From an uncultured Gammaproteobacteria bacterium (GTDB lineage Bacteria; Patescibacteriota; Patescibacteriia; S139-126), in assembly GCA_964493305.1 (NCBI GenBank), contig CAZBLW010000001.1:305484-369483 (forward strand): DNA of 64,000 nucleotides, read 5' to 3'. The translations under genes and the position numbers were made by a program. Of this stretch, positions 1 through 64,000 are shown in pieces (within the stretch, counting starts at the first letter, position 1; every line of letters starts with the position of its first letter). Below the pieces are notes generated by a model. It worked only from the letters and a program-made list of their open reading frames with translations. It was not told the DNA's origin and made no database searches.

Positions 1-470
1 CTCCAGTAAAGGTTTTAAATTATGCCTGGTATCGAGACGATGAAGGAATCCCGGTTGGTACTGGACCTCTGCCACCAAAAGTCGGACAAAAAACTGTTTT
101 TCCTATTGATTTAACAATTCAGACTAAAACTGATTATGATTCAGTAAACCTGACAGCTTCACTGCCGGCTGATGTAGTTTGGGAAGGGAATCAAGTAGTT
201 GATCAGGGAAATCTAAATTTTGACAGTGTTACCCGTCAACTTAGCTGGCAAATAAATTCACTTACAACCAATGACGGTCAAGTAACAGCCAGATTTTTTG
301 TCAGCTTGACGCCTCAGAGTAGTGATATTGGTAAGGTTAAAATTTTATTGAATTCGCAGACAATTAAATTGTTACAATCAGGTGAAGAAAGTCAGTTAGT
401 TTATCCGTCACTGGATACCAATTTATCGGGCGCAATGTATGATATCAATCAAGGTAAGGTGACCGAGTAA
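1..470 (+). CDS. 3' fragment (last ~155 codons) of an ORF that continues upstream of the window. Thr/Ser/Asn/Gln-rich, beta-strand-like sequence typical of large secreted or surface repeat proteins.
   Basis: Open frame with no stops from position 3 to the TAA at 468-470 (…GQVTARFFVSLTPQSSDIGKV…GKVTE*), followed by a terminator hairpin. Confidence 0.4.
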   Translation, partial: PVKVLNYAWYRDDEGIPVGTGPLPPKVGQKTVFPIDLTIQTKTDYDSVNLTASLPADVVWEGNQVVDQGNLNFDSVTRQLSWQINSLTTNDGQVTARFFVSLTPQSSDIGKVKILLNSQTIKLLQSGEESQLVYPSLDTNLSGAMYDINQGKVTE

Positions 471-473
471 AAA

Positions 474-497
474 AACAACCGTTGTTAAACGGTTGTT
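474..497. terminator. Intrinsic terminator hairpin AACAACCG-loop-CGGTTGTT between convergent genes. An A-run lies upstream, giving a U-run for the minus-strand gene.
   Basis: Perfect 8-bp inverted repeat that overlaps the stop of the 485..1090 gene. Confidence 0.5.
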
Positions 498-1090
498 GAT
501 TGTCTCCACTGATGATTTAAAAGCGACCAAGTCGCCATAATTGTAGCGGGTAATATTAGTAGCATTTCTACTAGATATTGGTTGTTATGGGGATAGAGCA
601 ATAACGCTAAAAATATAAGGATAAATTTAATTTTGCCAATGACATTACTGGGGGTGAGTTTTTTTAAATAAAGAGCAGCGTGGAGGGTATTAATTAGAGC
701 GATGGTATCAATTATAATATAGCAAACAGTTAAGTAAGAAAAATAATTATCAAAATTTAGAAAGAGAATAAGAATTGGTATAGTAAAAACTTTATCAATC
801 GAACGATCCATTATTTTTCCTAGGTCTGTCACCATATTTTTTACTCGGGCTAAAAGCCCATCTAAATAGTCAGTTAGACCAGCGACAGCAATCAAAAAAT
901 TATAGAGTAAAATGTCCTGTAATTTTATATAGACATATAAAATTATACCCAGTAAAATGATACGAGAGCCACTCAACATATTTGGTGTTAACCAATTGGG
1001 AAATTTTTTCAAAGCAGGTCCAAAAATTTTTTGAGAAAATTTATCAAATAGCGTCAAGCCAGTTTGTAACACAGTGAATATTTTTTCCAT
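485..1090 (-). CDS. CDP-alcohol phosphatidyltransferase family protein (PgsA-like phospholipid synthase).
   Basis: Motif DYLDGLLAR…G…DRSIDK matches the family signature DG(x)2AR…G(x)3D(x)3D. Multi-pass hydrophobic protein with an AAGGA ribosome-binding site (RBS). Confidence 0.7.
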   Translation of the reverse strand: MEKIFTVLQTGLTLFDKFSQKIFGPALKKFPNWLTPNMLSGSRIILLGIILYVYIKLQDILLYNFLIAVAGLTDYLDGLLARVKNMVTDLGKIMDRSIDKVFTIPILILFLNFDNYFSYLTVCYIIIDTIALINTLHAALYLKKLTPSNVIGKIKFILIFLALLLYPHNNQYLVEMLLILPATIMATWSLLNHQWRQSTTV

Positions 1091-1116
1091 TTTTTATTTC
1101 CTTTTTAATTTACAAG

Positions 1117-2244
1117 ATGTTTAAACTTTATAGAAAATCTAGAAAAAGTCAAGCTAGACTAGGAGTGTTAACGACTAGGCGAGGCCAGATACGAACACCT
1201 TTTTTTATGCCAGTGGCAACTCAGGGAGTAATAAAAACTCTTACCAGCGCTGATATGGAAAAGTTGGGGGCACAAATTTTGCTGGCCAACACTTATCATT
1301 TATTTTTGCGGCCCGGTTTAGGGACTTTGCGTTTGGTTAAGGGTTTGCATAAATTTATGTCTTGGGATAAGCCGATTTTGACCGATTCCGGTGGTTATCA
1401 AATTTTTTCTTTGGCTGGCAATAAACAACAAAAAAATAAATTAGTCAAAATAGAAAAAAATAAAGTTATTTTTAAATCTCATCATGATGGCAGTCAACAA
1501 GTTCTAACACCAATTAAAGCTTTGCAAATTCAACAAACTATTGGTAGTGATATCCAGATGGTGTTGGATGTTTGCACTGCCAACCCAGCTACTTATGAAC
1601 AAGCCAAAAAAGATGTTGATCTAACTTTAGCGTGGGCAAAGCAAGCAAAAAAGTGGGTTGATAAAAATTATTCAAACCAGAACAGCCCTCTAGTGTTTGG
1701 TATTGTTCAGGGTAGTGTATTTTCTGATCTGAGGCAGAGTTGTGCCCAGGAGTTAGTTAAAATGAATTTTGCCGGTTATGCGGTGGGTGGTTTAGCCGTC
1801 GGTGAAACTGCGGATACCATGTATAAAGTATTAGAAAAAGTTTCATTATTTTTACCAACCAATAAACCCAGGTATCTAATGGGAGTGGGTAGACCAGAAA
1901 ATATACTAGCTGCTGTTCAGCGGGGTATGGATATGTTTGATTGTGTGATACCAACTAGGGAAGCAAGACACGGTCGTTTGTATATCTGGCGCCATCATAA
2001 TTTATTGAAAAACAATTTTTATATCAATCTGAATATGAACAGTTCTCAATATCGAAATGATTTAACCCCCCTCAATCCTCATTCAAAATACCCAGAGTTG
2101 CGAGAAAGTTCTCGAGCTTATTTATGTCATCTATTCAAAGCCAATGAGCCAACTGCTCAGCGTTTGGCCACGCTTAATAATCTAGAATTTTACCTGGATT
2201 TTTTACAAGAATTAAGGCGCCATATTTATTTGGGTAAAATTTGA
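1117..2244 (+). CDS. tgt: Queuine tRNA-ribosyltransferase.
   Basis: LGVLTTRRGQIRTPFFMPVATQG, ILTDSGGYQIF and YLMGVGRPENI are hallmark Tgt blocks. The C-terminal SRAYLCHL region aligns to E. coli SRAYLHHL. Confidence 0.85.
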   Translation: MFKLYRKSRKSQARLGVLTTRRGQIRTPFFMPVATQGVIKTLTSADMEKLGAQILLANTYHLFLRPGLGTLRLVKGLHKFMSWDKPILTDSGGYQIFSLAGNKQQKNKLVKIEKNKVIFKSHHDGSQQVLTPIKALQIQQTIGSDIQMVLDVCTANPATYEQAKKDVDLTLAWAKQAKKWVDKNYSNQNSPLVFGIVQGSVFSDLRQSCAQELVKMNFAGYAVGGLAVGETADTMYKVLEKVSLFLPTNKPRYLMGVGRPENILAAVQRGMDMFDCVIPTREARHGRLYIWRHHNLLKNNFYINLNMNSSQYRNDLTPLNPHSKYPELRESSRAYLCHLFKANEPTAQRLATLNNLEFYLDFLQELRRHIYLGKI

Positions 2245-2274
2245 TTTCTTAAACTAGCCATAAAATGTTATAAT

Positions 2275-2300
2275 AAAGCTGTATGTTACAGCTTTTTTTT
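2275..2300 (+). terminator. Rho-independent terminator after tgt.
   Basis: AAAGCTGT-atgtt-ACAGCTTT followed by T8. Confidence 0.7.
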
Positions 2301-2651
2301 AATACTCTTAAATTATTTACTTGGGATTTAGCGGCTAATTTAGGTTATTGGCCGATTTGGTGGTACGGTCGGGGTTTAGCTAATTTTTTTAATTCTTACA
2401 CCAATCAATTAAAGAATGCTTGGCGCAATAGAGCCTTGGATATTTTATTAAAAAATTGGTTTAAACCAATGTATGCTCAGACCGATTGGCAGGGGAGAAT
2501 TTTATCATTTTTTTTCCGCACCCTAATTATTATTTGGCGGTTATTATTTTTTTTCCTATGGGCTTTGTTAATTACTCTAGGTTTGGTGTTGTGGGTCAGT
2601 GTTTTACCCCTTGCCTTATATATGCTTATTAGATTATTGCTTTTTTCATGA
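2283..2651 (+). CDS. Hypothetical small membrane protein with a hydrophobic C-terminus.
   Basis: 122-codon ORF in an AT-rich genome with a 4-nt ATGA overlap with the downstream Clp gene. Its ATG sits in the loop of the tgt terminator, so the start is doubtful. Confidence 0.35.
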   Translation: MLQLFFNTLKLFTWDLAANLGYWPIWWYGRGLANFFNSYTNQLKNAWRNRALDILLKNWFKPMYAQTDWQGRILSFFFRTLIIIWRLLFFFLWALLITLGLVLWVSVLPLALYMLIRLLLFS

Positions 2652-5305
2652 GTTTAAATTTTCCTGATTTAAATAATTTTAAAGTAGCTTTGACTCCAGC
2701 TGGTGCTCGTTACCAATTTGGCCGGTTATTGTTTGATTGGCCAAAAAGGATTGATGCGGCCGGGGTGTGGCAAAGTAAAATTAATAGTTATTTTAACAAC
2801 GGCGTTAATATTTTTTTGGTTTTAGTTTTTATTCAGGGTTTAACTCGTTTTTTAATTTTGTTTTGGCAAAATAATTGGCAGTGGTCAGTTGATTTTTTAT
2901 ATCTGCCAGAATTATTTGTTTGGTGGGTGGCTTGGTTGGCTCTGAGCTATTTAATTTTTCGTTTAAAATCAAGACAGGTTAAACAATCAGTATTGACACC
3001 AAAGCAAATTGAGCAAAAATTTTTACATAAAGACAAGCCGGAATTACTGGATATTTCCGCTGGCTTTAGGATGGACGCCATCTTATTGATTGAAAGATCG
3101 TGGCAGATTGCCAAAAATTTCAATCAACTGCAGGTAAATAATTGGAGTTTATTGTTTTCTATTTTAGAAAGTAAAAAATTGGTCGGGGTTTTAGCCAGAT
3201 TGGGCGTAGGTCGTGATGATGTTTTACTGAGGTTAAAAAATGTAATGAAAATAAATGAGACCAATAAAAATCTTCCCCAAGTTAGTCAGGAAGTTTTTAC
3301 GGTTTTATTTAAAAGTTATTTTTTAACGGCCAAACGTCGCCAGGCTTGGGTGGGAGTTGCTCAAATTTTGGAAGCTTTAGTGATGAGTGATGATAAAATT
3401 CAAGACTTATTTAATGATTTATCAATTAGCGCTGAGCAATTACACCAAGTGATTGATTGGATAACAGTCAATGATCAGTTGTGGGAAAGTTATCAACGCC
3501 AACGTAGGTTATCGCGTTATAAGCCAAAGAATTCTATGAACAAGTCAATGACTGCTGTCGCTACACCGTATTTAGATAAATTTGGTTATGATTTAACTTT
3601 AGCCGCCAAGTACGGTAATTTAGAAATTTGTGTGGGCAGAGAAAAAGAAATTGAAGAAGTTTTTCGAGTGGTTGAAGCTGGAAATGATTCGGTGGTGTTA
3701 GTTGGTTTTCCTGGTGTTGGTAAGACCACCATAATTCAAGGTATTGCTCAGTTGATGGTGACTGAGGATGTACCAGATAGTTTACGGGATAAGCGGATGG
3801 TGTCATTATCACTGCCTAGATTGGTGGCGGGGGCTGGTTCGCCAGGTATGTTGGAAGAAAGAATTTTAAGAATACATCATGAAATGATTAGAGCTGGCAA
3901 TGTAATCTTGGTAATAGAAAATATTCATGATATTTATGGTATCAATACACAGAGTGGGGAGGGTTTGGATTTATCAGAAGTAATGGCTGATTTGATTGCT
4001 GATAATCGATTTTTGGTTTTGACTACTTCCAATCCGAATGATTATCGCACAAGTATTGCCGGTAAAGCATTGGGTAATAAATTACAGAAAATTGAAGTCA
4101 ATGAAACTAATCCCGAACAAACGATGGCCGTATTGATTGCCAAGGTAAATTTTTATGAATATAAATACAAAGTATTTTTTTCCTTAGGGGCCTTGCAAAA
4201 AGCCATTGAGTTATCCAATCGTTTTATGCACGAGTATTATTTGCCTGAAAAAGCGATTAAGATTTTGGAAGAAGTAGCTGTTTATGTTTTAAAACAAAAA
4301 GGAGAAAAAAGTTTGATAGCTAGTGAAGATGTGGCCAAGTTGGTTTCACAAAAAATAAATATTCCGTTGACAAAAATTACTCAAGACGAATCAACTAAAT
4401 TGTTAAATTTGGAAGAAGAAATCCATCAGTATATAATCAATCAAGCCGAAGCGGTCAGAGCCGTGGCTTCTGCTTTACGTAGAGCGCGGACTGAGTTACG
4501 CGATGAGAAAAGACCAATTGTTAATTTATTGTTTTTAGGTCCGACCGGAGTAGGTAAAACGGAATTGGCAAAAACGGTAGCTTTGACCTATTTTGGTAGT
4601 ACCAACGATATGGTGAGGTTGGATATGTCTGAATATCAAAATAAAGATTCCGTAGGGCGGTTAATCGGTACGGAGCAAAACACTACCGGCGGATTATTGA
4701 CTGAAAGTATTAAACAAAATCCCTTTGCTGTTTTATTACTCGATGAAATTGAAAAAGCTCACAGTGATATTTTAAATATATTTTTACAAGTAATGGATGA
4801 TGGTCGATTGACTGATTGGTCAGGTCAGGTGATTGATTTCACTAATGTAATTATTATTGCTACTTCCAATGCCGGTTCACAGTTTATTCAAGATCAATTA
4901 CGAGCCGGAACTCAGGTAGCAGTGATTAAAGAAATGTTGTTGGTAGAAAAATTAAAAGAAGTTTTTCGGCCAGAATTTTTGAATCGGTTTGACAATATTG
5001 TTGTTTTTACCCCGTTGACAGAAGATCATATATTAGAAATTGCAAAACTAATGATAAAAAAATCACAAAATCGTTTGTTACAAAAGGGGATTCATTTGGA
5101 AGTTACTCCCACCGCTTTAGCAGAATTAGCCCAGAGCGGATTCGATCCTTTATTTGGTGCCAGACCAATGCGTCGGGTGATTCAAGAACAAATTGATGAT
5201 GCTTTAGCAAAGTATCTTTTATCAGGAAAAATTAGTCGACGGGATATTGTGGTATTTGATAGTGGCGGCAAAGTAAGTATTAAAAAAGCTCAACAGTATA
5301 TATAA
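2648..5305 (+). CDS. Clp/Hsp100-family double-AAA+ ATPase (ClpA/ClpC-like, no long M-domain) with an N-terminal extension containing two predicted transmembrane (TM) segments, followed by a Clp_N-like region.
   Basis: D1 Walker A is GFPGVGKTT. D1 Walker B reads ILVIENIHD (degenerate compared with the IDELH form). D2 has LFLGPTGVGKTELAK, LLLDEIEKAH, sensor ATSN and the RFD motif. The N-terminal stretches VNIFLVLVFIQGLTRFLILFW and LFVWWVAWLALSYLIF are hydrophobic. Confidence 0.8.
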   Translation: MSLNFPDLNNFKVALTPAGARYQFGRLLFDWPKRIDAAGVWQSKINSYFNNGVNIFLVLVFIQGLTRFLILFWQNNWQWSVDFLYLPELFVWWVAWLALSYLIFRLKSRQVKQSVLTPKQIEQKFLHKDKPELLDISAGFRMDAILLIERSWQIAKNFNQLQVNNWSLLFSILESKKLVGVLARLGVGRDDVLLRLKNVMKINETNKNLPQVSQEVFTVLFKSYFLTAKRRQAWVGVAQILEALVMSDDKIQDLFNDLSISAEQLHQVIDWITVNDQLWESYQRQRRLSRYKPKNSMNKSMTAVATPYLDKFGYDLTLAAKYGNLEICVGREKEIEEVFRVVEAGNDSVVLVGFPGVGKTTIIQGIAQLMVTEDVPDSLRDKRMVSLSLPRLVAGAGSPGMLEERILRIHHEMIRAGNVILVIENIHDIYGINTQSGEGLDLSEVMADLIADNRFLVLTTSNPNDYRTSIAGKALGNKLQKIEVNETNPEQTMAVLIAKVNFYEYKYKVFFSLGALQKAIELSNRFMHEYYLPEKAIKILEEVAVYVLKQKGEKSLIASEDVAKLVSQKINIPLTKITQDESTKLLNLEEEIHQYIINQAEAVRAVASALRRARTELRDEKRPIVNLLFLGPTGVGKTELAKTVALTYFGSTNDMVRLDMSEYQNKDSVGRLIGTEQNTTGGLLTESIKQNPFAVLLLDEIEKAHSDILNIFLQVMDDGRLTDWSGQVIDFTNVIIIATSNAGSQFIQDQLRAGTQVAVIKEMLLVEKLKEVFRPEFLNRFDNIVVFTPLTEDHILEIAKLMIKKSQNRLLQKGIHLEVTPTALAELAQSGFDPLFGARPMRRVIQEQIDDALAKYLLSGKISRRDIVVFDSGGKVSIKKAQQYI

Positions 5306-5345
5306 ATAATTTTTATTTTTGGATTTTGATTTTTAAACTATTTTT

Positions 5346-5525
5346 ATGTGTTTTCAGTTACCAAAAAAAGTTATTGGGATTCGTGGCCATAAAGCCAAAC
5401 TAGCAGATGGCAGTTGGGTTGATTTGAGTTTAATGACCGAAGAGTGTGTAGTCGGTGATCATTTATTTGTAGCTGATAAATTTGCTGTTTCCAAAATAAG
5501 CAACCAAACAATAATTAATCAATAA
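5346..5525 (+). CDS. hypC: Hydrogenase maturation factor HypC (HupF/HypC family), 59 aa; too short for the ORF track to list it.
   Basis: Hand translation gives MCFQLPKKVIGIRGHKAKLADGSWVDLSLMTEECVVGDHLFVADKFAVSKI… The N-terminal MC(x)2(L)P and the GDhhhVh.hFA core match HypC. Confidence 0.7.
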   Translation: MCFQLPKKVIGIRGHKAKLADGSWVDLSLMTEECVVGDHLFVADKFAVSKISNQTIINQ

Positions 5526-5540
5526 AATTAATAAAAAAAT

Positions 5541-6437
5541 ATGCAGTTCAATACACGAGGTTGGATATTAGTAACTTTGACAGCTTTGATTAGCGGGTTG
5601 TCAATCTTTTTAAATAAATTTGGTGTTAGTACAATCGATGCAACTTTATTTACTGGTTTAAAAAATATTACTGTTGGAATTTTGTTTGCTGGTTTGATAT
5701 TTTATTCACCCCAACAAATTAATTGGCGAAATATTACCAAATCCCAGTGGGTAAAATTATTTTTTTTAGGTTTAATCGGTGGTAGCATACCCTTTGTATT
5801 ATTTTTTCACGGATTAAAATTGACATCTAGTTTACACGCAGGTTTTATTCATAAAACGCTATTTATTTATGTAGCTTTATTGGCTGTAATATTTTTAAAA
5901 GAGAAATTAACAAAATATTATGGATTTACCTTGCTGGCCATGTTGTTAGGTTTATTGGTTTTTTCTCAAGTTAAACCATTTATTTTAAATTATGGAGATT
6001 GGTTGGTTTTATTGGCCACGCTACTGTGGTCAATAGAAATTATTATTGCCAAAAAATTATTACATGATTTACCGGCCAATGTTGTAGCTTTGGCCAGAAT
6101 GTTTCTGGGTGGTATTTTGATTTGGTTTTATTTAATTGGACAAGGTGGTTATGAACAAATATTTAGTTTGAATTTTGTAGAATGGCGCTGGGTAGTTATT
6201 ACCTCGTTGTTATTGTTTGGTTATGTATACACTTTTTATCACGGTTTAAAATATATACCAGCTTCAGTCGCAACGGTTATCCTGACCATAGCGGCACCAA
6301 TTACCGCACTACTTAATTTTGGTTTTTTTAGTTCGATTATTAGTTCAGGTCAATGGTGGGGATTAGTAATAATTTTTATCAGTTTTTATTTGCTTAGCCG
6401 TCGTTATTTGACCAAGCAAATTTATGAACTCAAATAA
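5541..6437 (+). CDS. EamA/DMT-superfamily permease (10 TM, two EamA repeats).
   Basis: Two ~140-aa hydrophobic repeats of 5 helices each. Tightly packed between hypC and downstream genes. Confidence 0.75.
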   Translation: MQFNTRGWILVTLTALISGLSIFLNKFGVSTIDATLFTGLKNITVGILFAGLIFYSPQQINWRNITKSQWVKLFFLGLIGGSIPFVLFFHGLKLTSSLHAGFIHKTLFIYVALLAVIFLKEKLTKYYGFTLLAMLLGLLVFSQVKPFILNYGDWLVLLATLLWSIEIIIAKKLLHDLPANVVALARMFLGGILIWFYLIGQGGYEQIFSLNFVEWRWVVITSLLLFGYVYTFYHGLKYIPASVATVILTIAAPITALLNFGFFSSIISSGQWWGLVIIFISFYLLSRRYLTKQIYELK

Positions 6438-7182
6438 AATCGAAGTTTTACAAAAGATAAGACGACTTACTTTTCCCACCTATGATCAAATCACGCTTGA
6501 TCGGAAAGGTTTACAGGTTATCAATTATTTATTTTTAAATCCTGATTGCCAAGCGGATATTAAATTGGCAAGTCTAACAGGACCAATTATAAAATTGGCA
6601 TCACTGGGGCAACATATTATTACTGCTGCGCCTTCAACTTTAGCTAAATATGCTCAGAAACATAATATTAACCACTTACAGACGGGGGATATTTTACATT
6701 GTTTTGCTTTGGAACACGCACATGATCTTTCTGCAAATAAAATTGATATTAAATATAAACCGCATTATGCTTTAGCTCATTTACTTAATTTTTCCCAAGT
6801 AAAAAAGATAGACAGGTTGGCAAAACAAAGACTCGCCACCTTAGAAAGTAGATTGCCCTGGGGGAAAATTATTTTCAAGAAAGTATTTATTCCCAATGAT
6901 TTAAAAATCAGTGTTCAGGATTATGTTTACCATCATTTTGGGGTAGTAGTTGCCCGGGACGATAAATCTGAGTTAGCGCAGAAAATTTATCAAGAGCAAA
7001 TTAATCATTTACAAATTGCTACTTGGTTAAAAGAGACAATTAAAAAAAGTATTGTGATTGATTTTTCCAATGTAAATATTTTCCAACAAAATGTAGTTGA
7101 TAATATAATTCATCCACAAAAAGTTAAGCTGATCAGTAATCCCCAAGATATAGCTCAAGGTAAAATTAAATTTAAGAAATGA
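6424..7182 (+). CDS. Hypothetical protein (252 aa) with His/Cys-rich patches (HCFALEHAH, YHHF).
   Basis: Start overlaps the EamA gene by 14 nt and the stop overlaps the hycI-like gene by 4 nt, so it is translationally coupled into the hydrogenase accessory operon. Confidence 0.55.
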   Translation: MNSNKIEVLQKIRRLTFPTYDQITLDRKGLQVINYLFLNPDCQADIKLASLTGPIIKLASLGQHIITAAPSTLAKYAQKHNINHLQTGDILHCFALEHAHDLSANKIDIKYKPHYALAHLLNFSQVKKIDRLAKQRLATLESRLPWGKIIFKKVFIPNDLKISVQDYVYHHFGVVVARDDKSELAQKIYQEQINHLQIATWLKETIKKSIVIDFSNVNIFQQNVVDNIIHPQKVKLISNPQDIAQGKIKFKK

Positions 7183-7553
7183 AAATTTCAGTTTTTGGCA
7201 ACCCCAATTTACCCCAAGATTCATTGGCTTTTCGTTTGGTGCCTCATTTACAGCAATTAATCCCTGGTGCTGAATTTATTCATCAAGATCCTCAAGAGCA
7301 GATTATGCCATCTGACGAGCCAGTGTGGTGGATTATTGATGTTGTAAAAGGTATTGCACAAGTTAAGGTTATAGAAAATTTGGATGAGTTAAAAGATAAA
7401 CGGCGAGTTAGCATGCATGATTATGATTTATCTACTGAACTAAAATTAATCAAAAAAATATATCCTCAGCTGGTATTGAGGATAATTGGCGTTCCAGAAA
7501 AAGGGGATATTAAGTTATTAGCCAAGCAAGTAGCTACTATTCTAACCAGTTGA
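7179..7553 (+). CDS. Hydrogenase maturation endopeptidase (HycI/HybD/HoxW family).
   Basis: MKISVFGNPNLPQDSLAFRL aligns to the HycI N-terminus (LLCVGNSMMGDDGAG). WWIIDVVKG corresponds to the conserved Asp block, and SMHDYDL to the His block (THNMPL). The 3' end converges on and overlaps the large-subunit gene. Confidence 0.6.
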   Translation: MKISVFGNPNLPQDSLAFRLVPHLQQLIPGAEFIHQDPQEQIMPSDEPVWWIIDVVKGIAQVKVIENLDELKDKRRVSMHDYDLSTELKLIKKIYPQLVLRIIGVPEKGDIKLLAKQVATILTS

Positions 7554-8829
7554 CCTCCAAAAAATGCGAGGCACAACTCATACAAGGATCATAAGCCCTA
7601 ATGATTTTTTCGCACGCTAGAGCTAATTCTTTTTTTGGTTGCTTGAGGTTTTTTTGTATATATTCGGCTATATCCAACTCAATTGTTATTTGATTTTGTC
7701 CAGTAGGAACAATAACCTCACCTGTGGTTACTATACCTTTGTCGTCGATAGTAAGTTTGTGATATAAGGTTCCTCTGGGAGCTTCTACGACTCCCACTCC
7801 AGTAGCTGCTCGTAGTTCTAGTTTATCTGGTTTGGCTGGTTGAAAATTATTGGTTTTTAAAATACTGATCGTATCGTCGATTGAATGTAAGATTTCAATA
7901 GCTTGCGCTAGATTATTATGATAGGCATTATCTGAGGGAAAAACTTTTAAAGCTTGGGCGCAATCTTTTTTGGTACGATCATTTAGCGCTTGTCGGTTGA
8001 GATTGATTCTAGCTAGAGCCCCGACTCGATAAGGTTGTCCAGCAAAAGTATAGGCTGAGGCTTGAGAATAGGGTAGTACCACATGCTCTAAATGATTACG
8101 GAATTCTGCTTCCTCAGCGATTACGCCATTCATATCACAGAGTTTTCCTTCTAAGTAAGAATAGTCATCATTTTTTAAGGCGGCATAATTAGTCGGTCTA
8201 ATTAATTGGTCAGGTGCATTTAAAAACAATTCAATTAGTCTCAACACGGCTGGTCTCACTTTTTCCATTTCCTCTATTAGGGCGGTTTTACCGTTGTTAT
8301 CAGGGATTTTTAAAAATCCACCCGGAACTGGAAAAGGTGCGTGGACACTACGCCCGGCGGTGTATTTGGCCAAATTATTTCCCGCACTTTTTACGGCAAA
8401 AGTGTCATGAAGAAGTTGATGTTGTAATTTGTCGTGTTCATCAAATTCCAGTAGGGAATCTTTTTGAAATAAGTCTGGTAAAACAAATACATAGAGATGT
8501 AAAGCGTGATCTCTAATGATCAATCCATGATAAGTCAGAGTGCGAAGTATTTTAGTTTGTGCGGAGGGCACATAGTTTAAGGTTTTTTCTACCGCTTCGA
8601 TACTGGCGATTAAATGGGCGATGCTACAAGTACCACAAATTCTGGATAATAACTGAGGAACAGCCGCGATAGGTTTTCCTTGAATTGCCTGAGTATAAAA
8701 TCTTTTATAATCTTGAACTTTAAATTTTACATATTCAACTTTACCATTAGTTACTTTGACATCCAATCCAGCGGAACCCTCCACTTTGGTGATTTCATTG
8801 ATATTAAGATCAAAGTCAATAAGGTGCAT
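7537..8829 (-). CDS. [NiFe]-hydrogenase large (catalytic) subunit.
   Basis: N-terminal L1 motif RICGTCSIAH (RxCGxCxxxH) and C-terminal L2 motif DPCMSCASH (DPCxxCxxH), with 8 residues after the His. 430 aa. Confidence 0.85.
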   Translation of the reverse strand: MHLIDFDLNINEITKVEGSAGLDVKVTNGKVEYVKFKVQDYKRFYTQAIQGKPIAAVPQLLSRICGTCSIAHLIASIEAVEKTLNYVPSAQTKILRTLTYHGLIIRDHALHLYVFVLPDLFQKDSLLEFDEHDKLQHQLLHDTFAVKSAGNNLAKYTAGRSVHAPFPVPGGFLKIPDNNGKTALIEEMEKVRPAVLRLIELFLNAPDQLIRPTNYAALKNDDYSYLEGKLCDMNGVIAEEAEFRNHLEHVVLPYSQASAYTFAGQPYRVGALARINLNRQALNDRTKKDCAQALKVFPSDNAYHNNLAQAIEILHSIDDTISILKTNNFQPAKPDKLELRAATGVGVVEAPRGTLYHKLTIDDKGIVTTGEVIVPTGQNQITIELDIAEYIQKNLKQPKKELALACEKIIRAYDPCMSCASHFLEVNWLE

Positions 8830-9327
8830 TTATTTAATATTAAATTGTTTAAACATTTGTTCTACTAGTTCAATAAACTTTTGTTCATTCATGGGACAAC
8901 CTGGTACCTTAGCATCAACCTTTACTATCTCCTCTAATTTTCTTACTTTTTCACCATAATTGAATTTTTCCAATAAGAAATCAATTGATTTTCTTACTTC
9001 CTGAGGAAATTCGTTGCGTTGGGCTGATGGCATACCAGTTACTGCACACGCTCCAACAGCCACCAATACTTTAGCTTTAGCTCTAATTTTTTTTAATTCT
9101 TTAGCTTTGGCCTCAGAAGCAATAGCTCCTTCCACAAAAACCACATCCATATCAGTCAGGGAGTTTTTTGATTGTAATACTTTGGCATGTTTAAAGTCCA
9201 AATAGGGCAACCAGTCTTGCCAATGTTCATTTAAAATTTCAGTAAATAAAACCGTACTATCCTCACAACAACTAAATGTAAACCAGCCAACCCTAAGCTT
9301 TTTAGTTTTTGCAGAAGTTTTTTTCAT
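8830..9327 (-). CDS. [NiFe]-hydrogenase small subunit, minimal form with a single proximal [4Fe-4S] cluster.
   Basis: Cysteine pattern FSCCEDS…GACAVTG…PGCPM. Only 165 aa, with no medial or distal cluster cysteines and no Tat signal. The stop abuts the large-subunit ATG (TAAATG). Confidence 0.8.
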   Translation of the reverse strand: MKKTSAKTKKLRVGWFTFSCCEDSTVLFTEILNEHWQDWLPYLDFKHAKVLQSKNSLTDMDVVFVEGAIASEAKAKELKKIRAKAKVLVAVGACAVTGMPSAQRNEFPQEVRKSIDFLLEKFNYGEKVRKLEEIVKVDAKVPGCPMNEQKFIELVEQMFKQFNIK

Positions 9328-9334
9328 TGTTTAT

Positions 9335-9363
9335 ATTATAACATTTTATACTGACTATGTCAT
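9335..9363 (-). promoter_or_regulatory. Sigma-70-like promoter for the hydrogenase operon. The -10 lies 7 nt from the ATG, suggesting a leaderless mRNA.
   Basis: On the minus strand: ATGACA-17 nt-TATAAT-ataaaca-ATG. There is no Shine-Dalgarno sequence. Confidence 0.4.
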
Positions 9364-9438
9364 TGACAAAATGTTTTATTTTTGCCAGTATGTATGATTA
9401 ATAGTTATTTAGCAAATAAAAAAAATGAGGAGGAGAAT

Positions 9439-9798
9439 ATGTTAAGAATAGAAAATCTAATCAAAGCATTACCAACTGCAACTTATACTGGTTATATGTC
9501 TATTACCAATATTTCCCAAGCCAGTTGGAAAAATTATTTTTCTAAACCATTAGATGTCGATATATTAGGTGAATTACTATATTTGATAGCAATAGATATG
9601 CACGAGGTAGCTGCCCAAAAAGTAGAAGAAGGAGAAATGTATAGTTATTTACAGAAAGGAAAAGAGTTATTGGATAAATTGGCTGATATCGGAAAATCAT
9701 TTGGTTTGGTGATTGATAAATATCACAATAAAATAATTTTTTGTGCACTTCTAGGTGAACAACCTTTTCGGATAGACAATATTCAGTGGCACAGATAA
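9439..9798 (+). CDS. Hypothetical protein. The likely start is the internal Met preceded by GGAGGAG; the track ORF starts at 9382.
   Basis: Strong RBS aggaggagaatATG; divergent from the hydrogenase operon. Confidence 0.5.
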   Translation: MLRIENLIKALPTATYTGYMSITNISQASWKNYFSKPLDVDILGELLYLIAIDMHEVAAQKVEEGEMYSYLQKGKELLDKLADIGKSFGLVIDKYHNKIIFCALLGEQPFRIDNIQWHR

Positions 9799-9817
9799 TT
9801 CTGTGCCGCTTTTTTTA
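9785..9817 (+). terminator. Rho-independent terminator.
   Basis: AGTGGCACAG-ataatt-CTGTGCCGCT (10 bp including one GU pair) plus T7. The stop codon lies in the loop. Confidence 0.65.
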
Positions 9818-9828
9818 TTTACTCAGAG

Positions 9829-10968
9829 ATGTACAATATAATTATGCAACCATTAGCGGATAAAATAAGACCACAAAATTTGACTGATTTTTATGGTCAA
9901 GAACATTTGGTGGGCATAGGCAAACCATTGCGGGTGGCCATAGATAAACGACATTTATTTTCGTTTATTTTATGGGGGCCACCGGGGGTAGGGAAAACCA
10001 CCTTAGCTCGTATTTATACTCAAGCTGTAGCTGCTCAATTATTTGAGTTGTCAGCTGTTTCAGCTGGTAAAGAAGATATTAGAAAAATTATAGCTACCCC
10101 TAGCGATCAGCCTAAAGTTTTATTTTTGGATGAAATTCATCGTTTTAACAAATCACAACAAGATTTTTTATTGCCATTTGTCGAGAGCGGACAGTTAACA
10201 CTAATTGGTGCTACTACCGAGAATCCAAGTTTTGAAGTTATTGCCCCGCTGTTATCTCGTTGTCGGGTTTTTGTACTACAAGAATTAACCGATAAAGATA
10301 TGATAAAAATTGTAGGGCGCACCGGTTATAAATTGAAAAAATCTGAACTAGACTGGTTGTTAGGCATGGCCAATGGTGATGCTCGTCAAGCAATTTCCAT
10401 GATTGAAAATACCGCACGTCTCTACCAAACAATCAATTTAGCCAACTTAAAAAATACTTTACAAGGAAAATTTTTACGCTACGACAAACAAGTCGAGGAA
10501 CATTATAATACTATTAGTGCTTTTATAAAAAGTTTGCGTGCCGGGCAACCCAATGCCGCCCTTTATTATTTAGCTCGCATGATTGAAGCTGGTGAGGATC
10601 CCAAATTTATTGCTCGGCGTATGGTCATATTTGCCAGCGAAGACATTGGCCTGTCTCAACCAACGGCTTTGGTGGTTGCTAATGAAGTTTTTCGGGCAGT
10701 GGAGATTATTGGCTTACCGGAGTGTGCTATCAATTTGGCTCACGCAACTGTTTATTTAGCGACTTGCAAAAAAGATAGACGTGCTTATGAAGGCTTGTTG
10801 GCTGCTACCGATGATGTAAAAAAGTACGGCAATTTACCAATTCCTTTGAAAATAAGAAATGCCTCTACTAAATTAATGAAGGATTTAAATTATGGGCGAG
10901 GATATGATAAGTATGATAGCGATGACTATTTACCGGAAAAGATTAAAGGAAAAAAATATTTAAAGTAA
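9829..10968 (+). CDS. rarA: Replication-associated recombination protein A (MgsA/RarA AAA+ ATPase).
   Basis: [30 protein letters not shown] and TTENPSFE are RarA blocks. Confidence 0.85.
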
Positions 10969-10993
10969 AACGGTACTAAGGAGTACCGTTTTT
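10969..10993. terminator. Bidirectional terminator between rarA and the pilin gene.
   Basis: AACGGTACT-aagg-AGTACCGTT followed by TTT, with an A-run on the other side. Confidence 0.6.
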
Positions 10994-11480
10994 AGTTTGA
11001 ATATTGAAAATAAATTGTTGTGTTATTTGGTCCGTTACTAGTCGCTTGTAAAACACCCTGTCCGCCACCAGGAGTAGGTGAGTTTAAACTGGGTAAGGTG
11101 ATTGGTTCCGCTTGATTTTCCAGATTGGCATAGAGTGCACATTTTTTATCAACGGCTGAATATTGATAGAAATAATAAGTTTGAGTGTCCGTACCGATTT
11201 TTGGATCACGCGGTGCTCGCGCTAAATAAGTTTGAGCTTGGGGAAATTTTATTTTTATTTCCTCTATTAAATCAGCTAGATCATAAGTGCCGTTGCCACC
11301 ATCCGGTTCATAACACGACAAAGCTAAAAATCTACCGATTTGGGCAATATCATTTTTTCTTTTAGTGTCCCTGGCTTTTTCCCTGACGCCATTTAAAGCT
11401 AAGTAAACTATACTACTGATTACACCGATTATGGCAATAGTAGTCAGCAATTCAATTAGTGAAAAACCTTTATTTTTCAT
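10992..11480 (-). CDS. Type IV pilin / pseudopilin-like protein with an N-terminal prepilin methylation motif.
   Basis: MKNKGFSLIELLTTIAIIGVISSIV: class III signal (GFSLIELL) followed by a hydrophobic helix. Confidence 0.75.
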   Translation of the reverse strand: MKNKGFSLIELLTTIAIIGVISSIVYLALNGVREKARDTKRKNDIAQIGRFLALSCYEPDGGNGTYDLADLIEEIKIKFPQAQTYLARAPRDPKIGTDTQTYYFYQYSAVDKKCALYANLENQAEPITLPSLNSPTPGGGQGVLQATSNGPNNTTIYFQYSN

Positions 11481-11504
11481 AAATCTATTATAACATAATT
11501 TCAG

Positions 11505-11532
11505 TTGACTTTGTTTAGCGTATTATTATAAA
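11505..11532 (+). promoter_or_regulatory. Candidate sigma-70 promoter for the helicase gene.
   Basis: TTGACT-16-TATAAA, then an AAAGGAG RBS before the ATG at 11578. Confidence 0.45.
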
Positions 11533-11577
11533 CTATTATATTAATTTTGTACTTTAAAAAAATAAAGGAGAATAAAA

Positions 11578-13518
11578 ATGCCTAGAAGAACCAAATATCG
11601 TCAAGCTCTGATGGCTGGTACACCCGATATGTTTACTATTAATTTTTCTAGCCGATTTCGAAATTTAGAGCCGCGTTCTACGCAGGAAAAAATCGTTCAT
11701 TGGTTGACACAAGATGACAAAAATTATGGTTTTGTTTGTTTAACTTCATTTGGCAAAACTATTATTGACCTAATGTTAGTTGATTATTATCTCAATCTGG
11801 GATTTAAAAAAATACTAGTTACTGCGCCAACCGAGGAATTAAACGCTCAGATTTTTCAAGATTTTAAAAACTATTATAATTTTTCTGAAAATGAAATAGT
11901 TTTATTGGCTGGAGTAAATAAAGTTAAACGCCAAGAATGGTGGCGACAAGATAGTTGTCGTGTTTATATATCCACCCCCCACAATGTAGCTAATGATTTA
12001 GCTAGACGAGTTATTTTGCCGAATTATTTTCAGTTAATAATTATTGATGAAGCCCACCATGGTATCAAGAAATTTCCGTATACTGATATAACTGCCCGTT
12101 GTCATAATTTTGCCAAAATTATTGCGCAAACAGCTGTGCCTGGCACTAGTTCCGATCGAGAACAATCAGCTCAGTCTTTGTGTTTGAACGGTGGTTGGTG
12201 GACGACAACTCAGACTGAACAATTAGCTTGGCAGCAACCGATGAGTAGAACAATTATCGATATCATCAGTGATGATTGGTGGCAACAAGTTTGGAAACAA
12301 ATGTATGACCGCTCCGGTATGTATTATGACAATTTAGTTGATAATTTTTATCAGGCCAATTTAGAAAATCTATTATTCCAAAGATTCAAATTGCTGTCCC
12401 AAAAAGACTCCAAAAATATTGTAAACAAGATTAAAGAGTTGCGAGCAGTTGATAATTTACAAGGGTTAAAAGCTCTACATAACTTTGCTTGTGTACAAAA
12501 AATGTTACATCTAATGCGACAACTTTTTCAAAATTCGTTTGAAATGTTTTTTTCTTATTTTGATCGCTTAGCAGTGGGCAGTAGTAAATCTAGTCTGAGA
12601 TTGGCCAAAGAAAATAAACAATTATATCTGGACATTGAGCATTATTGTGGTTGGGATAAAGTCTTAAAAAGACCAAAAAAAATTCATCCTAAATTATCTC
12701 GTTTAAAAGAATTGCACGAAATTTTTTCTTCACAACAAACTGCCATTTACCATTCTTCAATTGAAATGTTGCAAGTTGCTAGTCATTATTTAACCCAATG
12801 GGGGAGTGAAAACAGTTTATTGATTGGAAAAAGTCATACCAATTTGCAACACACAAAAGATAGAAAAAAAGTTAGGCAAGAATTTAACCATCGTTTTGAC
12901 GGAATATTGCAAATATCTTCAGTCGGAAGCGAAGGTTTGCATCTGAAAAATTTACAGAATTTAGTCATGTATGGTCAACCCAATACGCCTAATTTTTTGG
13001 CTAATGCCGAAGGTCGAGTTGGTCGTGATAATCCCGGTCAGGTTTGGCATTTATTATTTTCTCAATTTGATCATAGTATGTACTATGCCAATGAGGCCAA
13101 ACGCGAACAAATGTACAAGCAAATTAAAATTATTCCTGATGTATATGTGCCCAATAAAGTTACCAAAAAACATAATGTTGATTTGCTCAAGCCAACTAAA
13201 AAGTTAGCCGATTGTCACAATAGGGTAATTAGAGAAATATTTTCTATACAGCAAGCCGCAATAGTAGAAATTACTAAGCAAGGTAAAGTGGTTGGTTACA
13301 AATTTATTGGCCAGGGACTCAAAGACGCAGAGGTAGTAAATGTTGAGAAAATTTTACCAGTTAGTGAGACCGAAGAGGTTGATAAATTAAAAGAATTAGT
13401 AGGTAAACAAGTTATTATTTCTGGCAAAGTAGTAGTAGAGGATTGGTTACAAGAAAAACTTATTAAAGTAATAGTTTCCAATTTGACTGAAAAACAAGGT
13501 ATAGTACCAATAAATTAA
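11578..13518 (+). CDS. SF2 DExH (DEAHH) helicase of the Hef/FANCM/RIG-I/Dicer clade with a ~140-aa C-terminal non-helicase domain.
   Basis: PRSTQ (PRxYQ-like), GKT (TSFGKT), TAPTEEL (Ia), TPHNVAND (Ic), DEAHH (II), TAVPGTS (III). A ~200-aa insertion precedes motifs IV-VI (VGSEGLHL, AEGRVGR), as in the Hel2i insertion of RIG-I/Hef. Confidence 0.75.
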   Translation: MPRRTKYRQALMAGTPDMFTINFSSRFRNLEPRSTQEKIVHWLTQDDKNYGFVCLTSFGKTIIDLMLVDYYLNLGFKKILVTAPTEELNAQIFQDFKNYYNFSENEIVLLAGVNKVKRQEWWRQDSCRVYISTPHNVANDLARRVILPNYFQLIIIDEAHHGIKKFPYTDITARCHNFAKIIAQTAVPGTSSDREQSAQSLCLNGGWWTTTQTEQLAWQQPMSRTIIDIISDDWWQQVWKQMYDRSGMYYDNLVDNFYQANLENLLFQRFKLLSQKDSKNIVNKIKELRAVDNLQGLKALHNFACVQKMLHLMRQLFQNSFEMFFSYFDRLAVGSSKSSLRLAKENKQLYLDIEHYCGWDKVLKRPKKIHPKLSRLKELHEIFSSQQTAIYHSSIEMLQVASHYLTQWGSENSLLIGKSHTNLQHTKDRKKVRQEFNHRFDGILQISSVGSEGLHLKNLQNLVMYGQPNTPNFLANAEGRVGRDNPGQVWHLLFSQFDHSMYYANEAKREQMYKQIKIIPDVYVPNKVTKKHNVDLLKPTKKLADCHNRVIREIFSIQQAAIVEITKQGKVVGYKFIGQGLKDAEVVNVEKILPVSETEEVDKLKELVGKQVIISGKVVVEDWLQEKLIKVIVSNLTEKQGIVPIN

Positions 13519-13524
13519 ACTTAA

Positions 13525-13556
13525 AAACTCCGAAATTATTTCGGAGTTTATTTATT
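13525..13556 (+). terminator. Rho-independent terminator after the helicase.
   Basis: 11-bp stem AAACTCCGAAA…TTTCGGAGTTT followed by a T-rich tail. Confidence 0.7.
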
Positions 13557-13605
13557 GACTAAAAAATATTTTTGTGTTAAGGTGGCCAAAAAATAGGAGT
13601 CAGAT

Positions 13606-13995
13606 ATGAATACTAAAGAGTATCAAATTAGTTTGCAGAAAGTAATTTCCCAGTTCCTTAAAAACCAACCCACCCAAACAATAGCTGGTAAAAAATATGT
13701 TACCAGCGGTAAAATTTTATGGCAAAGTATCGCCAAACAACAAAGTTTATTTTATATTCAACGTCCATTTGTTCACGCTACCAATTACAAACTGTATTTT
13801 GCTTATTCAATTTATAGCTATGTTGGTCAGATGGTTAGACCAGAAAAATTATTTTGTAGTCAAGCTACAACCTTACAACCGCTAGTTTGTCGGGCGGAAA
13901 TATTACCTAAGGGTATTAAATTTATTTTATCAAACCAAATCATAAATGAGAGTTTAAAAGTTTATTTTACAATTTATCAACCAAAACAGGAGTAA
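13606..13995 (+). CDS. Hypothetical protein (129 aa).
   Basis: Has an AGGAG RBS and a TTGACT-17-TAAGGT promoter at 13555-13583. First gene of a two-gene unit. Confidence 0.5.
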   Translation: MNTKEYQISLQKVISQFLKNQPTQTIAGKKYVTSGKILWQSIAKQQSLFYIQRPFVHATNYKLYFAYSIYSYVGQMVRPEKLFCSQATTLQPLVCRAEILPKGIKFILSNQIINESLKVYFTIYQPKQE

Positions 13996-13999
13996 TGTT

Positions 14000-14542
14000 A
14001 TGTCCGAAGAAAAATATATCCGAAAGATTTTTACCCCAGCTGATTTAGCCCGCCTGATCAAACCATCTCAACCTAAGTTTTCTCTAAGTCAGAATCAATC
14101 TGTAGTTTTGTCGGTTTTAATGAATACTGTCATTTTACATTTTATAACCGAGGTAACCAATCAACCGTTCAAATACGGATTAAGCAAAGTTTTAGATTTA
14201 GTACCCCAGTATAAACATACTAGACGCGGGATATTACAAACCGACCAAGCCAACAGCGACATTGTTTATTTTATGAATTACCAGGATTTACTTTATGGAT
14301 TGAATACAGAGACTACTCAAAAAAGTTTTTTTATAGTGGTAGAATTCGGTTTATCCGGTGAGGCCCAGGCGGTCAATAAATTTTTTAAATACTTACGCAG
14401 TTATGTAAAACAGAGAAATTTTACCCGCTGGTATAAAAAAGCCACCAGCTGGCTGACTAGTCAGCCTAATTATCAACTTTTATCTGCTGATGTAAAAAAT
14501 TTTTTTCATTGGAATAGTTTAAAAATGGGTGTTAAAGCATAG
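14000..14542 (+). CDS. Hypothetical protein (180 aa).
   Basis: 4-nt spacing from the upstream ORF; its own terminator follows. Confidence 0.5.
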   Translation: MSEEKYIRKIFTPADLARLIKPSQPKFSLSQNQSVVLSVLMNTVILHFITEVTNQPFKYGLSKVLDLVPQYKHTRRGILQTDQANSDIVYFMNYQDLLYGLNTETTQKSFFIVVEFGLSGEAQAVNKFFKYLRSYVKQRNFTRWYKKATSWLTSQPNYQLLSADVKNFFHWNSLKMGVKA

Positions 14543-14568
14543 CCACCAATCGGGTGGCTATTTTTTTT
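14541..14568 (+). terminator. Rho-independent terminator.
   Basis: AGCCACC-aatcg-GGTGGCT plus T8. Confidence 0.75.
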
Positions 14569-14613
14569 AGCATTTGCTAAAAGCCTTAAAAATTATTATA
14601 ATAACTAAGATTT

Positions 14614-16011
14614 ATGAATAATAAAGCCAAAGCCAACGAGCAAAATAAAATGGATAAATTGGTGGCGCTACTTAAGCGGCGCGGTTTTATTTTTCCTTCT
14701 TCAGAAATATATGGCGGACTGCAAGCAGCTTATGATTATGGACCATTGGGAGTGGAATTGAAAAATAATATCAAACGCGCTTGGTGGCGAAGATTTGTCC
14801 AAAGTAGATTGGATATGGTTGGTCTTGATGCTTCAATTATAATGCATCCTAAAGTTTGGGAAGCCTCAGGACATGTTCAGAATTTTACTGATCCGTTAAT
14901 TGATTGCAAACAGTGTAAAAAAAGATTTAGAGCCGACCATTTGTTGCCAGCCAATACTATCAGCCCAGGTTATGATAAGGAAAAACCTTTTTTTGTAGGT
15001 GATTATAAATGTCCAGATTGCGGCGGAGAACTTACTGAGGTTAGACAATTCAATTTGATGTTTAAAACTTTTATGGGACCACTAGAAGAAGCAGCGGCTA
15101 AAGTTTATTTACGTCCCGAAACAGCCGGAGGTATTTTTGTGAATTTCAAAAATGTGGTTGACAGTATGCGACTACGAGTACCTTTTGGTATTGGCCAAAT
15201 TGGCAAAGCTTTCCGCAATGAAATAACGGTAGAAAATTTTATTTTTCGTACCAGAGAATTTGAACAAATGGAAGTTGAATATTTTGTCCATCCCAAAGTT
15301 TGGGAAAAACATTTTGCTGATTGGTTGGAAGTCATGAAAGAGTGGTGTAAATTTTTAGGTATCAAAGAAAGTAATTTATATTTACACGAGATTGACGAAA
15401 AGGAGAGAGCTTTTTATTCAAAACGAACAGTAGATTTTGAATACGAATATCCTTTCGGTCGTAAAGAGTTGTATGGTTTAGCTTACCGAACTGATTATGA
15501 TTTAAAACAACACCAGAAATTTAGCGGTCAGAATCTGGAATATACCGACCCCCTTAGTAAAGAAAAATTTATTCCCCATATAATTGAACCATCGTTGGGT
15601 GTTGATAGGTCGTTTTTAGTTGTTTTGCTTGAAGCTTATACAGAAGTTGACGGTGGCCGTACTACTACCACCGCCGCCACCAAAGAAACCGAAGTTATTT
15701 TGCAATTGCCTTATGAATTAGCACCTATAAAGATTGCGATTTTACCTTTGTCAAAAAAAGAACCACTACTATTAGCAGCTCAGAAGATTGCTCAGGTATT
15801 AGGTACTAATTACACCATTCAATATGACGAGACTGGTTCGATTGGTCGGCGTTATAGAAGGCAAGATGAAATCGGCACTCCTTATTGTATTACCGTCGAT
15901 TTTGAAACAGTCGATGACCAAGCAGTTACTATCAGGGATCGTGACACTATGCAACAAGAGCGGGTAGCTATCAATCAGTTGACTGATTATTTCAAAAATA
16001 AATTTGTTTAA
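14614..16011 (+). CDS. glyQS: Glycyl-tRNA synthetase, alpha2 (archaeal/eukaryal-type) form.
   Basis: KRRGFIFPSSEIYGG…YDYGPLGVELKNNIKRAWW. The true start may be the Met at 14650. Confidence 0.85.
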   Translation: MNNKAKANEQNKMDKLVALLKRRGFIFPSSEIYGGLQAAYDYGPLGVELKNNIKRAWWRRFVQSRLDMVGLDASIIMHPKVWEASGHVQNFTDPLIDCKQCKKRFRADHLLPANTISPGYDKEKPFFVGDYKCPDCGGELTEVRQFNLMFKTFMGPLEEAAAKVYLRPETAGGIFVNFKNVVDSMRLRVPFGIGQIGKAFRNEITVENFIFRTREFEQMEVEYFVHPKVWEKHFADWLEVMKEWCKFLGIKESNLYLHEIDEKERAFYSKRTVDFEYEYPFGRKELYGLAYRTDYDLKQHQKFSGQNLEYTDPLSKEKFIPHIIEPSLGVDRSFLVVLLEAYTEVDGGRTTTTAATKETEVILQLPYELAPIKIAILPLSKKEPLLLAAQKIAQVLGTNYTIQYDETGSIGRRYRRQDEIGTPYCITVDFETVDDQAVTIRDRDTMQQERVAINQLTDYFKNKFV

Positions 16012-17279
16012 TGTTTTATACCTATAAATATAACAATGGTTTGACTGCCATTATTAGTCCTCAAGTTGGTACTGATGCCGTCACTGTTTTGGTGATGGTT
16101 AAAGTCGGTTCTCGTTATGAAACAAAATCATTTAATGGCATTGCTCATTTTACCGAGCATCTATTGTTTAAAGGTACAAAAAAGAGACCTTCAACTTTGT
16201 TAATATCCCAAGAACTAGACAGTATCGGTGCTGATTATAATGCTTTTACTGGTAAGGAATATACTGGTTATTATATAAAATCAGCTGCAAAAAATTTAAC
16301 TCTTTGTTTGGATATTTTATCAGACATGTTAAGTAATTCTTTATTTGCTGCTCAAGAAATAAATAGAGAAAAAGGTGTTATTATTGAAGAAATTAATATG
16401 TATGAGGACGCACCAATGATGATGTTGGAAGATGAGTTTGATTATAGTGCCTATCCTGACAGTCAATTAGGCAGAAATATTGCCGGTACCAAAGAATCTG
16501 TTAGTGCTTTGGTTAGAGATGATTTTATCAAGTTTACCAAGCGTTATTACACGGCCAATAATATGTTGGTAGTAATTACCGGTCAGGTGGATCAGGATTT
16601 GGTACAAAAGCAGATTGGGCAAATGTTTAATAGAATAAAAACCGGTCAAGTTAAACCTCCTTCCAAAGTTATCTCTAAGCAAGCAAAACCCAAAATATAT
16701 AATAAAGAAAAAAATACCGAACAGATTCATTTGGCTTTAGGTTTTCTGGCAAATATCAACCATCGTTCGCCTCAAACCTTACCTTTAAAAATTGCCAGTG
16801 TGGCTTTTGGCGGTAATATGAGTTCGCGTTTATTTATCAATATCAGAGAAAGACAAGGAATGTGTTATTACATCCGCTCACGGGTCAATACTTATTTTGA
16901 TACTGGTAGTTTGGTAGTTTATGCCGGACTTGATAAAACCAGGCTGAACCAGGCAGTGAAATTGATAATTGCTGAATTTAAAAAATTGAAAAGTCAGGGT
17001 ATATCAAAAAATGAATTCAACAAAGCGAAAGATTACATTCAAGGTAAAACAATTTTAGCTTTGGAAGATAGTTCTCAGATTGCCCAGTGGTATGCTGATA
17101 GATGGTTAAATCAGCAAAATATAGAAACGCCAGAACAATATTTTAAACGCTTACAAAAAATTACTCTAGCTGAGGTTAATACTGCCCTTAACAAGGTGAT
17201 TCAAATAAATAAATTAAACTTGGCAATTATTGGTCAGTCGATTGATAAATCAAAATTAAATAAACTTTTAAGTTTTTAA
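16011..17279 (+). CDS. M16-family zinc peptidase (pitrilysin-like).
   Basis: HFTEHLLFKGT carries the inverted zinc motif HxxEH. The start overlaps the glyQS stop (TAATG). Confidence 0.8.
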   Translation: MFYTYKYNNGLTAIISPQVGTDAVTVLVMVKVGSRYETKSFNGIAHFTEHLLFKGTKKRPSTLLISQELDSIGADYNAFTGKEYTGYYIKSAAKNLTLCLDILSDMLSNSLFAAQEINREKGVIIEEINMYEDAPMMMLEDEFDYSAYPDSQLGRNIAGTKESVSALVRDDFIKFTKRYYTANNMLVVITGQVDQDLVQKQIGQMFNRIKTGQVKPPSKVISKQAKPKIYNKEKNTEQIHLALGFLANINHRSPQTLPLKIASVAFGGNMSSRLFINIRERQGMCYYIRSRVNTYFDTGSLVVYAGLDKTRLNQAVKLIIAEFKKLKSQGISKNEFNKAKDYIQGKTILALEDSSQIAQWYADRWLNQQNIETPEQYFKRLQKITLAEVNTALNKVIQINKLNLAIIGQSIDKSKLNKLLSF

Positions 17280-17289
17280 TATCAATTAT

Positions 17290-18366
17290 ATGAACGGTGA
17301 AAACAAACAACCTATAGTCGTAAATGTTTCTACTTTGACTTTTTTCAAAGTCATAGCCGTTTTATTGATCTTAGGTTTTGTCTGGATTGTTAGAGACATT
17401 TTATTTTTATTGCTAATAGCTATTGTTTTAGCAGCCGCTTTTGATCCGTGGGTGGATTGGTTTCAGACAAAAAAGATTCCTCGTTCCATTAGTATTTTGG
17501 GTATTTATATTGTGTTGTTAAGTATTTTTTCTTTAGCTATTGGTTTGATGGTGCCAGTTGTTTTGGAACAGGCCAATGAATTGATTAAAAATTTACCAAA
17601 TTTTATCAATCAATTTACCCAATGGTTGACTAATATTCGATCAACTGCTGTGGGTTATGAAATTATTGATAATCTAAAAATAGCTGTATCCGGCTGGCAA
17701 ACTGAAATTGGTAAAAGTTCTGGTAGTGTTTTGTCCGTAGTAGGTGGATTTTTTGGAGGTATTATTTCACTTTTTTCCGTATTAGTCATGACATTTTATA
17801 TGATTATTGAAGAAAATAATACCAAAAAATTTATTACTTCAATAAGTCCTAAAAAATACCAGATATACTTGGTTGAATTGATGGATAGAATCTCTTTGCG
17901 CATGGGGCAGTGGTTAAGAGGTCAAATTATATTAAGTTTTGCAGTCGGTTTGTTGGTGTACATTGGATTAAAAATTTTAGGAATCAAATATGCTTTTGTT
18001 CTAGCTTTGATCGCCGCTATCACCGAGATTATTCCCTATGTTGGTCCTTTCTTGGGAGCTTTGCCAGGGGTACTTATAGGTTTTACTATTTCACCCTGGA
18101 CAGGAGTTTTTACAATTTTGCTTTATTTTATTATCCAACAAATGGAAAATAGTTTTCTTACTCCCAAAATTATGTCCAAGGCAGTTGGTTTAAATCCGGT
18201 AATTGTAATTTTAGCTATTCTTATCGGCGCTAAAATTGGCGGTCCGGTCGGGGCGATTATTTCCATACCTGTTGCTATTATTTTGAGTATTTTTTTGAAG
18301 GATTTTATGGATTATCCTTGGCAGTATAAAGGTACTAGCCAAACAGACAATAAAGACAGCCTATGA
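17290..18366 (+). CDS. AI-2E family transporter (PerM-like permease).
   Basis: 8-TM architecture with the characteristic C-terminal block …ILLYFIIQQMENSFLTPKIM…. Confidence 0.75.
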   Translation: MNGENKQPIVVNVSTLTFFKVIAVLLILGFVWIVRDILFLLLIAIVLAAAFDPWVDWFQTKKIPRSISILGIYIVLLSIFSLAIGLMVPVVLEQANELIKNLPNFINQFTQWLTNIRSTAVGYEIIDNLKIAVSGWQTEIGKSSGSVLSVVGGFFGGIISLFSVLVMTFYMIIEENNTKKFITSISPKKYQIYLVELMDRISLRMGQWLRGQIILSFAVGLLVYIGLKILGIKYAFVLALIAAITEIIPYVGPFLGALPGVLIGFTISPWTGVFTILLYFIIQQMENSFLTPKIMSKAVGLNPVIVILAILIGAKIGGPVGAIISIPVAIILSIFLKDFMDYPWQYKGTSQTDNKDSL

Positions 18367-19043
18367 ATTTTTATGTAATTGCTACGCCCATTGGCAATTT
18401 AGAAGATATTACCATTCGAGCATTAAAGGTGTTACAAAGTGTTGATATTATTGTTTGTGAAGATACTAGGGTTACTAAGAGGTTGCTAGATCATTATCAA
18501 ATAAATAAACCGCTTTTAAGTTATCATCAACATTCGGGCAATCAGGTAATAGTTAAGATACAAGCACTACTAAAAAAAAATAAAAACGTGGCTTATTTAT
18601 CAGATGCTGGCACTCCTGGCATTTCTGATCCCGGTGGTAAGTTAGTCGCACAGTTAGCTGAAACACTTGATGATAATTTAAAAATTATACCCCTACCTGG
18701 TCCGTCAGCGATTTTGGCGGCTTTATCTGTAAGCGGATTTCCGACCGATAACTTCTTGTTTATTGGTTTTGTGCCCCATAAAAAAGGTAGGCAGACTTAT
18801 TTAAAACAGCTAGTTGATCTCAAAGTAACTGTCGTTTGTTATGAGTCAGTTTATCGGATCGAAAAATTATTAAATGAATTAAATATTCTTATGCCCCAAC
18901 GACAGCTGATGGTGGGCAGGGAACTAACTAAAAAGTTTGAATGTATCTATCGTGGTCAGCCACAAGAAATTTTGGTTAAATTGAAAAACGATAAAGTAAA
19001 AGGGGAGTTTGTAGTAGTATTTGCTCCCGTTAATTTCCAATAA
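18363..19043 (+). CDS. rsmI: 16S rRNA (cytidine1402-2'-O)-methyltransferase.
   Basis: MNFYVIATPIGNLEDITIRALKVL…VCEDTR is a hallmark RsmI N-terminus. Confidence 0.85.
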   Translation: MNFYVIATPIGNLEDITIRALKVLQSVDIIVCEDTRVTKRLLDHYQINKPLLSYHQHSGNQVIVKIQALLKKNKNVAYLSDAGTPGISDPGGKLVAQLAETLDDNLKIIPLPGPSAILAALSVSGFPTDNFLFIGFVPHKKGRQTYLKQLVDLKVTVVCYESVYRIEKLLNELNILMPQRQLMVGRELTKKFECIYRGQPQEILVKLKNDKVKGEFVVVFAPVNFQ

Positions 19044-19044
19044 A

Positions 19045-20499
19045 ATGTCCAAAAATATTTATATCACTACAGCTATAGATTATGTCAACTCTCAGCCCCA
19101 TTTGGGACATGCTTTAGAAAAAATCCAAGCCGATGTTTTGGCTAGATTTTGGCGTGCTCAGGGTCAACCGGTATGGTTTTTAACTGGTACTGATGAGCAC
19201 GGTACCAAAAATTGGGAAAGCGCCAAAAAATTAAATATGGATCCGCAAGACTTTGTGGATAAAAACGCCGAGAAATTTAAAGAGTTGGTTAAATTGTACA
19301 ATATTTCCAATGACGATTTTATTAGAACAACTGACCAAAAAAGACATTGGCCGGCGGTTGTTAAAATGTGGCAGCAGTTGATGGACAATGGTGATTTATT
19401 TAAAGATAGCTATGAAGGTTTATATTGCGTTGGTTGTGAGGAATTTAAATTACCCAAAGACTTAATTGATGGTAAATGCCCTGATCATAACCGCGAGCCA
19501 GAATTGTTGCGCGAAGAAAATTATTTTTTTAATCTTGGTAAATATACCCCAAAAATCATTGAAAAAATTACCAACGGTGAATTGGAGATAATCCCTCAAA
19601 GTCGTGCCAATGAAATTCTCAATATTTTAGAAGCAGGTTTTGATCGGGTTAGTTTTTCTCGTCCGAAAACAAAACTAAATTGGGGAGTGCCAGTGCCTGG
19701 AGATGATAGTCAAGTGATGTATGTCTGGTGTGATGCGTTGACCAATTATATTTCTGCTTTGGGGTACGCTCAAGAAAGTGAAAAATACCAACAGTTTTGG
19801 CAACAAGGAGAAGTCACTCACGTTATTGGTAAAGGTATTTTGCGATTTCATGCTGCCATCTGGCCGGCGATGTTGTTGGCAGCGGGTTTAAAATTGCCTC
19901 AGAGAATATTTGTTCATGGTTATATAACTATTGAAGGTAAAAAGATGTCAAAATCGCTTGGTAATGTAGTTGATCCTTTAGTTTTAGCCGAGCAGTACGG
20001 TGTCGATCCGTTACGTTATTATTTATTGAAAGAAATACCAGCGGTTGGTGACGGTGATTTTTCCGAAAAAAGATTTAAAGAAATTTATAATTCCGATTTA
20101 ACCAATGGTTTAGGTAATTTGGTTTCGCGCACCACCAATATGATTGCTAACTATTTACAAGGAGTAGTTGATTGGAAGGTTACCACTGATTTTCACTGGT
20201 TAAGAGTGGAGGAGTATACAAAAAATTTACAGTATGATAAAGCATTAATAGAAATAAATAAAATAATTGATCAATTAAATAAGCTGATCGATGATGCTAA
20301 ACCCTGGCAACTGGCAAAATCAGATAAAGAAGAAGATTTGAAAAAAATAAAAAATATTTTATCTATTCTAGCCGTCGCCATAAAGGAATTAAGTTTTTAT
20401 TTGCAACCCTATTTACCACAAACTGCAGCTAAGCTGAAAGAAATTATCTTGGCGGAAAAAATTGTCAAAGCCAATCCATTATTTCCTCGATTAAATTAA
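19045..20499 (+). CDS. metG: Methionyl-tRNA synthetase (short form).
   Basis: HLGH and KMSKS class I motifs. The start is taken at MSKNIYITTAIDY, just after the rsmI stop; the track ORF begins at 19021. Confidence 0.85.
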   Translation: MSKNIYITTAIDYVNSQPHLGHALEKIQADVLARFWRAQGQPVWFLTGTDEHGTKNWESAKKLNMDPQDFVDKNAEKFKELVKLYNISNDDFIRTTDQKRHWPAVVKMWQQLMDNGDLFKDSYEGLYCVGCEEFKLPKDLIDGKCPDHNREPELLREENYFFNLGKYTPKIIEKITNGELEIIPQSRANEILNILEAGFDRVSFSRPKTKLNWGVPVPGDDSQVMYVWCDALTNYISALGYAQESEKYQQFWQQGEVTHVIGKGILRFHAAIWPAMLLAAGLKLPQRIFVHGYITIEGKKMSKSLGNVVDPLVLAEQYGVDPLRYYLLKEIPAVGDGDFSEKRFKEIYNSDLTNGLGNLVSRTTNMIANYLQGVVDWKVTTDFHWLRVEEYTKNLQYDKALIEINKIIDQLNKLIDDAKPWQLAKSDKEEDLKKIKNILSILAVAIKELSFYLQPYLPQTAAKLKEIILAEKIVKANPLFPRLN

Positions 20500-20504
20500 A
20501 TTAT

Positions 20505-21023
20505 ATGTCATTATTGGAAATTTTTATTGTTTTTATAATACTGTATTATACCTGGGCTGGTTTTAAATCTGGTTTTATTCGTACTTTAGGTGGGATTATT
20601 GGGTTGTTGGTCGGAATATTTTTTGCTAGTCGTTACTTTTCACCTTTGGCCGAGACCTGGCAGTGGCTTTTTTTTGGAAATGTAACTTTTGCTAAATTTT
20701 TTATATTTATTTTTTTGTTAATTGCAGTCAGTAAACTTTTTAAATTAGCTACTTATATTTTAGACAAAGCTTTCAATTTATTGCGTTTTATACCTTTTAC
20801 TAAAACACTAAACAAAATCGCCGGAGGAATTTTTGGTTTATTGGAAGGTAGTTTAATTGTTGGCTTGGCTTTGTATTTTTTTGTTAGAATTCCTTTTAGT
20901 CAATCTTTATTACTAAAAATAGAAGGTTCGGAAATCGCTAAGCAGTTGTTAAAATTTGCTGAAATACTTACTCCGCTTTTACCCGCAGCTATTGATAAAA
21001 TGAAGGCTTTGATCAATTTCTAA
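20505..21023 (+). CDS. CvpA-family membrane protein.
   Basis: 4-TM small membrane protein with CvpA-like topology. Confidence 0.55.
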   Translation: MSLLEIFIVFIILYYTWAGFKSGFIRTLGGIIGLLVGIFFASRYFSPLAETWQWLFFGNVTFAKFFIFIFLLIAVSKLFKLATYILDKAFNLLRFIPFTKTLNKIAGGIFGLLEGSLIVGLALYFFVRIPFSQSLLLKIEGSEIAKQLLKFAEILTPLLPAAIDKMKALINF

Positions 21024-21024
21024 T

Positions 21025-21864
21025 ATGTTGATTGATACTCATTGCCATGTGAATTTTTCTGCTTTTGCTGATGACTTTGACGAAGTTATAGCCGATTGCT
21101 TGGCAGATGATATCTGGTTAATTAACGTAGGCAGTCAATGGTCAACTTCTGAGCGAGCAGTTAATTTAGCTAGTAAATATGAACAAGGTGTTTATGCAGT
21201 AGTTGGACTTCACCCTATACATTTATACGAGATTGCAGTTGACGAATCAGAGCAAGCAATTCGTTTCAAATCTCGAGCAGAACAGTTTAAACGAACAGAG
21301 TATTTAAAATTGTTGAAAAATTCTAAAACAGTCGGCATTGGTGAAATGGGAATTGATTATTTTCATTTACCAGAAAATGAAGAACCCGCACAGGTTAAAG
21401 AATTTCAAAAACAAGTTTTTTTATCAGGCATTGAATTGGCCCAAGAGGTGCAGAAGCCAATTGTTATACACACTCGTCCAACCCAAGGAACAACTGATGC
21501 CTATGATGAGGTTATAAAAATTTTAGACCAGGTGGGTTATTATAATGGAGTCATACATTGTTTTGGTGGAACTCTAGACCAAGCCAAAAAATTTATTGAA
21601 CGTGGTTTATTGGTTAGTTTTACTGGCATAGTTACTTTTAAAAATGCTCATGATTTACATCAAATTGTCAAAGTTTTACCCTTGGAAAAAATAATGATTG
21701 AAACAGACTCGCCTTATTTGGCACCTGAACCTTATCGAGGTAAAAGAAATAAACCAAATTATGTGCGTTTTGTTGCAGAAAAGATTGCCGAACTTAAAAA
21801 CATTAGTTATGCTGAAGTAGCCGAGACTACTACCTATACCGCTAGAAATTTTTTCAATATTTAA
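21025..21864 (+). CDS. tatD: TatD-family metal-dependent DNase.
   Basis: MLIDTHCHVNF… with the conserved His/Glu/Asp blocks. Confidence 0.8.
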   Translation: MLIDTHCHVNFSAFADDFDEVIADCLADDIWLINVGSQWSTSERAVNLASKYEQGVYAVVGLHPIHLYEIAVDESEQAIRFKSRAEQFKRTEYLKLLKNSKTVGIGEMGIDYFHLPENEEPAQVKEFQKQVFLSGIELAQEVQKPIVIHTRPTQGTTDAYDEVIKILDQVGYYNGVIHCFGGTLDQAKKFIERGLLVSFTGIVTFKNAHDLHQIVKVLPLEKIMIETDSPYLAPEPYRGKRNKPNYVRFVAEKIAELKNISYAEVAETTTYTARNFFNI

Positions 21865-21866
21865 AT

Positions 21867-22904
21867 ATGTCAACCGAATTTATATTTATCCTTATTTTAC
21901 TGGTAGCTGGTTTTGCTGTAATGTTTTGGTTGTTAACCAAACAAAAGAAAGATTCATCGCAAGATCAAGCTCTGTTGATGCTGCAAAATCAAATTAACGA
22001 AGTTACTAAGACTCTTGATAACAAGTTAGGGGAGTCAGCCAAAATGTTTCAAAACCAGTTTTCAGAATCGTCTAAGATTATACAGCATGTTACCGAGAGA
22101 TTGACCAAGTTGGATGATACTAACCGGCAAGTGGTAAATTTTGCCGACCAATTAAAAAATTTACAAGATATTTTAAAAAACCCTAAACAGAGAGGAGTGC
22201 TAGGTGAATTTTATTTAGAAACAGTTTTAAAAAATGTACTACCACCCAAAAGCTATCAGATGCAATATGGTTTTACTGACGGGTCAATTGTTGACGCAGT
22301 AGTATTTGTGAAAGATAAAATTATTCCTATTGATAGTAAGTTTTCCTTGGAAAATTATGAAAGAATTTTAGGTGCGATTGATGATGCGGATAAAGAAAAA
22401 TTGGAGAAAGCTTTTAAACAAGATCTTAAAAATCGTATTGATGAAACTGCAAAATATATCAAACCAACCGAAGGCACTATGGATTTTGCTTTTATGTTTA
22501 TTCCTTCGGAAGCAATATATTATGATCTTCTAATAAATAAAGTAGGAGCCGTGCAAGTTTCTACCCAGGATTTGATAGAATATGCTTTCAAGGATAAACA
22601 CGTAATTATCGTCTCGCCCACATCATTCTTGGCTTATTTACAGACTGTACTACAAGGGCTGCGTGCTTTACAAATAGAAGAGTCTGCTAAAGATATAAGA
22701 AAAAATGTTGAGGCTTTGCAAAAACATTTAGTCAACTACAATGAGTACATGAAAAAAATTGGTACTCAGTTAGGTACAGTAGTCAATACTTATAATGTTG
22801 GTTACAAGGAATTTAAAAAAGTAGATAAAGATGTTACTAAAATAACTGGGCGGGAAACAAATATAGATATTTTGGAGTTGGAAAAACCGAAAAACGAAGA
22901 ATAA
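21867..22904 (+). CDS. rmuC: DNA recombination protein RmuC.
   Basis: N-terminal TM, coiled-coil region and the C-terminal RmuC domain block …VSPTSFLAYLQTV…. Confidence 0.7.
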   Translation: MSTEFIFILILLVAGFAVMFWLLTKQKKDSSQDQALLMLQNQINEVTKTLDNKLGESAKMFQNQFSESSKIIQHVTERLTKLDDTNRQVVNFADQLKNLQDILKNPKQRGVLGEFYLETVLKNVLPPKSYQMQYGFTDGSIVDAVVFVKDKIIPIDSKFSLENYERILGAIDDADKEKLEKAFKQDLKNRIDETAKYIKPTEGTMDFAFMFIPSEAIYYDLLINKVGAVQVSTQDLIEYAFKDKHVIIVSPTSFLAYLQTVLQGLRALQIEESAKDIRKNVEALQKHLVNYNEYMKKIGTQLGTVVNTYNVGYKEFKKVDKDVTKITGRETNIDILELEKPKNEE

Positions 22905-22925
22905 TATCGCCATATAACTAAAATA

Positions 22926-22950
22926 TCCCACTACTAGTAGGGATTTTTTA
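22926..22950 (+). terminator. Candidate terminator after rmuC.
   Basis: ATCCC-loop-GGGAT followed by T6. Confidence 0.4.
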
Positions 22951-23029
22951 GTATTGACAAACTGACTATTTTGTCTAAAATAATGTTGTTCTAGTTAATT
23001 GACAATTTATCAAACAAAAAGAGGTCTGT

Positions 23030-23476
23030 ATGGAAAAACATTATTATTCTTGGGTTGAGTTAAACCTAAGACAACTTTTTATTTTTTTACTGGTAACTTT
23101 AATTTATCTTTTTTTCGAATGGAGCGGGATCAAGCTATTTGTTAGCAATGAAAAACAAAGTTTAATTATTGTTACTGGCGTTACCTTGTGTTTTATCTTA
23201 TTTTCCAAATACCAATGGTTTGACAGATTACCATACCTTATAACCATTACTGGTTTAATGTTTGCTATTATTACCCGTCATCATATGGCTAGTCACGATC
23301 TGGCCGCTTTATTTGGACTGGCAATGGTAGCCGCTTTAGTGCTTGGTGTAAGTAGTATTTTATATATAGAAAAGCATCAAGAAAGTATAAAAAATTGGAA
23401 AATGTGGTTTACCATCATTGGATATTTATTATCAGTTTGGCTAGTGTATAGCTTTCTTTTGCCTAACCTATTTTAA
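23030..23476 (+). CDS. Hypothetical membrane protein (148 aa, 4 TM).
   Basis: A TTGACA (22955-22960) lies upstream and there is an AGAGG RBS. Confidence 0.5.
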   Translation: MEKHYYSWVELNLRQLFIFLLVTLIYLFFEWSGIKLFVSNEKQSLIIVTGVTLCFILFSKYQWFDRLPYLITITGLMFAIITRHHMASHDLAALFGLAMVAALVLGVSSILYIEKHQESIKNWKMWFTIIGYLLSVWLVYSFLLPNLF

Positions 23477-23500
23477 GATATTTTTATCCAATTTATATTT

Positions 23501-23528
23501 CCTTCGTCATTGTGACGAAGGTTTTTTT
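23501..23528. terminator. Bidirectional terminator between convergent genes.
   Basis: CCTTCGTCA-ttg-TGACGAAGG (9 bp) followed by T7. Confidence 0.75.
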
Positions 23529-23548
23529 AATTTTTTATTGATTGGAGG

Positions 23549-24052
23549 TTAGAAGGGGATGTTGATTAAACCCAAGGTTAATATACTGACAATTATCCCA
23601 GCTATTAGTACGCCAATAAAAATTGCTCCTAATGATTTTTTTAGAGGTAGACCGAAAATCCAAGCTGCCAATGCTCCAGTCCAAGCACCGGTATTGGGTA
23701 AGGGGATAGCCACAAAAATAATTAATCCCCAAGTGCCATATTTGTTTATTTTGTCAGCAGTTTTTTTTCGGGTGCGTAAAATTAACCAAGTAAAAAATCG
23801 ATTAAATAATTTTGATTTTTGGTTAAGCCAGGTAGAAATTTTTGGTAAGAGATATAAAATAATTATTGGCGGTAACATGTTACCTAAAATTGATACTAGA
23901 TATACTTGCCACCAGGGAAGCTTAAAAGTACCCAGTCCCAAAGGAATAGATAGTCTTAATTCACCAATCGGTGTTAGGGCGCTTAAAAAAACTTTAATAA
24001 TTTCTTCCATATAAAGTAAATTGTAACATATTTTAGGTATTAAATAAATCAT
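23549..24052 (-). CDS. Membrane protein, possibly of the small multidrug export / COG2426 family.
   Basis: 4-5 TM segments. The IGELRLSIPLGLG…LGNMLPP blocks resemble that family; the overlapping + strand ORF is spurious. Confidence 0.45.
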   Translation of the reverse strand: MIYLIPKICYNLLYMEEIIKVFLSALTPIGELRLSIPLGLGTFKLPWWQVYLVSILGNMLPPIIILYLLPKISTWLNQKSKLFNRFFTWLILRTRKKTADKINKYGTWGLIIFVAIPLPNTGAWTGALAAWIFGLPLKKSLGAIFIGVLIAGIIVSILTLGLINIPF

Positions 24053-24099
24053 CTTAAAATATATTTTTGGCTAAAATAAGGTAAAAAAAATATAAACCC

Positions 24100-24128
24100 T
24101 TGAATAATTATTTGATTTTTAATATAAT
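24100..24128 (+). promoter_or_regulatory. Sigma-70 promoter of the ATP synthase operon.
   Basis: TTGAAT-17-TATAAT. Confidence 0.5.
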
Positions 24129-24207
24129 TGTTGTTCAGTGGGTTAAAAAAAATTAAACCTAGATTATTTTTTGTGTAATTTTAGTTCTTTTTTTAAAATA
24201 ATATCCT

Positions 24208-24492
24208 ATGGATAAACCAAAAAAAATTGATCCTTGGTGGGGACCAGGTTTAGCTGTATTTGCTGAGGTCACGGGTTGGATAGTAGGGCCAATTATAGTT
24301 GCTCTGTATTTAGGGCGCTATTTTGATACTAAAAACAATTCAGAACCTTGGTTTTTTCTTAGTTTTACTGTTTTTGCCTTTTTTATATCTACTTATGGCA
24401 TTATCAAAATAGCCAATCGGTTTATCAAGGCAGCAGAAGAAGAAATTAAAAAAAGAAACAACAATAACGACAATAAAAATAAATCACAATAA
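24208..24492 (+). CDS. AtpZ/AtpI-like small membrane protein preceding the F-ATPase genes.
   Basis: 94 aa with 2 TM, located immediately upstream of atpB. Confidence 0.45.
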   Translation: MDKPKKIDPWWGPGLAVFAEVTGWIVGPIIVALYLGRYFDTKNNSEPWFFLSFTVFAFFISTYGIIKIANRFIKAAEEEIKKRNNNNDNKNKSQ

Positions 24493-24497
24493 ATTTA

Positions 24498-25424
24498 ATG
24501 ATTGAAAGTATAGACAACAATCAAGCAAATCATGAAAGCGTAACCAACACTACAGTTGGTGATACTAATACAGATCAAGCTAGTGACCATCAGGTAGGTG
24601 AAACAAAAGTTGCTGACGAACACGTTAGTCATGAAATTACCCTTTATGCCGAGCCAATATTTCAAATTGGTAAGTTTACGGTTACCAATTCTTTATTGTC
24701 TTCTTGGTCAGTGGTGATTGTTTTAATTATTATCGCTATAGTTTTAGGCAAAAGTATAAAAAAAATCCCCCAAGGCTTACAAAATGTTTTTGAAATGATT
24801 ATTGAAAAAGCGGTGGAAATGATGGATTCGGTAACTCATGATTCCAATAAATCAAAAAAGATTTTTCCTTTTGTTTTTACAATTTTTATATTTATTCTCT
24901 TAAATAATTGGTTAGGATTAATTCCCGGAGTTGGGTCAATCGGTTTTATTGAAACAAGTCACGGTCATAGTGCTTTTATACCTTGGTTTAGAGGTGCTAC
25001 AGCTGATTTGAATACTACTTTGGCTTTGGCAATATTTTCCGTAATCGCTGCTAATTTTTTTGGAGTTTTGACAGTTGGCGGTTGGAATTTTTTGAATAAA
25101 TTTATTAACTTGAAAGCTTTGGCCGAAATTCCCGGTAAAGTTGTTAAAGAACCGGCTATCGTATTTGTTAACCCAATAAAATTTTTTGTTGGTTTAATTG
25201 AAGTAGTGGGTGAAGTAGCCAAAGTCGCATCCTTATCATTTAGGTTGTTTGGTAATGTGTTTGCCGGAGAAGTATTACTTGCTTCCATGGCAGCTATTTT
25301 TGCCTTTGCAGTGCCAATCCCTTTTATTTTTTTGGAAATTATCGTAGGCATAATTCAAGCGCTGATTTTTGCCATGTTGACATTGGTTTATTTTACGATT
25401 GCCTCAACAGCTGAGGAACATTAA
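24498..25424 (+). CDS. atpB: ATP synthase Fo subunit a.
   Basis: Carries the conserved Arg block SLSFRLFGNVFAGEVLL. Confidence 0.85.
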   Translation: MIESIDNNQANHESVTNTTVGDTNTDQASDHQVGETKVADEHVSHEITLYAEPIFQIGKFTVTNSLLSSWSVVIVLIIIAIVLGKSIKKIPQGLQNVFEMIIEKAVEMMDSVTHDSNKSKKIFPFVFTIFIFILLNNWLGLIPGVGSIGFIETSHGHSAFIPWFRGATADLNTTLALAIFSVIAANFFGVLTVGGWNFLNKFINLKALAEIPGKVVKEPAIVFVNPIKFFVGLIEVVGEVAKVASLSFRLFGNVFAGEVLLASMAAIFAFAVPIPFIFLEIIVGIIQALIFAMLTLVYFTIASTAEEH

Positions 25425-25499
25425 TTTTATAAATAATTATTAATAATTAATTTGTTTATTGTCACCGACTATAAATAAAAAATAAATTAAGTCGAGTAG

Positions 25500-25736
<237 letters not shown>

Positions 25737-25745
25737 TTTTTTATC

Positions 25746-25774
25746 GACGAAAGATTGATTTTTCAGTCTTTCGT
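25746..25774 (+). promoter_or_regulatory. Stem-loop between atpE and atpF with no U-tract; possible processing or attenuation structure.
   Basis: ACGAAAGA-12 nt-TCTTTCGT. Confidence 0.3.
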
Positions 25775-25808
25775 AATTAAAAAATTATTTTTTAAATAAA
25801 ATTATTTT

Positions 25809-26303
25809 ATGGAAGAATTAGTAAAAACATTTTATATTGATTGGAAATTATTATTGGCCCAACTAGTAAATTTCTTTATCGTGTTGGGAGTTTTATGGAA
25901 ATTTGCTTTAAAGCCATTGCGTCAAACTATGGATAAGAGAAGCGCCGAGATTGCTAAAAGTTTAGATCAGGCTAAAGAAATTGAACAAAAACTTAGTGAG
26001 GCGGATAAAACCAAAGTAGAAACAATACTGCAAGCCAAAAAAGAATCACAAACAATTATTGAACAAGCCCAAAAAGACGCGGACGTTTTACGTGCTAAGA
26101 AAATGACTGAGTTGAAAGTGGAAATGGAAAAAATCGTAGTCCAAACAAAAGCCAGTTTAACCAGTGAAAAAGAACAGATGTTACGAGATATAAAATCAGA
26201 AGTGGCTGATTTGGTTATTGCCGCCAGCAGCAAAATTTTAGAAAAAAACATTACTGGTGAGGATAATAAAAAAATAATTAAGTCGATTATTGAGAAAGTC
26301 TAA
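25809..26303 (+). CDS. atpF: ATP synthase Fo subunit b.
   Basis: N-terminal TM followed by a long charged helix; operon position. Confidence 0.8.
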   Translation: MEELVKTFYIDWKLLLAQLVNFFIVLGVLWKFALKPLRQTMDKRSAEIAKSLDQAKEIEQKLSEADKTKVETILQAKKESQTIIEQAQKDADVLRAKKMTELKVEMEKIVVQTKASLTSEKEQMLRDIKSEVADLVIAASSKILEKNITGEDNKKIIKSIIEKV

Positions 26304-26310
26304 ATAGATT

Positions 26311-26712
26311 ATGAAACAGATTGCCCCTAAAAAATATGCCATAAGTTTGTATGAAGTACTCGAGAGTACTGATGCCTCCCAACAGCAAGCTATACTAGCT
26401 TCTTTTGTTCAATTATTAGTTAGGCACAAAATGTTAGCTAAGCTTGATAAAATTATTAATTATTTTAAGTTATATGCTGATGAGCAGGCTAATATCAAAA
26501 CAGTAAAGTTAAATGTAGCTCAGCCACTTGATCAGACGTCTCGTCAGAATATTATTAATCATTTAGAGAAAATATTGAAATATAAAATTGAGATTGTTGA
26601 GGAAACACAGCCCGATTTAATCGGCGGAGTAATGATTGAATATGATGATATTCGTATTGATGGGAGTATCAAAAAACAACTAACAGTAATGACTAACCAA
26701 TTTAAATCATAA
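26311..26712 (+). CDS. atpH: ATP synthase delta (OSCP) subunit, short form (133 aa).
   Basis: Operon position; the C-terminal block LIGGVMIEYDDIRIDGSIKKQL is typical of delta. Confidence 0.7.
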   Translation: MKQIAPKKYAISLYEVLESTDASQQQAILASFVQLLVRHKMLAKLDKIINYFKLYADEQANIKTVKLNVAQPLDQTSRQNIINHLEKILKYKIEIVEETQPDLIGGVMIEYDDIRIDGSIKKQLTVMTNQFKS

Positions 26713-26742
26713 ATAAAAATTTTTAAATAATAAAATTATTTT

Positions 26743-28284
26743 ATGTCGAATAAAGATTATATTATCGATCAACTAAAAAAACAGATTATTGATTTTAAAA
26801 GCGCCGCTATCAAAGAGAAAGTTGGCACCGTTGAAGAGATCGGTGACGGTGTGGCTAGAATATCTGGTCTTTCCGAAGTTATGGCTTCAGAAATGATTGA
26901 ATTTTCTGGTGGTAAATACGGCGTAGCGTTGAATTTGGAAAATGATACTATTGGCGCTATTGTGTTGGGTGAATCAGAAAGTATCAAAGAGGGTGATACA
27001 GTAAAAAGCACTGGTAGAATTTTAGCCGTGCCAGTAGGTGAGCAATTGATTGGCAGAGTAGTAGATCCCTTGGGTCAACCGATTGATAATAAAGGTGAGA
27101 TTAAAACCGATCATTATTATCCGGTAGAAAAAATCGCTCCTCGGGTTATTACCCGTCAAAAAGTTAGTACGCCACTACAAACAGGCGTCAAGTCAATTGA
27201 TTCGATGATTCCAATTGGTCGGGGACAAAGAGAATTGATTATTGGCGACAGACAAACCGGAAAAACTGCTTTAGCCATTGATACAATTATTAACCAAAAG
27301 GGTAAAGGGGTGATATGTATTTATGTGGCTATAGGACAAAAAGAATCTAAAATTGCTCGTATTGTTGCTGATTTAGAAAAATATGGAGCAATGGATCATA
27401 CTATCGTGGTTTTAGCTGGAGCGTCTGATTCGGCTTCTTTGTCATTTATTGCTCCTTACGCTGGTTGCGCGATGGGTGAATATTTTATGGATCAAGGTAA
27501 AGATGTCTTGGTAGTATATGATGATTTATCAAAGCACGCTTGGGCTTATCGTCAGATTTCTTTACTGTTAAAAAGGCCACCAGGACGTGAAGCTTACCCT
27601 GGAGACGTATTCTATCTTCATTCACGCTTATTGGAACGAGCAGCTAAATTAAATAAAGATTATGGAGGCGGATCTTTGACTGCTTTACCAATAATTGAAA
27701 CTCAAGCGGGTGATATTTCTGCTTATATTCCAACCAATGTAATTTCTATTACTGATGGTCAGATATTTTTGGAGTCAGATTTATTTTATCAGGGTATAAG
27801 GCCGGCATTAAACGTTGGTTTGTCAGTTTCTCGAGTTGGTAGCGCCGCACAAATTAAAGCCATGAAAAAAGTGGCTGGAAAATTGAGATTAGATCTGGCT
27901 CAATATCGAGAATTGGCGGCTTTTGCTCAATTTGGTTCGGATTTAGATGAGGTGACTAGAAATCAAATTGAACGAGGTAAAAGATTGACGGAAATTTTGA
28001 AGCAAGGCCAATATGAACCGATGCCAGTGGCTAATCAGGTAGCGATTTTATATGCCGCAGTAAATGGTTTACTTGATGATGTTTCAGTTGAAAGAATAAA
28101 AGAATTTGAAGGAGCTTTCCATACTTTTATGAATAATTCTCATAGTAAATTGTTGGAGTCGATTGTAAAAATTGGAGAAATAACTGAAGACATTGATCAA
28201 CAGTTACGTCAAGCTATAGAAGATTTTAAAAAAATGTCTGACTTTAGTGTCTCGGCTACAGAAGACGAAGCAGTAATTAATTAA
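26743..28284 (+). CDS. atpA: ATP synthase F1 alpha subunit.
   Basis: [10 protein letters not shown]-loop, plus the DDLSKHA and [32 protein letters not shown] blocks. Confidence 0.95.
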
Positions 28285-28304
28285 TTTGGTTTTTAATTTT
28301 ATTT

Positions 28305-29228
28305 ATGCCTTTAGCAACTAGAGAAATAAAAAGAAGAATTCGTTCAGTTTCTAGTACTCGCAAAATCACCAAAGCGATGGAATTGGTAGCTGGTGCTAAA
28401 ATGCGACGAGCAGTTAAGGCGGTATTGCAAACCCGAAGTTATGCCAATGCAGCTTGGGAGGTAGTAAAAAATTTATCTGATAAAACTGATACCAGTAAAC
28501 ATCCACTTTTGCAGAAGAGGGAACGCGTGAAAAAAGTAGGAGTAATTTTAATAGCATCCAATCGTGGCTTGTGTGGTAGTTTTAATCGGGAAATTGTTGA
28601 GGTGGTGGCTAATTACATAAAAAATCATAAAAATGAAAATATTAATATTGAGGCTGAGGTGTTTTTGATGGGTAATCGCGGTAAAGATATTATGTTTCGT
28701 CATGGCCATGAGGTAGTTGCGGAATTTACTAAATTTGATGTAACTACTAGGGTAAGCGAAGTTACGCCCTTGGCACAAATGGCGATACAGGACTATATTT
28801 CTGGCAAGTACGACAAAATTGTTATGGCTTATACAGATTATAAATCAGCTATTGTCCAAGAACCCCGTATTCGTAAATTACTACCAATTGATCGACAAGA
28901 TGATGAATTGGGTTATGTCGGTAAAAATGATAAGAATGCATTTCTGGCAGACCAGATAGCTTTTGAAAAAAATGAGTATTTATTTGAACCATCACCTGAT
29001 GTGGTGTTGGAACAGATGTTACATCGTTTAGTAGAATTACAGATTTATCAAGCTTTGTTGGAATCAAATGCTTCGGAACACAGTGCTAGAATGATGGCTA
29101 TGCGTAATGCCTCTGATGCAGCACTTGATATGATTGATAGTTTGACTATGACTTTCAACCGCGCCCGACAACAAAATATAACCACTGAACTGGCAGATAT
29201 TTCAGCCGGTCGCGCAGCAGTTGAATAA
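28305..29228 (+). CDS. atpG: ATP synthase F1 gamma subunit.
   Basis: IKRRIRSVSSTRKITKAMELVAGAKMRRA and the C-terminal ITTELADISAGRAAV. Confidence 0.9.
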   Translation: MPLATREIKRRIRSVSSTRKITKAMELVAGAKMRRAVKAVLQTRSYANAAWEVVKNLSDKTDTSKHPLLQKRERVKKVGVILIASNRGLCGSFNREIVEVVANYIKNHKNENINIEAEVFLMGNRGKDIMFRHGHEVVAEFTKFDVTTRVSEVTPLAQMAIQDYISGKYDKIVMAYTDYKSAIVQEPRIRKLLPIDRQDDELGYVGKNDKNAFLADQIAFEKNEYLFEPSPDVVLEQMLHRLVELQIYQALLESNASEHSARMMAMRNASDAALDMIDSLTMTFNRARQQNITTELADISAGRAAVE

Positions 29229-29236
29229 TTTTATAA

Positions 29237-30652
<1,416 letters not shown>

Positions 30653-30677
30653 TTATTGCCAGTAGCTATTTATAGTT

Positions 30678-31112
30678 ATGAAAAAAATTAAATTTGAAAT
30701 AATCACTCCCGAAAGAGTTGTCTATAAAGCTGAAGTTGATAGTATTACTATTCCTACCTCAACCGGAGAAATTACTGTTTTGCCAGATCATATTCCTTTA
30801 ATTTCTTTGTTGGTGCCAGGCGAGTTACATGTGAAAATTGGCAATGAAGAAGAATTAATGGCAGTGTCTGGGGGATTTATTGAAGTTCGCAAGGATAAAG
30901 TGGTAATTCTTTCTGATACCGCTGAACTGGCTCACGAAATTGATTTAGCAGCCGTGGAGGAAGCAAAAGCTAGAGCAGAAAAATTATTGCGAGAAAAACA
31001 GACTGAAAAGATTGACTATGTAGCCTTGGCAGCTAATTTAGAAAGAGAATTAGCTCGCCTCAAAGTGGGCAATAAATATAAACGTATTAGACGGCAAAAA
31101 CCAACCGAATAA
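30678..31112 (+). CDS. atpC: ATP synthase F1 epsilon subunit.
   Basis: Beta-sandwich domain plus helical hairpin, and operon position. Confidence 0.85.
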   Translation: MKKIKFEIITPERVVYKAEVDSITIPTSTGEITVLPDHIPLISLLVPGELHVKIGNEEELMAVSGGFIEVRKDKVVILSDTAELAHEIDLAAVEEAKARAEKLLREKQTEKIDYVALAANLERELARLKVGNKYKRIRRQKPTE

Positions 31113-31184
31113 ACCATTGACAAAAACTTTAAAAAGTTTATAATAATCTATCAACGAACATTAATATATAAAAAAGGAGAAAAT

Positions 31185-31613
31185 ATGTCTCATCAAGAAG
31201 TAGAAAACATTCATGTCATTTGTACGGATCCCAGGATCCAAAAGTTATACCACGAATGGTTGGTTAAAAATGATTTATTTGGGAAGTTTGATACTATCCA
31301 ATTTGAAAATCCAATTCTTTCGTTTTTATATCCTGCCACTAGGCAAGCTATGCTAGCTCGTCTTGGAGCCTATATTAAACTTCACGGACCACATACCGTG
31401 GTACTTATTGATCACTTTGATTGTGGCGCTTATAAGTTGTCAGGATATTCATTTGTTGATTTTACAGTAGAAGCAAAAAAACACGAAGAAAATAACAAAT
31501 TAGTAAAAGAAATTATTCAAAATGCATACCCTCAGCTCAAGGTAGATATTAAATATATTAATATTACCGGTGATTCATGTGAATGGATTGAGAATATTCA
31601 AGATTACTATTAA
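31185..31613 (+). CDS. Small beta-class carbonic-anhydrase-like protein (142 aa).
   Basis: Both zinc-ligand signatures of the beta-CA family are present: ICTDPRI (CxDxR) and IDHFDCGA (HxxCG). Strong RBS AAAGGAG. The protein is shorter than typical beta-CAs. Confidence 0.4.
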   Translation: MSHQEVENIHVICTDPRIQKLYHEWLVKNDLFGKFDTIQFENPILSFLYPATRQAMLARLGAYIKLHGPHTVVLIDHFDCGAYKLSGYSFVDFTVEAKKHEENNKLVKEIIQNAYPQLKVDIKYINITGDSCEWIENIQDYY

Positions 31614-31632
31614 TTCTACTTTTATAAATAAT

Positions 31633-31668
31633 AAACCGCTTGCTTGTTAGGCGGTTTTATTTTTTTTA
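31633..31668 (+). terminator. Rho-independent terminator.
   Basis: AAACCGC-11 nt-GCGGTTT followed by T9. Confidence 0.7.
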
Positions 31669-31721
31669 AAAAAATCCCACTTAGTTAAAGTGAGGTTATT
31701 TTATTTAATTTGAATGAAAAA

Positions 31722-31743
31722 GCCTACCAAGTTTGGTAGGCTA
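31722..31743 (-). terminator. Terminator for the 31750..32043 gene.
   Basis: AGCCTACC-aagttt-GGTAGGCT, with T5 following on the minus strand. Confidence 0.5.
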
Positions 31744-31749
31744 AAAAAA

Positions 31750-32043
31750 TTATTTTTGGCCGCGGATAAATGTTCCACGGAAATTCTTTTTCTTTTTATT
31801 TTTTTCGTGTATCGCTTTATAAGCGATGAATAAAAAGGAAAACCCAGCTGCAACATAAACAATTGTCGGATTTTCTTTATTAAAAAGAAGAAAAGAATTA
31901 ATTGCATCCCCCATAAAGAGGGAATTGGTGGTACCCAGGAGAGCCCAAGCAACTACTGCAAAGATAATTAAAAGTATTATCATTAGATAGGCTATACTTA
32001 TTAGCCCAAAAATAATCACTAGAGAAAGAATTATATCTTTCAT
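31750..32043 (-). CDS. Small membrane protein (~98 aa, 2 TM). The start is taken at MKDII, preceded by AGGAAC; the track ORF is longer and an overlapping alternative frame was rejected.
   Basis: Hydrophobic ORF with its own promoter and terminator. Confidence 0.5.
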   Translation of the reverse strand: MKDIILSLVIIFGLISIAYLMIILLIIFAVVAWALLGTTNSLFMGDAINSFLLFNKENPTIVYVAAGFSFLFIAYKAIHEKNKKKKNFRGTFIRGQK

Positions 32044-32088
32044 TTTTTTGTTCCTTTTTTTATTGATTTTAAATAACACTAACTACTA

Positions 32089-32117
32089 ATGATAGCACAT
32101 TTTTGGGATTTTGTCAA
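32089..32117 (-). promoter_or_regulatory. Sigma-70 promoter, copy 1 of a duplicated promoter cassette.
   Basis: On the minus strand: TTGACA-aaatcccaaaaatgtgc-TATCAT. The spacer is near-identical to that of the promoter at 57377-57405. Confidence 0.55.
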
Positions 32118-32139
32118 TCCTACCTGGAATTAAAATAAC

Positions 32140-32168
32140 AAGAATAAAACCTCGTTTGTTAAAACGAG
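32140..32168 (-). terminator. Terminator of the 32159..32587 gene; the hairpin overlaps its stop.
   Basis: AAACCTCGTTT-gtta-AAACGAGGTTT (11 bp) with U-rich flanks. Confidence 0.6.
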
Positions 32169-32587
32169 GTTTGTTTAATATTTTTTAAAATATTAATTAT
32201 TACTATAAGGGCTATTATTAAGACAGTGGGAATAAAGGAAAAATAACTTTTTGTTATTTCTAGAATAGCAGTACAAACAATTATTGAGGGAAACAAAGCT
32301 AAAACAAGAATAGTAGAAATTATAGCCAAATATTCTTTTTGGCTGGATTTGAATTTTTTTCTGATAATCAGATAATATCTGATAAAAAATGTGACACCTA
32401 CTATACCTAAAGGTATAGATAAAAACCAAAAGTTTAAAATTATATTAATAATATTTATAGATCTGTTTATGGAGGGAAAGGTTTTATAACCAAAAATATA
32501 AAAATATAAACTTGTAGTTATTAGGCAAAGAAAAAAGCCAAAGCTCCATATAAGATTAGCCGGCTGGCTTAAATTGATTTTTTTCAT
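32159..32587 (-). CDS. Hypothetical membrane protein (~142 aa, 4 TM). The start is taken at MKKINL, preceded by AGGTG.
   Basis: The longer track ORF would begin inside its own promoter. Confidence 0.5.
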   Translation of the reverse strand: MKKINLSQPANLIWSFGFFLCLITTSLYFYIFGYKTFPSINRSINIINIILNFWFLSIPLGIVGVTFFIRYYLIIRKKFKSSQKEYLAIISTILVLALFPSIIVCTAILEITKSYFSFIPTVLIIALIVIINILKNIKQTSF

Positions 32588-32632
32588 GATTACACCTGAA
32601 TTTATTTGATTGTTAATGATAGGAATAAGATA

Positions 32633-32660
32633 ATTTATCATAAAAATAAAGTTTTGTCAA
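32633..32660 (-). promoter_or_regulatory. Sigma-70 promoter with an extended -10.
   Basis: On the minus strand: TTGACA-16-tgATAAAT. Confidence 0.45.
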
Positions 32661-32689
32661 TCATATCTAAGGATGTTAAAATAAGTATT

Positions 32690-35600
32690 ATGGAGATAAA
32701 TCTAGATAATTTAAATAATGAGCAAAAACAGGCAGTGACTCATGGTGATGGCCCCTTGTTAATCGTTGCGGGCGCTGGCACTGGTAAAACCACAGTCATT
32801 ACTCAACGGATAAACTGGTTGATTCAAGAAAAAAAAATAGCCACTGATCAAATATTAGCTTTGACTTTTACGGAAAAAGCCGCTGGAGAAATGGAAGAAA
32901 GGATTGATAAGGCTTTACCTTATGGTTATGTGGAATTATGGGTTTCAACTTTTCATGCTTTTTGCGAAAGGATTTTGCGATTACACGCTCTTGATATCGG
33001 ATTGTCAACAAATTTTAAATTACTAGATCAAACTCAAGGGTGGTTGCTGATTAAAAAAAATTTGGAAAAATTTGCACTTGATTATTATCGTCCTTTAGGT
33101 AATCCGACTAAATTTATCCATGCCCTATTGCAACATTTTTCACGATGTAAAGATGAAGAAATATACCCCCAAGATTATTTGCGTTATGCTGAGGAGTTGA
33201 AAATAAATCTTGATGATATGGAGGGAAGTAAAGGAAATTCTAGAATTAAGAATAAAGAATTAAGAATTAAAGGTAAAAACAATGAGATTAGTGAACAAGA
33301 AATTGATAGGTTGAATGAAGTGGCCAATGCTTATCACACTTATCAACAAATATTGTTGGCAAATAATTCATTGGATTTTGGTGATTTGATAAATTACACT
33401 TTAAAATTATTTAAAACCAGACCGCAAATTCTTCAAAAATATCAGCAACAATTTAAGTATGTTTTAGTTGATGAATTTCAGGATACCAATTGGGCGCAAT
33501 ATGAATTGATTAAATTGTTAGCCAGACCTAAAAACAATATCACCGTAGTCGGTGATGATGACCAATCTATTTATAAATTTCGGGGAGCATCAGTTTCCAA
33601 TATTTTAAATTTTAAAAAAGATTTTCCTAAGGCAAGGGAGGTATTTCTCCAAACCAATTACCGCAGTGGGCAAGAAATTTTAGATTTAGCATACAATTTT
33701 ATCCAACTCAATAACCCCGACAGGTTGGAAATAAAACTCTCTACTCGTAGTCAGAAATTATCCAAACAACTGCTAGCTTATCATCAGCCAGTCAGTATGG
33801 TTAGTTATGATTTTTATGATTCATTGGAGCAAGAGGTAGAAAAAGTGGTGGATAATATTATGACCTTAAAAGAACAAGACCAAGAAACAAGTTGGAATGA
33901 TTTTGCTATCTTGGTGCGAGCTAATGATAGTGCTACTGAATTTATTCAGGAATTAGAGAATCGACAAATACCTTTTCAATTTTTAGCTTCCCGGGGGTTA
34001 TATTTTAAGCCGGTTATTTTGGATATAATCAATTATCTCCGTTTACTTGATGATTATCGGGAATCACCCTCGTTGTATCGCATACTGAATTTACCGGTTT
34101 TGAAAATTACTGAACAACAAATAATAAATTTAAATTATTGGTCCGGTCGCAAAGCCTGGTCTTTATTTGAAACCTTGCGTAATATTGCCACTATCAACAA
34201 CGTCAGCCCAGAAACCATAAAGGAAGTAAATAAATTGTTAGCTTGGATAGATAGACACACCAAATTAGCCAAGGATAAACCAGTAACCAAAGTAATAATG
34301 TCTTTTTTAGAAGACACTGGTTACAGTCAATATTTATCTAAACTTGAACCCAACAAAGCTCAAAATGCGATTGGTTATTTGAATCAGTTTTTAACTAAAG
34401 CCCGAGACTTTGAACGCAGTTTAGTTGATAATAGGGTTAGTGATTTTTTGGATGAGTTGGAAATGGAATTGGAAGCTGGGGAGCAAGGTAGTTTGTCTTG
34501 GCAGTTTGATACCGGACCAGAAGCTGTAAGTATAATGACTGTTCATGGAGCTAAAGGTTTGGAATTTAAGTATGTATTTATACCCAATTTAGTTGATAAA
34601 CGTTTTCCGACAATTGAGAGAAAAGAACCAATTGCCTTGCCTGATAAATTGATTAAGGATATTTTGCCCGAGGGGGATGCTCATATACAAGAAGAAAGAC
34701 GTTTGTTGTATGTGGCTATCACCCGAGCCAGGAGTGGTTTGTTTTTGTCAGGTGCCAAAGATTATGGGGGAGTGCGTGAAAAAAAACCCAGTCAGTTTTT
34801 GTATGAGTTAGGCATGGTCAGTAATCAAAACCAGACAAATAAAAAAGATACAAAAAAAACAGTAAGTAAGGTTAATAAAAATAGCTCCTCAAATTCGCCA
34901 GTAAGATCTTACGAACTACAACTACCTAAAACTTTTTCTTATAGTCAAATTAGTTCTTTTTTAGCCTGTCCTTTACAATATAAATTTGCCTATATTTTAA
35001 AAATACCGGTAAAAGGTAAATATACTTTTAGTTTTGGCAGTACAATTCATCAGACTTTGCAAAGGTTTTTTGAGCTGGTAAAATCCAGCGTGACTTTAAA
35101 ACAAACAGATTTATTTAATAAATCGGAAAATAACGCCAATAAATTACCTACCCTTGATGATTTAAGGCAAATTTATGAACAAGCCTGGATTGATGATTGG
35201 TATGATTCTAAATTACAACAGGAACAGTATAAGAAAAAAGGCAAATTAGCTTTAGAAAAATTTTATCAAGATTGGGCAAAAGAAAAAAATATTCCTGAAA
35301 GATTGGAAAACAGATTTAAATTGCAAGTGGGCGAGTTTGTTTTATCTGGTGCCATTGACCGGGTTGATAGATTGGCCGACAATAGTTTAGAAATAATTGA
35401 TTATAAAACTGGCAGTGCTAAGGAAAAATTGGAAACAGACAACAAGCGGCAGTTATTGATTTATCAGCTAGCGGCTAACCAGCATTTAAAAGAACAGGTA
35501 GGAAAACTTACTTATTATTATATCGAAGAGGGGAAAAAACTTTCCTTTTTAGGCAGTGATCAGGATTTAACAGATCTTAAAGAAAAGATTGTTACCACTA

Positions 35601-35701
35601 TTAAGGAAATGAAAAAAAGTGACTTTGCTCCCACTCCCAGTCCTCAGTTGTGTAAGTTTTGCGATTTCAATAAAATTTGTGAATATTCACAGGCGAAGTG
35701 A
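32690..35701 (+). CDS. UvrD/PcrA-type SF1 helicase fused to a C-terminal RecB/Cas4-like PD-(D/E)XK nuclease with a four-Cys cluster (AddA-like helicase-nuclease).
   Basis: AGAGTGKTT, VLVDEFQDTN, VVGDDDQSIYKFRGA, TVHGAKGLEF, VAITRAR. C-terminus has GAIDRVD…EIIDYKTG and Cys at FLACP plus CKFCDFNKIC. The start is taken at MEINLDNL; the track ORF begins at 32606. Confidence 0.85.
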   Translation: MEINLDNLNNEQKQAVTHGDGPLLIVAGAGTGKTTVITQRINWLIQEKKIATDQILALTFTEKAAGEMEERIDKALPYGYVELWVSTFHAFCERILRLHALDIGLSTNFKLLDQTQGWLLIKKNLEKFALDYYRPLGNPTKFIHALLQHFSRCKDEEIYPQDYLRYAEELKINLDDMEGSKGNSRIKNKELRIKGKNNEISEQEIDRLNEVANAYHTYQQILLANNSLDFGDLINYTLKLFKTRPQILQKYQQQFKYVLVDEFQDTNWAQYELIKLLARPKNNITVVGDDDQSIYKFRGASVSNILNFKKDFPKAREVFLQTNYRSGQEILDLAYNFIQLNNPDRLEIKLSTRSQKLSKQLLAYHQPVSMVSYDFYDSLEQEVEKVVDNIMTLKEQDQETSWNDFAILVRANDSATEFIQELENRQIPFQFLASRGLYFKPVILDIINYLRLLDDYRESPSLYRILNLPVLKITEQQIINLNYWSGRKAWSLFETLRNIATINNVSPETIKEVNKLLAWIDRHTKLAKDKPVTKVIMSFLEDTGYSQYLSKLEPNKAQNAIGYLNQFLTKARDFERSLVDNRVSDFLDELEMELEAGEQGSLSWQFDTGPEAVSIMTVHGAKGLEFKYVFIPNLVDKRFPTIERKEPIALPDKLIKDILPEGDAHIQEERRLLYVAITRARSGLFLSGAKDYGGVREKKPSQFLYELGMVSNQNQTNKKDTKKTVSKVNKNSSSNSPVRSYELQLPKTFSYSQISSFLACPLQYKFAYILKIPVKGKYTFSFGSTIHQTLQRFFELVKSSVTLKQTDLFNKSENNANKLPTLDDLRQIYEQAWIDDWYDSKLQQEQYKKKGKLALEKFYQDWAKEKNIPERLENRFKLQVGEFVLSGAIDRVDRLADNSLEIIDYKTGSAKEKLETDNKRQLLIYQLAANQHLKEQVGKLTYYYIEEGKKLSFLGSDQDLTDLKEKIVTTIKEMKKSDFAPTPSPQLCKFCDFNKICEYSQAK
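33238..33275. repeat. Heptad-repeat element inside the UvrD-like helicase coding sequence (TCTAGAA TTAAGAA TAAAGAA TTAAGAA TTAAAGG, translating to SRIKNKELRIKGK).
   Basis: Same (C/G)TAGAA(TTAAGAA)n structure as the other copies. Lies in a variable surface region between helicase motifs. Confidence 0.55.
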
Positions 35702-35745
35702 AGTTAGTATAAAGTATTAAGAAGTAAGTATTAAGTATAAAAATA
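35702..35745. repeat. Diverged heptad array (…AGTATTA AGAAGTA AGTATTA AGTAT…) immediately after the UvrD-like stop codon.
   Basis: Period-7 units related to the 56731 array. Confidence 0.35.
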
Positions 35746-35757
35746 AACTATAAAAAA

Positions 35758-35786
35758 ATCCCGCTTACTAAGCGGGATTTTTATTT
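35758..35786. terminator. Bidirectional terminator between the helicase and the antiporter gene.
   Basis: ATCCCGCTT-act-AAGCGGGAT flanked by an A-run and a T-run. Confidence 0.7.
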
Positions 35787-37240
35787 TAGACAGCTGATTG
35801 AGAATTTTCCATTGGTTCCGGAGAGGTGGGTTTATCCATTTTTTTCAGCAGGTAATTTAGGATTGGGGGAGTAGCCAGGGTGGTGAGTATTACCATAATG
35901 ACAATTACCGAAAAGACCTCTTCTGATACTACACCTAAACCGCGACCGATCACGGCAAAAATTAAACCAACTTCGCCTCGGGGTACCATACCAAAGCCAA
36001 CTAACCACTTGTGCACTTTGCCTGCGGCTAGTCCTGCTACAATCTTACCAATAAAAGCGACCAAGGTAATACCCAGTGCTACCATAAGGACAGGTAAGTT
36101 AAACATTGTTTGCAAGTTGACATTAATTCCAGTATGAACAAAAAATAGTGGTACTAAAAAGAAACCAATCGGTTCAATCAAATCTTCAATATGACGATGA
36201 GAATGATGTTCCAGAGCTTTGTTCATTTTTTCTTTTAAGTTTTGGTCAGGATATTCATTGATAACTTCTTTGACATCCTCAACAACTTGAGGGTCTTTAA
36301 AATATTTAAAATGAACCGGATCAAGGATAAGACCAGCGGCAAAAGCACCGACAATGGGTGCTAAACCAATCATTTGTGCTAAAAAGGCTAAAAACAAGCC
36401 AAAAGAGATAGCTAGGGTCAATTTCATACCTACACCAGTTTGGATTTTGGCAAAGAATTTACCCAAGTACGGCGCTAGGATTTGGCCAATAATAATTGAC
36501 AAAGCTAAAAACAAAATTGCTTTAGCTGTAATCCAAGTAATTACCCCCAAGCCCACAGAACCGACAGTTACAATCGCGGAGACTACAGCCAAAATAATTA
36601 AACCTAAAACGTCATCAATAACTGCTGCTCCCAAAACAATTTGTGCTTCTGGTATTTGCAATTTATTTAAATCTTTGAAAACTCTGGCAGTAATACCAAC
36701 TGAAGTAGCAGTTAAAGTAGCTCCTAAAAATAAATAAGCATTACTGGTTAAGCCCGGTAGTATCCAAGGACCAACCACATAGGTTCCTAAAACAAATGGA
36801 GCAACAACACCGACCATAGCTACCAAAAAAGCTCTCAGTCCCACTTGCTTCATCTTGGCAATATTTGATTCGAGGCCAATTTGAAAAAGCAAAATTACTA
36901 CACCTAACTCTGACAAGAAAGTTATAATCGGATCTGATTTTATCGGTTCAAACCAATGGATACCAATCAAGGCAAGGTTACCTAGGATGACACCAATGAC
37001 TAATTCTCCCAAAACTGATGGTTGGCCAAATTTTTCGACCAAGTTGGAGATTTTAGCCGCTATCAACAAAACCGCAATCCACAAGAAAGTAAAAGCAGCT
37101 GAGTGACCAGCCCCGCCTTCTTCAGTAGCCGCTTGGGCAATAGAAGTAATTGCTAGAGCTATAATCGGAGTTAAGCGCCAAAATAAGCGATGAGCCAATA
37201 TTTTACCAAAGGTTTTTTTGGTATTAGAATAATTCAGCAT
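35786..37240 (-). CDS. Cation:proton antiporter (CPA-family Na+/H+ exchanger) with a ~60-aa hydrophilic insertion.
   Basis: ~12 TM, with Na_H_exchanger-like blocks …GRGLGVVSEEVF… and …LFLGATLTATSVGITARVF…. Confidence 0.75.
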   Translation of the reverse strand: MLNYSNTKKTFGKILAHRLFWRLTPIIALAITSIAQAATEEGGAGHSAAFTFLWIAVLLIAAKISNLVEKFGQPSVLGELVIGVILGNLALIGIHWFEPIKSDPIITFLSELGVVILLFQIGLESNIAKMKQVGLRAFLVAMVGVVAPFVLGTYVVGPWILPGLTSNAYLFLGATLTATSVGITARVFKDLNKLQIPEAQIVLGAAVIDDVLGLIILAVVSAIVTVGSVGLGVITWITAKAILFLALSIIIGQILAPYLGKFFAKIQTGVGMKLTLAISFGLFLAFLAQMIGLAPIVGAFAAGLILDPVHFKYFKDPQVVEDVKEVINEYPDQNLKEKMNKALEHHSHRHIEDLIEPIGFFLVPLFFVHTGINVNLQTMFNLPVLMVALGITLVAFIGKIVAGLAAGKVHKWLVGFGMVPRGEVGLIFAVIGRGLGVVSEEVFSVIVIMVILTTLATPPILNYLLKKMDKPTSPEPMENSQSAV

Positions 37241-37433
37241 AATTAATTAAAAATTAGAAAATAAAAGACCTATCCTGATAACCAGGATAAATCTATAAAA
37301 TTATACTTATATTTTGTAAAAATAGCAATGGTTTTTTTATTTTTAGATGTGGAAATCTGGTTGGTTAAATGGTTTGTCAAAAAATAATAATAAAGCTAAG
37401 ATAACTTAGTATTATTGGACAATTTGTATTTTT

Positions 37434-37733
37434 ATGTCTACATTTTCAGCTTTTAAAGATTTATTACCAAAACATATAAAAAGCAAAGGTTTAGCCGCCA
37501 AAGTCGAGGCTACTTTGATAGTAGAAGAGTTTGATAAAATTGTGCCTAAAATCTGGGATCAAACGATGTCGCCTTATATGAAAGCGGTTTATTATAAAAA
37601 TAAAGTTTTGGCCGTGGCGGTTTTACACCCAACCGTAGCACAAGAAATCAAGCAAAAAAAATTATTGATAATAACTGAAATAAACAGAAAATTTGGTGCT
37701 GGTAAAATAATCGATATTAAAATTATGATTTAA
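37434..37733 (+). CDS. DUF721-like (DciA-like) small protein.
   Basis: 99 aa with N-terminal KDLLPKHIKSKGL…, central AVLHPTVAQEIK and C-terminal …IIDIKIMI, resembling DUF721. Confidence 0.35.
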   Translation: MSTFSAFKDLLPKHIKSKGLAAKVEATLIVEEFDKIVPKIWDQTMSPYMKAVYYKNKVLAVAVLHPTVAQEIKQKKLLIITEINRKFGAGKIIDIKIMI

Positions 37734-37857
37734 AAATATTTTAGCTAATATTAAATAAAAAAAATATATATTTATCCCCAAAATTCGGTTTGAAAATTAG
37801 GATAAAAAATGGTAAAATATAACACAGGGTAAAACCTGTTTTGTATTTTTTTTATTT

Positions 37858-38244
37858 ATGACCTTACGAAAATACTTAATGCTTATGAGTATGGCTAGCT
37901 TGGTTTGTTGGCTGGCTTTTTTTATGGTGGTGTTTTATATGAATCCTTTCTCTACCGGGTTGATTGCGGTTATTTTCTTTTATACAAGTTTATTTTTAGC
38001 GGTAGTAGGAACTTTGGCTATTGTTGGTTTTGCCTTGAGACGTAAATTTTTACAAGGTGAATTGATATTTCGTCAAGTTGCCGTGACTTTTCGCCAAGCT
38101 TTTTGGTTTGGTCTGTTGGTGGTATTAAGTTTATGGTTACAAAGAGTAAACCTTTTTACTTGGTACAATGCACTTTTATTGGTTTTAGCTTTAGCTACTT
38201 TAGAGTTTTTCTTTTTATCGACTAAAAGAACCAAAATAAATTAA
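37858..38244 (+). CDS. Hypothetical membrane protein (128 aa, 4 TM).
   Basis: Hydrophobic ORF immediately upstream of pheS. Confidence 0.45.
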   Translation: MTLRKYLMLMSMASLVCWLAFFMVVFYMNPFSTGLIAVIFFYTSLFLAVVGTLAIVGFALRRKFLQGELIFRQVAVTFRQAFWFGLLVVLSLWLQRVNLFTWYNALLLVLALATLEFFFLSTKRTKIN

Positions 38245-38245
38245 T

Positions 38246-39256
38246 ATGTTAAAAGACGATTTTAAAAATTTATTGAAACAGGTACAGGTTGATATTAAAG
38301 CCAATATGACTAAAGACGATTGGTTGGCTTTGGAAAAGAAATATTTAGGTCGTAAAGGGGAGTTGAGTAAATTGATGGATAGTTTAAAGGTAGTGGCTGT
38401 TGAAGAAAAAAAAGAGTTAGGTCAATTGGCCAATACAGTGAAACAAGAATTGGATGTTTTTTTTAAAAAACAAAAAAATATTTTTCAGACTGATATTGAT
38501 AATAATCTTAAAATCGATTTAACTCTGCCCGGGAGAAAGTCAAAGTTGGGGACTTTACATCCAATTACTCAGATACAATATGAGTTGGAGGATATTTTTA
38601 CTGGACTAGGTTTTATAGTTGAGGATGGACCGGAAGTGGAATCAGAATATTATAATTTTGATGCACTGAATATTGCCCCTTATCATCCGGCGCGCGATAT
38701 TCAGGATACTTTTTTTACCAGTGAAGGCAATATATTGAGAACCCATACTTCGCCAGTACAAGTTAGAGCTATGGAAAAATATGGTGCGCCTTTGCGAGTA
38801 GTTGCTCCTGGTAGAGTGTTTCGCAACGAAGCTACTGACGCTTCCCATGAGCACACTTTTTATCAATTAGAGGGTTTGATGATTGATAAAAATATTAGTA
38901 TTAGCAATCTTATTGCGGTGATGAAAGAATTGTTGCAAGGTATTTTTAAACGTGAAGTAACAGTGAGATTACGACCTGGATATTTTCCTTTTGTCGAACC
39001 AGGTTTTGAATTGGATATCAAATGTTTAATTTGTCAGGGTAGGGGTTGTAGTGTTTGTAAACAAAATGGTTGGTTAGAATTGTTACCTTGTGGGTTGGTA
39101 CATCCCAATGTTTTACGAGCGGGTGGTCTAGATCCCAATGAGTGGAGTGGTTTTGCCTTTGGTTTGGGACTAACTAGATTGGTTATGATGCGTTACGGCA
39201 TTGAAGATATCAGGTTATTGTTGGGTAATGATCTTAGATTTTTAAAACAATTTTAA
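38246..39256 (+). CDS. pheS: Phenylalanyl-tRNA synthetase alpha subunit.
   Basis: FRNEATDASHEHTFYQLEG and GFAFGLGLTRLVMMRYGIEDIR. Confidence 0.9.
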   Translation: MLKDDFKNLLKQVQVDIKANMTKDDWLALEKKYLGRKGELSKLMDSLKVVAVEEKKELGQLANTVKQELDVFFKKQKNIFQTDIDNNLKIDLTLPGRKSKLGTLHPITQIQYELEDIFTGLGFIVEDGPEVESEYYNFDALNIAPYHPARDIQDTFFTSEGNILRTHTSPVQVRAMEKYGAPLRVVAPGRVFRNEATDASHEHTFYQLEGLMIDKNISISNLIAVMKELLQGIFKREVTVRLRPGYFPFVEPGFELDIKCLICQGRGCSVCKQNGWLELLPCGLVHPNVLRAGGLDPNEWSGFAFGLGLTRLVMMRYGIEDIRLLLGNDLRFLKQF

Positions 39257-39259
39257 GTT

Positions 39260-43722
<4,463 letters not shown>

Positions 43723-43828
43723 TCAGTCTTACCACAGTCGCAAATTAGCTTTAAATAATTTGGATTTTTAGTAATTTTTGTAATAAAAATTTAGCTTTAT
43801 CGTGGCAAAATGTATCCTTAGTTAAGAC

Positions 43829-43856
43829 TTGCAAAATCTGGTAAAGTTGATATAAT
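43829..43856 (+). promoter_or_regulatory. Candidate promoter upstream of secE-nusG-rplKA.
   Basis: TTGCAA-16-TATAAT. It is followed at 43871-43894 by the hairpin AAAAGCCC-8 nt-GGGCTTTT. Confidence 0.4.
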
Positions 43857-43929
43857 ATATTTAGTTTTATAAAAGCCCACGACCAAGGGCTTTTAAAAAA
43901 GCTTAAATTTATTTAATATTAGCCAATTT

Positions 43930-44118
43930 ATGGCAAATAAACTTATTCAATATTTTATTGATTCTAAGGCCGAACTCAAAAAAGTTACTTGGCCGACCAA
44001 ACAAGAAACTATTCGTAGTTCAGTTTTGGTAATTGTCATTTCTTTATTAACAGCGGTATTTTTAGGGGCGGTTGATTTGGCATTGAACTATGGTTTAGAA
44101 AAAATTCTTAGTATTTAA
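43930..44118 (+). CDS. secE: Preprotein translocase subunit SecE.
   Basis: 62 aa: KAELKKVTWPTKQETIRSSVLVIVISLL. Confidence 0.8.
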   Translation: MANKLIQYFIDSKAELKKVTWPTKQETIRSSVLVIVISLLTAVFLGAVDLALNYGLEKILSI

Positions 44119-44128
44119 GTTTTAGGTT

Positions 44129-44674
44129 ATGGCTAAACAACAACTCAATCAAGGAAAACGCTGGTATGTTTTACATACCTATTCTGGTTATGAAGAAAAT
44201 GTAGCCAGGAATTTAAGACAAAGAATAGAGTCCATGGATATGGAAGATAAAATTTTTGATATTATGATTCCTACTGAAACCAAGATTAAAATCAAAAATG
44301 GTAAACGCAAAACTGTACGAGAAAAGATATTTCCAGGTTATGTGATGGTTAGTATGATTGTCACTGATGATTCTTGGTATGTGGTAAGAAATACGCCCAA
44401 CGTAACTGGTTTTATAGGTGCTGGCAATGTACCAACCCCAATCTCCGAAAAAGAAATTCAAGAATTACAGAAACGAATGGGCGTAGAAGAACCAAAATAT
44501 AAAATTGATGTTAGTGTTGATACCCCAGTAAGAATAGTTGATGGACCATTTAAAGATTATGAAGGTAAAATTGCGGAAATTGATGAAGCAAGAGGTAAGG
44601 TCAAGGTATTAGTGTCAATTTTTGGTCGTGAAACACCGGTTGAGTTAGACTTTTTACAAATCAAGAAAATCTAG
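44129..44674 (+). CDS. nusG: Transcription termination/antitermination factor NusG.
   Basis: WYVLHTYSGYEENV… and the KOW domain FKDYEGKIAEIDEARGKVKVLVSIFGRETPVEL. Confidence 0.9.
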   Translation: MAKQQLNQGKRWYVLHTYSGYEENVARNLRQRIESMDMEDKIFDIMIPTETKIKIKNGKRKTVREKIFPGYVMVSMIVTDDSWYVVRNTPNVTGFIGAGNVPTPISEKEIQELQKRMGVEEPKYKIDVSVDTPVRIVDGPFKDYEGKIAEIDEARGKVKVLVSIFGRETPVELDFLQIKKI

Positions 44675-44819
44675 TTTAATTCATAATTATTAATTATTAA
44701 ATAATTTTAAATTTTTAAATACCGCTTCTAATCCCATCATATAGTTGTTAATATTTTTGCTTATACATTTTGGATTTATTTAAAAATTACAAAATTACCA
44801 AATTTTAAATTTATATTAT

Positions 44820-45245
44820 ATGGCTAAACCAGTTAAAGCAATTATAAAATTACAAATTCAAGCTGGTCAGGCAAATCCAGCGCCACCAGTTGGTCCGGCT
44901 TTAGGTCAACACGGTGTGGCAATTCAAGATTTTTGCACCCGTTATAATGAAGCTACCAAAGATAAGATGGGCAGTGTTTTACCGGTAGTTATTACTGTTT
45001 ATGAAGATAGAAGTTTTGATTTTGTAGTAAAAACGCCACCGGCAGCTGAGTTATTAAAAAAAGCAGCCGGAATTCAAAAAGGTTCTGGTAGTCCCTTGAA
45101 AGATAAGATCGGTACTATTACTCAAGCCCAACTAGAAGAAATTGCCAAAACCAAGATGCCTGATCTAAACGCTAAAGATTTGCCAGGTGCCAAGCAAATT
45201 ATTGCTGGCACTGCCCGGCAAATGGGTATTGTAATTAAAGATTAA
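44820..45245 (+). CDS. rplK: 50S ribosomal protein L11.
   Basis: [25 protein letters not shown]. Confidence 0.95.
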
Positions 45246-45294
45246 TCATTAACTAGTGGGAGACTTTAATAGTCGTTATTACCACCAAAAATTT

Positions 45295-45975
45295 ATGAAA
45301 ACAGGAAAAAAATATTTAGCTGCTGCGCAGCTAATTGAAAAGGGTAAAAACTATTCACTTGATGAAGCTATTGATTTGGTATTAAAAACTGCCGTAACCA
45401 AGTTTGAGTCATCAGTCGAATTGCATTTACATTTGAATATTGATCCCAAAAAAGGCGAGCAACAAATAAGAGGTACGGTTGTTCCACCCCACGGCAGTAG
45501 TAAAAAGAAATCAATTGCCGTTTTTACCGAAGGCAAAGCGGCAGATGAAGCAAAACAGTTAGGAGCTAAGTTAGTCGGAGGAGCAGAGTTAATCGAAGAA
45601 ATTAGAAAAACTGGCAAAGTAGATTTTGATATTGCCATTGCTACACCTGATATGATGAAAGAGTTGGCAAAAATCGCCAAAGTTTTAGGTCCTAAAGGTT
45701 TAATGCCTAATCCAAAATCAGAAACAGTCACTGCTGATATAGTTAAAACTATGAACGAATTAAATAAAGGTAAAATTTCTTTTAAGAATGATAAAAATGG
45801 TAATATTCATTTGGCTTTAGGTAAAGTCGGTATGGGTGCAGAAAAAATAAAAGCCAATTATTTAGTTGTGATGGATGAAATCAAAAGATCTAAACCAGAA
45901 GATATTAAAGGTAGTTATATTAAATCTATTACCTTGGCTACCAGTATGGGACCGGGTGTTAGAGTTAAAATTTAA
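45295..45975 (+). CDS. rplA: 50S ribosomal protein L1.
   Basis: MKTGKKYLAAAQLIEKGKNYSLDEAIDL… The start is taken at MKTGKKY; the track ORF starts at 45256. Confidence 0.9.
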   Translation: MKTGKKYLAAAQLIEKGKNYSLDEAIDLVLKTAVTKFESSVELHLHLNIDPKKGEQQIRGTVVPPHGSSKKKSIAVFTEGKAADEAKQLGAKLVGGAELIEEIRKTGKVDFDIAIATPDMMKELAKIAKVLGPKGLMPNPKSETVTADIVKTMNELNKGKISFKNDKNGNIHLALGKVGMGAEKIKANYLVVMDEIKRSKPEDIKGSYIKSITLATSMGPGVRVKI

Positions 45976-46058
45976 TTGATGATAGATAATGATCCCGTTA
46001 TTTATGGGATCCCATTTATCATTAATTATCGCACATTAAATTATCAAGGAGGTCAGAT

Positions 46059-46448
46059 ATGCCAGCTACGCATCGTAAGATGATAATCGTGGCCTATTTT
46101 TCGCCACAATGTTTCACTAAAAAATTTCATCATTTGCATATTATTTTGCCCGCTAAAAAAAACTTCCGTCATACCAATCTTATTATTCAAGCAGATTTTA
46201 CCAATGAAGAAATGCAAGTTTTCTCTGAAACTAGTTTATTGAAAAAAATCAACGGAAATAAAAGCAAAAGAAAGGTGATGAAATTTAGAGAAAAAAATAT
46301 TCATTTTATTGATTTATCGCAAAATCAACATATTGATTTTCCCCAAGTGGAAGAATTGGAAATTTTTTTTCCGACTAGAACAGGTGATTATAATATCGAC
46401 AGAGATGAAGTTATGGAACATTTAGAAAGAATTTTTCAGAGAGGTTAA
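46059..46448 (+). CDS. Hypothetical protein (129 aa).
   Basis: Strong RBS AAGGAGG and its own terminator at 46438-46461 (AGAGAGGT-taaat-ACCTCTCT followed by T's). Confidence 0.5.
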   Translation: MPATHRKMIIVAYFSPQCFTKKFHHLHIILPAKKNFRHTNLIIQADFTNEEMQVFSETSLLKKINGNKSKRKVMKFREKNIHFIDLSQNQHIDFPQVEELEIFFPTRTGDYNIDRDEVMEHLERIFQRG

Positions 46449-46518
46449 ATACCTCTCTTTTAATTTGCTTCAAAATAGATAAACAGTTAAAATAAAGAAA
46501 ATATTGTGTATAAATATT

Positions 46519-47025
46519 ATGGCTAAACAAAATTTGACCTGGGATGAGTATTTTATGGGGTTGGCTATTTTTACCTCTTTTCGGAGTAAAGATCCATCTT
46601 CCAAAGTCGGTGCTGTTATAGTAGATGCTAACAATCATATTATTGGTACTGGTTACAATGGTTTTGTGGCTGGGATTGATGAAACTAAGCTGTCCTGGTC
46701 TAGAGAAGGTGATTTTATGAATACTAAATATCCTTATGTAGTTCATGCTGAGGCCAACGCCATATTGAACGCGACCAAATCTGATTTGACCGGTTGTCGT
46801 ATTTATATAACTCTTAGTAGTTGCAATGAGTGTGCTAAATTGATTGCTCAAAAAGGAATCAAAGAAGTATATTATTTGTTGGATAAGTATCCTGATCTAG
46901 ATACTTTTAAAGCAGCTAAGAAAATTTTTGCCTTAAAAAATATTGTCAACCAACAGCTGAAGATGGAAAATTTACATGATATTTTAGATACTTTTAAACA
47001 ATTTTACCCTGATAATATAAAATAA
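46519..47025 (+). CDS. dCMP deaminase (deoxycytidylate deaminase, ComEB-like).
   Basis: HAEANAIL and SCNECAKLIAQKGIKEVYY give the zinc-binding H(A)E…PCxxC pattern of the CDA fold. The antisense ORF 46411..46851 is spurious. Confidence 0.8.
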   Translation: MAKQNLTWDEYFMGLAIFTSFRSKDPSSKVGAVIVDANNHIIGTGYNGFVAGIDETKLSWSREGDFMNTKYPYVVHAEANAILNATKSDLTGCRIYITLSSCNECAKLIAQKGIKEVYYLLDKYPDLDTFKAAKKIFALKNIVNQQLKMENLHDILDTFKQFYPDNIK

Positions 47026-47393
47026 TGTTATTCTCACCAAAATTTTGGCAGTTTTATGCTAAGGGAGTGATTTGGAGCGGTCTAGTTTTTTTACCTTTAT
47101 TTTTATTGCAGAACTTTTTAGATAGTAAAAATCTTGTCGTGCCGTATTTGTCTGAAACCATCGCTACCTTATTTAGTCTCGGTAGTTTGGTGGTTGGAAT
47201 TGTTTGTGAGTTTTCCAGTATCTGTTTAACTCAGGGTATGTCACGTTGGGAAGCGTCTTTTTTTGCTTATTTTATTTCTATTTTAATTTTTGGTTTTGTG
47301 GTGGGTTTGTATTTAACTTGGACCTGGATGCCCAATAAAGAAAAAGCAGAGAAAATTTATAAAAAAGATGATGATACAATCGAATTCGAATAA
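47025..47393 (+). CDS. Hypothetical membrane protein (122 aa).
   Basis: Three hydrophobic segments; overlaps neighbouring genes at both ends. Confidence 0.45.
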   Translation: MLFSPKFWQFYAKGVIWSGLVFLPLFLLQNFLDSKNLVVPYLSETIATLFSLGSLVVGIVCEFSSICLTQGMSRWEASFFAYFISILIFGFVVGLYLTWTWMPNKEKAEKIYKKDDDTIEFE

Positions 47394-47958
47394 AATTATA
47401 GCCATAGTAGGTATGTGTGGCGCTGGTAAAAGTCAGGTAGCTGATTATTTAGTTGCCCAGGGTTATAGTTATTTGCGTTTTGGTCAAATTACCTTGGATT
47501 TAATTAAAACCCAAGGTTTAGAAGTCAATGAAGTAAATGAAAAAAAAATTCGAGAAGGACTCAGAGAACAACACGGTATGGGAGCATATGCCGTAGTTAA
47601 TATCCCCAAAATTGATGAATTATTGCAAGTGGGACCAGTGGTAGTAGACGGTTTGTATTCTTGGACTGAGTATAAAGTGTTAAAAGAAAAATACTCAGAC
47701 AATTTACGCGTGTTGGCCGTATATGCTCCTCCCCAAGTGAGATACGATAGATTAACTCAGCGTCAACATAATGCTCAAACCGATCAAGCTGTGCGTTTTA
47801 GAGCCATGACTAGAGAGCAGGCTGAAAAAAGAGATTACGCTGAAATAGAAAATATTGAAAAAGGGGGACCAATTGTGATGGCTAACTATACAATTGTCAA
47901 TGATGGTGATTTTGCTAAACTTTATCAACAAATTGACAATTTTTTAAAACTAAATTAA
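47368..47958 (+). CDS. P-loop nucleotide kinase resembling phage T4-type deoxynucleoside-monophosphate (dNMP) kinase.
   Basis: IIAIVGMCGAGKS P-loop. The C-terminal …YTIVNDGDFAKLYQQIDNFLK parallels the T4 gp1 C-terminus …LVITNDGSLEELFSKIKNTL. Confidence 0.45.
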   Translation: MMIQSNSNKIIAIVGMCGAGKSQVADYLVAQGYSYLRFGQITLDLIKTQGLEVNEVNEKKIREGLREQHGMGAYAVVNIPKIDELLQVGPVVVDGLYSWTEYKVLKEKYSDNLRVLAVYAPPQVRYDRLTQRQHNAQTDQAVRFRAMTREQAEKRDYAEIENIEKGGPIVMANYTIVNDGDFAKLYQQIDNFLKLN

Positions 47959-47964
47959 TAATCT

Positions 47965-48378
47965 ATGAATTTTGTTAGTTTAGATATTGTAATTAAATTA
48001 GTAGTAGCAATTTTTCTCGCTGGTATTGTTGGTTGGCAGAGAGAAAAAACTAAAACTCCAGCCGGGTTACGTACTCATATGTTGGTAGCCTTGGGTGCTA
48101 CTGTTTTTACAGTGATTGCTTATGAACTTGGTTTAGGTGCAATTGATACCACTAGAATTACAGCTGGAATTGTTACCGGGGTAGGTTTTTTGGGAGCCGG
48201 TACTATAATTCACCAATCAGACACTGTACGCGGACTTTCTACTGCCGCTTCAATCTGGACTGTTGCGGCTGTAGGAATGGCTGTTGGTTATGGAATGTAT
48301 TTTTTGGCCGTAGTTGGCTCGATTTTGACTTTTTTAATTTTGATGTTAGAAGGAGTAGAAAAGAAATTAATTAAATAA
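47965..48378 (+). CDS. MgtC/SapB-family membrane protein (N-terminal membrane domain only).
   Basis: LAGIVGWQREKTKTPAGLRTHMLVALGATVFT is the MgtC signature. Confidence 0.65.
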   Translation: MNFVSLDIVIKLVVAIFLAGIVGWQREKTKTPAGLRTHMLVALGATVFTVIAYELGLGAIDTTRITAGIVTGVGFLGAGTIIHQSDTVRGLSTAASIWTVAAVGMAVGYGMYFLAVVGSILTFLILMLEGVEKKLIK

Positions 48379-48381
48379 TCA

Positions 48382-48807
48382 ATGAAAGTAAAAATAAAAT
48401 TAGTTGATAAGTCTTTACCTCTACCGCAATACCAAACTTCAGGCGCGGTAGCTTTTGATTTATATGCTCGAGAGCAACTAGTAATTAAGCCTAAAAGTAT
48501 TTGTAAAATTCCAACAAACTTAATTATTCAAGTTCCAGAAGGCTATATGTTGCAATTAAAAGATCGTTCGTCAACCGCACAAAAAAAAGGTTTAATGATG
48601 GTTGGTGGAGTGATAGATCAAGATTTTCATGGGCCTGATGATGAGATATGTTTTCAAGTTTATAATTTTACTGATCAGGCAGTTACCGTTACTAGAGAAG
48701 AAAGAATCGGTCAAGCTATGTTTATTAAAATTGATCAAGCTGAATGGGAAGAGGTGACTACAGATATTAAGTCAGCAAGTCGAGGTGGCTTTGGTAGCAC
48801 AGGTTAG
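48382..48807 (+). CDS. dut: dUTP diphosphatase.
   Basis: GAVAFDLYA, DRSSTAQKKGL, GVIDQDFHG, RIGQAMF and the C-terminal SRGGFGSTG are dUTPase motifs 1-5. Confidence 0.85.
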   Translation: MKVKIKLVDKSLPLPQYQTSGAVAFDLYAREQLVIKPKSICKIPTNLIIQVPEGYMLQLKDRSSTAQKKGLMMVGGVIDQDFHGPDDEICFQVYNFTDQAVTVTREERIGQAMFIKIDQAEWEEVTTDIKSASRGGFGSTG

Positions 48808-48830
48808 TAAAATTTCTTAATTTTTTATTC

Positions 48831-48869
48831 GTAACTCGTAATTCCTAATTCTTAATTCTTAATTCTACC
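48831..48869. repeat. Array of 5 tandem heptanucleotides (GTAACTC GTAATTC CTAATTC TTAATTC TTAATTC + TACC). Reverse complement is GGTAGAATTAAGAATTAAGAATTAGGAATTAC…. Sits immediately 5' of the thyA ATG.
   Basis: Strict period 7; near-identical to the elements inside miaA and the UvrD-like gene. Confidence 0.6.
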
Positions 48870-48873
48870 ATCA

Positions 48874-49746
48874 ATGCAAGCCTATCTTGATATCGTAAAA
48901 AATATTTTAGAAAATGGTCAACAAAAAACCGATCGAACTGGTACCGGTACTTTAGCTATTGCTGGAGCTATGTTTCAACACGACATGAGTAAAGGTTTTC
49001 CCTTACTGACGACTAAAAAAATCCCTTTTCGTTTAGTAGCATCAGAGCTTGAATTTTTTATCAAAGGAATTACTGATAAAAAATGGTTGCAAGATAGGAA
49101 TAATCATATTTGGGATGAATGGTGCACACCGCTTAAAGTACCTTATGCTCATGATAAGGAAACCAAAGAAAAAATGTTAGCAGAAAGAGATTTGGGAACT
49201 ATTTATGGCTGGGAATGGCGTCACTTTGGGGCAAACTATCAGGATTATCAAACCGATTATACCGGACAGGGTGTTGATCAACTCACAAGAGTAGTGGAAA
49301 CACTTAAGACCAAACCTGATAGCCGGCAAATGGTAGTGGTAGCTTGGAATCCGATGGATATTGATAAAGCGATTCCGCCTTATTGTCATTATGCTTGGCA
49401 GGTAACTGTTATTAACAATCGCCTTAATTTATTTTGGAGTCAACGTAGTGTTGATGTGGCCTTGGGATTGCCGTTTAATATTGCCAGTTACGCTACCTTA
49501 TTGCATTTGTTAGCAAAAGAGACTGGTTTTGCTGAAGGAATATTAACCGGGTTTTTAGCTGATACTCATGTTTATTTAAATCATATTGACGGCTTAAAAG
49601 AACAATTGTCTAGAGATCCAAATAAATATAAATTACCACAGATTAAAACCGATAATTTTAATTCCATTTTTGATTGGCAGTATACAGATAGTGAAATTAT
49701 AGGTTACGAAAGTTATCCAACTATTAAATTTGATATTGCGGTATGA
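48874..49746 (+). CDS. thyA: Thymidylate synthase (ThyA type).
   Basis: DRTGTGT…, the catalytic-Cys region PPYCHYAWQV and the RSVDVALGLPFNIASYA block. Confidence 0.9.
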   Translation: MQAYLDIVKNILENGQQKTDRTGTGTLAIAGAMFQHDMSKGFPLLTTKKIPFRLVASELEFFIKGITDKKWLQDRNNHIWDEWCTPLKVPYAHDKETKEKMLAERDLGTIYGWEWRHFGANYQDYQTDYTGQGVDQLTRVVETLKTKPDSRQMVVVAWNPMDIDKAIPPYCHYAWQVTVINNRLNLFWSQRSVDVALGLPFNIASYATLLHLLAKETGFAEGILTGFLADTHVYLNHIDGLKEQLSRDPNKYKLPQIKTDNFNSIFDWQYTDSEIIGYESYPTIKFDIAV

Positions 49747-50225
49747 TAAATATTATTGCGGCGGTGGCCAAAAACAATGTGATTGGTCAAGGTAATGATT
49801 TACCTTGGCATATCCCTGAAGATTTAAAGCATTTCCAAAATTTAACCAATGGTAAAACCGTACTAATGGGGAGCAATACTTTTGAATCAATTGTTAAACG
49901 ATTAGGAAAACCATTGCCCAATCGTCGTAATATTGTTGTTACTTTAAACAAAGATTATCAAGTACCACCGGGCGTGGAAGTATATTATTCGTTAGTTGAA
50001 GCAGTACAAAATTTAAAAAATGAAGAAATTTGGGTTATTGGTGGAGCTAGTATTTATCAACAAATGATGCCTTGGGCAAACAAATTATATATTACCGAGG
50101 TTGATATCGAACCTTTAGGAGATACTTACTTTCCCGTGATTAATAAAGATTATTGGCAAGAGATTGCTAGACAAAAAAATCAAGGTTTCGATTTCGTAGA
50201 ATATGAAAGGATAAATTATGAATAA
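49743..50225 (+). CDS. folA: Dihydrofolate reductase.
   Basis: MINIIAAVAKNNVIGQGNDLPWHIPEDLKHF…VLMGSNTFESI. Confidence 0.85.
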   Translation: MINIIAAVAKNNVIGQGNDLPWHIPEDLKHFQNLTNGKTVLMGSNTFESIVKRLGKPLPNRRNIVVTLNKDYQVPPGVEVYYSLVEAVQNLKNEEIWVIGGASIYQQMMPWANKLYITEVDIEPLGDTYFPVINKDYWQEIARQKNQGFDFVEYERINYE

Positions 50226-50895
50226 AGGAAAATTAATAGTTATTGATGGTGGCGATGGATCAGGTAAATCTACCCAGGTTGATTTGTTAATTGAGCGCTT
50301 ACAAGCTGAAGGTAGGCAAGTGGCAAAAATAGATTTTCCTAGATATTCTCAACCATCAGCCTGGTTTGTTGAGAGTTATTTAAATGGTCAATTTGGTAGT
50401 TTAGATGAAATTGGTCCTTATCAGGCATCGGTTTTTTATGCTTTAGATAGATTTGCCATAAAAAAACAGATAGAGCAGATGTTAAAGGAAGGTACTTTGT
50501 TAATAGCCAATCGTTATGTTTCTGCAAATATGGGTCACCAGGGAGCTAAAATCAAGGATAAAGAGGAAAGATTAAAATTTTTTAATTGGTTAGATGATTT
50601 TGAGTTTAATATTTTAGGAATTCCCCGCCCTGATGCCACAATAATTCTGCACGTTCCCGCTCAAGTTGCCCAAGATTTAGTAGATAAAAAAGGTCATCGC
50701 GATTATATTGGTGGAATTAAGAGAGATTTGCATGAAAGTAATTTAGAACACTTGCAAATGGCAGAAAAAGTTTTTTTGGAATTAGCTCGGCAGTTTGAAA
50801 ATTTTTATACGGTTGAGTGTTATGAAGCGGGGAGTTTATTGACAAAGTCGGAAATAAATCATAAAATTTATCATATTTTAAATAAAATTATTTAA
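50218..50895 (+). CDS. tmk: Thymidylate kinase.
   Basis: LIVIDGGDGSGKSTQ P-loop and the DRF block (ALDRFA). Confidence 0.85.
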   Translation: MNKGKLIVIDGGDGSGKSTQVDLLIERLQAEGRQVAKIDFPRYSQPSAWFVESYLNGQFGSLDEIGPYQASVFYALDRFAIKKQIEQMLKEGTLLIANRYVSANMGHQGAKIKDKEERLKFFNWLDDFEFNILGIPRPDATIILHVPAQVAQDLVDKKGHRDYIGGIKRDLHESNLEHLQMAEKVFLELARQFENFYTVECYEAGSLLTKSEINHKIYHILNKII

Positions 50896-50914
50896 CAATT
50901 TATTAGGAGGTAAT

Positions 50915-51208
50915 ATGTTCTTTGATTTAAATAGTTGTTTTCAGTTTGAGACGGTTGTTGAAAAAGAATTTGATTTAGATCAAGAGATTGATTCCCTGGC
51001 TATGGCCATAAAAATTCGTACTTTAGTAGTACCTTTAGGACAAAGATGCCCTGTTATTTTGGAGAATTTTCTTGCCAAAGAGGAAAAATATAGACAAAAA
51101 TTAAAACAAATATTTTTTTATCGCCATCACCACAAGGGATTCAAGGAAGCCAATCTTTGGCTTAAAAATTTTTTTTATCACCGTTGGCAACTATTGCAGC
51201 AATTTTAA
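50915..51208 (+). CDS. Hypothetical protein (97 aa).
   Basis: Strong RBS TAGGAGG and a terminator immediately downstream. Confidence 0.5.
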   Translation: MFFDLNSCFQFETVVEKEFDLDQEIDSLAMAIKIRTLVVPLGQRCPVILENFLAKEEKYRQKLKQIFFYRHHHKGFKEANLWLKNFFYHRWQLLQQF

Positions 51209-51213
51209 ATATA

Positions 51214-51237
51214 GGGTTCAAACAGAACCCTTTTTTT
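51214..51237 (+). terminator. Rho-independent terminator.
   Basis: GGGTTC-aaaca-GAACCC followed by T7. Confidence 0.75.
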
Positions 51238-51278
51238 ATTATTTTTGATGTGATAAAATAAATAATAATTATTTTATT

Positions 51279-52778
51279 ATGCAATTAGAACCAGTTATAG
51301 GTTTGGAAATTCATGTGCAACTGAAGACAAAAACCAAGATGTTTTGCGCTTGCGCTAATGAATTTGATATCAACATCCCCAATAAAAATATTTGTCCAAT
51401 CTGTACAGGTCACCCGGGTGTTTTGCCTACGGTCAATGAACAGGCAATTAATTTAGCAGTTAAAGCTGCTTTGGCTTTAAATTTGCATGTTAATGAACAT
51501 TCAAAATTTGATAGAAAAAGTTATTTTTATCCTGATTTACCTAAAGGTTATCAAATATCTCAATACGAGCAACCTTTAGCTGCCAATGGTTATTTAGAAA
51601 TTTTATTAAATGATGGAGATCGAAAATTTGGTATAGAAAGATTACATTTAGAAGAAGATGCTGCAAAAAATTTTCATCAAGAAGATTATGCGTTAATTGA
51701 TTTTAATCGTGCTGGCACACCTTTGGCTGAAATCGTCACTCGGCCGGATTTTAAATCTCCCACAGAAGCTAAAATATTTTTACAAGAGTTAAGGTCGATT
51801 ATGAGATTATTGAACGTATCCGACGCTGATATGGAGAAAGGACAACTTCGTTGTGATGCCAATATTTCTTTACGCCCGGCTGGTGATACAAAACTTTATC
51901 CTAAAACGGAAATAAAGAACTTAAACTCATTTCGGTCAGTTGAGCGAGCGTTAGAATACGAAATAGTTAGACAGACAAAATTATGGCAAGACAATAACAG
52001 GCCAGACAGCCAAAGTACCAGAGGTTGGGACGAACAAGCAGGTATCACAGTTGAACAACGTGTAAAAGAAGAGGCTAGTGATTATCGTTATTTTCCTGAG
52101 CCAGATTTGCCACCCCTGATATTGAATCAGGATTATATCGATAAAATTAAAAAACAATTGCCTGAATTACCAAATTCAAAACGGCATCGTCTAATTGCTG
52201 AATATGGCTTTAAATTGGCAGAAGTAAATATTTTTATATCCCTACCGGGTTTTGATTTATATGCAGAACAGGTGCATTCCGAATTTTTAGCTTGGTTGGA
52301 GTCTGGTGATGAAGTCATAGGCACTGCGGGAGAAATTCACGATCAGTATAAAGATAAGATTGCTAAATTAGTAGCAAGTTGGTTGCTGAACAATTTGTTA
52401 CAACTCATGAATAAATCAGGTGAAACAATCGATCAGATAAAAATTACGCCAGAAAATATGGCAGAATTTTTGCGTCTAGTTTTTACTAGGAGGGTTAATT
52501 CTACTGCTGCTCAAAAAATTTTAGAAATCATGTATGATACCGGGGGCGACCCTTCAAATATTATGGAAGAGTATGATCTACAGCAAACCAACAGTGCTGA
52601 TATTGAAGATTTAGTCAAAGAGGCAATAGTTGAAAATGAAAGTCAAGTAATACAATATCAGCAGGGGAAAGTAGCAGTAATTAAGTTTTTAATTGGGGCG
52701 GTAATGAAAAAATCCAAAGGGAAGGCTGACCCCCAGGCGGTGGAAGAAATGCTTATTAAATTTTTAAAAACAGACTAA
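51279..52778 (+). CDS. gatB: Asp-tRNA(Asn)/Glu-tRNA(Gln) amidotransferase subunit B.
   Basis: EPVIGLEIHVQLKTKTKMFCAC…CPICTGHPGVLP. gatC and gatA are not adjacent. Confidence 0.9.
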   Translation: MQLEPVIGLEIHVQLKTKTKMFCACANEFDINIPNKNICPICTGHPGVLPTVNEQAINLAVKAALALNLHVNEHSKFDRKSYFYPDLPKGYQISQYEQPLAANGYLEILLNDGDRKFGIERLHLEEDAAKNFHQEDYALIDFNRAGTPLAEIVTRPDFKSPTEAKIFLQELRSIMRLLNVSDADMEKGQLRCDANISLRPAGDTKLYPKTEIKNLNSFRSVERALEYEIVRQTKLWQDNNRPDSQSTRGWDEQAGITVEQRVKEEASDYRYFPEPDLPPLILNQDYIDKIKKQLPELPNSKRHRLIAEYGFKLAEVNIFISLPGFDLYAEQVHSEFLAWLESGDEVIGTAGEIHDQYKDKIAKLVASWLLNNLLQLMNKSGETIDQIKITPENMAEFLRLVFTRRVNSTAAQKILEIMYDTGGDPSNIMEEYDLQQTNSADIEDLVKEAIVENESQVIQYQQGKVAVIKFLIGAVMKKSKGKADPQAVEEMLIKFLKTD

Positions 52779-52784
52779 TTTTGT

Positions 52785-52812
52785 TTGACTTTTTATATTG
52801 GCAGAGTAAAAT
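52785..52812 (+). promoter_or_regulatory. Candidate promoter.
   Basis: TTGACT-16-TAAAAT, then AGGAGG-GTG. Confidence 0.45.
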
Positions 52813-52850
52813 ATTAACTTAGTTATTTAACAATTAAATTAGGAGGAAAT

Positions 52851-53264
52851 GTGCGCACCCTGGTGCTTTTTTTTATTTACATATTGGTTGATAATATTTA
52901 TTGTCAACACAACCAGTCATTAACTAGTGGCCAAATTCAAGATTTCTCCCAAAAACTGTATTATAGTATTTGGCAAAAGGATCTTGACTGGCTAGTCATT
53001 AATTTGCCGGATTCATTTTTAGTTGGGGAAGCCTATTCAGAGGCTTGTTATTGTCCTAGAGAAAAAGTTTTAAGTTGGTTTAGTGCTGAAAATTCTCATT
53101 TACCGTCACCAACAGAAATAAAATTGACTGTTTGTTCAATAAGTGATTTAGAAAAAATATTAATTTTTTCTTACCACAACAATTTATTATTTACTTTTGT
53201 AATTCAAAACCAGTCGGCTAATATTATTAGCTTAGGAGTAGGTAAATATTTACTATCACCTTAA
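52851..53264 (+). CDS. Hypothetical secreted protein (137 aa, N-terminal signal peptide, 5 Cys), with a GTG start.
   Basis: AGGAGG lies 5 nt upstream of the GTG; the N-terminus is hydrophobic. Confidence 0.5.
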   Translation: MRTLVLFFIYILVDNIYCQHNQSLTSGQIQDFSQKLYYSIWQKDLDWLVINLPDSFLVGEAYSEACYCPREKVLSWFSAENSHLPSPTEIKLTVCSISDLEKILIFSYHNNLLFTFVIQNQSANIISLGVGKYLLSP

Positions 53265-53266
53265 TC

Positions 53267-53291
53267 GGCAGTTTAAAAAACTGCCTTTTTT
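53267..53291 (+). terminator. Rho-independent terminator.
   Basis: GGCAGTTT-aaa-AAACTGCC followed by T6. Confidence 0.7.
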
Positions 53292-53296
53292 AATAC

Positions 53297-53325
53297 TTGA
53301 CAAAAGAATAGAAATTAGATATATT
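53297..53325 (+). promoter_or_regulatory. Sigma-70 promoter.
   Basis: TTGACA-17-TATATT. Confidence 0.5.
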
Positions 53326-53387
53326 TAGCAGTCATTTATTGACTTGAGTTTGTATCTTAAAAATTTATTAATAATCACGGAGGTGTT

Positions 53388-54404
53388 ATGGAACCCATTT
53401 TAATACATACCAAAATAAATGGTATTATTGGGTTTGCCATTCAACCTTTTTTAAAATATATTGAGTTAATTGAATTGATTAAATTTATTTTACTCAACGA
53501 TATTAAAAAGGTTGCACTGGTAGATTTAGGTCCCAGCAATGAAATTGTAAATTTTATCAAGATGTTAATTTTATTTGGTATAGATGTGGTTTATGTTGAC
53601 CATCATGAAAACCAAGAAAAAAATCTTGATAATTATCAAATCATTTATTCTTTATTAGGAGAAAATACACATATTTTACCTACAAAATATGCGCCCTCGG
53701 CTACCAGTATGGTAGCAATTGGTCAATGGTTAAAAGACGATATTGATTTAGTTTTTTTTCATGATGACCTTGATGGTTATCTAGCTTATCTCAAAGGTTG
53801 TTTTGAACAAAAGTTATATAATGAGTTAGATAATGATGCCAATAAATTTGAAGGCCAAGCCAATGGTTTGATTTATTCTAAATTGGCACAAATTTATTTA
53901 CAAGGGATCTATTTAGGTCCTAGTTATTTCATAAATCCACCCCGACGACAAGAGAATAGGCAAGTTCTTTATGATAAGTTAAAAATATGGATTGCAGGCG
54001 ATCAAAATGATAACTTGATAGCTGATTACTTAACTACTCTGCAAACAGAGTATGTAAAAAATAAAGAACTAACTTTTGGTTTATTTTCTCGTATTGAAAA
54101 ATTTATCGGTTTAATTTATATCGATATCATCGCTGAATACAAAAAGGAAATTAAACCAAATTTAGGATTATTGAAATCAGAAATGTTCAAACAAGGCAAT
54201 AACGAATGTGTTATAGCTATCCGGTTAGTCGGAAAATTTGGTGATCAGGTAAGTTTGTTCACCCCAAACAATTTTAAAAAACATTTTAAGTTGTTTGAGC
54301 TTCTACCTTTTGAAGAAAAAAACGACTGGCACCGCGAAAGCCGCTTGCATATTAAATATGAAGATTTTGAATTTTTTAAACAAAAAATTCAGAAATTTTA
54401 TTGA
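53388..54404 (+). CDS. Hypothetical protein (338 aa) with a VDHH motif, possibly a diverged DHH-type phosphoesterase.
   Basis: VVYVDHHEN resembles DHH motif III, but motif I (DxD) is not evident. RBS is GGAGG. Confidence 0.45.
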   Translation: MEPILIHTKINGIIGFAIQPFLKYIELIELIKFILLNDIKKVALVDLGPSNEIVNFIKMLILFGIDVVYVDHHENQEKNLDNYQIIYSLLGENTHILPTKYAPSATSMVAIGQWLKDDIDLVFFHDDLDGYLAYLKGCFEQKLYNELDNDANKFEGQANGLIYSKLAQIYLQGIYLGPSYFINPPRRQENRQVLYDKLKIWIAGDQNDNLIADYLTTLQTEYVKNKELTFGLFSRIEKFIGLIYIDIIAEYKKEIKPNLGLLKSEMFKQGNNECVIAIRLVGKFGDQVSLFTPNNFKKHFKLFELLPFEEKNDWHRESRLHIKYEDFEFFKQKIQKFY

Positions 54405-54412
54405 AAAATTTT

Positions 54413-54431
54413 GGGAGCAAATGTTGCTCCC
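54413..54431. terminator. Bidirectional terminator at the strand-switch point.
   Basis: GGGAGCAA-atg-TTGCTCCC followed by a T-rich stretch. Confidence 0.65.
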
Positions 54432-54432
54432 T

Positions 54433-55377
54433 TTAATTTTGTAAAAAATTTTTTATTAATTTTTCCGCGGTTTGAAAATTTTTTATCCAAATAATATTTT
54501 TATCTCGTCTAAACCAAGTGAGTTGGCGTTTGGCATAATGTCTAGTTTCAGTTTTTATAATTTCAATTGCTTGAGCTTTGTTTATTTGTTTATTTAAATA
54601 CATTTGTAGCTGTTTGTAGCCAATCCCAGACATTGACGGAAGTGAAGTTGAATAAGTTTTAGTTAATTTTTTAGTTTCTGAAATTAGACCATTTTTTATC
54701 ATTTTATCAACTCGTTGGTTTATTCGTTGGTAAAGTTTTTCTCGGGGTATATCCAAACCAATTTGTAAAAATTGATAAGATTGTTTTTTATTAGTCTTGG
54801 GTTCAAAAACACGTTGATTGGTTAAAATATATTCCAAGGCCCTGATAATTTTTCTTTTATTTTTTTTGTCAATGATTTGGTAAGTATTGGGATCAAGATT
54901 TTTTAGTTGACGGTTTAGTTTTGGTAAAGTTTGTTGGGCTAATTTTTTTCTTAAAATCAAATCAAGTTTACCTTGGGGTAAATCATAATTATTAACCAAA
55001 GCCGAAATATAAAGTCCAGTACCACCACAGATTATTGGAATTTGAAATTTAGAATTTAGAATTTTTGAGTTTAATATTTTTTTAGTTATTTGCAACCAAT
55101 CTGCCAAAGTAAACGATTTATTTGGTTTAGAATAGTCCATTAAAAAATGAGGTATGCCTTGGACATAGTAAATATTATTATGCAATTCCTTAATTCTTAA
55201 ATCTAACTTCTTAATTCTACCCTTAGGTTTGGCAGTGCCAATATTCATACCTTGATAAATCTGTCTTGAATCAGCTGAAATTATGTAACCTTTGAATTTT
55301 TTGGCTATTTTTAAAGCCAGTTCAGTTTTACCCGAGGCCGTAGGACCTAAAATAACCACAATTTTTTGTTTAGTCAT
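54433..55377 (-). CDS. miaA: tRNA dimethylallyltransferase, carrying an in-frame repeat-encoded insertion.
   Basis: VVILGPTASGKTELALKIA P-loop and QIYQGMNIGTAKP. The next conserved block (GIPHFLMD) is separated by the extra peptide KGRIKKLDLRIKELHNN. Confidence 0.85.
   Translation of the reverse strand: MTKQKIVVILGPTASGKTELALKIAKKFKGYIISADSRQIYQGMNIGTAKPKGRIKKLDLRIKELHNNIYYVQGIPHFLMDYSKPNKSFTLADWLQITKKILNSKILNSKFQIPIICGGTGLYISALVNNYDLPQGKLDLILRKKLAQQTLPKLNRQLKNLDPNTYQIIDKKNKRKIIRALEYILTNQRVFEPKTNKKQSYQFLQIGLDIPREKLYQRINQRVDKMIKNGLISETKKLTKTYSTSLPSMSGIGYKQLQMYLNKQINKAQAIEIIKTETRHYAKRQLTWFRRDKNIIWIKNFQTAEKLIKNFLQN
55186..55222. repeat. Heptad-repeat element inside the miaA coding sequence. Coding strand reads GGTAGAA TTAAGAA GTTAGAT TTAAGAA TTAAGGA ATTGCAT, which translates to GRIKKLDLRIKELH.
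   Basis: Near-identical to the intergenic array at 48831-48869; period 7 with reading frame maintained. Confidence 0.55.
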
Positions 55378-55378
55378 A

Positions 55379-56695
55379 TTATTTTATTTTAGTACCGGTT
55401 AATCCCCAAGCACCAGTTTCTTTTATTTTAACCGTAACAAAACTTCCTATTAATTTTTTGGCACCTATAAATTGTACGGTTTTAAATTCTCTATTTTTTC
55501 CGTGGAGTTTTTTATTCTTTATCCCATCAACCAATACTGTAGTAATTTGATCATTAAATTTTTGGTTGTATTCTTTAGCGGTTATTTTTAAAATTTCGTT
55601 TAAATATATTTCCCGACGTTTTTTTTCTTCAGCTGGCACGGAGTCCTGATATAAACGATTGGCTGAGGTACCGGGGCGAGGGGAGTATTGGGCAATATAG
55701 GCCATATCGTATTTTGCTTGTTGCATTAGTTTAGCTGTATCTAAAAACTGTTTTTCAGTTTCACCAGCAAAACCAACTATTATATCAGTAGAAATGGAAA
55801 TCCCGGGAATTTTTTTTCGGACACTGGCTAGTCTTTCCAAATAGTGTTCTACCGTATAATAACGGTTCATTTTTTTTAGAATCGAATTATTGCCTGATTG
55901 CACCGGAAGATGTAAATATTCGGCTAAATGTTTTTTTTCAGTCATGACACTAATTAAATCATCTGACATATCATAAGGGTGGGAGGTAACAAAACGCAAC
56001 CAAAAGTCACCCCGCCAGGAGTTCAGTTGATGTAGTAATTCAGCAAAAGATAACATTTTCTTTTTATAATTGGGACTACGAGTGTCTTTATTATCAAGGC
56101 CATATGAGTTTACATTCTGGCCCAATAGAGTAATTTCTTTGTAACCATTGTTAATAAGTTGTTTTATTTCCGAAAATATTTCTTCAGCCGGGCGGGATAT
56201 TTCTGGACCCCTGGTGTAGGGTACGGCACAATAAGTACAAAATTTATTGCAGCCAGTCATTATCGGAACATAGGCTTTAAAATTTGATTCATAACTAGGT
56301 TTAATTTGTAAATATGAAGTAGCGGGGATAAAATCACCAAAAGTTGCTTGGCGAATTTTTAGTTCTTGAGGTAGTTTTTGAATATCTTTCATATCCAGCA
56401 GAATATCAAAATCATATTTTAGTTTATCTTTATCGTGTTTTAGTACACAGCCGGTTAGTAGGGTAATAAGAGGGCGAGATTCTTTCATCAAATTCCAACG
56501 TCTAATTTTTCCATAGATTCTGTCCATAGCTTTTTGTCTAACTGTACAAGAAACCACACCGATAAAATCGGCGTCTTCTTCTTGGTTGGTTTTAATATAG
56601 CCAATTGATTGTAAAATAGTTTCTAGTCTTTCCGCATCAGATAAATTCATTTGACAACCAATGACAAATAAGTAATATTTGAGTTTTTTTGTCAT
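55379..56695 (-). CDS. miaB: tRNA-i6A37 methylthiotransferase (radical-SAM MTTase).
   Basis: N-terminal MTTase Cys triad (IGCQMN…), radical-SAM CNKFCTYCAVP, and a TRAM C-terminus. Confidence 0.85.
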   Translation of the reverse strand: MTKKLKYYLFVIGCQMNLSDAERLETILQSIGYIKTNQEEDADFIGVVSCTVRQKAMDRIYGKIRRWNLMKESRPLITLLTGCVLKHDKDKLKYDFDILLDMKDIQKLPQELKIRQATFGDFIPATSYLQIKPSYESNFKAYVPIMTGCNKFCTYCAVPYTRGPEISRPAEEIFSEIKQLINNGYKEITLLGQNVNSYGLDNKDTRSPNYKKKMLSFAELLHQLNSWRGDFWLRFVTSHPYDMSDDLISVMTEKKHLAEYLHLPVQSGNNSILKKMNRYYTVEHYLERLASVRKKIPGISISTDIIVGFAGETEKQFLDTAKLMQQAKYDMAYIAQYSPRPGTSANRLYQDSVPAEEKKRREIYLNEILKITAKEYNQKFNDQITTVLVDGIKNKKLHGKNREFKTVQFIGAKKLIGSFVTVKIKETGAWGLTGTKIK

Positions 56696-56730
56696 AAATT
56701 CGTGCTTTGTATTATATAGAATAAAGAAGT

Positions 56731-56767
56731 AAGAAGCAAGAATTAAGTATTAAGTATTTTGATTGGT
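56731..56767. repeat. Diverged heptad array (AGAAGTA AGAAGCA AGAATTA AGTATTA AGTATTT) in the miaB upstream region.
   Basis: Period-7 tandem units sharing the AAGAATTAAG core. Confidence 0.4.
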
Positions 56768-56811
56768 GAATAATAATAGTCTTAAGAAAAGATTAATTTA
56801 ATAAAATGAAA

Positions 56812-56834
56812 AGGACAGCTTAATTAGCTGTCCT
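56812..56834 (-). terminator. Terminator of the 56841..57323 gene.
   Basis: AGGACAGCT-taatt-AGCTGTCCT with U-rich flanks. Confidence 0.65.
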
Positions 56835-56840
56835 ATGTTT

Positions 56841-57323
56841 TTATCTTACAATCTCTTGGCAAACAATTTTACCAATTGCTTTGCCTTCCAGGCAAATTAA
56901 AGGACCGAGGTCCTTATTTTTTGTTGGTTTTTCAGTAATGATTTTTAAATCAAACTTACTTTGTGAAGAAGATTGTGGTTTTATGTCCAATATGAATTGG
57001 ACACGGCCGTCAGTATAAATTTTTTTAAAAAGAATAACTTTGGCATTAATTGTTTTTCCCAAAAATTCTTGGGAGATGTAGAAGTGACGGTACATAATTA
57101 ATTTTGTTCCTGGAAACAGGAACCCGTGAACATAATGTCCGGGAATAAAAGTTGTTTTTCCATTTAAGCTGATTTTATGCGCTTGATCATAACGCATATA
57201 TTTTCCCATTAAAGGGATTTTGACTGCGACGTTGTCGCATTCAAACATGTGACGGTATTCAGCTTCTACCACCTTAGCTAAATTTGTTGAAGATTTTTCA
57301 ACAGTTGCAACATTTGCGTTCAT
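56841..57323 (-). CDS. Hypothetical protein (160 aa).
   Basis: Its own strong promoter, a GGAG RBS and its own terminator. Confidence 0.55.
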   Translation of the reverse strand: MNANVATVEKSSTNLAKVVEAEYRHMFECDNVAVKIPLMGKYMRYDQAHKISLNGKTTFIPGHYVHGFLFPGTKLIMYRHFYISQEFLGKTINAKVILFKKIYTDGRVQFILDIKPQSSSQSKFDLKIITEKPTKNKDLGPLICLEGKAIGKIVCQEIVR

Positions 57324-57376
57324 TACTTATTACTCCATTGATTGTTTAAATAAATTTTTAATATTACGAACTATAA

Positions 57377-57405
57377 ATAATAGCAAATTTTTGTGATTTT
57401 GTCAA
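57377..57405 (-). promoter_or_regulatory. Sigma-70 promoter, copy 2 of the duplicated cassette.
   Basis: On the minus strand: TTGACA-aaatcacaaaaatttgc-TATTAT. Confidence 0.55.
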
Positions 57406-57410
57406 TCATA

Positions 57411-57438
57411 AAACAAACCTCTAGATTGAGGTTTGTTT
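57411..57438 (-). terminator. thrS terminator.
   Basis: AAACAAACCTC-tagatt-GAGGTTTGTTT (11 bp), U-rich. Confidence 0.7.
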
Positions 57439-57455
57439 TATGAGATTAATTTAAT

Positions 57456-59216
57456 TTATTGTCGTTCGTTTATTTCTAGTAACAAGCGGTCAATAAATTC
57501 TTTTTTTCCAATTGTTAGTAGTTTTTCTTGTCCGCGTACCCTGACTATAAGTTGGTCTGATTTTATTTCTTTGTCGCCAATTACCAGAATATAGGGGATT
57601 TTGTTGTGACTGGCTTTGCGAATTTTATTACCTACAGTCTCATTGGCATCATCTACTTCAACCCGGATATCGAATTTTTTAAATTCTGCAGCTAATTGGT
57701 GACAGAAATCATGATGTTCTTTGCCCACAGAAATAATTGCTACTTGTACGGGCGAAAGCCAGATTGGCCAGACACCAGCGTAGTGTTCGATTAGAAAAGC
57801 CATAAATCTTTCGTGGGTTGATAAAGGTGCACGATGAATTACAAAAATTTCTTGGTTATCTTGGCCTTTATCATTAGTATAATTTAGGTTAAATTTAGAT
57901 TTGGCAACAAAATCAAGTTGAATAGTGGACATAGTTTCTTCTCGGCCGATTACTGATTCAAATTGCACATCAATTTTTGGTCCATAAAACGCTGCTTCAT
58001 CATCAGCTTCAACAAAATCAACTTTATTGTCTTGTAGAACTTCACGCAAAATATTTTGCGAATACTCCCAATTGCTTGGTTCATCAATATATTTTTCTTT
58101 GTGATTTGGATCCCACTTTGAGAGTCTAAACCAAAAATTGTTTAATTGAAATATTTTAAACAACTGTAAATTGAGAGTGATTACTTTATTGACTTCATCT
58201 TTGATTTGATCGCGTCGACAATAAATATGGGCATCATTCATCTGTAAAGATCGTACCCGTAATAACCCCGCTAAGGTACCGGAAAGTTCGTTGCGATAAA
58301 CTGTACCGTATTCAGCAAGTCTGACAGGCAAATCGCGATAGCTTCTGGGTTTGGATTTGAAAACAAGATGATGGTGGGGGCAATTCATGGCTTTTAAGTA
58401 ATAAGTTCCATCATCCATCGACATAGCTGGATACATCGAATCTTGATAATAAGGTAGGTGACCAGATGTAAGATACAATTCTTCTTTGGCTAAATGCGGT
58501 GTAGAAATTCTTTGATAACTGAATTCATTTTCAAGTTTAATCGCCAATTTTTCTATTTCGTTTTTAATAATCGTTCCTTTAGGTAACCACATGGGCAAAC
58601 CCTTGCCCACTAAGGAATCAAAAAAGAACAACTCTTGTTCCTGACCAATTTTTCTATGATCACGTTTTTTGGCTTCTTCAAGTTTAGCTAAATAATCATT
58701 CAATTCTTTTTGAGAAAAGAAGGCCGTGCCGTAAATACGGGTTAGCATATTATTTTTTTCACTACCACGCCAGTAGGCGCCTGCCAAAGATAAAAGTTTA
58801 AAATATTTTAGTTCTTTGTTAGGTTTAGCAACATGACCACCTCGGCACAGATCAGTGAATTGGCCCGAATGGTATAAACTCAAAGTTTTACCTTCGGTGG
58901 CAAACTGTTCAATTAATTCTAATTTATACTGATTATCTTGATAAGTTTGTTGAGCTTTTTTAAGATCAATTTCTTCACGTTTGAATTCATCCCAAGTAAC
59001 AATTAATTCTCGCATTTTATTTTCAATTGCGGGTAAGTCATTTTCTGAAATAGGTTGTTTAAATTCAAAATCATAGTAGAAACCATTGGCAATTGCTGGT
59101 CCAATAGTATTTTTTGTTCCGGGCCATAATTCTAATACCGCTGCAGCCAAAAGATGGGCAGCAGAATGGCGTAACGCATCAAGTTCATTTTGGTTTGTTT
59201 TTTTGAATATTGACAT
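57456..59216 (-). CDS. thrS: Threonyl-tRNA synthetase, lacking the N-terminal TGS domain.
   Basis: LRHSAAHLLAAAV editing-domain block, class II motifs (…FRNELSG…, …GLLRVRSLQMNDAHI…) and an anticodon-binding C-terminus. Confidence 0.9.
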   Translation of the reverse strand: MSIFKKTNQNELDALRHSAAHLLAAAVLELWPGTKNTIGPAIANGFYYDFEFKQPISENDLPAIENKMRELIVTWDEFKREEIDLKKAQQTYQDNQYKLELIEQFATEGKTLSLYHSGQFTDLCRGGHVAKPNKELKYFKLLSLAGAYWRGSEKNNMLTRIYGTAFFSQKELNDYLAKLEEAKKRDHRKIGQEQELFFFDSLVGKGLPMWLPKGTIIKNEIEKLAIKLENEFSYQRISTPHLAKEELYLTSGHLPYYQDSMYPAMSMDDGTYYLKAMNCPHHHLVFKSKPRSYRDLPVRLAEYGTVYRNELSGTLAGLLRVRSLQMNDAHIYCRRDQIKDEVNKVITLNLQLFKIFQLNNFWFRLSKWDPNHKEKYIDEPSNWEYSQNILREVLQDNKVDFVEADDEAAFYGPKIDVQFESVIGREETMSTIQLDFVAKSKFNLNYTNDKGQDNQEIFVIHRAPLSTHERFMAFLIEHYAGVWPIWLSPVQVAIISVGKEHHDFCHQLAAEFKKFDIRVEVDDANETVGNKIRKASHNKIPYILVIGDKEIKSDQLIVRVRGQEKLLTIGKKEFIDRLLLEINERQ

Positions 59217-59293
59217 AAGTTTATTATTAATTTATATTATATTGATATTTAAATTAGTAGTTCATTTTTAAAATAAATCGCAAGGAGAAAAGA

Positions 59294-59593
59294 ATGGTAA
59301 TCGAATCTGTATCTGCAACTGAAAACGGTTGGACATTTGCTTTGGGTGATAATTTACCCACCAGTTTAATGGTATGGGAAGCTATAAAAAAGTGTATAAT
59401 CACCAATATACCAAATGCAATTGTAAAAGTTTTACCTGGCCCCAATCTGACAACCGACAATGATATAATTGAAATAAGTTTTAACCAAGCTGTGATCCAC
59501 ACTGTTAGTGCTATTCAAAACATCATTGCTGATATTTCCATCAATAAATACTGCCAAGTATTTTATAAAGAACAAATTGTAACCCCTGATTAA
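59294..59593 (+). CDS. Hypothetical protein (99 aa).
   Basis: RBS AAGGAG; two tandem terminators downstream (59581-59607 and 59621-59647). Confidence 0.5.
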   Translation: MVIESVSATENGWTFALGDNLPTSLMVWEAIKKCIITNIPNAIVKVLPGPNLTTDNDIIEISFNQAVIHTVSAIQNIIADISINKYCQVFYKEQIVTPD

Positions 59594-59607
59594 TTTCAGG
59601 GGTTTTT
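59581..59607 (+). terminator. Rho-independent terminator; the stop codon lies in the loop.
   Basis: AACCCCTGA-ttaatt-TCAGGGGTT followed by T5. Confidence 0.7.
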
Positions 59608-59620
59608 AAAAATAAAAAAT

Positions 59621-59647
59621 CCCCAAAGCACATAGCTTTCGGGGTCC
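59621..59647. terminator. Second hairpin terminator; usable on either strand.
   Basis: CCCCAAAGC-acata-GCTTTCGGGG followed by TCCTTTT; an A-run upstream gives ATTTTTT on the minus strand. Confidence 0.55.
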
Positions 59648-59650
59648 TTT

Positions 59651-59850
59651 TATAATGATAAGGACGGTTCCACCCGAATTTCTCAAAATTGAGACACTCA
59701 TTGTTGTTTATTTTTACTGCTGTAAGCAGAACCTAGGTGGTATAGTGTGTTGACCTGGCCTTGTGAAAAAGCTCTCAGCCTCGGCTTTTTCTCTCTGGAT
59801 AAGGAGTGTCAGACTACATGTCCTAGTAGTTTTATACTAGGACATTTTTT
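59651..59850 (+). ncRNA. Candidate structured small RNA (~190 nt; strand and identity uncertain). It is GC-enriched relative to its flanks and ends in a strong terminator.
   Basis: TATAAT at 59651-59656. Internal hairpins include CTGC-GUAA-GCAG (59718-59729), CCACC/GGTGG pairing, and AAAAAGC-11 nt-GCTTTTT. 3' terminator GTCCTAGTA-gtttta-TACTAGGAC plus T6 (59820-59850). No ORF. Confidence 0.3.
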
Positions 59851-59869
59851 ATTATAATGTCAAATCGTT

Positions 59870-61018
59870 TTATTTTATTATTTTAATATCTACATGATCT
59901 TCAAGTGGCGGTACAGATTTTACCCAGCTGGGAAAAAAGTTAACTTGGACGTTGGTGGTATGAAACTTATTTTTGAAATATTCCAAAATATCTTGTTCCG
60001 AATAACCCAAGATCTCTTTTTTATTGAAGTCATCTAATATATCAGCTACCGCCGTCCCTTGAATAAAAGCTTTAATAGTTGCAGATGGGGGAGTAAGATT
60101 GTAATCGATTAATTCATAATGCAAAGAAGCCGGATCATGATTCAGATAAGATTGTTTATCAGGTAAAGAATTCTTCAAATTATTTACTGCCAAGTTTTCT
60201 AAATCATTTTTGGTAAAAGCGATAATATCTACCTTGGCCGTTATTTTCATTTCGTAACTATCAACTTCTGCTCCCACTGGTTGACTGGTGCTGGTAGAAA
60301 TTAAAGATATATGATTGGTAATAAAATAATCATCACTTTTAATAATTTCATTTTTTACTTTTTGCTCTAATTCGTTTAGTAAATCTTCTTTAGCCAACTC
60401 TAAGTCTTGGGGGGTGATAGCCTTGGTTGAGTAGGAAAGTTTTTTAATTGGCTGTTCCGCTACCGCATAAATCTGGTCTTGTAAACCTTCCCATAAACCC
60501 GGGATGGTAAAATTGGTCGGACCTAATTCGTAGTTATCACCATCTTGATCAGCAATAATATTTACCGTTACACTGCTGCCAGCAGGGACGACCACTGTTT
60601 CAGTAGTTCGATAAAGAAAGTTCTGAGGAGACAGTAATCTGGTTGTAGCCACAAGAGTTTGATTGCGCGAATAGTTGTTGATGATTTTTACTATACCGCC
60701 TGCTTTATTTTCAGTAATAGTTTTTTCGGTTGGTGTAAATTTTTTCTGACTACTTAAAATGGTGGAGGTTACTAGGCCAGGTAAGATATTTGAACTTGTC
60801 AGAGTAGAAGTAACTTCTGGCAAAATTTGTAATTCAGCACTAGTTTCCAGTGGATATAGTTCCGGAGTTATATAAATTACTACTCGTGATAAAGAAAAAT
60901 AGGCGATGATTATTACTAAAGTTATGGTAACCAAAACAAAACCGACAGTGATTTGTCGATTAACCTTGGAAATAGAAGGTTTAGATTCTTTTATTCTTTT
61001 TGGAGTTTTGTTAGCCAT
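59870..61018 (-). CDS. Hypothetical membrane-anchored extracytoplasmic protein (382 aa, N-terminal signal anchor, Thr/Ser-rich).
   Basis: Overlaps the dnaE stop by 8 nt. TM segment ITVGFVLVTITLVIIIAYF. Confidence 0.55.
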   Translation of the reverse strand: MANKTPKRIKESKPSISKVNRQITVGFVLVTITLVIIIAYFSLSRVVIYITPELYPLETSAELQILPEVTSTLTSSNILPGLVTSTILSSQKKFTPTEKTITENKAGGIVKIINNYSRNQTLVATTRLLSPQNFLYRTTETVVVPAGSSVTVNIIADQDGDNYELGPTNFTIPGLWEGLQDQIYAVAEQPIKKLSYSTKAITPQDLELAKEDLLNELEQKVKNEIIKSDDYFITNHISLISTSTSQPVGAEVDSYEMKITAKVDIIAFTKNDLENLAVNNLKNSLPDKQSYLNHDPASLHYELIDYNLTPPSATIKAFIQGTAVADILDDFNKKEILGYSEQDILEYFKNKFHTTNVQVNFFPSWVKSVPPLEDHVDIKIIK

Positions 61019-64000
61019 AGGTTTGCCACGCTAGTTCAATTTTTTGTTTAACAGTTTCATTATAACTAATTGAGAAATTAGTGGCAATTTTTCTAGTTTG
61101 TTTAGCTTGTTTGACAACCAGCATTACCTGTTTTTCACCGGGATGATTTAAAAATATGTTTTTTAACTCAGTAATCAATTTAGCCTTGGTTTTGATAGGT
61201 AATTGTAAAAATATTTTTCCATCTGACTGACTAATTTGTAAAGCTGTCTGGGTTTGCTGGTCGCTAGAAGTTTTTTTATTGATTGGGTAATTTCTTTTTA
61301 AATTATCAATATCTAGTTTTCTTATTTCTTCGGCTATAACTTTAATTTCATTGTCTTTATTAGAAACTTTACCTTTGACCAGTATAATTTGACCTTCTAA
61401 CCAAAGTTCACGAGTAGTTTTATATAAATTTGGGAAAACAATAATTTCAGTAGAAGTGGTATAATCTTCAAGACTAACAAATAACATTGTCTCTCCTTTG
61501 CGCGTTATGATTTTTTTGATTTTATCGATCACCCCTACCAATTGGACTGGTTGGTTTAAAAATTTTGGCAATTCTTTACAAGTTATGACTTTAGTTTGTT
61601 GGAGATAAGGAGCTAAACTTTTTAATGGATGAGAGGTAATATATAAACCCAGTAATTCTTTTTCCCAGGATAAATTTTTAGCCTCGCTATTTTTTTCGGC
61701 TGGTTCTAATTTTAAAGTCGGGGCGGATTTAGTTGTGAGACCAAAAATACTAGTTTGTTTTGAACTTTCTGATTTTTTGGCGTACTTATTATATTGTAAT
61801 AATAAATCTAGATTGCTAAGTAATTGACCGCGTTCACCTAGGGTATCAAGAGTACCGGATTTGATAAGTGATTCCAATGATTTTTTATTTAAATCCTTAT
61901 GGTGTACACGAAATAAGAAATCAGCTAAAGACAAGTAGTGTCCATTTTCTTTTCTTTCTTTGATAATTGCTTTAACAATACTCAAACCTACGTTTTTGAT
62001 AGTAGCTAATCCAAAGCGAATACGAGGAGAGTCTGCGGCAATTGTTTTGGCCACAACAGTAAAAGTAGAAAAACTCTCATTGATATCAGGTGGTAAAACT
62101 TCTATACCAATTTTTTTGCATTCCTCAATCTCGGCGGCAACACGATCAAGGTTATTTTGGTTGGCAGTTAGTAGTGCAGCCATAAATTCAGTTGGATAAT
62201 TGGCTTTGAGGTAGGCGGTTTGATAGGCAATCATGGCATAACAGGCAGCATGAGCGCGATTAAAACCGTAACGAGCAAAAGGTAATATAAATTCCCATAT
62301 TTTTTTAGCAGTTTTTTCATTGCAACCGTTATTAATTAGACCATCGATCATTTTCTTTTCTTGTGTATCCAATAATGATTTTATTTTTTTACCTACTGCT
62401 TTTCTTAATACATCAGCTTCAGCGTATGAAAAACCAGCTAACTCTCTGGCGATTTCCATAATTTGTTCTTGGTAGACAGCAATGCCATACGTTTTACTAA
62501 GAATCGGCTCTAAGCGTTTATCTAAGTAGGTAATTTTCTTTTGTCCATGTTTACCCTTGATATAATCATCGATAAATTCCATTGGCCCCGGTCGATACAA
62601 AGAAACCATCGCAATAATATCTTCCAATTCAGTCGGACTGAGAGATTTTAAGTAACGTCGCATCCCGCTTGATTCCAATTGAAATACTCCAGTAGTGTCA
62701 CCGGCTTGTAAAAGTCTGAAGGTTTTTTCGTCACCAATAGGTATTTTTTCAATATCGATTTTATGGTTATGTATTTTTTCAATAATTTCTATCGCCGCTT
62801 CAATCAGAGTTAAATTTTTCAAACCCAGAAAATCCATTTTTAAAAGACCCAGATCTTCCACAGCGTGTAGTGAATATTGAGTAACAATTGTTTTGTCATC
62901 AGAAGCAGCGTGTTGTAATGGTAAATAATTTACTAGTGGTTTAGGGGTTATTACTACGCCACAGGCATGAGTTGAGGTATGACGGGAAATACCTTCCAAT
63001 TTCAGAGCCGTATCAATAATTGTTTTAGCATCTTCTTCGTTGTTGTAAATTTCTTTTAGTTCTGAGACTTCTTGTAGAGCTTCAGTTAAAGTAGTAAACA
63101 TTGGTACCATTTTTGCTAAACGGTCGCAGTAATTGTAAGGAAAACCAAGTACCCGGCCCACATCTCTAATAGCTACCCTGGCAGCCATAGTACCAAAAGT
63201 GATTATTTGGGCGACGTGATCATGACCGTATTTATTTTCCACATAACGTAACACCTCATCACGTCTGGTGTCAGTAAAATCAAGATCAATATCAGGCATG
63301 GAAATACGATCAGGGTTTAAAAACCTTTCAAATAATAAATTGTAGGCCAGGGGGTCGATATTGGTAATATTGGTCAAATAAGCCACAATTGAACCAGCGG
63401 CTGAACCCCGTCCTGGTCCTACGATAATCCCGTTGTTTTTTGCCCAATTTACAAAGTCTTGAACAATCAAGAAATAAGAAGCAAAGCCAGTCTTGTTGAT
63501 GATAGATAATTCATAATTCATTCTGGCTAGTATTTTTTCATCATTTTCTTTTTGCGGGTAACGTTTACTAAGTCCAGCTAAACATAATTTTTTAAGTTCT
63601 GCTTCTGGTGTTATTCCGTTGTCTAAGGCGTAATGGGGGAGTAAGTATTCTCCCATGGGAATTTCCAAATCGCATTGTTCAGCAACCAGTAGAGTATTTG
63701 TAATCACCTCGGGATGATCCCTAAAATCCTGTTTCATTTTTTGAGGTGAGCGAAAAGAAAAATCATCATGTAAATATGAGATTCTATTTTGATCAAATTT
63801 TTTACTTTTGGTTTGTAAACAAATCAATGTGTCATGAGCTTCAGCATCAGCTGTTTCTAGATAATGAACATCATTGGTAGCCACCGCCCTCAAACCATAT
63901 TGATTGGCTAGTTTGTATATTATTTGATTGACTTTGGCTTGGTCCGGTAGACCAGGGTGGTGTTGCACCTCTAAATAATAATTTTCTTTTCCAAAAACGT
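61011..64000 (-). CDS. dnaE: DNA polymerase III alpha subunit; the 5' end (PHP domain) lies beyond the window edge.
   Basis: …GKENYYLEVQHHPGLPDQ… continues open to position 64000. Also GPGRGSAAGS, the polymerase core, and an OB/tau-binding C-terminus. Confidence 0.9.
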   Translation of the reverse strand, partial: VFGKENYYLEVQHHPGLPDQAKVNQIIYKLANQYGLRAVATNDVHYLETADAEAHDTLICLQTKSKKFDQNRISYLHDDFSFRSPQKMKQDFRDHPEVITNTLLVAEQCDLEIPMGEYLLPHYALDNGITPEAELKKLCLAGLSKRYPQKENDEKILARMNYELSIINKTGFASYFLIVQDFVNWAKNNGIIVGPGRGSAAGSIVAYLTNITNIDPLAYNLLFERFLNPDRISMPDIDLDFTDTRRDEVLRYVENKYGHDHVAQIITFGTMAARVAIRDVGRVLGFPYNYCDRLAKMVPMFTTLTEALQEVSELKEIYNNEEDAKTIIDTALKLEGISRHTSTHACGVVITPKPLVNYLPLQHAASDDKTIVTQYSLHAVEDLGLLKMDFLGLKNLTLIEAAIEIIEKIHNHKIDIEKIPIGDEKTFRLLQAGDTTGVFQLESSGMRRYLKSLSPTELEDIIAMVSLYRPGPMEFIDDYIKGKHGQKKITYLDKRLEPILSKTYGIAVYQEQIMEIARELAGFSYAEADVLRKAVGKKIKSLLDTQEKKMIDGLINNGCNEKTAKKIWEFILPFARYGFNRAHAACYAMIAYQTAYLKANYPTEFMAALLTANQNNLDRVAAEIEECKKIGIEVLPPDINESFSTFTVVAKTIAADSPRIRFGLATIKNVGLSIVKAIIKERKENGHYLSLADFLFRVHHKDLNKKSLESLIKSGTLDTLGERGQLLSNLDLLLQYNKYAKKSESSKQTSIFGLTTKSAPTLKLEPAEKNSEAKNLSWEKELLGLYITSHPLKSLAPYLQQTKVITCKELPKFLNQPVQLVGVIDKIKKIITRKGETMLFVSLEDYTTSTEIIVFPNLYKTTRELWLEGQIILVKGKVSNKDNEIKVIAEEIRKLDIDNLKRNYPINKKTSSDQQTQTALQISQSDGKIFLQLPIKTKAKLITELKNIFLNHPGEKQVMLVVKQAKQTRKIATNFSISYNETVKQKIELAWQTYG

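What the first reader, a model, noticed from the sequence alone, without database searches (positions are those of the whole stretch)
55186..55222. The same heptad element inserted in frame in miaA, adding a basic KGRIKKLDLRIKELH loop
The miaA coding strand reads GGTAGAA TTAAGAA GTTAGAT TTAAGAA TTAAGGA ATTGCAT. This adds an extra peptide between the conserved QIY-GM-IGTAKP and G(I/V)PHHL(I/M)D blocks, where canonical MiaA has only a short linker. It is one of at least five loci with this repeat family: in-frame copies in miaA (55186) and the UvrD-like gene (33238), and intergenic copies at 48831 and, in diverged form, 35702 and 56731. The peptide sequences encoded in two unrelated enzymes are strikingly similar (RIK..L.LRIK).
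Basis: seen in the sequence. Interest (0 to 1): 0.62.

Follow-up and report, generated by a model that had tools for sequence, protein, structure and literature searches.

The report
Old heptad-repeat remnant inside miaA
A worn 7-base tandem repeat, of a type scattered through this small Parcubacteria genome, sits in frame inside the tRNA-modifying enzyme MiaA and encodes part of an extra hairpin; it is real, but it is old and shared with related species, so it belongs to a known class of bacterial simple-sequence repeats and is not a fresh insertion.

Summary
On the miaA coding strand (window 55221→55180, minus strand) the sequence is GGTAGAA TTAAGAA GTTAGAT TTAAGAA TTAAGGA ATTGCAT. It is in frame and encodes G53–H66 (GRIKKLDLRIKELH). 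Period-7 arrays are the only tandem-repeat class enriched in the window: 6 arrays, against 0–1 at other periods and 0.03 in shuffles.

The signal lies in the DNA, not only in the peptide. Synonymous resampling gives P≈0.0007, and the rare Lys codon AAG is used 4/4 times in the segment against 1/41 in the rest of miaA.

It is not a recent insertion. The segment sits at the same site in every close orthologue (78–54% identity, independent assemblies). The heptads are preserved in some and decayed in others.

This loop varies from 14 to 72 residues across 120 Patescibacteria MiaAs. Other lineages carry different heptads at the same site, for example (GTCAAAA)4.

Best reading: an ancient in-frame remnant of a heptanucleotide simple-sequence repeat in a permissive β-hairpin loop. 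Such repeats are a known, poorly understood class (Mrázek 2007; STRR; TAACTGA repeats). Interest is moderate. The open question is why the same unit families recur at many loci.

The parts
55180..55221 (-). Degenerate in-frame heptad array (TTAAGAA family, 6 units) encoding G53-H66 (GRIKKLDLRIKELH) of MiaA
   Evidence: Synonymous resampling P=0.0007. Lys codon AAG 4/4 here against 1/41 elsewhere in the gene.
54433..55377 (-). miaA (tRNA dimethylallyltransferase), 314 aa
   Evidence: Precomputed PF01715/PF01745 on the identical protein P0001. phmmer hits to 3EXA, 3D3Q, 2ZM5/3FOZ. AF2 model pLDDT 95, Foldseek TM 0.77 to 2ZM5/3FOZ.
55034..55066 (-). Second in-frame period-7 array in miaA (unit TTCTAAA on the coding strand; peptide ILNSKILNSKF) just before the conserved FQIPIICGGTG motif
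   Evidence: The same site holds arrays in L001, L003, L005 and L008, and a different unit (TACCAAC/TACCAAA) in L007.
33239..33273 (+). In-frame heptad array (TCTAGAA TTAAGAA TAAAGAA TTAAGAA TTAAAGG) encoding SRIKNKELRIKG in the UvrD/PD-(D/E)XK helicase-nuclease
   Evidence: It lies in a hypervariable low-complexity linker of the protein family.
32690..35701 (+). UvrD-type helicase fused to a PD-(D/E)XK nuclease. The database protein is 1003 aa; the ORF lister extends it to a TTG at 32606.
35703..35744 (+). Intergenic heptad array (TTAAGTA/TTAAGAA units) immediately after the helicase stop codon and before a terminator-like hairpin at about 35760-35778
   Evidence: A different-unit array occupies the same position after the helicase stop in L131.
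48814..48869 (-). Eight-unit heptad array filling the 66-nt dut-thyA spacer. It begins GGTAGAATTAAGAA, like the miaA copy, and ends 5 nt before the thyA ATG on the other strand.
   Evidence: The orthologous array is present in L001, absent in L004 and L006, and of a different unit family in L007.
56715..56763 (+). Heptad array upstream of miaB; on the sense (minus) strand it reads ACTTAAT ACTTAAT TCTTGCT TCTTACT TCTTTAT TCTATAT
   Evidence: The proximal part is conserved and the distal part varies in length in L001 and L003-L006.
56711..56739 (-). Putative miaB promoter made of heptad units: TTGCTT (56739-56734), a 17-nt spacer, then TATAAT (56716-56711), 15 nt before the ATG
   Evidence: Inferred from conservation in six orthologous loci. 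The tool's consensus scan did not list it because the -35 matches only 3 of 6 positions.
44676..44705 (.). AT-rich period-7 array (TTAATAA/TTAATTA units) in an intergenic spacer

Best explanation
The segment is a fossil of a heptanucleotide simple-sequence repeat of the TTAAGAA family. It became fixed in frame in a length-tolerant β-hairpin loop of MiaA, between the GTAKP and IPHxL motifs, in the common ancestor of this Parcubacteria clade.

Shown:
- The DNA carries heptad periodicity beyond what the peptide and the genome's codon usage would produce.
- The same unit family forms intergenic arrays in this genome.
- The segment is orthologous and vertically inherited across the clade.
- The probable ancestral form, GGTAGAA TTAAGAA TTATGAA TTAAGAA TTAAGGG, is one substitution (TAA to TAT) from an uninterrupted array.
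- The site is hypervariable in length across Patescibacteria, and other lineages carry other heptads there.

Inferred:
- The array arose and was reshaped by replication slippage and intra-array conversion. Only net changes that are a multiple of 3 nt and free of stop codons could survive, because perfect TTAAGAA arrays carry TAA in all six frames.
- The encoded Lys/Arg/Ile-rich peptide is a tolerated passenger. It forms the first strand (R54-K57) and tip of a hairpin whose second strand (N68-V72) is common to many Patescibacteria MiaAs.
- It is not a specific functional module.
For: 1. Period 7 is uniquely enriched in the window, and the TTAAGAA motif occurs at 5 loci against 0.02 expected.
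2. Resampling synonymous codons for GRIKKLDLRIKE gives a mean heptad match of 22/36 against 28 observed, P=0.0007. AAG accounts for 15% of Lys codons in the window's genes, 4/4 in the segment and 1/41 in the rest of miaA.
3. Eight orthologous loci from independent assemblies carry the segment at the same place. Examples are L001 (GGTAGAATTAAGAA GGTAGAATTAAGAA TTAAGGGG), L007 (GGCAGAATTAAGAATTATGAATTAAAAATTAAGGG) and L133. It is decayed in L003, L005, L006, L008 and L134.
4. The loop spans 14-72 residues in 120 homologues. L129 has (GTCAAAA)4, L130 has TTCAAAA-type units and L139 has (AGTCAAA)3 at the same site.
5. Other Parcubacteria loci have 4-7 period-7 arrays per ~20 kb. Some are in frame in gatB, pgk, miaB and a glycosyltransferase.
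6. AF2 predicts strand 54-57, a loop, then strand 68-72, with pLDDT ~95. Solved MiaAs lack 16 residues here.
7. Heptanucleotide repeats are the most abundant long-SSR class in many bacteria, and slippage has been proposed as the cause (Mrázek 2007, as summarised in PMC4679880 and PMC4692102).
Against: - Rare AAG codons are kept at the same positions in orthologues down to 54% identity: 16/25 Lys codons in the segment against 32/333 elsewhere. That is more conservation of synonymous states than passive decay predicts. It needs either ongoing intra-array homogenisation, which L001's perfect 14-nt duplication supports, or a constraint at the DNA or RNA level.
- The same unit family, and even identical higher-order strings, occur at unlinked loci. 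One 28-mer, AGAATTAAGAATAAAGAATTAAGAATTA, is shared by the window's helicase copy and L001's dut-thyA spacer. L007 has a different family (ACCAAMT) at three orthologous sites. Purely local slippage does not explain this.
- Surface exposure and distance to the tRNA could not be computed because no model coordinates were available.
Confidence: 0.7

Rival explanations
1. A discrete, tiny mobile element made of heptads recently inserted itself in frame into miaA and the helicase gene.
For: - The copies share the boundary strings (GG/TC)TAGAATTAAGAA...TTAA(G/A)GG.
- All four arrays that carry TTAAGAA units start with NNTAGAA.
- One 28-mer is identical between a coding copy and an intergenic copy in different genomes.
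- The dut-thyA array is present in W and L001 but absent in L004 and L006.
Against: - The miaA segment is at the same site, with the same length and frame, in every close orthologue down to 54% identity.
- The helicase copy is shared by P0124 and P0126 at 73-77% identity.
- No inverted termini, target-site duplication or associated transposase were seen.
- Array lengths differ by unit steps, as expected for SSRs.
Confidence: 0.05
2. The hairpin extension is an adaptive, basic, nucleic-acid-binding peptide selected at the protein level, for example as an extra tRNA contact. The DNA periodicity would then be a by-product of AT-rich codon usage.
For: - The peptide is basic, is predicted with high confidence as a β-hairpin and is partly conserved (G53, I62 and K63 in close orthologues).
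- A near-identical peptide sits in another nucleic-acid enzyme.
Against: - Synonymous resampling rejects codon usage as the source of the periodicity (P=0.0007).
- AAG and AGA are used against the genome's codon bias.
- Across lineages the site carries unrelated sequences of 14-72 residues.
- Similar heptad-encoded stretches occur in pgk and gatB, which do not bind nucleic acid polymers in the same way.
- Intergenic arrays of the same unit cannot be explained by selection on a peptide.
Confidence: 0.1
3. The heptads are functional DNA or RNA motifs, for example binding sites for a factor that recognises heptamers such as a cold-shock-domain protein or ribosomal protein S1, or promoter/5'-UTR modules. 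The coding copy would then be kept by the same constraint or refreshed from such sites.
For: - Arrays sit directly upstream of start codons (thyA, 5 nt) and form the conserved miaB promoter region.
- Positions are conserved while units change between lineages.
- Rare synonymous codons are retained.
- MacGregor 2015 proposed the same for TAACTGA repeats.
Against: - miaA is the last gene of a miaB-miaA pair and is followed by a terminator, so an internal regulatory site has no obvious target.
- Orientation relative to transcription is not consistent among loci.
- Several orthologues have let the periodicity decay without losing the gene.
- The promoter scan shows no excess of promoter-like sites.
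- No binding factor has been identified.
Confidence: 0.12
4. The segment is a chance resemblance or an assembly artefact.
For: The miaA copy alone is only 75% periodic and fails the stricter self-similarity filter.
Against: - The motif test gives 0.02 expected against 15 hits.
- The identical protein is recorded from two sources.
- The same segment is present in eight independent assemblies.
Confidence: 0.01

Closest known systems
Heptanucleotide long simple-sequence repeats (LSSRs) of prokaryotic genomes (Mrázek, Guo & Shah 2007, as summarised in PMC4679880 and PMC4692102)
   Same: Tandem 7-nt units. They are the dominant long-SSR class, mostly intergenic, patchy across phyla, and attributed to polymerase slippage.
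   Different: - That work noted that units whose length is not a multiple of 3 are rare inside genes.
- Here degenerate copies persist in frame inside conserved housekeeping enzymes and are inherited across species.
- I found no report of this for Patescibacteria.
TAACTGA direct repeats of marine Beggiatoaceae, cyanobacteria and Bacteroidetes (MacGregor 2015, PMC4679880)
   Same: - Heptamer arrays of 2-6 or more units.
- Many lie a few nucleotides upstream of start codons.
- The unit carries stop codons in all three frames, so coding copies are constrained.
- The phylum distribution is similarly odd: (AATTAAG)n arrays were found here in cyanobacteria, Bacteroidota, Thioploca, Treponema and Patescibacteria.
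   Different: - The unit is different.
- Its in-ORF copies are mostly at protein termini or in hypothetical proteins, whereas this one is internal to a catalytic-core loop of MiaA.
- TTAAGAA has TAA on both strands, so neither orientation can be read through without substitutions.
STRR heptanucleotide repeats of heterocystous cyanobacteria (Mazel et al. 1990; cited in PMC4692102) and GGGAATC/GGGGAYT repeats of Xanthomonas and Nostoc (Rehm 2015, PMC4692102)
   Same: Families of tandem heptamers. They often lie between the same genes in related species while varying in length and sequence.
   Different: Those units are G-rich and may form quadruplexes. They are intergenic and have not been described as in-frame protein segments.
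Small dispersed repeats (SDR) of Nostoc (Elhai et al. 2008; recalled from memory, paper not held)
   Same: Very short repeat families that appear at many loci, including inside conserved genes, without disrupting them.
   Different: SDRs are 21-27-nt discrete units, several of them palindromic, with presence/absence polymorphism. Here there is a unit-7 tandem structure and no evidence of discrete mobility.
Slippage-generated low-complexity regions in prokaryotic proteins (e.g. Persi et al. 2023, PMC10120016)
   Same: An in-frame low-complexity insert in a variable surface region, generated by proliferation of short repeats.
   Different: Typical cases have units of 1-5 nt or multiples of 3 nt. 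A 7-nt unit forces 21-nt (7-aa) frame-preserving steps and removal of stop codons.

Membership tests
MiaA / IPPT tRNA dimethylallyltransferase | P-loop GPTASGKT and the conserved DSxQ(I/V)Y, GTAKP and GGTGLY motifs | tested here: met
   G11, T13, A14, G16, K17, D36, G118 and G119 are invariant in the 120-sequence alignment and all the motifs are visible; Y41, G47, T48 and K50 are invariant in the 29-sequence alignment and ≥90% conserved.
MiaA / IPPT tRNA dimethylallyltransferase | Sequence and fold match to solved MiaA structures | tested here: met
   phmmer E=4e-56 to 3EXA/2QGN and 2e-35 to 2ZM5/3FOZ. Foldseek TM 0.77 to the E. coli MiaA-tRNA complexes. PF01715 is precomputed for the identical protein.
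MiaA / IPPT tRNA dimethylallyltransferase | i6A37 transferase activity on tRNA | not testable with these tools
   Needs an enzyme assay. The adjacent miaB-like radical-SAM gene (55379..56695) is consistent with an ms2i6A pathway.
Heptanucleotide simple-sequence repeat (LSSR/STRR class) | Head-to-tail units of period 7 | tested here: met
   TRF gives period 7, 4.9 copies and 75% matches at 55184-55218. The segment matches (TTAAGAA)5 at 28/35 positions.
Heptanucleotide simple-sequence repeat (LSSR/STRR class) | Arrays longer or more frequent than composition predicts, and specific to period 7 | tested here: met
   6 arrays at period 7, against 0-1 at periods 3-15 and 0.03 in shuffles. The same holds in the related loci.
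Heptanucleotide simple-sequence repeat (LSSR/STRR class) | The DNA-level repeat is not explained by the encoded peptide | tested here: met
   Synonymous resampling P=0.0007. AAG is used 4/4 times against 1/41 elsewhere.
Heptanucleotide simple-sequence repeat (LSSR/STRR class) | Unit-number variation between strains or species at orthologous loci | tested here: inconclusive
   - The miaB-upstream array differs in length among W, L001, L003, L004 and L005.
- The dut-thyA array has 8 units in both W and L001.
- The only same-strain pair (L001 and L002) is identical.
- The miaA copy shows no length variation within the close clade other than one codon.
Miniature mobile element (MITE/SDR-like) | Terminal inverted repeats or target-site duplication | tested here: not met
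   By inspection of the copies there are no inverted termini or flanking duplications, only tandem units.
Miniature mobile element (MITE/SDR-like) | Presence/absence at orthologous sites in close relatives | tested here: not met
   For the miaA copy, it is present in all orthologues examined. The dut-thyA spacer array is absent in L004 and L006, which SSR loss explains equally well.
TAACTGA-type 5'-proximal heptamer repeats (MacGregor 2015) | Unit TAACTGA | tested here: not met
   The unit here is TTAAGAA or a variant.
TAACTGA-type 5'-proximal heptamer repeats (MacGregor 2015) | Arrays within a few nucleotides upstream of start codons, and stop codons in every frame of the unit | tested here: met
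   The thyA array ends 5 nt before the ATG and the miaB array lies 15-20 nt upstream of its ATG. Reading the sequence directly, TAA occurs in all three frames of (TTAAGAA)n and of its complement.

The most novel reading that the evidence does not exclude
Heptad arrays in Patescibacteria may not be passive slippage products. They may form dispersed families of units, differing between lineages, that move or are copied between loci by ectopic conversion or a templated/copy-paste process. Alternatively they may be held in place by a factor that reads heptamers. Either way they would repeatedly colonise the same permissive sites, including surface loops of housekeeping enzymes such as MiaA, and be kept recognisable at synonymous sites over long evolutionary distances.
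Probability: 0.2. Interest if true: 0.7.

Novelty: new member of a known kind. Interest (0 to 1): 0.4.

Why it matters
For genome annotation, the extra MiaA peptide should not be read as a new domain, an intein-like element or an assembly error.

More broadly, heptanucleotide repeats, a class noticed in 1990 and 2007 but never explained, turn out to be abundant in ultra-small Parcubacteria genomes. There they reach into the coding sequence of conserved enzymes at recurrent, length-tolerant loops.

These streamlined genomes have many sequenced relatives. That makes them a tractable system for asking why 7-nt units are favoured, how arrays at unlinked loci come to share units, and how non-triplet repeats are accommodated in proteins.

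Tried and rejected
- **Organism name.** The cluster look-up for P0001 returned no name or accession. Taxonomy rests on the names of homologues (Parcubacteria/Patescibacteria).
- **Strain-level copy-number polymorphism.** L001 and L002 proved 100% identical over 5.3 kb, so they were uninformative.
- **Metagenome scan for more close orthologues.** It gave only four usable new ones: L132, L133, L134 and L137.
- **Consensus promoter scan.** It found no excess of promoter-like sites (13 against 12 expected) and did not list the conserved TTGCTT-17-TATAAT upstream of miaB. It did flag TTGGCA-16-TAGAAT inside miaA, overlapping the heptads, which I treat as chance.
- **Solvent exposure and distance to tRNA.** Model coordinates are not exposed to scripts, and the review I consulted gives no detail on this loop.
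- **Elhai 2008.** The SDR paper is not held.
- **Literature searches.** Searches for heptamer repeats in CPR/Parcubacteria found nothing specific.
- **Ideas considered and rejected.**
  - Phase variation: the miaA array is too degenerate and any ±1-unit slip would frameshift.
  - DNA curvature: a 7-bp period is out of phase with the helix.
  - An internal promoter within miaA: there is no downstream gene before the terminator at 54413-54431.

Full report
**1. Observation**

miaA occupies window 54433..55377 on the minus strand and encodes 314 aa. It follows a miaB-like radical-SAM gene (55379..56695) on the same strand. On the coding strand from 55221 to 55180 the sequence is GGTAGAA TTAAGAA GTTAGAT TTAAGAA TTAAGGA ATTGCAT. 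It is in frame and encodes G53-H66, GRIKKLDLRIKELH.

TRF reports period 7, 4.9 copies and 75% matches. A self-similarity scan finds 6 arrays at period 7 and 0-1 at every other period from 3 to 15. Markov shuffles give 0.03.
- 33239-33273
- 35703-35744
- 48814-48869
- 55180-55221
- 56715-56763

Two further period-7 arrays exist. One is at 55034-55066, also inside miaA, with unit TTCTAAA and peptide ILNSKILNSKF. The other is at 44676-44705. Four of the seven arrays are intergenic, although ORFs of 100 aa or more cover about 91% of the window.

**2. The signal is in the DNA, not just the peptide**

I re-encoded GRIKKLDLRIKE with the window's own codon usage. The mean heptad match was 22/36 against 28 observed, P≈0.0007. 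Lys is AAG in only 15% of codons in the window's genes, but 4/4 in the segment against 1/41 in the rest of miaA.

A perfect (TTAAGAA)n array has TAA in all three frames on both strands, as direct reading shows. Coding copies must therefore carry substitutions. miaA reads AAG TTA GAT where a perfect array would read AAT TAA GAA. The helicase copy reads AAT AAA GAA. Both genes use the same frame, which is why the peptides GRIKKLDLRIKE and SRIKNKELRIKG resemble each other.

**3. It is extra relative to canonical MiaA, but it is old**

Solved MiaAs (3EXA, 3D3Q, 2ZM5/3FOZ) have 16 fewer residues between TAKP and PH. The closest homologues are unnamed, and the named ones are Patescibacteria/Parcubacteria.

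All close orthologues (78-54% identity) have the segment at the same position and with nearly the same length. DNA from eight syntenic loci in independent assemblies shows it evolving as an orthologous coding segment:
- L001: GGTAGAATTAAGAA GGTAGAATTAAGAA TTAAGGGG, a perfect 14-nt duplication.
- L007 (54% identity): GGCAGAATTAAGAATTATGAATTAAAAATTAAGGG.
- L133: GGTAAAATTAAGAATATTGAATTAAGAATTAAGGG.
- L003, L005, L006, L008 and L134: the periodicity has decayed.

The likely ancestral form is one substitution (TAA to TAT) from an uninterrupted array. This rules out an assembly artefact and a recent insertion.

One point needs explaining. Rare AAG codons persist at the same positions across the clade, 16/25 Lys codons in the segment against 32/333 elsewhere. 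That suggests continuing intra-array homogenisation, or some constraint at the DNA or RNA level.

**4. The site is a permissive hot spot**

Across 120 homologues the GTAKP...PHxL interval ranges from 14 to 72 residues. Many Patescibacteria have a 13-15-residue hairpin there. Other lineages carry other heptads at the same site:
- L129: (GTCAAAA)4 plus decayed units.
- L130: TTCAAAA/TCCAAAA/TTAAAAA units.
- L139: (AGTCAAA)3.

The AlphaFold2 model (pLDDT 95) predicts strand R54-K57, a loop with one helical turn (58-67) and strand N68-V72, which is a β-hairpin. The fold matches MiaA-tRNA complexes at TM 0.77. I could not compute exposure or the distance to the tRNA.

The helicase copy lies in an equally hypervariable linker. 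There too, other lineages carry peptides of heptad type, such as KVKSQKSKV and KSQIANYKLQTNPKSEIINTQYEIQ.

**5. Wider context**

Each ~20-kb Parcubacteria locus I examined has up to 7 period-7 arrays (0-5 in the eight miaA-syntenic loci; 4-7 in L129, L130 and L131), against at most 1 at almost every other period (L131 has 3 at period 8). Some are in frame in gatB, pgk, miaB and a glycosyltransferase.

Arrays recur at orthologous positions:
- upstream of miaB;
- in the dut-thyA spacer;
- just after the helicase stop codon;
- at both miaA sites.

L007 uses a different unit (ACCAACT/ACCAAAT) at three of these positions, 9 matches against 1.04 expected. It keeps the TTAAGAA type at miaA site 1.

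Upstream of miaB the array itself supplies a conserved TTGCTT-17 nt-TATAAT arrangement. This is an inference, since the consensus scan did not list it.

(AATTAAG)n arrays occur in at least 120 GTDB genomes from filamentous cyanobacteria, Bacteroidota, Treponema, Thioploca, Chloroflexia and several Patescibacteria. They are almost always intergenic: 2 of 122 lie in open frames, and the median length is 33 nt.

**6. Comparison with what is known**

Heptanucleotide repeats are a recognised but unexplained class:
- Mrázek 2007 found them to be the most abundant long SSRs and suggested a link to the polymerase footprint.
- Mazel 1990 described STRR heptamers.
- Rehm 2015 described GGGAATC repeats.
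- MacGregor 2015 described TAACTGA repeats near start codons, with rare in-ORF copies and a similar phylum spread.

I found no report of such repeats for CPR bacteria.

The miaA segment is therefore a new member of this class. Its less usual features are in-frame retention inside a catalytic-core loop and inheritance across species.

**7. Verdict**

The interpretation as an inserted element is only partly right.

Most likely (about 0.7), this is an ancient, slippage-derived, in-frame SSR remnant in a tolerant hairpin loop, and the peptide is a passenger.

Some observations remain unexplained, and they leave about 0.2 for an active dispersal or recognition mechanism:
- unit families and higher-order variants shared between unlinked loci, including a 28-mer shared by the window's helicase copy and L001's spacer;
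- unit replacement at conserved positions;
- retention of rare codons.

Noticed in passing
window 56711-56763 (minus strand is sense for miaB): The region upstream of miaB is built from heptad units. It contains a TTGCTT-17 nt-TATAAT arrangement conserved in six orthologous loci, while the distal part of the array varies in unit number between species.
   Followed up: partly
L007 8126-8139, 10319-10360, 15741-15768: A relative with 41% GC carries a different heptad family (ACCAACT/ACCAAAT) at three positions orthologous to TTAAGAA/TTCTAAA arrays of the window: upstream of miaB, miaA site 2 and the dut-thyA spacer. A 17-mer is identical between two of them. There are 9 matches against 1.04 expected.
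   Followed up: partly
window 55034-55066: A second in-frame period-7 array lies in miaA. It is anchored on the codons of the conserved (F/Y)QIP motif: TTT CAA ATT CCA in the window and TAC CAA ATA CCA in L007 are themselves 7-nt proto-repeats. This suggests in-situ slippage from a coding seed.
   Followed up: partly
L129 12276-12323 (gatB), L130 2342-2379 (pgk), L130 9038-9069 (miaB), L131 6165-6201 (glycosyltransferase): Other Parcubacteria loci carry clean heptad arrays inside called housekeeping genes. Examples are (GGTTTTT)5 on the complement of gatB and (AAGTCAA)n in miaB. Those proteins are correspondingly longer than the window's versions.
   Followed up: partly
Proteins P0123 (helicase), P0062, P0091, P0095, P0112, P0120 (MiaA loop): The same hypervariable loops also hold non-heptad inserts with peptides such as PPLKIRGGEGG, SPLERGQGCV, DSSTPSADSDRND and DCFVVAAAPSRNDK. 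These look like translated GC-rich hairpin-type repeat elements. Their DNA was not examined.
   Followed up: no
L009-L128 (GTDB genomes): (AATTAAG)n arrays occur in at least 120 genomes of cyanobacteria, Bacteroidota, Treponema, Thioploca, Chloroflexia, Planctomycetes and Patescibacteria. Some are 86-216 nt long. Several show gradients of unit variants, such as AATTACG to AATTAAG and GAATCGG to GAATTGA to GAATTAA. In Chloroflexia locus L030 one of the arrays sits just upstream of a gene whose start (ATGATTCAGCAAGAG…) I read as ribosomal protein L14; this was not verified.
   Followed up: partly
window 33239, 48869, 55221, 56715: All four arrays that contain TTAAGAA units begin with NNTAGAA (TCTAGAA, GGTAGAA, GGTAGAA, TATAGAA). 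Both coding copies end TTAA(G/A)GG. This may be a shared founder sequence or may be chance.
   Followed up: no
window 32606-32690: The ORF lister starts the helicase-nuclease at a TTG at 32606 (1031 aa). The database protein identical to it is 1003 aa, which implies a start at 32690.
   Followed up: no
L008 8290-9568: In one relative the miaB gene is split into five short called ORFs. This is either a pseudogene or frameshift errors in that assembly.
   Followed up: no
window 54413-54431 and 56812-56834: Two GC-rich hairpins score as terminators on both strands. One lies between the convergent ORF 53388..54404 and miaA. The other lies between ORF 56841..57323 and the miaB promoter region.
   Followed up: no
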